Program-made: the position numbers and the translations under genes | Source: Stylophora pistillata | Lineage: Eukaryota | Direction of reading: 5' to 3' | Assembly (NCBI RefSeq): GCF_002571385.2 | Contig: NW_019218266.1 | Location: 8,843-72,842, forward strand | DNA length: 64,000 nucleotides | The notes under the pieces: model-generated | Seen by the model: the letters and a program-made list of their open reading frames with translations, nothing else | The model's database searches: none | Told to the model about the DNA's origin: nothing | In this document: positions 1 to 64,000 of the stretch, in pieces | How positions within the stretch are numbered: the stretch's first letter is position 1 | Layout: every line of letters begins with the position of its first letter

Positions 1-808
1 ACGGTCGCCCAAAGACATACTCAATGGGGCCAAACTTTGAATAGGCTACTCTAAACACGCGCTGGGGAGTCGTGTAGGACTGTCAACCCCATTTTACAAC
101 AATTTCTCGTCTAACTATTTCCGAAAAGTGTGTCCTGAATGAAGGTGGTTTCTTCTTTGTAACCCATAGTGACGTAGCCGTCTCTTCAAAGTCCTCACGT
201 TGATTAAAATCCCATGGTATTCTGCCAGAAAGCAGAGTTAATAGATATAGGTTCCCTCTATTAACTCTGCAGAAAGTGAGCAATGGTTTCGTAACGAAAT
301 CCCTTATTAAAGTAATGTTCTATAGCCAATCTTTCGTCTCCCGAGCTGGACAACACACTTTCCTCTTCACGCCATTTTAGTGTTCCACAACAACGGCAGA
401 ATGTTTCATTGTTCCCACATTCTCTTCCACATTTATGACAGAACATGTTCTATCCTCGTTCCTTCGCCATTTTGTATGCGGGAAGATGCGGGATATGGCA
501 AGAAAACGCCGGTGTAACGCTGGGTGACTGCTGGCGCAAATAGCACGCGACAAAAAATTTTTTTGGATTTGCAAAATATTTTCGGATTTTGAAAAAAGTT
601 TTTTGGATTTCAAGATATTTTTTTGGATTCGCAAAATATTTTTGGATTTTGAAAAATGTTTTTGGATTTCTAAAGATCTTTTTGGATTTGCAAAATATCT
701 TTGGATTTGTCAAACTTTTCGACAGTGAGTTTAAAATAAATATTGCGATTTGAAATATTTTTCGGCATTTGAAAAATATTTTTGGATTGTCCCTTTTCGG
801 CTTCCGTA
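1..808 (-). mobile_element. IS3EU-like DNA transposon (one end plus degenerate transposase N-terminus), continues off the window
   Basis: Minus-strand terminus TACGGAAGCC at 808 (TAY..RTA type). About 21-bp subterminal tandem repeats at 555-790. ORF from 446 encodes a CxxC..CxxC ribbon, then AIEHYFNKGFRYETIAHFL-AEYHGILINVRTLKRRLRHYGLQRR (HTH/Clr5-like) once the 233-269 insert and one TSD copy are removed. Hydrolase homology stops at about 809. Confidence 0.7.
233..269. mobile_element. 37-bp miniature inverted-repeat element with 7-bp TSD
   Basis: Perfect 13-bp TIRs cagagttaataga (233-245) / tctattaactctg (257-269). Direct repeat cagaaag at 226-232 and 270-276. Excision restores the host transposase frame. 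Confidence 0.85.
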
Positions 809-1396
809 GTGTTTCACACAAAAACAAAGGATCATGGGCGAACTTAGAAAGATGGACGTAATTGCGGAGGTTCAGCATGTGGAGGTCATCATGATAGGGT
901 GGGGAGTTGGTCATGACACCAATTGTATTATCGTACAGTTTTGGTCCCTCTTCGGTGTACTCAATAATGATGCCGTCACCACTTTTGTCCGTGATCGAGA
1001 AGTGCAATTCAAAGGTGTTTTCTTTCAGAGGTTGTTCCCACACAAGTGGGAACGAGTCCTTTTTCCAAGCCTCTCGCACCTCTTGAGCAGTTGCAAAGTT
1101 GCCCAGAATCCAAAACGTAAACTCCAAGTTGGAAATGGCCGAGCCACACTTGCTTTTGGAGATGAACTGATATCTGGAAAAACCAGGAAACAGAAGAGCA
1201 CCCACGGAAAGTCCAGCGTCATTTTAGCCGTCACTTCTGACAGGTGAGTCCCAAGCATCAAGGTATGCGATCTTGTATTTATTGGTCCAGGTCATTGCTG
1301 GTGAACTACGGGAGGAGGTCTTTGGTAGAGATGCAGTGTGAGGGTAACCCTTGGGCTCCACCAAGACACGCGACATAAGATCCACCATAAACTCCA
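809..1396 (-). pseudogene. Choloylglycine hydrolase/penicillin V acylase paralogue, pseudogene
   Basis: Aligns to the 6060-7166 protein from EFMVDL..VEPKGYPHT to SKFAHDPL. In-frame TAA at 1226-1224 where the intact gene has CTA (DG*NDAG vs DGLNDAG). Signal peptide and catalytic Cys absent. 3' part cut by the element ending at 808. Confidence 0.9.
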
Positions 1397-1410
1397 AACA
1401 AAACAATGTC

Positions 1411-2201
1411 CAAACAAAAAATATACTGCAGCAAATAAAAAATATACTGCAGCAAATAAAAAATATACTGCAGCAAATAAAAAATATACTGCAGCAAATA
1501 AAAAATATACTGCAGCAAATAAAAAATACACTGCAGCAAATAAAAAATATACTGCAGCAAATAAAAAAATCAAAACGCAAAGAAAAAAAGTACCGCAGCA
1601 AATAAAAAATGCAACGCAAACAAAAAATACTGCAGCAAATAAAATATGCAACGCAAACCAGAAAAAAAAGAAAACGCAAACAAAAAAAATTGGAACGCAA
1701 CGCCAAGGAAAACTGGGTAATAGTTCTTAGTTTCCCGTCAACACTCGTTCCATCCTTTGCTTGTTCGCCTTTCCGAAACCATGTTTTGCAGCGAACTTAT
1801 GACAGTACCATGCTGCTCCTTTAAAAAAGTGATAATAACTCCATTTTCATACCCTTGATGAAAGCAATCTTCTATAATCCTACGCAGATCGCTTTCGTCC
1901 ATGACAAAAAGCAAGTTCCAGTTCATGCGGCTTTCAGGGAAACTAAGAACTATTACCCAGTCTTCCTTGGCGTTGCGTTCCAATTTTTTTCGTTTGCGTT
2001 TTCCTTCTTTTTGTTTGCGTTACATTTTTTATTTGCTGCAGTATTTTTTGTTTGCGTTGCAGTTTTTTATTTGCTGCAGTACTTTTTTTCTTTGCGTTTT
2101 GATTTTTTTATTTGCTGAAGTATATTTTTTATTTGCTGAAGTATATTTTTTATTTGCTGCAGTATATTTTTTGTTTGCGTTGAGCATTCTGGGCCACCGT
2201 A
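1411..2201. mobile_element. Non-autonomous IS3EU-like foldback element with 21-bp repeat arms
   Basis: Left arm 1411-1736 and right arm 1937-2201 are inverted copies built from aaaaaatatactgcagcaaat units. Right end reads TACGGTGGCCC on the minus strand; the left terminal ~25 bp are missing. The spacer encodes an HTH-like fragment MDESDLRRIIEDCFHQGYENGVIITFLKEQHG. Confidence 0.75.
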
Positions 2202-2203
2202 CT

Positions 2204-3910
2204 TTAGTCATCAAATTATTTCCAAGGTGGGCACACTACGCCGCGCTCTAACTCAACTTCAAGCGACCGCACGCAGACTTGTATCGTATCAGAAAACAAA
2301 AACATCCAGACCGCTTTCTCTTGTACTGGGAGTTTAACAACAACAAAAAAATGATTTCGGGGTCATAATTTGTTTTCTACTCACATTAATGATTTACCAC
2401 TCTAAAAGGAAAATAAATGTGAAGTTGATACGAGTGCCGACTGATTCCAGTGCCATCTGGTCGAGCGATGACAAGTGTAAGATTGCACCATTACAACAAG
2501 ATAGCGACCTCAAAAACGTAAACTGTTGGTCCAGCTGTGATGAGATGAGGCCTAACGTCTAAAAACAAAGCAAATGTTGATTGGAACTGCTCAAAAGCCA
2601 AAGCATGCATGCATCTAAGGGGCAAGTCGCACTAGGGCTAATTATGTTTTTATAAAATGTAAATCTGTCAAAAAGGAGCGTATTCCTAATCTTCAGAGGA
2701 GCCGAGGTCATGCTAAGACTCCTCCAAATTATGGGAAATCGTCTAATTTTGTTGTTTCTTTCTTTAACATCCACAACAACCTAACGGCCGCGAAAATACG
2801 ATTCATTTTGCCTGGTAACTCGCGCAAGATGTTCTGTTTTCTCTAAGGTGGAAGATGGGTTTGGGGTTTGTGAATGACGCCGCGGCTCATCAGTCAAGCT
2901 TTGGAATATACTTAAAAACGAGGGGGGCGGCTGTACACAGGCTAAATAAAGCGAAATTTTAGTCAATTTTTTTCCTCGCGAAAACCTGGAAAATACTTAA
3001 ATTCTCTCCCATGCAACCCTGCAAATTGAAAACCTGGATGTTATTATGACAAGTTGCTCTGAATCAAATTCTGTAGATTAAATCAAGATTTGATTTGATC
3101 AAATATGATTTCATCAAAATTACCGTTTGATTTAATTAGATTTCATTCAGTCACTTCTGAATTCTCTGGTTGAGTCATCATCACTTCCCAAGTAGGCACA
3201 CTACTCAGCGCTCTAAATAACCTTTAAGCGACCGCTCGCAGACATGTATCGAATCAGGAATTAAAAAACATCCAAGCCGCTTCCTGTTGTACTGGGAGTT
3301 CCAATATTACAGCCATATATTTTTTTCCACTCTCAATACACAAAAAGTGTTGATACGAGTGCCATCTGGTTTAGCGATACCACGTGTAAGAATGCACCAT
3401 CACTACAAGATAGCGGCCTCACAAATGCAAATTGCTGGTTCAGCTTTAATGGATGAAGCCTAACGTCTAAAGACGAAGCTAATATTGATTAAAACTGCTC
3501 GAAAGCTTCGTTATGCAGACAAGACATACATACATGTATTTCCAAACGACGCTTAGTAGGTGGGTCAGCTTATGCTCAATGGCTTCGTTGTGTAGACAAG
3601 ACTTCCATTCATCCACTTTAAAATAACGCTATGGGGATGGGTCACACAAAGGCTAACTATGTTTGTTAAGACATAAATCTGTCAACAAGAAGTGTATTCC
3701 CCAATCTTTAGAGGAGCCGAGGTCATGCTAGGAAAACATACGATTCTTGCCTAGTAACTCGCTCAAGATGTTCTGTTCTGTTTTCTCTAATGAGGGAAAT
3801 GGGTTTGTAAATGACGTTGCAGCCCCTCAGTAAATTATTGGTTTGACGCAATTACTGTTAATATTTGTAAACTGTGAAAGTTTTGACAAATTTTTCCTCG
3901 CGAAAAAGTG
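2204..3910. repeat. Diverged direct duplication of a ~750-800 bp non-coding unit (2204-3000 and 3171-3910)
   Basis: Collinear shared blocks, e.g. ggcacactac..gcgctctaa..aagcgaccgc, gttgatacgagtgcc, agaggagccgaggtcatgcta, caagatgttctgtt, tttttcctcgcgaaaa. Confidence 0.8.
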
Positions 3911-5973
3911 AAAAAATATTTCTTATACGACTCAGCCCTAGAGGAGAGACTGGAGAAAAAGAGTTAGAAGTAATTAACATCTCAAAGGGAGCTTGCAAAT
4001 TGTTTACGTCATCAGCAAACTAAACTCTGGAATTAGCTATAGCCTGCTCAAAAGGGCAACAACTTTTCTATCTGTGCATGTGGAGGAAAACATTGTAACA
4101 TTCCCTTACAAACCAATTCTCGACGGGCTGTTATGCAGTGTGGGGCAACTAATTAAAAGACCACTTAAATAGGTAGCTACGAGCTCGGAGAAGTTGCGTC
4201 AGAGTGATACTAGATGCTTTCTTCAACGACAATATAATATTGTTATCTGCTTAGTTAGGTCGGCTTCCACCTGACGATATTATTCGTGTAAGAAAACATC
4301 CCCACTTGATGAAGTCTGGAATGGCCATAGTCGGCAGAAATTTTCAACCAATGTTGAAGGTAATCTTACATGATTTTACACGCCGACTGACGATATCATT
4401 CGCGCAGAAAACATCCATACTCCATAAAATATATAATGGCCAGGGTCGGAAGTATTTTCTACCTTTGTGAAAGGAGAGCCTAATTAGAAAAAATGCTGGT
4501 TATCACGTCTAAGGGCAAGAAAAATTCAACTTCAGAACATTTCATGCCATTGCCACCCAACTGTGGAACGGAACAGATATCCCTTGGAGATGTCTTTTCA
4601 CAGATGGGTTTTTTTTATACTTCCAAAGAAAGAGAATATTGAGAAACTCTACTGCTGCGCAATGAAATAACGATTATACGTATCACATTTCTTTCTCTTT
4701 CTCTCTTTTTTTAACTAGTATTAACAGTTTATTTCACGCTAGTTTTATGCCAGATTTAGAACGGCTACTATGTAAACTACTAATCAGTAATTGATGTCAT
4801 CCACATGCACACAGTCGCCACAGCCAGTAGTTTTTGAAAATCTCCGACTTATCTCTGATAAGTGTAAAATTTCCCTGACCAGTGACTTGACAATTTCACA
4901 GAATAGTCTAAATGATGACCTTCGATTTTCCCTCACATCCATCCTCTCCACCCATTTATCTGCGCTTTTAGAAAGTTACATGCAATTTACATAGATTGAT
5001 ACTTCCTTAACTTAAAGTGGAAAAAGGGTTAGAATTCCTTGGAAAGCTAGTATCAGCTTGTCTTTCAATTTCTCTAAAAAATATTCTACTATTCCAACAC
5101 GTTCCAAGTCTGTGAAATGTACCAGCGAATTTGATAGGTTAAAGAACAGTAGATAACAATAGTAGATAAAAAGAGAAGCGTACTATTTCATTCACAAACT
5201 ACCTTTAGCTCGCATGGGTGACATCGACACCACAAAAACTGAAGTGTTCGCATCTTTCATCATGAGAAAGCTTATAAGTTTATATTTATTTGTGAATTCA
5301 CTTTCCTCTGACTTTTCCGCCCAAAGGCAAACTTTTCCCAGACTCAATGTAAAATTTCCTGACTTCTTCCTGACCTACAGCAACCATGCATGATTAATTA
5401 AAGTGCTATCTTTATCATAGATGGTGACTTGTAAGGTGAAACTACAGGTAAAACAAAAATAGTGATAAAAAAAGAGAATAAAAAATTAGTGGCAGGTGAC
5501 TTGTCTGGAGAGGCGCCAAAGATCAAAGATAGAAAGAAACGTGCTTCATGCTAAGATGGGAGGTTCCCGACTGAACACTATCTTTTGGTTTAGTGTTCTC
5601 ACAGTGCGACTGAACAAACCAAAAGCAGCTTTTGTTAACTGGTTACGCAGAAATGAAAGAAATACTATCAAGCGATGAGCAAGGCCAGGTTCGAAAACTT
5701 AACCGCGATGACAGACGGCAAGAAAAGGTGGGTTTGATTACCCCACAATCTTCACTTACTGACTGTGCTATTAATAAGTTGTCTGTAGACAGATCAATTA
5801 TTTTTTACCATTAATAAACCTATCGTCTTCGAAGAACGATAGACGAAGCATATCGATTGCATGACTGAAAGGACATCACGATATTTTAATTAGGAAATGT
5901 CACGAACGTGATGCTTTTGACAAGTATCATTCATGAATTATAGACACCTGTCTGACAGTTCCTTGAAAGTCAT

Positions 5974-5980
5974 TATAAAA
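5974..5980 (+). promoter_or_regulatory. Candidate TATA box of the Ntn hydrolase gene
   Basis: TATAAAA about 80 bp upstream of ATG 6060. A candidate AATAAA polyA signal lies at 7365-7370. Confidence 0.45.
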
Positions 5981-6059
5981 GGAGTGGCAAAAAAAGTTTT
6001 TATTACACATCGAAAGAAACCTTCGTTCAGATTGTCGCCTTTCTGAATCTTCTAGAACG

Positions 6060-7166
6060 ATGAAGCTTGCACTCGTGGTTCCAATAATGCTGGCGCATTT
6101 TCTTGTCACCGACGCCTGTACTGAGATTAGATTGACCGCCGAGGACAAAACTGTTGTAATCGGGCGGAGCATGGAGTATATTTTCGATCTCCTGCCGAAT
6201 GTCGTGGTGGAGCCAAAGGATCACCCCCATACTGTAGAGCTGCCAGAGACGTGTTCCCCTACTTCACCAGCAATATCCTGGACCAATAAATACAAGATCA
6301 TTTACCTTGACGCTTGGGAGATGCCTTACGCAACTGACGGCCTAAATGACGCTGGACTTTCCGCGGGTGCACTCTTGTTTCCTAGTTTTACCAAATACCA
6401 GACCGTCCCCAAAGACAAATGTGGTGCGGCCATTTCCAACTCGGCGTTCCAATCATGGATTCTAGGCAACTTCGCAACTGCTCAAGAGGTGCGAGAGGCT
6501 TGGAAAAAGGACTCGTTCCCACTTGTGTGGGGACAATCTATGAACGGGTTCATCTCTGAATTACACTGGTCTATCAACGACAAAACTGGTGACGGCGTCG
6601 TTATTGAGTACACCGAACAGGGACCAAAACTGTACGATAATACAATTGGTGTCGTCACCAACTCCCCACCCTATGACTTCCAAGTGATGAACCTCCGCAA
6701 TTACGTCCAACTTTCCAAGTTCGCCCATGATCCTTTGGTTTTGGGTAAAACAACGTTCCCTCCCACTGGCCAAGGAAGTGGACTCCTTGGTGTCCCAGGA
6801 GATTTCACTCCCCCTTCGAGACTAGTACGTTCTGCGGCTATGGTGCACTTTGCTAATCCAGTCAAGAAAAGCGATGAGGCGGTGAACTTGGCTTTCCACA
6901 TCATGAACACTGTTGATATTCCTCGCGGAGTCTCTTCATCCCATGATCATGAAAGTACGCCAGGCTACACTTCGTGGGTTGTGGTCAAGGACCTCACCAA
7001 CATGGCAATGTACTTTCGCACTTATGAAGATCTCACTATCCGTGTGGTGTATCTTGACAAATTAACCCCTAGCGAGAAGTTGAAATTCAAGATTGGAGGC
7101 CCTGTTGGCGGCTTTGTAGACGTAACCGGAGATCTTAAGCCTGCTCATGCGCGTACTGAACTTTAA
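6060..7166 (+). CDS. Secretory-pathway choloylglycine hydrolase / penicillin V acylase-family Ntn hydrolase (368 aa, intronless)
   Basis: 19-aa signal peptide ending TDA, then nucleophile Cys20 (CTEIRL). Family motifs GRSME, DGLNDAGL, GVVTNSP, NLRNY, GQGSGLLGVPGDFTPPSR, VDIPRG, YFRTY. C-terminal RTEL. Confidence 0.93.
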   Translation: MKLALVVPIMLAHFLVTDACTEIRLTAEDKTVVIGRSMEYIFDLLPNVVVEPKDHPHTVELPETCSPTSPAISWTNKYKIIYLDAWEMPYATDGLNDAGLSAGALLFPSFTKYQTVPKDKCGAAISNSAFQSWILGNFATAQEVREAWKKDSFPLVWGQSMNGFISELHWSINDKTGDGVVIEYTEQGPKLYDNTIGVVTNSPPYDFQVMNLRNYVQLSKFAHDPLVLGKTTFPPTGQGSGLLGVPGDFTPPSRLVRSAAMVHFANPVKKSDEAVNLAFHIMNTVDIPRGVSSSHDHESTPGYTSWVVVKDLTNMAMYFRTYEDLTIRVVYLDKLTPSEKLKFKIGGPVGGFVDVTGDLKPAHARTEL

Positions 7167-8257
7167 GGAAGCTTTTTGTTTCAGCGTCCAATTCAGTTAG
7201 GTAACTTACATGAGGTATATGAACTGAAACGCGCGCTCGATTTCAATGTTTATCCCGCTTGGGGCTTTACTGTGCTGGTGTTGGGAATAGTCATTTTTTG
7301 AAGCGAAGGTGTTTTTAAGGAGATCTTAGGATGGGTCTCTTAAATGTAATTCTTGTCGTTTTGAAATAAAAGTCTTTATCATTGTTGCTCGTTTTATCAT
7401 GTGACGGTTCTCAAACCTGGTATCTTGGGAAACTGCAATGGACGCATATCCAGGGGTTAAGAAACAGTTTCAGTTTTCACATTCGGACCAAAACTGAAGA
7501 CCTTCTCAGACAGCACCTTTAAGAGGATGATAGAATTATTTGTCTACGCCTAAATTTCAGCCTGACCAAACACCACACGATATACTTGAAGGTAGCGAAG
7601 CTCAACGATATGAGTGGCCCATTTCAAAGAAACTTTCTATAGTTATGGAATCGTGTGAAAGAGTTCTTTGAATTTTCATTCAAAAGCTGGACAACGAAGG
7701 CTTATGAGTTGCCATGCCGCTATTCAACAGTTGATGAAACCGAAATTACTTTGTTTCTCCCACCGACACAGCACCATAGTTTCCTTTGAAACCTACCCCC
7801 TTTCGCCATTCAACGATTGTCACTTTTCTTTTCTCTTTGTACAAACTCTCCATCTGCCCATCTCCCAGAGCGCCAGCTAATCTAAGGAACACAATTGCAG
7901 GGGGCTGGGACGAGGAAAGAAATTTTCCACCTGCTTCTCAGTCGCCCTCGCGCTCGCTTACCGTATTCTTGCTCGCTTTTCGCTCTGTCGCATGACGAAA
8001 AGAAACATAAAATAAGAACAAAGCGGCTGAAGCCTGACTTCTATTATACATAAAAAGTAAATCAGTCGGCTCTTAAGATGACTTAAGGTCACGCTAAATC
8101 GAAGGTACTGTCACCAGCAAAAGTCCTTTTCAGGACTACAGGCATCTGGACGATCACAAAGCAGGTCGTATATTTTGATATGGTGCAGTCCCCAAGTTTT
8201 TTCTTTTTAAGTTCCCTGGGTCCCTTCTTGCTTTCTCTATAGCCTTTAGGTCCTTGC

Positions 8258-11200
8258 TTAAAGAGCTGAACAGACTGGCACAGAGTTTCTGGTGGTGAAT
8301 CCATCCCCCTCGCCAGAACATGGCACTAGTCTTGGCTCCATGTCACACATCGGACACAATTTATCACGCACTACAGAACTCCGCATCCAAATAATCAAGT
8401 TGATTCTTTCTCCTGATTGGATGGGCAAAGCTCCATGCATATGTTGACCTCTGTGAAGAAGCCCGTAACTTGTCACGTGCTCACACTGAGTACATTGTGT
8501 ATCTTTCAGGGGGACCTAAAAAGGCCCAAGTCTAAATCAAAACTAGCATTTGTTTATAAAGGGTGTTCCATTTGTTGTTTTCTTCCCCAAATTTTAACAC
8601 AGGTAATTCATCATTTTATTGACGAAGTCCGTAGCGCGAGTCCATAAAAATCAGCCCGAAAAAATTATGTTTGCGCTCCGCACGTAACTTTCGATCTTGG
8701 ACTTCGCTCATAATCTTGAGGTTTCCTTCCAGCCTGCAGAGCAGGCGAAATTTTGGAGAGCAAGTACTCAGTGTTTTCTTGGTGAAAATCATAGCTCCCC
8801 TGTTTGATTTTTACAGCAGAGGAAGACTGGGAAGAGTAAGACATTTGAAACAAGAGGGTCTTATTCAAACATGGCCAATCGAATAAAAAATCACACTCTT
8901 GTAATGTTAACTCGCCTTAATAGGTCGCCTGCACTGTATGCTAGTTTCTTTCTATGTAAATGTAGTGTTTCAGTGACACAAAGGTGATGCAATTCAAATT
9001 CAAAGCTTACCTGTCTCATATCACCAAAAAACAACTCTCCTCCAATAAACTCCTTACCAAGTGATACATTTAAAGTGACCTCTGCATTGTCATAGTGATA
9101 ACTGAGATCAAGATCCTCTTCCATCTTGTAATGTACCGTGAATGCCTTGTGTGAATCTAAGGTGTTGCCCCCACATTCAGGATACAACAATCTTGTGATT
9201 GGCATCAAGTAATTTGTTCTCAGGGGTGAGAGAAGCTTCTCGTCAAAACCAAGCTCATTTAGTAAAACCTGTAAAAAATAAATAAATAAATAAGATTCTG
9301 AAAGATCTTAGAACATCGAAAAAGTGAACCTCAAAATAGAATTAAAGGTGAGAGAGGGGAAAGACCTTGAGGTACTTTAAAGAGAATAGGTCTCTTGAAC
9401 ATTTTTGATAACTGCTGTATCCAAGAATCTCCAATCATCTTGTTACACCTATATTTATAGTCCAGCATCAGTATGCATATTCTCAATACTGTTCTTTTTA
9501 CATTTCCTAAAGTACTGACAGGAGAATTTGAATATCAGTCAAAAGATTTTTTAGTTGGTGATCATTTCCTTTATTCTCCTGACCTTAATGTTTCATTCAG
9601 TAGTTTTACTGTAAGGAGACGTTCAATGCTGGTCACTAATGAAAATTAAAGGGTTAGGATTCTTAACACCCAAACACAGAAATTTTAATCAATGTGTCTT
9701 CAAATCTATGGCATCTTGATTTTCTTTTCCCTTAACTTGACAATTACTGAATTTATTAAATAAATTTAACTCGCTAGTAATTTATCTTTAAACTCAGATT
9801 CAGTTATAACATAATACAATACAATANNNNNNNNNNNNNNNNNNNNNNNNNNNNNNNNNNNNNNNNNNNNNNNNNNNNNNNNNNNNNNNNNNNNNNNNNN
9901 NNNNNNNNNNNNNNNNNNNNNNNNNNNNNNNNNNNNNNNNNNNNNNNNNNNNNNNNNNNNNNNNNNNNNNNNNNNNNNNNNNNNNNNNNNNNNNNNNNNN
10001 NNNNNNNNNNNNNNNNNNNNNNNNNNNNNNNNNNNNNNNNNNNNNNNNNNNNNNNNNNNNNNNNNNNNNNNNNNNNNNNNNNNNNNNNNNNNNNNNNNNN
10101 NNNNNNNNNNNNNNNNNNNNNNNNNNNNNNNNNNNNNNNNNNNNNNNNNNNNNNNNNNNNNNNNNNNNNNNNNNNNNNNNNNNNNNNNNNNNNNNNNNNN
10201 NNNNNNNNNNNNNNNNNNNNNNNNNNNNNNNNNNNNNNNNNNNNNNNNNNNNNNNNNNNNNNNNNNNNNNNNNNNNNNNNNNNNNNNNNNNNNNNNNNNN
10301 NNNNNNNNNNNNNNNNNNNNNNNNNNNNNNNNNNNNNNNNNNNNNNNNNNNNNNNNNNNNNNNNNNNNNNNNNNNNNNNNNNNNNNNNNNNNNNNNNNNN
10401 NNNNNNNNNNNNNNNNNNNNNNNNNNNNNNNNNNNNNNNNNNNNNNNNNNNNNNNNNNNNNNNNNNNNNNNNNNNNNNNNNNNNNNNNNNNNNNNNNNNN
10501 NNNNNNNNNNNNNNNNNNNNNNNNNNNNNNNNNNNNNNNNNNNNNNNNNNNNNNNNNNNNNNNNNNNNNNNNNNNNNNNNNNNNNNNNNNNNNNNNNNNN
10601 NNNNNNNNNNNNNNNNNNNNNNNNNNNNNNNNNNNNNNNNNNNNNNNNNNNNNNNNNNNNNNNNNNNNNNNNNNNNNNNNNNNNNNNNNNNNNNNNNNNN
10701 NNNNNNNNNNNNNNNNNNNNNNNNNNNNNNNNNNNNNNNNNNNNNNNNNNNNNNNNAGGGTTAGGGGCAGGAGATGTTAATTTCCCACGCACGAGATTAC
10801 TGTGTAATGGATGTCCTCCTCTGGGGTGGGATGGGTGGGTTTACTGGGCCCACAGTAATTGGTGCAAGCTGTTGCGGTGTCCCTGCCGGTCGGCGATGCT
10901 ATTAAATAATTAAATAAATAAATAATGTCCAAATGTCCAAAGTACTGAATCAAACAACACTGATATAAATGAAGATTGTTTCCTTGCAATTTAAATTTCT
11001 AGTCTGAACATGATTCTAATATTAATCAAAAAATATTCCTTACTTGTAAAATGTACACATCAGGATGCAATGGTTTATAATCAGATGAGATCATCTTTTT
11101 TCTCCTTTGTGAATCTCTACCTAGCTTTTTCCTTCTTTTTATTTCATCTTCTACCTAAGCATCCAAAAAAGCCTTTATTGGAGCAGTTTTTAATTTTATA

Positions 11201-12016
11201 TTCTCACTGGATTGTAAATACCTCCACTGATAACTCTTCTCCATCTAAATAAATTTAATCTTAATATTGAGCATTAAAGCCTCTCATTTTTTTTTTTGGT
11301 TTATTCGAAAAGGGAGCTATGTTGGTACATATAGCCTGCTTAGCAGAATTTCTAAAAGCATTCTAAACATTCTTGTCATACACTGTATGTTTTTATCAGT
11401 TCCAGGGCGTAAGTAATTCTGCAAAATGTGCAGGTAAAGTGTTATAATTGTTACAATAAGCCATTCAGCAGACGAAACGACAGAACACTCGAACATGGAG
11501 AGTTCAAACAACTATCACGTTCAAAAGCACCTGGTTACAGAACAAAAGCTATGGTGGGTGCATACGGGATACTACATGGGTCCCGCAACATGTCATAATA
11601 AGTCGTCCCGAACAAAATTAAAGAAATCACTGAAATAGATGCATTTGAATTACTTGCTCGAGCACTGCTAACCACTGTTCATCTGTTTTACAGCCTCTGT
11701 GATAAAGCACCTGCCATTTAAAAAAAAGTACGGCTTAATTCCCCTTGATTTCAGACAACGAAAATGAATGTTAATAAATGAAAAAAAATAAATAAATAAA
11801 AGTCTTAGATTTACTTCAAATTTGAAACACAAGGCAAATATATTTCAAGTGACTCTGCAAGAAAACCCGAGACCAAGGCAAATTTTCACATACCTTCCGA
11901 AACTCGTTCTCTAATTGTAATTTACTTTTGTAGATAACATGAGCTTCATAGTCCTTCAGAAAAATATTATGGGTGAAAAAACACTGACAGACGAATCGTT
12001 CGGATTCGTCCGCCAT
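8258..12016 (-). CDS. OGFOD2: 2-oxoglutarate/Fe(II)-dependent oxygenase domain-containing protein 2
   Basis: Phase-0 exons 12016-11894, 11710-11654, 11154-11044, (probable missing exon(s) in gap 9827-10756), 9268-9011, 8515-8258. Motifs CQCFFTHNIFL, LDSHKAF, HYDNAEVTLNVSLG (HxD), LHRGQHMHGA, GERINLIIWMRSS, CPMC. Confidence 0.9.
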
Positions 12017-12595
12017 GTTGAACCGTGAGACATGCTAGCCTGGTAACCAGTGCCTCAACATTCCTTGCTGAAGCATTGCATCATGGTACATTTCCTGTAA
12101 CCAAAGCAAATATGGCGTCCTTGTGAGCATATTTGTCTCCGAGTTTTTAATGTGCGATTGTTTGAAAATAAGTTCAGGCTTTAATTACATTATTCACGTA
12201 GTATTCGGGAGTTCTCATGCCTTGCATTTTCTTTCTATCGTCGTGGAAAGATCCGTAGCTGATTGTGAAGTGGTCGAAATGGTCTTGACTTATTAATTTC
12301 GACAATTTGAATTTTCTAGAGTACGTCTGCAACGATTCCCTTATTTTGATCAACCTTGAAGAAGATATCAAGCAGTGATAATCGCGTAAAAGTTGCTTAG
12401 CTACAATCGGAAGGATCAAATACATTAAAAGAACGTGTCGGCGACAATTAGCTCGTCGATCAAGTTGTCACATCAATAAGTTAAATTGTCAAATCTTTTT
12501 TTGGTCTTCATTTAAAAAAAACTACTTTCGTTTCAATCGAGGTTTAGTTCACTTGTAGGCGAGGAACTTCGCTTCTTGGTAAAGCGTTTGGTACA

Positions 12596-15500
12596 ATGGC
12601 TCATTTACTTGGAAGTGAAGCTTGTTTGGGGAGCTTGAAACAAGACATCAATGATGTTCAAACGACAGTAATGGATTTATTATCCAGAGTAGGACACATT
12701 AGAAGTCTTTCGTGGAAATATCCAGATAAGATAGCTTCTGAGTTAGATATGGATGAACTGTTGGAGAGATATTCATATTCCAGTGATAATGACCACTGTA
12801 AACTGTCACACATAATTCTTTTTGAACTTCTTATTGACAGGTATACAATGAGTATTATACATTAATTATACATGTATTTTGATTGGGTTCTTCTTATGAG
12901 CTAATGGAGGACAGGGTCATAGATGATGTTACCATTAACAACAGTTTGGTTTTCATCATATAGAACAAATAGATTCCATGTTGCTGTGGGTCTGTAATAT
13001 AATAGATCACAGAAGACATCACAATGTGGTGAGAAGATCAATGACCCACTCTGCTACACCTTGTGTGACACTTTTTTGCTCTTACCACATTCTGACATCA
13101 TCTCTGATCTATTACTAGGCTGTACTCTTAGAAAAATTGAAGGGAGTCCAGTGCTCTGAAACTGTGAAACTCAGGGTGCCCTGCATTTGCTTTTTATGCA
13201 AAAACTAAGATTTCTGAGTCGTCCAAGAGCAAAAGAAAGGCACCAGGGGCCACTGGGTGCTGCTAGACCACACTGAGCCCTGTATTACTTAAAAGATGCA
13301 CAGCCATATGAAATCTATTTATTTTTTAGGGTGAGAGTTGTTGAAAATACCTCAGAAGGTGGGAATTGAATTTGAATAGACTTAACATTGTTTCCCCTCT
13401 TAACAGTCTAGACTCATGTTTCATCAAAATGTCATCAGAGACGTTTACTTCTAAGGTTATTTTTTTTATATAGATATAGGCTGGTTATCAGCCCCCAGTA
13501 AAAATATTATTTATGTTAAAATTGATAATAATAGTAACAATGATGGAGGTTGGAGGTTGGTTGGCCGCATCTTGATATGCTTTAATGTGACTGCATGATA
13601 CTTTTAGTGAGTTTCACATGCGCTGGTCAATACTTGGCTGTGTAGCAGCAAGATGCAGTTCCAGTTGAGACCCACAAATTGACCCTTGCTCACCACAGAG
13701 TCTCTGGTAGCTCAGCGGTTAGAGCATCTGACTAGGTCATTGAGGGTCCTGGGTTCAAATCCCATCTGGGACTTGGATTTTTTTCCGACTATACATTAAA
13801 ATTGTTGTTTGTTTCATCTTAATGATGATAATGTTATCATTATATTAATATTGTTGTTATCATTATTATTATAATTGTTACTATCATCAAGTTATTCCCA
13901 TGTGAATTCAGTAATGGATAGATTAAGTTTGTCATAATCTCAAGGGTGTAAATATGATCTGAAGATGACTTTTCTCAACAGACTTGTTCTTTTGCTGCAA
14001 TGTATGGCTCAGTTCAGTGACCAACTGCTGACTTCATGTGATGGGAGGCCAAGTAGTGGTAAAATATTAGGTTCCAGTATGTCTGTTGGACTTGTAGCCA
14101 AAAAGTTTTGGAACAAACTTGTCCATGTTCAGCAAACCATCCAGAAACTTCAGACTGAGGTGAGAAACATTCAAAAGTTGGTGAAATATTGTCTTTGATG
14201 AATTTTCAGAATCACATTAGATGGGAAGATGTATTCTCAGAAGTTCTTGCATCATGATAATCCATAATTTTTGTAGAGTCCATAATGAACAAGTGCTAGT
14301 TATTTTTTATGATAGTTTGTGTTTCCTTTCTCACATTTTTTTTTTTGTACTGATCTGCTTTATCTTTTGTTTGGTAAAAGAGAAATGAGATATTGATTAC
14401 CTATGGTGATTCAACTTATGTGTTTTCTAGAGCAAAGCCAAAAACAAAACAATGTCAAAGATGGAAGACACCATAACAGATCTGCGGGGTGAGGTTAAAC
14501 TCTTGAAGCAAGCTTCAGATAAAAAATCAGGCAAATCTTCTGTTGTCCAAGGAAAAGTTGAAAGCCAAAGTGCTAATAGAACTTCTGTGAAGTTCATTCT
14601 CTCTCCATCTGAGGAGTTATCTCTAGAAAGTTCTACACCCTCCCAGGAGCTTACTCTTGCTGTGGAAGATGTTACTCATGCAAAGACTTGTCAAGAGTCA
14701 TCAACACAGACTTATGACACTGCATTTATTCCATGTGAAGCTTGTGCTAGAACACAACAAAATCTTATTGAAGTTGGTAACATGGTGATTAAAGTATGTG
14801 AATCTCAAGGACTTCCATCTTCACTGGCAAAGCAGAAAAAACTCTTGCGACAATCCTTGATGGCTGCAGCTGATGTATCAAGGTGGGCATCTGAACAAAG
14901 CCAAGATCTTGCTAGAATTACTGATCACTTGGATAATTTATATGCACAGATAAATCCACTGGAAGATAGACTTAGTAGGTCAAAACAAGTTTGTGCACAA
15001 CTGGAAAAGCAAATCCAAGATCTGGAAAAGCAGTTGTTGGATAAGGACAGTGAAGTTGAAAAGAAGGAGGTAGACTTCAAAGAGAAGCTTAAACAAGTTG
15101 TTGCTGAGAAAGATCTGCTGCTATCTGATGCAGAAAAAATGAACAATGACCTTATGAAGGGAAAAGATGTCCTTCAGGGTATGGTGCTCAAACTGGAGGA
15201 AAAGAAAAAGAAGTACAAGGAGACAGTTAAGACCCTTGGTAAGTTTGTAAACACAAATAACATTAATTTACCACCAGTTAAACAGCCAATGAGAGGCCTG
15301 ATTTTGAAATAAGGAAATGAGATATAGCCAGTTGACACAGGACAATGCAGAAAATTTATTCTTGTTGCTTATTTCATAGCTGTTTTTTTTTTTTTTTTTT
15401 TTCAGGTGAAGAAAACAACAAGTTGTTAACAGAGTTAGACAAGGAGTCTAAAGAGGTAGCAAGGTTAACGGTGGTAGAGTCTGAAGTACAACAGCTAAAA

Positions 15501-18471
15501 GTAGAGATGGATGACTTACAAGTGAAACTCAAAAACACTTCTATTGAACTGGGAAAAACGCAGGCTAAGAACAAGACCTTGGAGAAACATGAACAAGTAA
15601 GATAAAGTTTTTATTATAAGTGGAGGTGGTATAAGATTAGCTCCACAACAAGTAGGTGTAGCTCTCTAACTTTTTGCCTGGATTATATGTGAGAATTGAT
15701 ATTAGAAATCAAGGCTGTTAGAGGATGTTTCAAAACTCTTGAGGATAACATGATCCGATATGCGGGGCTGAACTTCAATATCAAAGAAGCACTGGCTCAG
15801 TTTTTTGGTTGGGAGCTCTGTATTTGAAATTTCTGGTTTTCCACCATGGCCTGTTTTATGTGCAATATTCTGGGTTTCTGGCCAAAGCACTTTACAGTGC
15901 CCTCTACACCAAGAAAAGTGAACAAATACCAGGAAACTGTTAGGAAAGCATGATAAAATACGGGAAGGGTAACCTGTGATAACTACTGTCTCATTTAGAA
16001 GGACTAAAAAGAAAACCTGCGCTCGTATATTACTTGATAGTGTAGAAACAGGGAAATAAGGCTGTAGCAGCGTTGTTAGAGAGTCTTATCTGCTAACATA
16101 AATTTCATTTGCCTCCTCAGGCTTTACAAAGCAAACACGATGCACTTCTTCAAAGAGTTGATAATCTGGACAATGAATGCGAGGAGTTGAGGGACAGAGT
16201 GCTAGAGGCAGAAGGAGAGAGACACGAACTGCAAGGAGTGATGGAAGATTTGAGAACTGAAAAGACGAAGCTCTCTGAAGAACTTGATTCCAAGCAGGTA
16301 ATTTTTGGCATTTTGTTTGTGGCTCTGGTCAATTGTTGATCGCCAGTTAATCCTAGTTGTTCAGAGTAATTCTCTATGAATGGCTAGTTCTCTGCAGCTG
16401 GTATTTTCACACGCCTCAGGGTGTCGTCATGAGAAAAAGGGGAAATAAAGAAAGGGAGAATTGTCTATTCGTGGTCATATACAAAATTATTCAAAAATGC
16501 GCCTCTTTTACAATTATATATTGGCATTGGTTCAAATCTAAAACCTTGGAACATAACTCTAAGCATTCTTTCTGTTTGTACACAGAACCTTCTGGAAGAA
16601 CTTAGACTTGAAAAGGAAACACTTTTGCAAGAAGTAGAAGAATTTGAGGCAAAGACGAACGACCTTGAACAGCAGCTAAAAGAAAGCGAAGAAAAACTTC
16701 AACTCGTGGTAGAATTTCCATCCATTGATGCCAAACAGCAGAAATCTTCCTTGTCAGACAAAGAGGTGATGTTTAATGGGGAAGTTCCCTCAGAAGCCGA
16801 AGTAGCTAAAGATATGGAGAGACAAGTTATAGCCAACAATATCAGAATTATGACCCTCGAAGAACAAAATGAAAAGTTGAGGAAGTCTATATCTTTCTTG
16901 ATGAATGCTCGAGAAAACATCTCAAAGAAGAAAGTAAGTGGATGACAGTATTATCAGAGTCCATCTCCCTCGACGAACTCACAAAGATTTTCCTTGAATT
17001 TTTTGAAATGAGATAACTTGGTGTTGTGTCAACTGGGTTGATAATGTAAATTGGCCGGCACCGTAATGAGTATCTAAGCTGATGTTTCAAGCGTTCGTCC
17101 TTCGACAGAGCGAATGGCTTTGTTACGATAAGTGTACGAAGAATGTTGCACCCGATTACTTTATCATATTCCGAAAAATACCCTGACCTTCCCTTAGTAG
17201 CTGCACGTGTATTGTTAGTTGGTTTTTCTTGGTTGCTGTTGCCGCGCTGTGATGATAAAACCCGATAGAGGGCCTTTTTGTTTGAAAAGTGGAAAAACAA
17301 GCAATTCTTCCTTTTCGGTTTTTGTTAAATATTCTTTGTGATTCGTTAAAACTCTCGTCCTTTTACTCGACTAAATCATCGTGATCTTTACCAATCAATC
17401 CACTCATTACGTGATCACGCGCGTCTTGTTTTCCCGCGCTTTGCATTGGTCTTGTGAATTTTCCCTACGTTCTTATTGGTTCCTTGTACTGTCGTCGTTG
17501 TTCTGATTGGCTGGTGTAAATGCCTTAGTACTGTGTCCCTCATTTGTGACACGTGCTCCTACTGGTTAGGCCCATTGTTCTCTCGTTCTCTGTCAGTGTT
17601 CCCACTTTCATTTAAAATCGCCAAAACTTCTTGATATTTTTCAGGTACAAGAACCTGTTGCCTTGTGGAAACAACATAGTGACGAATCTGGACTAATGGA
17701 AGAACGGGGGGATTTACATAGAAGGTTCTGTTGATTTTTTTTTAGCTGTCTTTTTGTTGTTCGCCTGTTTATTTTGAAAGTACCATTATAGATCTCAAAA
17801 GCAAGTTCGCTACAATATTGGAATTAGATTAAAATTATTTTAGTGAATAGTTTTTTCTTACCACCATATTTTACTGTTCTTTGTTTTGAAAGGGTATAGG
17901 TTATCTTTTCAGTTAATTAGTGCAACTAATACAGCTTTTTCCGTTGAATATGTTTCTCGTTTACAGGTCTCCTGTGCAGAATTTTTATGAAGAAAACTCA
18001 AATGTCTCTAACAAGCGCCATGCATCTGCTATAAGAGAAGGACAGCGGTCGTACTCAGACCACTACATGTCAAACCAAATACAGCCTCGCCCACCTGAGA
18101 AACCTAGAGCCCAGTCCGCTAAGACAAGGACAAAGGCAACAACTTCAAGATTTGCTGAGGCTAAACAGAGTACTTCATTGAGTGCGAAACTTGCCGCTAG
18201 TGGGAAACATGCAGCAAGCATTTTAGGAAGACTAGCGGAAGGACACACACAGAAACACGAATGGGAACATTCTCCTGCCCCTACCCTGGACATAACAGCC
18301 CATGAGGGGAGGGGTGGGCTTGACATTGGACGCGCGAGCCCTGCCTCAACACGATACACGCCGATGAATGTGTTTGTTTGTGCGAGTTGTGACAAGATGT
18401 ACAACACACAGAAAGATTTGGACATCCATAAATCTTTTTGCTATGGTGCAGTGAATGAAAACTACACATGA
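12596..18471 (+). CDS. CCDC157: Coiled-coil domain-containing protein 157
   Basis: N-terminus MAHLLGSEACLGSL..SWKYPDK..LFELLIDRLVLLLQ matches CCDC157. In-frame GT-AG exons 12596-12840, 13982-14159, 14431-15238, 15406-15596, 16121-16297, 16586-16933, 17645-17724, 17967-18471. Confidence 0.9.
13699..13773 (+). mobile_element. tRNA-derived SINE-like head / tRNA pseudogene in CCDC157 intron 1
   Basis: A box ggtagctcagcggttagagc and B box ggttcaaatcc, imperfect acceptor stem, no clean anticodon arm, followed by a T run. Confidence 0.6.
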
Positions 18472-19771
18472 TCACATAAGCTTTACAACATAGCAACATC
18501 CTAAGTAATTTTTTGAAGCTATTAAAATTATAAACAAAGTGAAATGCAGTATCATGTTTTTATTGCACATGCATCGCTTGTTCTTGGAGAAATATTATGC
18601 AATAATAAAATGAACCGACTTTAAAACGTAAACCATTATCTGCTCAGTGTGGATTTATTTTAGTTCGCTGGATCAAGATGAACGTTAACTCAAATATATT
18701 ATTATGTTTTCCCAAAGTTACCATGCATCGGCAGAAAGACAACTCTATCCTATCCCAGTTTGAAGTTACGGTTAACCTTCAGAGACACTTTTCGATATGT
18801 CGCCCCTGTACGTGTCGATGATGTATCAGAAAAGGATATTTAAAATATTTTGTCTAGGGTTGGACGGGTGAACACTGGACTCGAAGCATAACTCTTTCTC
18901 CCAGATATTCCTCAGCCTTGGAGAACTCTAGGACGAAGAAGGACGAAGGCAAAGAACAAATGGCGTTGTAGCGACAAGAAAAACCAAATCAGCGTTAACA
19001 TCTTAAGTTAATTTCCCTTTATTCCGCGAAGTTAGCAGCAGACTAACCTGCTTGGTGGAAGGGGGTGCCTGAAGCTAGGAAGCTGAAACAGGGAAAGGAA
19101 GGTATTTTCTTTTCACTTTTGTAAACAATTTCCGTCTAGCACTTCTTAAGTACAAAGTCCTCTGAGACAAGGGTACTGAGTTATGTTGGTCAATATAGAT
19201 TTATGAAGTTGGTGGTAACCAGTGTTTTTCTTTGACAATTTTTCCCCTATTCAGTCACAGCGACAAGCACTCCCCCTCGTTCTGCTTGTGCTAGCTATGA
19301 GAAAGCCACGCCGGATTTCCATCTCGCGACTGATAAGATTTTGTGTTGATTGTCATTGAATCCCAGAATATATTCCCATATGTCTCAGGGCAGCAACTAC
19401 TAAGTGTTAGGTTTGCTGTGAATATAAATATAATTTTTAACGTCAATAAAAAGTTGATCCCAATCCGGCGGTGTTTGCTCAGTACAGTATGAAACTCAGG
19501 GATCGATGCGCAACAATCATAGTACCCAGTAGTTAATTAGGAAAAGTCTTGAATTTTTGAACCTGCATCTGTCAGCACGCTTTCCGTATGTCAAGGAACT
19601 TTGTTTATTACAACCTGAATCATGTTTCAACTTTCCAACGAACCAACAGTTACCTAGCCGGAAACAAAGAATTTTTCCCATAGTCCTGCTGAGGAAAATT
19701 ACTGTTTATGTTTACCATGACATCGAACCACACGCCAATCAGTAGATATGAAAAGTGATCTGNNNNNNNNN

Positions 19772-20542
19772 AAATCCTACCAGGGTTCCGTCGCAAGAAG
19801 TGATGATAAGCACAAAATTGAAGTTGAACTGTGTGAAAAGGCTGACTTTGTCGTTGGAGTTGGGCCAAAGTTGGGTGAGTTATTTCAACATTGTATTGGC
19901 TGGTGTAAAATTCCTGTTGTAATTCTCATACCTGGAATTTTTGACGAATACTCTGAGATAGAACACGTACCTAGAGAGAGCAAAAGGTGTCGAGTTTTAA
20001 CATTTGGCCGTGGAGATAAGGAAGATTTCAAACTGAAAGGATTTGACGTCGCAGCTAAAGCGGTTGCCAGGCTAAGTGACACAATACTTATCTTCGCCGG
20101 TGCTTGCAAGGAAGACCTTCAACAGGTTACTGATAGGTTTTTGGAGTGCGGTATTTCTCCCAAAAACCTTGATGTAAGAGGTTTCCTTGAGACCAAACAT
20201 GATCTTATCAGGTTATTTTGTGAAGTGGATCTTGCGATCATGCCTTCCCGGACGGATGGCTTTGGACTAACAGCGCTTGAAGCTTTATCTGCTGGCCTAC
20301 CTGTCCTTGTGAGTCGGAACACGGGATTTGGAGAGGCACTCAGCAAGATCCCATTTGGTTCAATCTATGTGATTGATTCCCAGGATCCCAGTGTGGGCCG
20401 ACAAAATAAAACAGGCTTGGATGAAAGACGAGAAAACGGGTCATGAAGAAAGTAACCAATCTGCTTACCTTTTACAAAAAAAAATACAACTGGGAAAGGC
20501 AGTGTAATGATCTTGTTGCAAAATGGCGCAGCGCTGTTTTCG
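19772..20542 (+). pseudogene. GT4 (GT-B) glycosyltransferase paralogue, partial and frameshifted
   Basis: Homologous to the C-terminal two-thirds of the 25885-27064 GT4 exon (VVGVGPKL, GRGDKEDFKLKGFD, MPSRTDGFGLTALEALSAGLPVLVS). Frameshifts near 20390 and 20458. Ends at the same phase-1 GT donor (20543). 5' end lost at the small N gap. Confidence 0.8.
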
Positions 20543-20934
20543 GTAAGAATCCTCTCTCGAGTAATTGTCAAAAAAGTGACAATAATAGCTCAAGGTGAGA
20601 CTGGTAAGAGCTAACCAATAAGTGCAGGGATATAGCCCAAGACCTTTGGATTCCGCGCTTCAATGCTTAACCAAAAATGTCTGAGGGTCAATTCCTCATG
20701 AAAACAATTTTTTTCTTCGTCTCATCCTCAAGACTCATAGCTGAGCTCAAAATTTATCATCGTATTCTTATTCTGATGGTATTTGTTGTTGTGATCTCAA
20801 ACGAACAGAAACAGCAGGTAACTTGCTGGGAGGGGAATCAAAATCAAACAGGGTCCCCTTATGACAAACTTGAGGAAATAATGGAGAGAGGACTAAATAT
20901 GCATCTGCATGAAGGGGTTATTTTTCAGTGCACC

Positions 20935-23747
20935 AAAACAGACACAAGACAACACAGAAAATTGATCATTGTTGCTTGCTTCATAAATGTTTTTTCTTTC
21001 ACCCAGGTGAAGAAAACAACAAGCTGTCAACAGAGTTAGACAAGGAGTCTAAAGAGGTAGAGTCTGACGTGCAACAGATGAAAATAGAAATGGATGACTC
21101 ACAAGTGAAACTCAAAGACACTTCTATTGAATTGGGAAAAACGCAGGCCAGGAACAAGACCTTGGAGAAACATGAACAAGTAAGATATGGAGGTTTCTAT
21201 TGTAAGTGGAGGTGGTAAGATTAAGCCCTGTTGNNNNNNNNNNNNNNNNNNNNNNNNNNNNNNNNNNNNNNNNNNNNNNNNNNNNNNNNNNNNNNNNNNN
21301 NNNNNNNNNNNNNNNNNNNNNNNNNNNNNNNNNNNNNNNNNNNNNNNNNNNNNNNNNNNNNNNNNNNNNNNNNNNNNNNNNNNNNNNNNNNNNNNNNNNN
21401 NNNNNNNNNNNNNNNNNNNNNNNNNNNNNNNNNNNNNNNNNNNNNNNNNNNNNNNNNNNNNNNNNNNNNNNNNNNNNNNNNNNNNNNNNNNNNNNNNNNN
21501 NNNNNNNNNNNNNNNNNNNNNNNNNNNNNNNNNNNNNNNNNNNNNNNNNNNNNNNNNNNNNNNNNNNNNNNNNNNNNNNNNNNNNNNNNNNNNNNNNNNN
21601 NNNNNNNNNNNNNNNNNNNNNNNNNNNNNNNNNNNNNNNNNNNNNNNNNNNNNNNNNNNNNNNNNNNNNNNNNNNNNNNNNNNNNNNNNNNNNNNNNNNN
21701 NNNNNNNNNNNNNNNNNNNNNNNNNNNNNNNNNNNNNNNNNNNNNNNNNNNNNNNNNNNNNNNNNNNNNNNNNNNNNNNNNNNNNNNNNNNNNNNNNNNN
21801 NNNNNNNNNNNNNNNNNNNNNNNNNNNNNNNNNNNNNNNNNNNNNNNNNNNNNNNNNNNNNNNNNNNNNNNNNNNNGGTTAAACTCTTGAAGCAAGCTTC
21901 AGATAAAAAATCAGGCAAATCTTCTGTTGTCCAAGGCAAAATTGAAAGCCAAAGTGCTAATAGAACTTCTGTGAAGTTGATTCCCTCTCCATCTCAGGAG
22001 TTATCTCTAGAAAGTTCTACACCCTCCCAGGAGCTTACTCTTGCTGTGGAAGATGTTACTCATGCAAAGACTTGTCAAGAGTCATCAACACAGACTTATG
22101 ACACTGCGTTTATTCCATGTGAAGCTTGTGCTAGAACACAACAAAATCTTATTGAAGTTGGTAACATGGTGATTAAAGTATGTGAATCTCAAGGACTTCC
22201 ATCTTCACTGGCAAAGCAGAAAAAACTCTTGCGGCAATCCTTGATGGCTGCAGCTGATTTATCAAGGTGGGCATCTGAACAAAGCCAAGATCTTGCTAGA
22301 ATTACTGATCACTTAGATAATTTATATGCACAGATAAATCCACTGGAAGATAAACTTAGTAGGTCAAAACAAGTTTGTGCACAACTGGAAAAGGAAATTC
22401 AAGATCTGGAAAAGCAGTTGTTGGATAAGGACAGTGAAGGTGAAAAGAAGGAGGTAGACCTCAAAGAGAAGCTTAAACAAGTTGTTGCCGAGAAAGATCT
22501 GTTGCTAACTGATGCAGAACAATTGAACAATGACCTTATGAAGGGAAAAGATGTCCTTCAGGGTATGGAGTTCAAACTGGCTCAAATGCTCGAGAAAATA
22601 TCTCCAAGGAGAGCGTAAGTGGATGACGGCAGTGTCTATTTCCCTCAACAAACTCCTAAAGATTTTTCTTGAATTTGTGAAATGAGATAACTTGGTGTTG
22701 TGTCAACTGAGTTGATAATGTAAATTGGCCGCCACCGTAAAGAGTATCTAAGCTGACATTTGGAGCGTTCGTCCTTCGACAGAGCGAATGGCTTTGTTAA
22801 AATGAGTATACTAAGAATGTTGCTTAAGATCAATTTATCAAATTCCGAAAATACCCTGACCTTCCCTTAGTAGCTGCACGTGTATTGTTTGTTGTTTTAT
22901 CTTCGTCATGACTAGACTATCAAAACTGATAGAGTAATTTTTTTTGGTTCAAAAGTGGGAAATTTCTTCCTTTCCGGTTTTCCTTGAATATTCTTTGCGA
23001 TTCATTAAGACTCTCGTCCTCTTACTCAACCAGATCATCCTGGTCTTCACCAGTCACTCCACTCATAACCTGATCACAGGCGTCTTGTTTCCCGTGAATT
23101 TTCTCTACGTTCTTATTGGTTCCTCGTACTGTTGTCGTTGTTCTGACTGGCTGTTGTAAATGTCTTAGTACCGTGTCCCTCATTTATGACATGTGCTCCT
23201 ACTGGATAGGCTCATGAACGTTCAAGACACGTGCCACGTTCTCTCGTTTTCTCTCTCAGCGTTTCCAACTTTATTTTAAAACCGTCCAAACTTCGTGATC
23301 TTTTTTTAGGTACAAGAACCTGTTGCCTTGTGGAAACAACACAGTGACGAACCTGGACTAATGGAACAACAGAAGGATTTACTTAGGAGGTTTTGTTCAA
23401 TTTTTTAGCTGTCTTTTAGTTGTTCGCCTGTTTATAAAGTACTATTACAGATCTCAGAAGCAAGTTCACGAAAATATTTAGATTGGAATTATTTTAGCGA
23501 ACTGATTTTTTCTTGCCACTATACTTTACTGTTCTTTGTATTGAGAAGGTATAAGTCATCTTTACAGTAAACCCATGCAACTAATACAGCTTTTTCCGTT
23601 CTTTATTATTTGCACGTCTCCTGTTTAGAATTTTTATGAAGAAAACCCAAATGTTTCTCATAAGCGCCCAGCTTATGCCAACCAAGATTTGGATCATGAT
23701 ATCCATAAATCTTTTTGCTATGGTGCAGTGAATGAAAACTACACATG
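20935..23747 (+). pseudogene. Partial, rearranged CCDC157 duplicate(s)
   Basis: Exon-4 copy 21007-21179 (18-bp in-frame deletion), then a gap. Near-identical exon-3 copy 21877-~22580 fused out of frame to the end of exon 6. Intron-6 and exon-7 copy to about 23390. Exon-8 copy with a large internal deletion to about 23747. Confidence 0.85.
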
Positions 23748-23960
23748 ACCAACTGAACGTTACGATATCATTCAATACGTCCAAATAATTTGTTTGAAGG
23801 TATTAAAAAGATATTAATACTAATTGACATGTAATTATTAAAGTAACTCTTGAACACAAACCATGATGTTCCCAGTGTTAACTCCGTTGAGCTCTGAGGG
23901 AGCAAATATGCCAGGCTGCGCTACCTTCGCTTCAATGTAGCCTGCAGAACAGGCGTATTC

Positions 23961-24008
23961 TGTGTGTGTGTGTATGTGTGTGTATGTGTGTGTGTGTGTG
24001 TGTGTGTG
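23961..24008. repeat. (TG)n microsatellite
   Basis: Near-perfect TG run with two TA interruptions. Confidence 0.95.
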
Positions 24009-24796
24009 TTAATTTAGGTCTTACCTCCGCTGTAAATATTTAATTTACACTATTTAAACCAGCTCTCTGGTGTTTTTAGCTACTTAATTATTTCAGGGAG
24101 CTGGTAACCCTTAAACAAGTTTATCAAATCAGTTTTTTTACAAATGACTGTAATTCCTAAATTATGGGGTAATAAGTCGTTGTTGTTGTTGTTGTTATTG
24201 TTGTTGTAGAGACCAAGAGGTTTTGAAGTGTGGGTTGGAGGGCGACTTATTGTTTGTAGTATTCAGCGTCTAAGCTGAGATTCGTGGATTAAAGTGTTAA
24301 AAATAGTCCAGTGTCGGCTGAAAGATATTTTATTACACCCATGCTTTTTTTCTGGTCGAAGCCCAAAGACGGAAACTAGTTTTGGCGAGCCACTGGTTTG
24401 GAGGGCTACTACTGGAGAATATCAGTAGAAGTTTCGGTCACAACAAAATTTTCCAAAAAAAAGCGTCGTGATTCTTTCTGCTTAGTTGTGCTAATTTCCA
24501 TCATTTTCCTTCGGGAAGCATTTCAAATTTAACTTCTTCTCATATAGCTGAGAGATGTGTGAAATAATAGTTTCCTGTAGGCATTTTTGGTATGTTCCAC
24601 AGAAGTAAATAGTGATTTTTGCGCGCCCTGATTGGCTAGTTCGGAAGTGAATATTCACTTCCTTGCAGTCGAAGAGACAAAACTGTACGTCAGGAGTTTA
24701 TAAAGTTCTGACCATTTTTCAATATATTTACAGAAATCAATTAATTTTGTGGTTTTTATGTGGTGTATACTAAACCAATTATTCACCTTAGTGTTA

Positions 24797-36663: not shown

Positions 36664-39048
36664 TATACACATTATCGATACAAGGCTTATAGTACCAAAC
36701 ATTTGATACTACATCTTATCTGAGATCAGGGAAAGGGAGCAGTAACAGTCCTGTTTCCAGGTTGGGATGACTGTGCTTTACCCTTTGAATCCAAAGAGAG
36801 ACTTACATTCAATACAGTATCAAGCAGATTAGCCATAAGAAAAATATCACATAGGTGATTATTAGTTGATCCAATACCAAATTCCCTGAGCTAATGTCAT
36901 AAACAGTAAGGGAAAATACAAATGAGATCTGGGAGTAGAAGGTTAACCCAGCCAGCAAGAGCCACCTGAAAGGCTACATATCCTCTTATTGGGTCAATTC
37001 AATTTATGATTCAGTGTATAAAAGGAAAAGAAAAAACAAAGGTAATTGACTTTGAAATTTATTTTTCATGTGTTTAAAATAAATGTTGAGTCAAGTGTAC
37101 CATTATTAAAAACTACTTTACCATCACTGAATATCGTGTATTGTATTTTCATGATGCAGCACAGAATCATAGCAAATAATAGACTTCTTCAGGAAAATAA
37201 CTGTGAAGGAGACTTCAAAAACACTTGTACAAATGAAAATAATGAAACATTACTTCATCTGTCTCATCCTCAACATATTTTCACTCCACTACCGTATATT
37301 AGAGAATAACACAGCACTTATATACTTGTTGCAGCACTGATTGATATTAAAATCTACTTCTTACCAAAATAAGTCTGTCCCCTTGCCGTATGAAGCTTTG
37401 CAAGTTATGGGAATTGTTGACTAATAAGAAATAATTGCACAATCAGATTGTTTTTTTTAACGCAGCCATTTTGGTTGATTTACATTCATACTCTCTTTGA
37501 CCAAAGGCATTTTGATTTGTGTTTGTTTTCATTACAGCTGGAATTTAAATATTGTCCACACAATTGCTGTGTTTAAGACTGTCAAAGGATAAAAAGCAAA
37601 TTATGATGTGTAATTTCAATAATGAACTGCAGATTCAGATTATCCAATGAATGCCCTCTTCACATAGAAAATGATTAAGCACCCAAAGAACAGATCATAA
37701 CTTTTCCAAATGTCTACCACCATCCACAAAAGTGGAAGCAGTACTTTCAGTTGATGTGAGGATTTGACATCGGAAATTAAATCCAAAATGACATCTCGAC
37801 AATTGTCAAAAATATCTGAACAATACTTTATTCCTGAAGTAAAATAAAAATAAAATGCAAGTTGAGATACATACAGGGGGCTACTTTCCCAGTAAAAGAA
37901 GAATACAGTATTGACAGATCTGTGTGTGTAAATAAAGATCTAACAGAAATTGCAAGCATTTCCACATTAGGTTACATTCTTGTTAACGAATGATTCTTCC
38001 CACATTATGGTACAAAAGACTGTAACCAGCCTAAAGATCCCCTTTAACTAATAATCAACATTTACCTCTTAATTGAATATCTGGTGATTTTTTATCTGGT
38101 GATTTATCACACTGCACAAAAATATCCTGTTTTCTTACAATAGCACTCATTACAGTTATAATCCCCAACCTAAAAAAACTTGTTCAAATTAACCCAGATA
38201 ACAGATTGAAGAACAAATTATATCTTGTGTTTGAAGCATAGCTGCTCTCCTCAAAACTGCAATATTTATAAAAAACCTAACTCCATAATTACTAATTAAA
38301 CAGAGCAAAATTCACCATTTTCTTTTCAAGGTAACTGACGAAAGCATTAAAAATATTTAACCTATTATTATTACAGTTGTTGTTAGTTATAACAGTATTT
38401 CACAAAAATAGGCTAGTGACAAAAATTAAAACTCAAACTACTCCTTTTAATTAATACTATTAGCATCAGCTAATAAACAAGACTTTTCCAATTATTTACA
38501 ATATACTAATTTCGTCAACTGTTTTAACAGCAACAATGTTTACCCCAAGTGTTTGTGCTGGAAACCATGTGCAGCAACTACTGATTCTTTACACTTTTAT
38601 TACATTCCTTCTAAGTTAGATTGAATATACAGAATATCTTCCATGTACTTGACATGGAATGATATATATTAAGTAATGTGTTGAGTCAGCACTTCAGGCA
38701 AATACCAAATACAGATACTCTCATATTTGCAACCTGCTTCAATCTGATAGTTTGACTTCCTTAAAAAAGTCAGTCCTCACACTTACAATCTTTAAAAGGG
38801 GTAAATTGATGTGCAAACAATCTTGTATATTCAATATTTCTGCCTCTCTCCCCATTGTTTGTACAACTTACTTCTTAAGTCATGCTTTAATTGTTAAATT
38901 TACAGGTGAATGCTGACTAATCATGGTGAAAAGCTGCAAATCCATCCATCAACTGCTCCCCTGAAATCCGAGGTTTGTGCTCAGCACCTTGGATTGCAGT
39001 GGCAGTAGAGGCTGCTATCTTGTATAGCAAAAGTACACAAACACAACA

Positions 39049-42000
39049 TCATACTGTGACTTCATGGCTGCCACTTATTGTTCTTCCATTTACACTAGAC
39101 TTGACATAAGTTGCTGAAACACGTGGAGGAGCTGTATTCACAGGAACAGATCTACCATCTTGGTGTCTTGTCTGATGGTTATTTCTGTCTCTGCCATCTT
39201 TGCTGTCATCCTAAAAATATTAATCAATAGGTTATTCAACACTGATCAATACAATAAATTGACAACAATCTGGTGTTTCTCTCCACACATTCACCTGTCA
39301 TGCCTTTTGGTAATTAGTATGCTTAATCTCAAATAAAGTCACCCTAAATGTAACCCTTTCACTTTCAAGCAAAGAAAACAAATTTTCAGACAACACCACA
39401 TATCTTCAAAATTTGGTTTGAAATCCAAACAGAATCCTTCTATGAAAAACTTGCATAATTCCAGTAACTAGGGCTTCCAACAAGGTGAGCTGGAGAATTC
39501 AATCAAAAGTACAAAATCCCTAACATCCTGTACGTTCCTGCACAATACTCTTGCAACATGTTTAAGTTTCTACTGCTTTCTGAGTTTCTAGGACAACTTA
39601 AACCATGCAGATCAACACGAGGTATTCCCTGGTTTGTAATGAACAGCGGGGTGATTTTCTGAAGTGCAGTCATTTTCCACATAAGGCTCTATGCACAAAA
39701 GTTATAATTTTTTCCCAGACTCTGGCAAGAGCCCTTCATTACAAGTGCCTTTAAGCTTTACACCCAAACATCACTATGCATAATTTCCATGCTGTTCTCT
39801 TTACATTTCTCATGGTACTGAAAGGGAGAATTCGTTTAATGAAACAATTGGAAGCTTCTTGTAATCATTTCCTTAATTCTGATCACCTTAAAAGATTGAT
39901 TGAATAGTAACAGTGTAAAAAAATTGGATGCTTAGGTTATCAAATCTAGGGATTCAAATATAGAATAGCCTGTGCAGTTCACTGTGTTGGTATACCTGTG
40001 ACTTTTGATTGGAGTGATTACTCGTCACCTCAACTTTAACTTCACCTAACTCAATATCAACATATTTGTTTGCATCTTTTTCTTTCTCTTTTTTCTTCTC
40101 TATTCTTGTTTTGTTCTTGGTAGTTTCCTTGGCTATATTTTCCATATAACCAATATATCTAAAAAATACAAAAAAATTGTAAAGATATTAACTATAAAGT
40201 AAATCTTCATCAGAGGTGAACTTCCCCAATTTGGGGCTGACAACATGGATGGAGGCAACCACAGCCACAGAGGATAGAACAGCTTGGAGAGAAAGAGGGA
40301 GACACCCTTTATTCCACAAGGAGAGAAGGAAAGAACAAAGATAATAACTTAGAATTTTCCTTCAAAAATAATGTGGGTAATGTACTCTTGACAACCCTGG
40401 TTACAACCAGCCACCAGATGGAGAACTACTCACATGTTAAATGTTGAAAATCCTGCAATAAACTATGAGCCAGTAGTTTTCTACAAGCAACAGCTTTTGA
40501 TGAACCTTTTACACCCTAATATCAGTATGTATATTTTCCACCCTGTTCTCTGTACAGAGAATTACTGATGAGATGATGGGAGTGAAAGGGTTAAGTATTG
40601 TTTAACTGCACTTCATGAACTAAAAAAAATTTTAAGCTCTTAAGAGTTGAAAACAGTATGCATATGAAAAATTGACCCGAAAACTCCTTACTTTGCATAC
40701 TGAGAAGAACAAAGTGTCACCAAGCAGTTTTTCTTGCAGCCTTTATCAAAAGGATTGTGGCCACTACGAAACTTCCCTGTTACCTAAAAAAAATTAAATA
40801 GACAACAAGAGGTTACTTCAATTTCTTATGAAATGAATTACAAATGAATAGTTTATTTGAACAACAGCTACTACTATTTACTAGGGTATCCAGACTTTGC
40901 ATGTCTTACTGCTCCTGGGAAAAAAATAGCATCAACTGAAACATAATTTTTAACACTTTTAATATGTTGGACAATTATACTTTCAAGGAATTTCAGCATA
41001 TAAATTTTAATTTTTCAAGGACAACATCAATATAAATTCAAAATGACTATTCAAAAAATTATTAACTTTTAATTAGCCAAAATATATATGCTTTAAAACA
41101 GATAATCACATGGTTCATGTGTCTATTGTAAATTAAGAAAATAATCCCACCTGCCTTTTTTTATTTTGGCGATTTCCTTAAATTTGATGCTTGGAAATCA
41201 TTAGAAATAAAAAAAAAAGCAAGTAAAATGATTCCCTGATTCCCTTTATCACCATTCATTTACACTTATAAATACATCATTAGACTTTTAATTTCCTTAG
41301 TTATTACCTGTTCATTAGTTGTACGTCCCATGGCAACCAGTCCAATGTGGAACACAGTTAATCCAACCACTGGAATAGACGTCAGTCCACACACCACCAT
41401 AATAGCTATTCTGTGTCAGAAGTTAAGGTGGCTAACATACGCAACACCCACAAACATAGCAATGACTTGAACACTGCAAAAATGTTGGTTTTTTTTGTAA
41501 TTATTGGTTTATACCATTACAGAAAAAAAGATATCAGTAAGAATTTATTTCAGGTTAAGGATACGCCACTGCTGCTTCCCTTAAGTTGTCTTTTTTCTCA
41601 AGAATAAATATCAAAGAGAAGACAAATACAGATATAATGTGAATAGACAGAGAAAACACAAAGAAAAAGAAATATCTATAATTTCTCCTGCCAATGCAGT
41701 TATCTACCCAAGGACAATGATGATCAAAATTCTGCAAAGAGAAAAAGAAAAATAAGTCTTATCAATACGTAATTCACTGGAATTGTTACCAGACCTAGAC
41801 TTTGGCTACTCAAACTTATTCTTTAACCTTTCACCCACAAGATACTATTGGGCAATTTTCCTTACTGTCTGCCATACAACTCTTGTGATGCTACTTCTAA
41901 GAAATTAGTGTTGGATCAACTAACAATCCCCTAATTGATATCTCGCTTTCCTCTCATCACTTTTCTGTTTGATATTGTATTGATACTGTCAGGAGAAATT

Positions 42001-44371
42001 CTGTCTTGATCACTCATGGGAGTCAAAGTTTACCAAAGTGAAGCAAATGTAGCAAATCTAGGAGAATGACGAACTCCACCAGCAATGTTATTGAAACCAG
42101 GGCTCGACACTAACTTTTCAACTTACTACCCTTTCCTCCTTTCAATAGTGGCCTTTACAAAACTGTGCTTTTGACAGTTCAGTCTTAAGTGAAGTGAAGC
42201 AAATAATTTCAGGTTGTGTAAATTGGTGGAGATAAGTAATAATGTTAATGATAATAAACCCTCACCTCAATACAATTATTGCAAATGCTACAATGGGAAC
42301 ATCGTGGTGGTCTGTAAAACTTGCAAGTGTCACACCATTTCATGCGAACGGTAATACCATTTATATCAACATTCTTATATAAAGGAGCTCTGAAGTCATC
42401 CTCTTGCTCAGAAGTTGATGTTTCTTCTGCAAAGCAAATATCATATCTGTGCTACAGATAAGCAACACCAGTACTTAACCTAACTGTTTAATGTCAACCA
42501 AAGTTTTACCAGTTTTACCCACAACCTTGCTATACTGCTGGACAATTATGAGGCATTTTTCTGTTTTCTCTAAGGTCTTACGTTTTTCAATACCCTTAGT
42601 TGCAAAATTAAAAACACTCCAATTCTAGCATCCTTCAATAACAAATCGAATATTTCTCAATCAACAATTAATTCTTCCTTTCTTTTTTTATTATTTTCCA
42701 CCTTGATTCAAATCTAACTTCACACCTATGCATAGTTTTTTTATGGTAATAAATTAGTACAACTTTTATCCTTTTAGGAGGAAACTTAACCTTATATAAA
42801 CCTCATGGGTTCATTTTGGTTTCCTCACCAAACACATTGTCGTAATGAACCTAACTTATTGCACTTCCATATAAATTTTTATTGTGTGACAAATATATCA
42901 GTAAATAAATAAAAATACCTTACAACTATCTTTTAGACTCTTTGAAGACAATGTTGTACAGAAACAAGTCTACATGTTGACTTAATTACTCACTCCCTTA
43001 TAGAAGGTCACTTCTATTCATTTAATGGCACTTGCATATCAGAGCAAAAGGTTGTTTGATTAAATAACTAGAGGCAACAAATTTCAATTTTTTTGTTAAG
43101 ATAAAAAATAAACTTTCATTAGACAGTCATGAAGTACAAACCATAAACTGCCACGTATGTTGAAAATATAAACAAAGTAAAACAAATAAAACATTTTAAA
43201 CTAATGATGGTATAAGTAATGCCCAAATGTGTCTTTAAAAAGCATGATCATGAGTTTTAAATTTATTTTTATACAATTTTTTTGTTTGACACTAAATCTG
43301 TAAACAATATAACATAATATTTTAAGTACCAACGTCTGTCTCAAGAAAAACAAAACAGTTTAGAGATGTAGCATAATTTGTCTATATTCCATGATAAAAG
43401 TAAATTAATCCCTCTCATAGCTTGATCTCCATTACCGATTTAGCATAGCATTTCACTTCTTTGCCGCTGATATCTATTTTGGAGGAATTCAATTCATCAA
43501 AATATCACATTTCTCTTTTTTGTGACCTGCTTTATTGAGTTTGTCCTAACAATAACACGAGAATTTAGCAATAATCACTAATCGAGATTAAATGGTTAAG
43601 CCTTTAAAAGGCCATGGCGAATGTGGGCTGCGTTTGTCGGTATCGTTAACGTGTTTTTTCTTCTCAAGTTATATTGAGGTTTCCAAGAAATTCCGACAGC
43701 TGTTTTCTTAATCATTTAAAATAACGTTAAGCTTTTCTAAACAATTATGTCGAGCCTTTTTGAGCAAGAAAAACGTAAGAAGGGACGGGAAATAAAATAC
43801 ATGTTAGAAAACAGCTGCAGAGAACGTTTATTTTTCGCCGATTTCGGAAATTTACCCTAGAAGCAGTTACTGTTTTGAGTATAAACCTTTATTATATATG
43901 ACACTTAGTGAGAGGGCTGCTCACAAGCAAGTGTGAATAAATAATAATTGTAACGTTTTACCGTGGCCGTCTTTAGAGGCTTGCTGGTGAGCTTTAAGTT
44001 AAAAATTCACCATATCGCAAACTTACCTCTGGGAATTATGCCAGGGTCTCTGAGTGAAGCATTGGCAAAACTGGCTAAAACTATCAAAGTAAGGATTCCA
44101 TCGTAGACAGGGATGGCAATGGAGTATTCATCGGCCAAATGGGGGCATCTAAAAAGGATAAAATAAAACTCGTCAACAACTGAAATCCTCCAAGGCTAAG
44201 CGCTTCGGGTGGGCATGATCACAGCAAAAGCACTCGAAAAACCAACCCAGAAACCTTCAATTCTTACACGAACACGAAGAACAGAGTTGTGGTTCCGATG
44301 AGGAGCAATGCTGCACATAACAGTGGAATTTGTTGAGAAGAAAACTTCTTGCAAGGCCGAGAACGGGACAT
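39049..44371 (-). CDS. ZDHHC8: DHHC palmitoyltransferase, ZDHHC5/8 orthologue (~357 aa)
   Basis: Exons 44371-44268, 44148-44027, 42426-42266, 41731-41565, 41410-41308, 40783-40692, 40158-39996, 39210-39049. Motifs [62 protein letters not shown]-terminus HEVTV. Confidence 0.92.
41411..41564 (-). other. U12-type (minor spliceosome) GT-AG intron
   Basis: 5' site GTATCCTT (41564-41557). Branch site CCTTAAC (41428-41422) 11 nt before the exon. No polypyrimidine tract. Frame preserved. Confidence 0.9.
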
Positions 44372-44587
44372 CTTCTTCCTTCCCTTTTCTCGGCCCTGAT
44401 CTGGGAATTATTTTTTGGAAGAAAACCCAAGCCGATTGAACTGAGCATGCGCAAATTCCTACTTTCGATCAGCGGTGTTTCTAGAAAACCAATATGAGCC
44501 CCGAAGCAGATGCTGATGTTTTGTGGCAAGAATTTCTCCGGAAATTATAATTTTAAGAGGTTTTGAAAAACAGGAATTTCTTTTCGA

Positions 44588-46602
44588 ATGAATTCAGCAG
44601 GAGATAATGAGGATTTGAAAAGTTTCCGTCAGGAATGGATGCAAGAACTCGGCAAAAAACAACATGTACAAGTTGACAAGGTGAATCTGGAAAAATGTCA
44701 AAATTTAACACAGGGTAACACTGAGAAATCGTTTCTTGGTTTCAAAGAAGAAATATGTCAGTTTCATCCTGTAGGATGCTTCACGGATAACTCCTACTCT
44801 TTAACATTTCCTGAGACGACAGAAGAAAAATTATCTGTCAGTGTTAACAACGATATTGTTCTTTTGAACTTACCAGAACCTCAAACTGAGGTTGTTTCCA
44901 ATGATTCACCGAGCGACTTACAAATACAACAAAAATTGTCTTCTGAAAAACTTTATAAAAGGAAGAAGAGTCTTCTAGATCAACTGATAGAAGACATAGA
45001 TGAAATTACTAGTATTCCTTTCTTTGATTTGAGCTTACCCAAAGAAGTGGGATTACAGATTTTCACTGACTTAGAAATCAAAGACCTTTGTGGCTGTGCT
45101 CAGGTTAGTAAGGCCTGGAAAATTCTGGCAGAGGATGAACTGATATGGTACAACATAGCTTGCAGACGAGGTTATATTCAAAAGAGAGACTCTGCCACTA
45201 TAGACAGAACAAACTGGAAAAGATTTGTGCGAGATAGCATTTTAGACGAAAGAGAATTGAGAAGGAACTGGAAGGAAAGAATTTGTAAATTGTCCAGTTT
45301 GGAATTTGAAAGAGGTTTGCTGGCAATTAGCTTTTATTTCTTACAAAGGCAGTACTTGTTTCCTCATCTTCCACCTTCTACAGTGAAGAAATTGTGTTAA
45401 TAGCTTTCATGTTTGATTTAGGAAGGATTAAAATGGATGAAAAGTGGTGAGGGGAGGGTAAAGATTAAAATATTTTTCCTCTCATTCCCCTCCCCCCTTT
45501 TTCCAGTTGTCTGAAGAAGAAGAAAAAAAGGTGGGGAGGGAGGCAGCAAAGACAAAAATACCAGGTACCTTATTGTCCCTTCTCCTCCTCATCTTTCTCT
45601 CTGCTTGAAGTGGACAGAGACATGAAAGGAGGTCAGTAAAGACACAAGTATTTTTCTTTTCCCTCCTCTTCCCCCTTACTCCACCTTCTTTTTACTTGAA
45701 TGGCATAGACCGGGAAGGGGGCTGGTAAAGTGGAAATGTACCTTTTCTTCTCTATCCCCCTGACTCCCCTCCTCTTTAGTCTTTCTCACCCTCCTACCCT
45801 TGGCAGATGTTTCTTTGTCTCCCAAACTTTTGCCAACTTGAAAAACTAAGATGGTGTTTTCAAATGCTTGCACTGAATTCTTGCTTGCTGGAATATGTCT
45901 GACCTGGACCCAATTTTCAACATTAACCTTTAGTGCCTACCCAAAATGTTGAACTTCAGGTCTTGAATTGTTCCTTATGGCAAATCCAATCACAGTGATA
46001 AAAATGTAGGTATTCATAATTTATTGGTTTTTATCACACCACATGCCTTATCCCTATTGTTGGGATAGCAACACACAAGAGTCTTATGTACATTGACATA
46101 AGATATTCCCAAGACTCAAATTATTATTAAGCAATAAAACTTCCACCAGTGGACATCTTGTACATCCAGGCTGCTGTAGGTGGACATCAAGTATCAGCTC
46201 CATTCACTTCAGTTCCTTAATATGTGATTATCTTTCCATAAATCAACACATTTCCTAAGCAACCATTTTTCTGAGTTATCAGATGACTTCTGTAATGTAG
46301 TATCATTTCTAACCAAGCAAATATCATCCTTGCTTGTTTTTTTTTCCGCACAGGTGGAGGTCTCTGTGCCGTGTCTGTCCATGGGAATTTGATATGCTCA
46401 GGATACTCAAATGGTGCAGTTGTTCTCTGGGAAGGGTATGCTGAAAATGTGTCAAGTTACAGAGAACTGATCTCCTCTGATTCTGTGAACTTGCAAAGAC
46501 AGAGAGTGCATGTTACGTCCACTACCATCAACAGCATGTTGTGTGTTGCTGGGTTTGACAATGGTATCACATCTTCAGCTAATTAACAATTATTCCACGA
46601 GT

Positions 46603-46643
<41 letters not shown>

Positions 46644-49169
46644 AGCGCCTCGTTGGCTATAATCATCTCATATCCAACAAGTGCGAGTGGAATAATTGCT
46701 TTATTAAAAAGGCCCGCAAGAAATTATTTTGTGAGAAGAAACCGGATTTTTTAGCTCCCTTTTGATTTTAAGCTGATGCGTACGCTTACCATATTTGTAT
46801 ATTATGGTATATTGACTCATATACGATAATGGCTAAGCCACTAAAAAGTGTTGAATACCATTATCCAATGATCCAGTTTTTAATAATACTCCTTATTGAG
46901 AATTTAGTGATGTATTGAGTCAAATTACTTGTAACTCAAACACCTTTGAGCTACATGCAATAATTTTCTCTACTCTTCTTCACTACCTTGTGGTTGGGGT
47001 GAATGGAGGACTGCTCTTCTTTCCTTTGCAAAGTTTTTCACCTGTCTCTGTATTTCCTTTGATGCCACCCAAGAAGACTGTACTCAAAGCTTATATGTTG
47101 ATTAATTTGAAGCCTACTCTTTACTTTTAAACACCTCCATGTTAAGGGATAAAAGATAAAACGTGTTTACCACTGGAAATGCCCATTGGTTGCCCAGAGG
47201 GGAGGGGGAGGGGTTTCAAATTGATTGGTGTGCAATGTTTCATGAAGTAGAGAGATGTGCAACAATCCGATACTCCACTACTTTCAATTAATCAAATACC
47301 ATTTCCCACGGTACTAACTTACTGGTTTTCACATTTTGAATTTGTAGGTGATGTTTATGCATGGTCCCCTAGTTTGAGTTGTTCACCGTTGTGCCGTTTT
47401 GACTGTCATGGATCTGTGAAGAATGTTTCACTGGCCACAAGTGGTCCACTAGCATTTGTAGCCCTGTCAGATCATGAACTCAAGGTACATAACAGTGATG
47501 TCAATGGACAGTGGTCATGTGTAGAATCAAGAAATTATGAGGACAAGGTAAGTCAACCTTGAAACTATCAAACTTACCCCAGTACTGAAAGCATCTTGCA
47601 ATGCAACTCTGATGTTAACTTTTATAATTTCATCCACAGCTTGGCCATGCCATGTTTATTCCAAACTCTGCTTCACACTCATTGCCTGAACTTGTTGCTA
47701 TTGCAACTCAAGATACTGTGTCAGTCCTGGCACCTGGCAAAGGCTTTCTATCAACAATGGATCATGTGATTGGTGGAAAGTTAACTTGCATGGACTGTAC
47801 ATCTGATCAGCTTGTAATTGGTGTTGGTTCATATGGATATGGAACCCTTGGAAACAAAGTAATTTTGTCGGTATATCTATATCACAGTGTAGTTTAATAG
47901 TAACCATATAGACAAAGCCTATCAAAATGGTTAATGGATAGTGATTAATATGGCAAAACCAAACCAAAGAGTTGTTTATTAAAAGCACAAAAAAGGGAAC
48001 CAGAGTTCAAAAACTGAAAATAGGGGACATCCCTCAAAACTTTGAAAACCTTGGACAAGATAAATTATGGTTCAGATCATAATTAGCTTAGTTATAAACT
48101 CACAGGTTCAAAACATAAATTGTTTGCTAATACAGTTTTACTAATTTTTAGGTTTAGCATATGCCCTTGGTAATGGTCTATCCCTTGAAGAAACTAGAGG
48201 GAGGGTGGCCTATTAAATTGAAATGATCAAATTTCTCTCCAAGTGACTGAAAAACATGTGAAACAAACAAAAAACGCTTTAAATTTTCTGTTGTGGACCT
48301 CAAGTTTAGTGATTGAGTCATCTGTAACTCGCAGTATGTTGTCAGTTTTGCCCTAAGCTCTTCCTGGAGCATAGGCCATCTACAATTTTCTTCTCCACCT
48401 TGTCCTGTCCCGGGCAAGCTTTTCGCATGTGGTCCTGCTGTGACCCCAATATTGTTCGTCTCTGCCTGAACATCTTGCCGTCACTTGCTTATTTTTCACA
48501 AACACGTAGTATTTTCTTGTGAAGAAAAGTTCTCTGTGTATGTATACTTTGTCGCATTGTTAAGCTAACCGATTTTAATCCTTTCTCTCTGATTTTTAGG
48601 TGCGTGTTTACAGCCTGGAAACTTCAAAAATGATTTCCATTTTAGGATCTCATTATCGCGAGATCACTTGTCTAGATCTAGCCAATTGCCCACCACATCG
48701 TCTCGTGACTGGCAGCTACGATTGCAGGGTTCGTGTGTTTGACCTGCGCAGTGAAAAAATTGCGCATTCATTTCACTTGGGACACAAGCGAGCCGTCACT
48801 ACGGTGCAAATGGACGATTGGAAAGTGGTCAGCGGTGCAGAGGATGGAACGTTGGTGGTCTGGGATCAGCGAATGACGTCAACTTTGTGGACGACTCATG
48901 CGCGGCATCCTGTGAGACTTTGCAAATTTCAAGGTTCCCGGATGATCACGGCTAACATTCCACTGGATCAAACACCACGTGAGAATCTTTGGTATGCAGA
49001 TGATTTGATTCTTCATCGACGTCATCGAGGAATTATACGTACGTTTGACTTTTCGGCGAGCAATGCTACTGAGGGAATCCCAGAAATTTGCTCTTCAAAT
49101 TACGACGACACCAGTGGTTACAACTATAATATTAAACTGAGCGTGCCATACGACAGAATAGAGGTGTAA
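44588..49169 (+). CDS. FBXW8: F-box/WD repeat protein 8 (~641 aa)
   Basis: Exons 44588-45314, 46354-46563, 47348-47547, 47640-47858, 48600-49169. Motifs LKSFRQEW, LLDQLIEDIDE..PFFDLSLPKE..CAQVSKAWKILAEDELIW (F-box), VQMDDWKVVSG, HRRHRG, PYD tail. Confidence 0.9.
46580..46887. repeat. Hairpin-headed interspersed repeat (second copy 35741-36663)
   Basis: About 110-bp hairpin 46588-46697 with perfect core tagccaacgaggcgc-gta-gcgcctcgttggcta. Tail taatggctaagcca..cattatccaatgatccagtttttaataa shared with the 35.7-36.7 kb copy. Confidence 0.8.
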
Positions 49170-49555
49170 GGCTTTGAAAAGAATGTGCATTTCCTATGGA
49201 CATAAGAACATAGTCCTCTAGTTAAGCTCTCTCTGGATTTGCAAACCCCTTTTTGTAGTGGTTGCATATCACTTTTGTATCACTCGAATTGCAAAGCAAT
49301 TCCTAAAAGCTACCACTACTCTGTAAGTCAATAGGAATCAGTGAAAAGTCAATGGGCTGAAGACTGGTGTTTCTTCGGCTTCAATTTTGCCATGCTCTGG
49401 TTGAGTGGCGGTGGAAAATTCTCCCATCGAAACATCTTACCTATCGAAGCTACCTTTATTCCAGACTGTACTCCAATGGCATGTGCAACACGACTGAATA
49501 CCCTATCTTACTGATAGTGACATGCTACACAATGTTTATGTTACCGGCCGCGGAA

Positions 49556-49634
49556 TAGCCTGCGAACAGTTTCCCAGCTTGGAGGGCTTTCCCCTGCTTC
49601 GCGCCCTCCAAGCCGGGAGCCTGTTCGCAGGCTA
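49556..49634. mobile_element. 79-bp palindromic MITE with 9-bp TSD
   Basis: Perfect 14-bp TIRs tagcctgcgaacag / ctgttcgcaggcta. gccgcggaa duplicated at 49547-49555 and 49635-49643. Confidence 0.88.
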
Positions 49635-51596
49635 GCCGCGGAAGGAGAGGTCGAAATCATTTACATTGAAAGCAAACATACAAGCAATATGACGGACCAA
49701 AACGAACCTCGTGCGTTTAATTATTCTTTTTGCCATGGCAACTCGTGACAAATACGTTTACATGGGAAGGGGAGGGGTGGTGTCCGTTTTCTCAACTTAT
49801 CCTTAACATTTACACCTGTGGATGTCTAGGTCCAGGGTTTTAGTTTGGCGGTACAGGCGTAAGAGCGGAGCGAGCGCGAAAACGAGAGGGACTAAGGAAG
49901 GGGGCGAGTGAGGGTCCTTCCATCGCTCTTACTCCTTTCGTTACTCTTTCCCAGATGTCCTCCAAATACTAAGATGCTAGCACGGGAAGGATTTGAAGGA
50001 AAAAACTTTCGAGGTCGCGTTAAGTGAATTTGGCACCGTGTGGGGGAAATGAGCGGAAGAAAACGTATTTAAGGCTACAACCACTCTTTGACTGTCGGGA
50101 CAATAGGCTCCGTCCCTAAAAATTGTGCTTTATTGTTCATTCAGAGCGATTTGTTTGGTTACCGGAGGCTTATTCCCATCATCGTCCTACTGTTAGCCTG
50201 AAAAACCTATCTTCTACCTTGCGATAGGCGTGACGATTTCCTACAGAAAAATCAGTCATAGTTCGGGGTTCTTGTGGAAACGACAGCGAATTTCTGTCAC
50301 CGGAACATGCGGCATGAGACGTCCTCTCTGTACTGCACCACAACGAGTTTGTTTTTCACGATTACCTTCCAAAACTCGGACTTTCTTCTATACCATAGGC
50401 ATGAAGACGGTATTTTGTATTACTAGGTTGCTTTGATGGAATGAATGCCTCTTTTTGATGTGTTGTGGACTTGAACATTATTGGACAGTGTTCAGTCAAG
50501 TGGACTGTAGTCCGGATCTGGAATAGGAACGGGATCAAAACCAGTTTCCAAGGTGTCTCTTCTTTCCATGGCTGAAAGGGCCTTGGGAACGAGGTTGACA
50601 AAGAGGGGCCTAAATAGGATAAGCCTCTTGAATTGCATTCACAAATAACTGACGAGGGAATTCGGCGTTAAATTGCACGCAGAAACCGATATCAAGTGCA
50701 ATTAATACGGAATTCACGATTCAGGTAACGAATATTCCTTGAATCGCATAATTGAATAAAGATAAGAAATAAAAAGAAAACAGCAATAATATTGTTTGAT
50801 TTTATCCTGAACGCGAGACATGAGATGCGAAACAGTATCACTAAGCCTCATTTTCAACTCGCAATTCCACGCTTAGTACCTCGCTTCGTATAACCATTCA
50901 GAATATATGCGAGATTTTATTAAAATATGCGACTCTATAAGGATATGGTCTATGTAAGGTGAGCTTCTCTAAAACGCTGACGGATATGGGACCCAAACGA
51001 AGAACCCCCACAAAAACTTGGCAGAGTGACCCCTCCCTTCCACGGGAGTTAAGCGCGCGACCCAGGCCAGTAATCTACTCTAATTCGGTCGAGAAACATT
51101 TAATACTTTCAAGAGCATCATATAAAACTGAGCTTATGGGCATTTAAACATCGCATTCCTTCTAATCATGTCAAGTGTTATTACTGAGTTAAAAGCAAAG
51201 CTTCATCTCGTCACTCAAAGCCGTCTAATGGAATGTCTGCCTACTGGATCTTTATCGCTCCCAGACTAATTAATTCCAGAACCGACACATGTTATCGCAA
51301 TCAAAAACCAATTGAAAGAAATGCCAGGTTGATGCACTTGATAAAGTGGTTATGGGTTGATAATCTTGGACGTAAGCGCCGTTGTGGCTTGCTCCTTTGT
51401 CATCGAGCGTGCAAAAGGTCACTTTGCCCTCAAAGTAATTTTAAATGATGCACGAAATTAACGCGGGTTAAAATCATTTCAAGCAGTGACTGCGATGTAC
51501 AAAATCAACGAAAATCCAATCGTAAAAGACTGAGATAAAACCCTTTCTGATAGTGAACTCAATAATGGGTAATGATAAGGATGGAAGGAAAATCTC

Positions 51597-51736
51597 GGAT
51601 GGATGTCAATATCTGAGCAACTTCGCACCACCTCTCCCCTGACGGACCAAACAACAACCCTAACTTGTTAGAAGTTGACCGTTGTTAGGTTAGGGGAGGG
51701 GTAGGTGCGCAGCTGTTCAAATAATGACGTAATCCC
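51597..51736. mobile_element. Degenerate MITE
   Basis: Imperfect inverted arms gagcaact.cgcacc.cctctcccct..ccctaac / gttaggttaggggaggggtaggtgcgcagctg. Confidence 0.5.
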
Positions 51737-54700
51737 ATCACTAGTGGTCCTCGTAGGATGTATAATGCTGAAGCCATGGATGTAGAAATTGGATAGGATT
51801 GCGAAGGAAAAACGATGACGACTTTCCCTTACAATCGAATCAAGAAGGAAGAACCTTGAAGTCGTTCCCTTACAATCGTAGCTTAATACGACTTGTATGT
51901 GTCCTGGTTACGTTCAGGTAAATCACTGACAGGGCGCTACTTCGATTGAAAAGCATTGAATTGGTTTAACAGTGTGAACTTCAAGCTAAAAAATCACACG
52001 CTGTCGACCGTGTAGAAACGATCCACGACCAAGAAACACTGCGTCTGAAAAAAAATCACTTCATGGATAAACCTTTTTCGACTTGGGCGCGTGCGACTGC
52101 CAACATTTTAAATACTAGACAGCGGATTTAGAAAACGTTAACAGGAATAGAAGAATGGAAGGAAGGAAGGAGTAAATGTTCCATCCACACCTATATCTAG
52201 GAAGGAGGGGGGGAGGGGCATTCGCTTTTCTCGACTTGAAAGACCCTCATGTGATTGGCAAATGTAAATGGCACCTAAATATCGCTGGATGACGTCAACT
52301 GACTTCGTTTCGAGAGTGACAGTAGGCGCCAGGATTAGTGCAGTTTACAGGCTCATGAAGTTCACCAGCGGTTGACTTCGTGACCGGGAATTGACAGGCG
52401 CGTAGTTTCCTCTCGCAAAGCGGAAACACTTTTCTTTTCATGCACGGCAATCAACTTCTTAGAAAGCGTTTCCACATCATCTGCTCAGTTTTCTCTCCAG
52501 TTTTCTATGAGCTTACCTGAGAATAAGGAAAATGCAAAATCTTTTTAAATCTTTATGAAGAAGTTCTTCTTGTTCTGAAGTTCAATGAGTCTGGCTTCCA
52601 TATGCATTGATAGCTGCAAGAACTCATAGTGTGCAAAATGTCATTCGCTCCAGTTAGCGAGTCAGAAAACTAACTCTAATCCGTTTTTAAGTAATTTATC
52701 TCCATCCCTACCCATTTCCTTATGGTTCATTCATACATTCTTGGTCTTTGACTACTTTCACAAATCATTAAATAAAATTAATTTCTTTCTTTAAATAATT
52801 TTAATTTTAATTGCTTTCTTTAAGTAAAAGGCAATATACTAATAATTTACTGAGCCTCTTAAGCCATGAATTTCTGAGAAAGGATCTGCAAAATACTAAT
52901 CGAGGCACTTAATCCGATGAGTCTCTATAAAGCCTGAGAGAAGGCCCTTATTATCACTGCTGACCCCCTCGCTGACCTCTCGCCGGCTTGCGCTGTTCAA
53001 GGGCTCATATTTTCCCATGGCCGAAGGAACATTTTTGCTGAAGCGCTGATAATGAGGGCCAACTCGCAGGCCAGTCTCTACACGAATTATTTATTGGGTC
53101 CAGATAAAGAAAATCTGCTTTGCAGCTAAAGAAATAAATTACTAACTTTAATTTGAGCAGAATTTAAGTTCTTTGAACGAATTCACCGCCCGCGTTCTTT
53201 TTTGAATGCGGTTGTAGAAGCAGGTGTTGATCTGAAACAGGTGATTGTTTGACAAATTAGCATGTTCAACCAAAGCTGGCAGAGAGTGGTTTAACACGGC
53301 TTAAAAACTGACACAAAAACATTAGTATTCGTTTAAAATGCGTCCAAGAAATGTAAAGCATTTGTCAATGGAGAAAGTTTTTCTCGCTAAAAAAGCGATT
53401 TAAGATTCTGAACCGGCAAAAGCCATTTCCCAGATGAAGAAATCATTAAAATAACGCGATTAAGTTGAGGGTTGTTAACAAAATTGAAGTTTTTCGCGTC
53501 TTTTTGCGAAGGAAGAGCTTCAGACAACTTTTCATTAACATTCGAGGCTTTGTCATCAGAATATCGGCAAGAATAAAAACTTCTGTCGGTTTTCTTGAAT
53601 TATTCACTTTGGAAAATCAAATTGTCGCGGATGCCTTTTGCCGAATATCTGAATCCGACACGTTTGTAAATGGCTGTGTTATGCGGGTTTGTGTCCGACA
53701 GTAAGGAGCCAATTCGAACGATCAAAATCTGTGGTTGCCCATTTTCGCGCTTGGAGAGTCTCTTCGAGGCAGATGGCACAATTATGTGAATTTTGTTTGT
53801 ACCGGCTTTTCACTCTGATTGCGGCGAAATGTTCTACGTTAGTCTCGAACATGCGACTAAGTGCAAGGGTATACACCATTCTCATTAACATGCGTTAACT
53901 GTTGGGCCTTTGTTTTGAAAATCCGTATGTAAATAAACACTTGCAAATGGGAGTGTTTTGACATGTTTTAGTGACAACAACATAAGGTTTATCACGAGAT
54001 AAAGTAAATCTCGGCAACAAAAGCTTTTCCGTTTCGATCGGAGTCTTACAGCCGCCTGCTTTACTGATAGCCCTGATACTGATCGAATTCGGCGTAAAAA
54101 ATGTTCTGGCCGTCGGAAACATCTGAAATCCAATATTTAAGCGCACTGCGGTATTTCGGCGATGCCACGACTTCCTTTTGAATGTCACCGATCACGGGTT
54201 GTTCAGTTCGGCGACGACGCATTCGTGGTTGAATCGTTACGAGACTTGGAGGCGCTTTTGAGCTCATGATAGCAGTCAAAGGGAACAAAAGACAGACAAA
54301 AGATGTTCAAATTGTGCGATTTTTCCGAGTTTACATAATCCTAGTCAAACAATGGTGTGTTGAAAGTTTGGCTCGCGCCCACAAAGACTCTCCATGTCAT
54401 TGGCTTTTGTCAGAGTGCTGTCAAATTTGAACTGTCAATTCCTTTTGACAGGCGGAGTCAAATTATATCAAAAGGAGAGCGCGTAAATGTGTTGTCTTTC
54501 AACAAGCTAATTGACAACTAGCAAGGCGGCCTAAGTGGTTCTATACCGCGCGCTTTCATCCATCCACTTTGCAATTGCGTGCACCAAACTATATGCAAAT
54601 TTTGACCGCGGAATAAACTTCAGCGTTGGTTTTTAGAAAATCCGCAAAACTCCCTCTTGGATCGGTTTTTACCGTCCCGTTAAGCAGCTGGCATAGTGCA

Positions 54701-54854
54701 AAGCACCACCCACCGGGCACGTAGAAGAGTTACTTGCATAAATTTCACGCTCACGGCACCATACTTTACATAAACGTATATACACCCGGAGAAGGTGAGG
54801 AAACGAAAGAAACGACCGAGTCTTCTTGGCTTCATGAAGGCACAGATCTGCAAA

Positions 54855-57800
54855 ATGGTTCAACAGTGCGCGGGATGTGAACTGCCCATCTCCGATAAAT
54901 TTCTTCTGAAGGTTCTGGATCGCGTCTGGCATGTACAGTGTGTCCATTGCTACGACTGCAAATGTGCACTCACTAATAAATGCTTTTCCCGTGAAGGAAA
55001 GCTGTTTTGTAAGAATGATTTTTACAGGTACGTTACTCACAATCGGTCGAAATTTCACGTCCGGCAGCTGAGCTTTAGTCTTAGTCAGCTCTGCGGTAAG
55101 CAGCAAAACGATTAATTCGATCATGGTGAATATTGTACAGACTAACTACCCTGTTCTTCTTTTAAATCTTCAGGCGTTAGGGGACAAAATGCGCTGGATG
55201 TTCTTTAGGGATCTCGCCGAACGACATGGTCCGCAGAGCTAAACACTTGGTCTTTCACGTGAAATGTTTCAATTGTTCCAGCTGTAACCGGCAAATTTTG
55301 ACCGGTGATGAATTGTATTATGTTGGAGAAAGTAAATTCGTTTGTAAAGATGACTACTACCAATCAAACTTCCAGTCGAAGCAATCCGGTGAGTGCAAAA
55401 GGAATTGGTTTGTTTATTAATACACAAACGGTTATTTAATCTTAATAGATCTAATTTTTGCGTGCATGTGTACGGGTGCGTTGTATTTTTTACAGACTCG
55501 GACTCCGAAGAGAAAGATTTAAGCTATGGTTTAGACGAAGACTTAGATGTGGCGCTTGGTACCAAACGCCGCGGTCCGCGGACAACCATCAAAGCAAAGC
55601 AGCTAGAGGCACTCAAAGCAACCTTTGCCGCAACTCCGAAACCGTCGAGGAATATCCGCGAAAAACTTGCGCAGGAGACGGGGTTAAACATGCGAGTCAT
55701 TCAAGTCTGGTTTCAAAATCGTCGATCGAAAGAAAGAAGGCTCAAGCAGCAAGGAGTCGCGCAGCCAAATGCAACGCGCGCTGTACGATCAGGCCGGCGA
55801 TCAAGGAGGGCTAGAGGCGAAAACCTTGGAAACGAACCTACCCCAAACAACGAACAGTCAATCAACACATCACATATAAATTACGCAGGTAGGCTTAGAA
55901 CTAACCATGTTTACTTTTCTTCCGTGTTGCAGTTTTCTTTCAGGAAAGAAAAAAAAATCTTGCGGTTCCTATATTACACTGCACCCTTGATCGTGTATTA
56001 GACACGGCACACTTTCACCTGACAGGCAACGTGGCGGAAAATATCGCTGAAATTTAAATGGATAGCGCTCTCGAGTTTGTATTTAGAAAGCACTCGAAAC
56101 CTCTTCAACCTGATAACCAGCTACAGATCACATGACAATCTACCCTTGTGAACTGATCTGCAAAAACTTGCGCAGTTGCCCCTAGCGATGGAGAAATTTC
56201 TCAAGAACGTTTTAATCAGCGCTCCAAGATCGTGTCCCCAAGAAAGCTTCCTGATTGCTTAAGCGTTGTTGCAGATAACTCAGGGGCAAACCATCAACCG
56301 AGTGTCGCACAACTGAAACTAAAAAATGTTTCCTCAAATTTTGGCAAGTGACCAAAAGATACTAAAAATCACGAATTTGAATAACTCGAAACCAGCCTAT
56401 AAACCTCCCATTGTTTTAAAAAGGGATTATTCAACCATTTTGCCTGTCTCACAATTTTAGCACATTTATGAGAACCGACAGCTGCAGCAACAAGTTTCGT
56501 GCAGAAACAACGAAGCTTTAACACAAAATGTTCCCAGCTAAAAATAGCGTACAACATGCAACATGGAAAGACTGACATCCAACACAAGTCGGCAGGAAAT
56601 GGCGAAATGGAAATGTTATTGATCTCGAGTTTTGTTTAGTGATAAGGGATTTACAGAGGAAAAATTCGTTCATCCCTTCTTGACAAAGCCTCTGTTGTAT
56701 GTACTAACTCAGTTAAAGCATTACAAAAATTCCCAAGCCTACGTATGGTGTTTCATGTGAATTGGGCCTTTTACGATTCGCGAAATTCTGCGCTGTTCGA
56801 TATTTTCCAAAGATTTCGCGTTACTTGTAAAACAAACTCCCCACTGTTTAAACCTTCCATTCTTTAATAATTCAGAAGGTTTGGCATTTAGCTTTTGGAA
56901 GTCAAAAGCTGTTCCCATCAAAAAGCACCATCTTTCCAATCAAACGAAATCTCTAGGGGACAATTTTAATTCGTTTTTCTGCGGGAGCGAGTACAGATTT
57001 TTCTAACCACACTTTATCGAAAATTTTCTTGGGCAGAGAGTCGCACTTGTTTTTTTTTTTTTAAATGATTCGACTCAAGTGGAGGTCAGACCATTAAATT
57101 TCAACATCGATCACGAAATTGAAATCCGGCTATCTGGACTGAGCTGAATATTACTTAAAAGATCTTTGAGTGTAAATCAATCTAACGCAAAAAATACTGT
57201 TGGAAAAGAGAGACTTTTGAAATAACTATCGGATAAATAAGGAAAATTTTTTTAGGATGAGGACCAAAGAAAATTAGGGGAGGACTTTATAATTTACCAA
57301 TGAAACTCGACATTTGACTTTTTACCACCAAAGCGACTTTTTTATAAACACAATCTTACGAATTTTGCTATCGTTTTCCTGTGATCTTTCCTTCAGCTTT
57401 TTTTTTTTGTTTCTTTTGTTATAGTTATCCCGAAGACCGATATCAACGAAATGTTCACCGTCAAATGTAGTTACGTCGGGATATAAAAGCTCACATTGAA
57501 ATTCGGAAAATTCCACCTTCCATATTGTTTTTATATCTGACAAATTCGTCAAAATTTACATTCATATCTGCATATTTTGGAGTGTGCTAAGGTCCGCTTT
57601 TTTAGAAAAATATCTTTGTACACGTTAAGTGGCTTTTAAGACGGTTGAAGAGGCGCAATATTAAAGCATATCCGATAAAATGCCGCCTTCTCTTCTCATC
57701 TAATGGAAAAGCAATCCTGGGTATGAGCCTACTCAGTTTGGTGTGTCTCTCGCTATCTCTTCAAAACCACAATGAGTTTGTTTATAAAGTATAATTCAAC

Positions 57801-58239
57801 AAAAATATAGATTAAGAGAACTTTGCGAGGTATTCCGTGTTTCGTTCTATAGATAAGGCGCTCTAATGCGAATTTAAGGCTTGGTTTTATCACAGGATAA
57901 GCTTATTTGTTTGACATTTCTCACGTTTTATTTCTTTCTTTCAAACGTTTAGCTTCACAAAGTGCACATTTTCCGGCGACGGCCTTTGATGAGTTTTACA
58001 TGAAGGGTGATGTTGGCTTAGCGAGCGAAGTTTCCGCGACAATGGACAATTCTCAAATGATTCAGAATCCTGGATTTAACACTCAAGGAATAATTCCTGT
58101 TAATTCTGTCAGTCTGGATAACAGTACGGGAATACAAATGAATCATTGTGGTGTTGGTCAGAGCCCAAATGGTGGACTTTACGACACTTCAGCGGCGAGG
58201 CAACAAAACACAATACCTTCTACAGCCGAGGTTTGGTGA
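54855..58239 (+). CDS. LHX1: LIM-homeodomain transcription factor Lhx1/5 (lim1); in-frame TAG at 55178-55180 in this assembly
   Basis: Exons 54855 (or 54834)-55027, 55174-55388, 55496-55888, 57953-58239. Two LIM domains. Homeodomain [34 protein letters not shown] is diagnostic of Lhx1/5. C-terminal EVW. Confidence 0.92.
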
Positions 58240-61200
58240 AAGCATCAGTGATTCAAAGGGATTCATCCCTAAATTGTAAAGGTGCCAATGTATTGTATAG
58301 AAAGGAAAAGAAAGAGTTATTTAATGCATAGGAACAAAGCCTGCCTTCTCTCTGATAGTCTGTTCCAAGTGACTTGGAATCTGTGTAATTTTCTAATAAC
58401 AAAAAGGAACAAACGACCTCTAGCCTACGTGGCGAGCTATTTTTATTCACTCTGGCGAAACGGACCGAGAAGAACACCCAGTTATCGTTTGATCAATTAA
58501 AAATGCCGCTTGAGAGTTCGCCAGGCCATTAGGAAAGATTAAGTAAATAAAACAGTTTATTGCCTTGGGGCATAGAGCCACAACCATGTTATCTACTCAA
58601 CCTGAAGCACACAGGCTGTAAGGAAAAAAAAAAGCCGAGTAAAAATGAAAATTTATCACGAGTTATCAAACGAAATGTTGTAATATAAAGCGATTTGAGA
58701 GACAAAAAAAATTAACATAAGAGATTGTTCCCTCGAGGAACTTGTGTACGAAATTGTGAATGTCTTCAAAGCTATTTTATAATTTTAGTGTGAGCTCATT
58801 CAACCGACCGACCGATCTCAGTCGCTGAGGTGCATATAAAGTTAACATCCCTCGCCAAACACTAAGCGTAAAACATACCACAGCTAGCTACAGTGTTGAA
58901 CGAGAAATTTAATCACTTTTCTGTGACATAGAAAATAATAATAATAAAAAAATTATTATGCAACAAACTGTTTGTTCTAAAAACTTGTGACTTGAATTCA
59001 GACGAAATAAAAAGACTCTTAGTCAACAGGTGTATGTCATATGTTTATCTATACTCCTTGTTTCAGTATAACTGTTTTACACAACTCCAAAGAATTTTTC
59101 CTTACCAAGACGTTTCTCTCGTTAAAAAACACTCGCAGAAAAACATCGAAAGTTTTATTGCATCGCCTGCAAGTTGTAAACGAATTCGCGCGAATGCGAT
59201 GAGGCAATAGTCACGAACTCGGCCTTTATTTTTCGTGCACCGATAAAAACTTAGCAGTGTTAAAATTCCCTTTGTTTAGTTCGCCTTTTTGTACGTTTAT
59301 TATAAAATGAATTATTATTACAGAGTCCTTTTGAAAGCTTCCATCAAAGGCACCTTAGGAGCCTCAAGAATGCGGTAAGTGAGTTCGTACGGATAAAAAT
59401 TCGTGCAGTTTCCCGCACGATTGATTGCAAAACAAGAACGCCAAAACAAGGCTTCAAGACGGAACTGCTTTTAAAAAGACCCTGGCGGGCGGGCGTCAGC
59501 AAAGGCCAAACACATGGAACTTTCTAAAAGACCACCCAATGTTTTGCAAAACACTCTCCGGTCGATCTTTTAAAAGGCAAAGTAAGCTCATGTTTAATGT
59601 AAGAGTGTCAAGCGAAGCTTTTTAAACCAGAACACTTGAGTTGAGCAAAATCAGCGGGAGGTTGATGACTACATTTCCGTAGCACAGCCATGTAGTAGCC
59701 AGCTTTTGTTTCGTGACGACTAAGTCCCGCCTCAATCAAAGCACCGAGCAAAAAACAACGCGCTTGCCGAGCGAGGTTTTCGAACACTCCCTAGGTAGAA
59801 ATTCCGAAAAAAAAAAATTGGCTCTAAAAAGTTAAAATCAGTTGAAAGGTGTGGGTTTAACTTCGTGAATGAACAGGAAATTCAATAATTCTGTTCTAAT
59901 TGATTGTAATTTTTCAAAAACGCAACGACAAATTTATGTACATATTTAGCCTGCCCCCAAGCAGTATCCTCCATTCTTATGAGTATAAATAGCATTTACT
60001 TTGCAAATGGACAGCTCTCGCCCTACGTGAGAGAGCATGCACTTACCTTCAATTAAATCTATACCGTCAGAAATGTTTAGTCCGTGTCTGACGACAGGTG
60101 AAACTCTTGGTAAAATTTGTATCGCTAATGACAAAATTAATTCAAAATGCTTTTGCCTTTTCCTATTTTTCACTTGTTTTTATCGCGTGCAAATAAGTAG
60201 CAAGAAATGCCTCAAGCAAGATTTGACCTTCTACGCGAACATCCGGTTTTTCTCTCATTTGACTCGCATCGACCACATTTTAACAACAAAAACCCACTAA
60301 TGTTCAATTGAAAGGTAAAGTGCACTTGCCAGCTAAGTACAAGAACACCTTGCAAATTCAAATTACTCAAGGTTACATCAGCGAGCGCGGCCCTGTTAGC
60401 GTATTGAATATACTGAATCATTTATGAAATTTCCGTTGGCGTTAAAACTCATTTTTACTGTTGACGGGCAATTACAGCTCGGGTAAACATTCTTTCTCTC
60501 TTTAATTGCAAAAGAACAGGGTAAATATTAAAAAGTTCTTTAAGCGAGGCGGTTTGTTTGGTTGTGTCGACTAAGTTTAAGTGTTTTCTAATAAAAACCT
60601 CTCAAGGGACATTATTAACATTTCCTTTCATGCTTAAAAGTTTTAAGCGACATCACTCTTACTAAAAAATCCTTACCGCTGTAATTTCAAGCTTCCTTCG
60701 CTTTGAGTCCAGTAAAAGAGTTCCAACGCATGGAATTACAATATGTTTAAAGCCCTATTTCCGTTCCAAGTTGTACGCTTTCAAAAAAACTGATTCAGAA
60801 ATCATACATAAATTTCAAGCCTTGAAGCTTTTTCCACGCATTTAGCTATGTTCCACGACACAAAATTACGATGCGAAATAGCAAGCAAAATTAGTCCAGC
60901 TCTGAAATTCCATCCTAATCTTTAACGATGTTTTACATCTACAAAGTGATATTGACGGGGAAAGAAATTGTATAGAATATATTGATCGCATATAAAACTA
61001 ATGTTCAAAAGATGTGCGACTCATTCCGCACAAAATTGAAAGAACTCTGACATATTAGTATTGTGAATGAAAAAAAAAAATGTCAGGTTTTTCTTCCCTA
61101 CAGGCGAAGCCAATCTTAATTTTCCCCACTAACCATTAAGCCTTCTTAATCTAACTTAAACAATTGCGTCTCGTGTTTTGGAAAAAAGGATAATCTACAA

Positions 61201-64000
61201 AACTATGCAACTGGAGAACTTTAAGTTCACTTTTCATTGCAAAAACAGAAATGCAACAAACCGAATTCAGTTGTTATATTATTAAATGTATTCGCTTACA
61301 GGTGTCTATCTGAGTGGAAAGTAAGATAAAAGAATCTGGAAGCATTAACAAAAGCTTTCAAAGTATTTTGACAAACCCACGCATCTAACAAAATTAACCA
61401 GTAGAGTAAGCTTTCTTCATAACTTAGCCTTGTGGGACCAAACGGTACAGCGAATTATCATTATTTTTAATCTAAGTTAAAATGTACTGAAACAAACAGC
61501 GCTGACTTCTGATTTCAGCCAAGGAAATAACCTTGAACGTTCTGATCTATTTTGATAACATTTCCTACAGACAATATTATTCTAATATATTGTCGCCTGG
61601 AATAAAGACAGCTAAAGGAATTAAAAGGAACAATTGTTGGTTTTCTTAATATAAAATCAACTTGAGGCTTAACAAAGAGTGGTTACCCATGGAAACATGC
61701 TTTGACCCCAAGTACGCCGTTTCACTATTCATGGTGTTTTGTCGACATCACAAAAACACCGCAATAGCTTTTAGTTAAGCTGTTAAACGTTCAATAGGTA
61801 TTGTCTTGACATAGGTAATGCCTTCAACCGTTACTAGAGGGATTTAACAACGAAGACAAACAACAACTCCAGTTCTTTACACCTCATAGAGTTGCTTGGT
61901 TTTAAAAATAAAAGAAAGAAATCTTTTTATGTCGAGACAACAACTTAGATATTGTTTGCGTCTTGAAGTTCACTTAAAAATATTCGAAGGCTAAAAAAAG
62001 CGATGAAACAATAAGGGAGAGTCCATTCTGTTTTCCCTCCTTGAAGAGGTTAAGTTTATTCGCAAACACCTAATACAGTCGCAAGTAGTTTTGCTGCAAC
62101 ACAACCATATAAAATATATGTACAAGACTAAAACAGCAGCTTATGTAAAGAGACAAGTTTACTGGAACGTTTTTAATGCACGTAACTCATGCAAGCTCTC
62201 CGACAACGCTGTTCTCCTTTATTTCTCTAGGGAGAGAATGGCAAATTTTGACACCTTGATAACAGCTAAAAATAGAAAAGTAAACAGGAGTAGCTATTCC
62301 GTTTCCGGAATAGCTACTCCTGCTGAATTGTCCCACTGATGTATATATATCCTGAGCTGCTGATGTCGCTACTTGAGATTTATCTCATTTCAAGATCTTC
62401 TCTTGAAGCAAAGTTCAGTTCTTGCAATTTTCAACAAATCCCAAATAGATACTAGATTTTAACCCTTCTTTTTTTGTTTCAGAGAACAGAGATACCCGCT
62501 AAATAATCAACCTCTGTCTCAATCTAAAGAAAAGTTGCCAAACTTAAGGTAAAACGGGACAAGTATGTCAGCTCTTTACACGGAATTTTCGACACTGTTA
62601 TCTATGACCCTAGGTGATTTGATAACAAACTTCAATAGCCCCAGGATCTTTGGAAATCTCCCTACTTCCTTTGTATGACAAAAAAACAAAGATTCCCAGA
62701 ATTTTCAGTTGCCAAAAGTAAACGTGTGTCTCTAGCCCCGTTAGAGCCTTACATGTCCATATAAAACGTTAATGAAGAGCAGGGATTGTCAAGAAAAGGT
62801 CGAATAACGAAATCTAATCAATAAGTTTGGGAAATCTGGACTTCCATCGTTTGACTGATTTAAAAAATAGCGAATGTATATCTTGAAAAGCTTAAAGTGC
62901 ATTAGCAAACTTTCAAATTTCAACAAAGCTACAAATTAGTAAATACTGGCTATCAAAGAAGTTTGACTATATTCGCTCAGAATAGCTTTAGGGAAATTTC
63001 TTTTCCAGCAATTTATGTCTTTTGGAAAGAAACAACTACAACTGTTTTGAAACCAACGAAGAGCTGCTTTTCTTTATCGCTGGAGAAAAATGTTTCTCGT
63101 TTAGAAAAAAGGAGAACGTTATTTAAAAGTTTCATGAAACCATCCCATCTTGGGTAAAGATTCTACTTTTTAATTAAAGAAATATGTCTCCAGAAAATTC
63201 TTGTTTTTAAAAATTGGCTTGTTTTCCTTTTCAATTGCACGAGACCATCAATAAATACTAAACATCATTGGTCTTCTCGGAGAAGGTCAAGGTTTCTTGG
63301 ACTATTTTCCAGCGAATAAAACCGTTTTCTCGATCAAAACTGTTGATTCTAGAACAAGCTTCCGTAACGATTTCGTTTACTTTATTGTGTCGCCAACTCC
63401 CAGCTGATAAAACACCGCTGTTGTTTGGTAAATATCGCTAAACAGTTTCTACAATGATTTGTCAAGAGAATTCTACTTATTGTCGGTCATTATTAACATA
63501 CGTCTATTTTGTTTAAGACAAGAAAGAGTACAAACGTGACTTTTGATGAAAAATGCTATAAAAACACTCGGAACTGGGTGAAAAAGAAACGCATCAGCAT
63601 TACATAAATTTTCCCCTTATCAATTTTTTATGTAATTAATTACTATTCACTGCGCATGCGTAAAATATTATTTAGTTAATTTAACCCCTGGTAAAAGAAT
63701 CTCTTAAATCGGAGATCTAGAAGACACCCACGAAAAGCAAGTACGGGTATAATAAGCTACAACATAAGGTGCCAACGGTAGAGTAGAAAGAGACGTCCCA
63801 CAACTGAGCCAAGAACCAATTGTGATCATATAAATCGAACAGTGGAATATTGACCGAAGTGGGTTGGGCGAAATGCTCGCTAAAGGGGCTACTATCGAGG
63901 AACTTGATTTCCTGCTCACGCCCCTGGGAAGGTCTGAGACAAAGGCCGTTGCCTATCCTAGATGGATACCCTTGTAACTATAGGGGTGGATCACTAGAAA

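What the first reader, a model, noticed from the sequence alone, without database searches (positions are those of the whole stretch)
6060..7166. Bacterial-type bile-salt-hydrolase/penicillin V acylase embedded in an animal chromosome (likely horizontal transfer, possible quorum quencher)
Seen: an intronless gene with the full BSH/PVA motif set, 1.1 kb from spliced OGFOD2, with TATA and polyA candidates and a transposon-disrupted paralogue. This context argues against contamination. Known: these motifs (GLPGDFTPPSR-type, TNSP, NLRNY) typify bacterial choloylglycine hydrolases rather than animal acid ceramidase/NAAA, and some bacterial PVAs cleave acyl-homoserine lactones. I recall a laterally acquired AHL-degrading Ntn hydrolase being reported from Acropora millepora (AmNtNH1), so the family may already be described; this needs verification. 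Inference: a microbiome-modulating amidase.
Basis: partly seen in the sequence, partly recalled or inferred. Interest (0 to 1): 0.7.

Follow-up and report, generated by a model that had tools for sequence, protein, structure and literature searches.

The report
Coral's bacteria-derived amidase with ER tag
This is an intact stony-coral gene from an already published cnidarian family that was likely borrowed from bacteria long ago; its enzyme is predicted to cut fatty-amide bonds, likely those of bacterial signalling molecules, and it ends in a tag that would hold it inside the cell rather than send it into the mucus.

Summary
Window 6060-7166 (+) is an intronless 368-aa choloylglycine-hydrolase (Pfam CBAH) gene, 1,091 bp from the stop of spliced OGFOD2. 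Independent contigs link it to coral DNA at flank-level depth, and polyA RNA contigs cover it unspliced. It is not contamination and not an acid ceramidase/NAAA. It is not new either. The family is in print (Acropora A5, 2011; quorum quencher AmNtNH1, 2024), and this locus is already annotated in NCBI. It belongs to one well-supported cnidarian clade (100/99) set among bacterial enzymes, in a pocilloporid subclade about 52% identical to the likely AmNtNH1 protein. It fails the curated BSH and PVA cut-offs. KDEL-like endings occur in 47 of 70 animal-clade proteins (13 different tetrapeptides) and in 0 of 77 bacterial relatives. Best reading: a domesticated cysteine Ntn amidase, likely held mainly in the ER lumen, that splits N-acyl amides, most likely acyl-homoserine lactones entering the cell. 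Activity and location are untested. The transposon-broken sister copy is real in this assembly but uninterrupted in other runs.

The parts
6060..7166 (+). Intronless CDS, 368-aa choloylglycine-hydrolase-family (Ntn) amidase P0001
   Evidence: RNA contigs show no joint inside it
6060..6116 (+). Predicted signal peptide (19 aa, hydrophobic core, small residues at -3/-1); cleavage would expose Cys20
   Evidence: Kyte-Doolittle 9-mer max 2.9; TxA before the catalytic Cys in 44 of 65 animal-clade rows where the site was matched; no signal-peptide predictor was available
6117..6119 (+). Cys20, N-terminal nucleophile (= Cys2 of CpBSH)
   Evidence: alignment; Cys in 69 of 70 animal-clade and 79 of 80 bacterial rows
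6165..6176 (+). Arg36 and Glu39 (= Arg18 and Asp21 of CpBSH; Glu is the state of the donor-like bacteria)
   Evidence: Glu in 63 of 70 animal-clade and 78 of 80 bacterial rows
6252..6422 (+). Animal-only cysteine pair Cys65 (6252-6254) and Cys121 (6420-6422), candidate disulfide
   Evidence: both present in 67 of 70 animal-clade rows, 0 of 80 bacterial rows; the bond itself was not tested
6375..6377 (+). Leu106 at the oxyanion/pocket position (Asn in BSH, aromatic in PVA)
   Evidence: aromatic in 75 of 80 bacterial relatives; Leu or Met in 58 of 70 animal-clade rows
6660..6821 (+). Asn201 (6660-6662) and Arg254 (6819-6821) (= Asn175, Arg228), with the Gram-positive-type assembly loop between them
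   Evidence: ungapped against 2bjf over this loop
7152..7166 (+). C-terminal RTEL + stop: KDEL-like ER-retrieval tag
   Evidence: RTEL ends the human ER protein FKBP2 (PMC2140024 Table I)
5974..5980 (+). TATA-box candidate (weak)
   Evidence: 0.16 expected by chance in the 200 bp searched
7365..7370 (+). Polyadenylation-signal candidate
   Evidence: 0.37 expected by chance; in polyA run X10 contig depth falls from about 286 to 7 near 7356, a weak hint only
8258..9267 (-). Last two exons of convergent host gene OGFOD2, intron 8516-9010
   Evidence: splice joint in RNA contigs of X10 and X1
809..1396 (-). 5' piece (codons ~38-229) of a broken sister copy, in-frame TAA at 1224-1226, 6-nt insertion, first ~36 codons missing; its 3' piece lies outside the window at G000:C482:3526-3953
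554..808 (.). Terminal inverted repeat of the 5.7-kb element that splits the sister copy (6-bp target duplication at 809-814)
1411..2178 (.). Second inverted-repeat element built of 21-bp tandem units, at the place of the sister copy's missing 5' end

Best explanation
The gene is an intact, intronless coral member of a cnidarian choloylglycine-hydrolase family likely acquired once from bacteria, and it encodes a predicted cysteine amidase that likely sits mainly in the ER lumen and likely splits fatty N-acyl amides, most probably bacterial acyl-homoserine lactones (AHLs) that enter the cell. Steps: (1) shown: intact frame, coral context, coverage by polyA-library contigs, catalytic Cys/Arg/Asn/Arg kept. 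(2) Inferred from sequence: signal peptidase cuts after Ala19 and frees the Cys20 alpha-amine; Cys65-Cys121 forms a disulfide; RTEL is read by the KDEL receptor and the enzyme is returned from Golgi to ER, with some leak to the outside possible. (3) From established Ntn chemistry (PMC8066178): Cys20 attacks the amide carbonyl, Asn201 and the backbone NH of Leu106 form the oxyanion hole, and the acyl-enzyme is hydrolysed, giving a fatty acid and the amine. (4) Inferred from the relative AmNtNH1: the amide is an AHL. My odds per step: real coral gene 0.98, bacterial origin 0.93, active amidase 0.9, cleaves AHLs 0.6, mainly ER-held 0.6.
For: Family and fold: Pfam CBAH E 2.3e-57; 32 of 32 PDB sequence hits are bacterial BSH/PVA-type enzymes; the AlphaFold model (pLDDT 81, pTM 0.83) has PVA/BSH structures as all listed Foldseek hits. 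Origin: 46 animal-clade rows form one clade (100/99) among bacterial sequences in a 79-row IQ-TREE; the best 80 prokaryote genome loci are 35-42% identical, named corals 51-73%. Genuine: DNA-like runs cover gene and flanks at the same depth (X14 142-170 vs 142-178; X5 48-54 vs 43-62), single contigs cross both gene ends, and one X1 contig runs from 6474 into spliced OGFOD2. ER tag: KDEL-like ending in 47 of 70 animal-clade proteins, 13 different tetrapeptides, against 0 of 77 bacterial ORFs and 0 of 58 other proteins. RTEL ends human FKBP2 and is not among the five motifs that failed in the reporter; HTEL binds KDEL receptor 1 as KDEL does (PMC2140024 passages). The genome encodes an ER-lumen-receptor (ERD2) gene. 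AHL link: AmNtNH1 inactivates AHL (as cited in PMC12496222); several bacterial CGHs cleave AHLs. A pocilloporid-subclade protein (XP_027053848.1 = P0024) is listed in a Pocillopora larval proteome (supplement of PMC12960093).
Against: No enzyme or localisation assay exists here. The window protein is only 52% identical to the likely AmNtNH1 protein, differs from it at the pocket positions 39 (E vs D) and 106 (L vs M), and a direct grouping of the pocilloporid six with it is rejected (p-AU 6e-14). The solved AHL-cleaving CGHs are its weakest PDB matches (5j9r E 7e-20, 4wl2 1e-15, 5x8z 3e-6). The loose KDEL pattern was drawn after seeing the data; only 16 of 70 fit the strict PROSITE pattern and RTEL is not one of them; 23 of 70 lack the tag, among them all 5 Hydractinia rows. 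The 70 rows are related, not independent. KDEL-variant efficiency was measured in mammalian cells, not coral. Papers citing AmNtNH1 place it in the mucus.
Confidence: 0.5

Rival explanations
1. Secreted quorum quencher: the enzyme is exported to the mucus or larval surface and destroys AHLs outside the cell, shaping the microbiome; the RTEL tag is leaky or serves only quality control.
For: Signal peptide. The A. millepora relative is expressed in larval ectoderm (PMC3204972), rises after MDP challenge (PMC3723955; that pA79-1 is the same gene is inferred) and is discussed as acting in mucus. A Pocillopora penicillin V acylase is planula-enriched. Many KDEL variants retain only partly.
Against: Selection has kept a KDEL-receptor-type ending through 13 different tetrapeptides in 47 of 70 rows, with Glu at -2 in all 47, while residues -5 to -9 vary freely. 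Bacterial relatives, most with export signals, never have it (0 of 77). The likely AmNtNH1 protein itself ends KEEL.
Confidence: 0.27
2. ER lipid-amide or xenobiotic hydrolase: the enzyme acts on the coral's own or its algal symbiont's N-acyl amides (N-acyl amino acids, N-acylethanolamines) or on small foreign amides; any AHL activity is a side activity.
For: ER tag and aliphatic pocket residue Leu106. The family is expanded into old paralogue lineages. The window gene and its sister P0003 carry an excess of changes in the substrate loops (9 of 28 vs 41 of 277 sites, p 0.024; P0003 9 of 27 vs 16 of 272, p 1e-4; the other four members p 0.07-0.5), which suggests a shifted substrate. CGH enzymes are promiscuous.
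Against: The genome has its own NAAA/acid-ceramidase-type loci (3 NAAA-beta matches). The only tested family member is reported as an AHL quencher induced by immune challenge. The loop test is uncorrected and uses loops mapped by sequence.
Confidence: 0.2
3. Not a transferred coral gene: bacterial contamination, a chimeric scaffold, or a vertically inherited ASAH1/NAAA-type gene.
For: The gene has no intron; its GC3 (0.52) is a little above seven host exons of the window (0.33-0.48); no long read was available and no single contig spans the whole gene plus both flanks.
Against: Equal depth and bridging contigs in independent runs. Relatives on chromosome-scale records of several corals and Hydractinia. 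A second intact copy among GPCR-like and Ig-domain host genes. Eukaryote-type targeting tag. A family profile finds no acid ceramidase or NAAA in the PDB even at E 10 (35 hits), and the protein does not match the genome's own NAAA-beta loci (best E 7-9).
Confidence: 0.02

Closest known systems
AmNtNH1 / transcript A5 of Acropora millepora (Mason et al. 2024 Curr Biol, PMID 38942019, not readable here; Hayward et al. 2011, PMC3204972)
   Same: Same cnidarian clade, same architecture: signal peptide, CBAH domain, KDEL-like tail. P0156 (XP_029207487.2/489.2; 369 aa, ends KEEL) matches the 2011 description of A5 and has accessions next to AmNtNH1's XP_029207486.1; that it is the AmNtNH1 locus is my inference.
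   Different: 52% identity; separate subclade; one-to-one sister grouping rejected, wider co-orthology of the robust-coral group with the acroporid group neither shown nor rejected (p-AU 0.26); Glu39/Leu106 vs Asp/Met; RTEL vs KEEL; activity untested.
Bacterial bile salt hydrolase (C. perfringens CBAH, PDB 2bjf; NCBIfam NF038245)
   Same: Best PDB sequence hit (E 2.7e-40); Cys2, Arg18, Asn175, Arg228 and the assembly loop are kept.
   Different: 183.6 bits against a cut-off of 350; Asp21 is Glu, Asn82 is Leu; signal peptide and ER tag; firmicute BSHs form a distant clade.
Penicillin V acylase (B. sphaericus 3pva, B. subtilis 2oqc; NCBIfam NF058572)
   Same: Top Foldseek hit 2z71 (TM 0.70); the nearest environmental bacteria have the PVA-type aromatic at the pocket position (75 of 80).
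   Different: 177.8 bits against a cut-off of 600; the aromatic is replaced by Leu.
AHL-cleaving bacterial CGHs (A. tumefaciens PVA 5j9r, 4wl2, Shewanella SlCGH1-type 5x8z)
   Same: Same fold and chemistry; precedent for AHL acylase activity within the family.
   Different: Weakest PDB matches; the coral enzyme keeps the assembly loop that Gram-negative-type CGHs lack.
Mammalian paraoxonase 2 (functional analogue only)
   Same: Intracellular host enzyme that hydrolyses AHLs (PMC8865250 passages).
   Different: Unrelated lactonase (opens the ring; recalled), not an amidase; vertically inherited.

Membership tests
Choloylglycine hydrolase family (Pfam PF02275, Ntn hydrolase) | Full-length CBAH domain over the curated cut-off | tested here: met
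   195.5 bits vs 20.4, residues 20-335
Choloylglycine hydrolase family (Pfam PF02275, Ntn hydrolase) | Ntn alpha-beta-beta-alpha fold with N-terminal Cys nucleophile, Arg18, Asn175, Arg228 equivalents | tested here: met
Choloylglycine hydrolase family (Pfam PF02275, Ntn hydrolase) | Amide-hydrolysing activity | not testable with these tools
   needs recombinant enzyme
Bile salt hydrolase (NF038245) | Curated model score; Asp21 and Asn82 | tested here: not met
   183.6 vs 350 bits; Glu39, Leu106
Penicillin V acylase (NF058572) | Curated model score; aromatic residue at the Asn82 position | tested here: not met
   177.8 vs 600 bits; Leu106 (rule from PMC8066178)
Cnidarian laterally acquired Ntn hydrolases (AmNtNH1 family) | One clade of cnidarian CBAH proteins set among bacterial CGHs, holding the A. 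millepora protein | tested here: met
   46 rows, 100/99, includes P0001 and P0156; 29 of the 46 rows are unnamed; P0156 = AmNtNH1 locus is inferred
Cnidarian laterally acquired Ntn hydrolases (AmNtNH1 family) | Signal peptide plus C-terminal ER-retention-like tetrapeptide, as described for A5 | tested here: met
   by sequence only
Cnidarian laterally acquired Ntn hydrolases (AmNtNH1 family) | Orthology to AmNtNH1 | tested here: inconclusive
   direct sister grouping rejected (p-AU 6e-14); group-level co-orthology p-AU 0.257
Cnidarian laterally acquired Ntn hydrolases (AmNtNH1 family) | AHL degradation | not testable with these tools
   known only for AmNtNH1, from citing papers
Animal acid ceramidase / NAAA | NAAA-beta domain and sequence similarity to ASAH1/NAAA | tested here: not met
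   only CBAH in Pfam; no such PDB hit at E 10; no match to the genome's three NAAA-beta loci
KDEL-receptor-retrieved ER luminal proteins | Signal peptide and C-terminal KDEL variant | tested here: met
   RTEL; variant on human FKBP2; not in the strict PROSITE pattern
KDEL-receptor-retrieved ER luminal proteins | ER localisation that depends on the tag | not testable with these tools
   needs cell imaging or secretion assay

The most novel reading that the evidence does not exclude
After one ancient transfer, cnidarians re-addressed a bacterial exported acylase to the ER: KDEL-like tags were kept through 13 different tetrapeptides, a disulfide was added, and some Hydractinia copies end in a hydrophobic membrane-anchor-like tail instead. 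The coral 'quorum quenchers' would then be intracellular AHL sinks that protect host cells from membrane-permeant bacterial signals (an amidase counterpart of mammalian PON2), with paralogues such as this one tuned to different acyl chains by their pocket loops.
Probability: 0.3. Interest if true: 0.6.

Novelty: new member of a known kind. Interest (0 to 1): 0.27.

Why it matters
As a discovery it is modest: the transfer and the quorum-quenching role of the family are published, and an ER-retention signal was already noted on the Acropora protein in 2011. The useful addition is that the tag is family-wide and absent from bacterial relatives. That turns 'where does coral quorum quenching happen: in mucus or inside cells?' into a direct test (delete four residues). 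Stylophora-type robust corals also hold several paralogues with diverged pocket loops, and one copy is broken in this assembly but whole in other runs, which could matter for differences in microbiome control between colonies.

Tried and rejected
Mason et al. 2024 could not be read; what it says about localisation, taxon range and this paralogue is unknown to me, supplements included. Donor lineage: not resolved; the animal clade's nearest rows are unnamed proteins and one Planctomycetota locus at 82/93 support, and the genome scan was cut at 600 rows. A second homologue search from the deep branch P0211 named no animals beyond stony corals and Hydractinia among its 120 listed rows; most rows are unnamed, so the range is open. 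GC3 is not diagnostic. dN/dS against the broken sister copy was mixed (0.78 for the 5' piece, 0.24 for the 3' piece) and saturated against the C273 copy, so I draw nothing from it. TATA and polyA words are near chance. The 419-aa gene model PFX17290.1 adds an upstream exon; no such joint appears in the RNA contigs of X10 or X1, though contigs cannot prove absence. The disulfide could not be checked because model coordinates are not returned. No complex was predicted: an oligomer would pass by likeness to solved BSH/PVA. No transposase frame was seen in the sequenced part of the 5.7-kb element, about half of which is N. Earlier scan findings: none on this gene. No searched paper held both a family term and KDEL (12 listed), but a full-text passage of one of them reports KEEL on A5.

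Full report
Observation. Window 6060-7166 (+) is a single open frame of 368 aa. It matches Pfam CBAH over its mature length (E 2.3e-57). All 32 PDB sequence hits are bacterial bile salt hydrolases, penicillin V acylases or related enzymes, best C. perfringens 2bjf at E 2.7e-40. An AlphaFold model (pLDDT 81, pTM 0.83; residues 1-17 and 235-251 unreliable) returns only PVA/BSH structures among the listed Foldseek rows. Against the six catalytic residues given in PMC8066178 (passages read), Cys20, Arg36, Asn201 and Arg254 are identical, Asp21 is Glu39 and Asn82 is Leu106. It scores below the curated cut-offs for BSH (184 vs 350) and PVA (178 vs 600), so it is a choloylglycine-hydrolase-family enzyme but neither in the strict sense.

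Host and context. The neighbours are animal genes: OGFOD2, a kinase, F-box/WD40, LIM-homeobox. OGFOD2 ends 1,091 bp downstream on the other strand and has a GT..AG intron. A named record in the same 90% cluster, PFX17290.1 'Choloylglycine hydrolase [Stylophora pistillata]', contains the whole protein, so the host is that stony coral or a very near relative, and the locus is already annotated.

Not contamination. Of 24 runs listed, 20 hold the stretch, 6 of them on record as RNA. I laid 4 runs on 3500-9820. In the two DNA-like runs the gene's contigs have the depth of the flanks (X14 142-170 vs 142-178; X5 48-54 vs 43-62). One X14 contig runs from 3500 into the CDS; contigs of X14 and X5 run from 6786 to 7909. 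One X1 contig (RNA by guess) runs from 6474 to 8513 and on across the OGFOD2 intron. PolyA run X10 covers 5845-7275 without a joint. These are contigs, not reads: they show linkage and presence, not strand or level, and none spans the whole stretch.

Family and origin. A search found 1,295 relatives, 120 listed; the named animal rows are Oculina, Pocillopora, Desmophyllum, Acropora, Montipora, Stylophora and Hydractinia. The best 80 of 593 prokaryote loci are 35-42% identical and come from many phyla. After dereplication a 214-row FastTree gave a 70-row animal clade (0.999). A 79-row IQ-TREE subset gave the same clade (46 rows, 100/99), set among bacterial sequences, with firmicute BSHs far away. 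The root was put on two Gram-negative-type plasmid enzymes; 29 of the 46 rows are unnamed; the donor is unresolved. Acid ceramidase/NAAA could not be aligned: a family profile finds none in the PDB at E 10 (that such structures are deposited is recalled), and the genome's own three NAAA-beta loci give no match. One old transfer into cnidarians is the simplest reading; an order of events was not tested.

What is in print. AmNtNH1 is cited as a quorum-quenching hydrolase of A. millepora that inactivates AHL and is induced by immune challenge (passages of PMC12496222, PMC12924552 and its preprint), accession XP_029207486.1. The primary paper was not available. Hayward et al. 2011 (PMC3204972, passages) describe transcript A5: 369 aa, CBAH domain, best hits bacterial, signal sequence, putative ER-retention signal KEEL, larval ectoderm expression. 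P0156 fits this (369 aa, KEEL) and carries the next accessions; I take it as the AmNtNH1 locus by inference. Weiss et al. 2013 (passage) report a choloylglycine hydrolase up-regulated by MDP. A Pocillopora larval proteome paper (passages and two supplement rows) lists a planula-enriched penicillin V acylase and the subclade member P0024. The window protein is 52% identical to P0156. It sits in a six-row pocilloporid subclade (100/100). Joining that subclade directly with P0156 is rejected; a wider robust-plus-acroporid grouping is not (p-AU 6e-14 and 0.257).

The first 19 residues look like a signal peptide whose removal would expose Cys20 (by hydrophobicity and pattern only). The protein ends in RTEL. 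Across the 70 animal-clade rows, 47 end in a KDEL-like tetrapeptide (16 by the strict PROSITE pattern), against 0 of 77 bacterial ORFs whose stop was found (of 80 loci) and 0 of 58 other proteins. Thirteen different tetrapeptides occur, with a chance rate near 3e-4 per protein. The pattern was drawn after seeing the alignment and the rows are related; still, the tag appears in most deep branches. The 23 exceptions include probable truncated models, three endings with one extra Arg, and all five Hydractinia rows, three of which end in a hydrophobic tail. In Raykhel et al. 2007 (PMC2140024, passages) RTEL ends the ER protein FKBP2, and HTEL and HDEF bind KDEL receptor 1 as KDEL does. The genome has an ERD2-type receptor gene. 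A cysteine pair (65, 121) is present in 67 of 70 animal rows and 0 of 80 bacterial rows.

Mechanism. Shown: intact frame, coral linkage, presence in polyA libraries, catalytic core. From established Ntn chemistry: Cys20 forms an acyl-enzyme and releases a fatty acid and an amine. Inferred: ER retrieval by RTEL; an aliphatic pocket (Leu106, where 75 of 80 bacterial relatives are aromatic) suited to acyl chains; AHLs as substrate by analogy to AmNtNH1 and to bacterial CGH acylases (abstract and passages). AHLs are lipid-soluble, reach host cells and are hydrolysed there by PON2 in mammals (PMC8865250, passages), so an intracellular sink is plausible. Against: nothing was assayed; the solved AHL-cleaving CGHs are the most distant PDB hits; and this gene and its sister P0003 have an excess of changes in substrate loops (uncorrected), so its substrate may differ from AmNtNH1's.

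Paralogues. The genome holds a second intact, intronless copy at G000:C273:381894-382997 (55%, ends RDEL), from a lineage shared with Acropora and Oculina (100/100). The nearby sister copy (about 82% DNA identity) is broken by a 5.7-kb inverted-repeat element with a 6-bp target duplication, an in-frame stop, loss of its 5' end and loss of the stop after RTEL. In 4 further runs laid on 300-2400, X6 (DNA) and X11 (polyA) show contigs that continue in frame past the insertion point, and X2, X6 and X11 lack the 6-nt insertion; Logan protein P0362 fits that whole form. Whether this is another allele or another tandem copy is open; extra depth at 6454-6875 in DNA runs points to further close copies.

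Verdict. Real and well supported as a gene; already known as a family; a new, untested member. Interest 0.27. The most novel reading, intracellular ER-based AHL removal, has about 0.3 probability and is testable by deleting four residues.

Noticed in passing
window 554-808 and G000:C482:3954-4207 (L006): A 5.7-kb element with about 255-bp terminal inverted repeats made partly of 20-bp tandem units and a 6-bp target duplication; very high read depth over the arms in DNA run X6 suggests a high-copy family. About half is N; no transposase frame seen.
   Followed up: partly
window 1411-2178: Second foldback-like element: inverted arms of 21-bp tandem units around a 200-bp core, high depth in DNA run X6.
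   Followed up: partly
G000:C482:1909-3610 and 5118-6818 (L006): A 1.7-kb direct duplication (97.6%) beside assembly gaps that repeats the sister copy's 3' end; may be an assembly artefact or a further tandem copy.
   Followed up: no
window 25861-27090 (+) and 19721-20446 (+): Intronless 'GT4-conflict' glycosyltransferase (Pfam PF20706, E 3e-80) directly upstream of a coiled-coil protein kinase exon (27398-29317), with a second, broken GT4-like copy; resembles components of conflict systems.
   Followed up: no
window 14431-15312 and about 21880-22618 (+): Near-identical duplicate exons of a coiled-coil gene on either side of a gap; local duplication or haplotype duplication in the assembly.
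   Followed up: no
proteins P0104, P0186, P0187 (Hydractinia): Family members that end in a hydrophobic tail instead of a KDEL-like tag, as for a GPI anchor or membrane anchor.
   Followed up: partly
window 5223-8513, run X1: Contigs in a presumed RNA run cover the whole stretch between and beyond the convergent genes, possibly overlapping 3' UTRs or read-through of OGFOD2 across the amidase gene (antisense); contigs cannot tell.
   Followed up: no
L007 3463-4474, 7719-8825; L008 2868-3519: The second intact copy (C273) lies among several GPCR-like open frames and Ig-domain exons (read by eye, not scanned).
   Followed up: no
protein P0169 (Acropora cervicornis, 1,483 aa): A gene model about four times the usual length, probably tandem copies merged by the annotation, or a true multi-domain fusion.
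   Followed up: no
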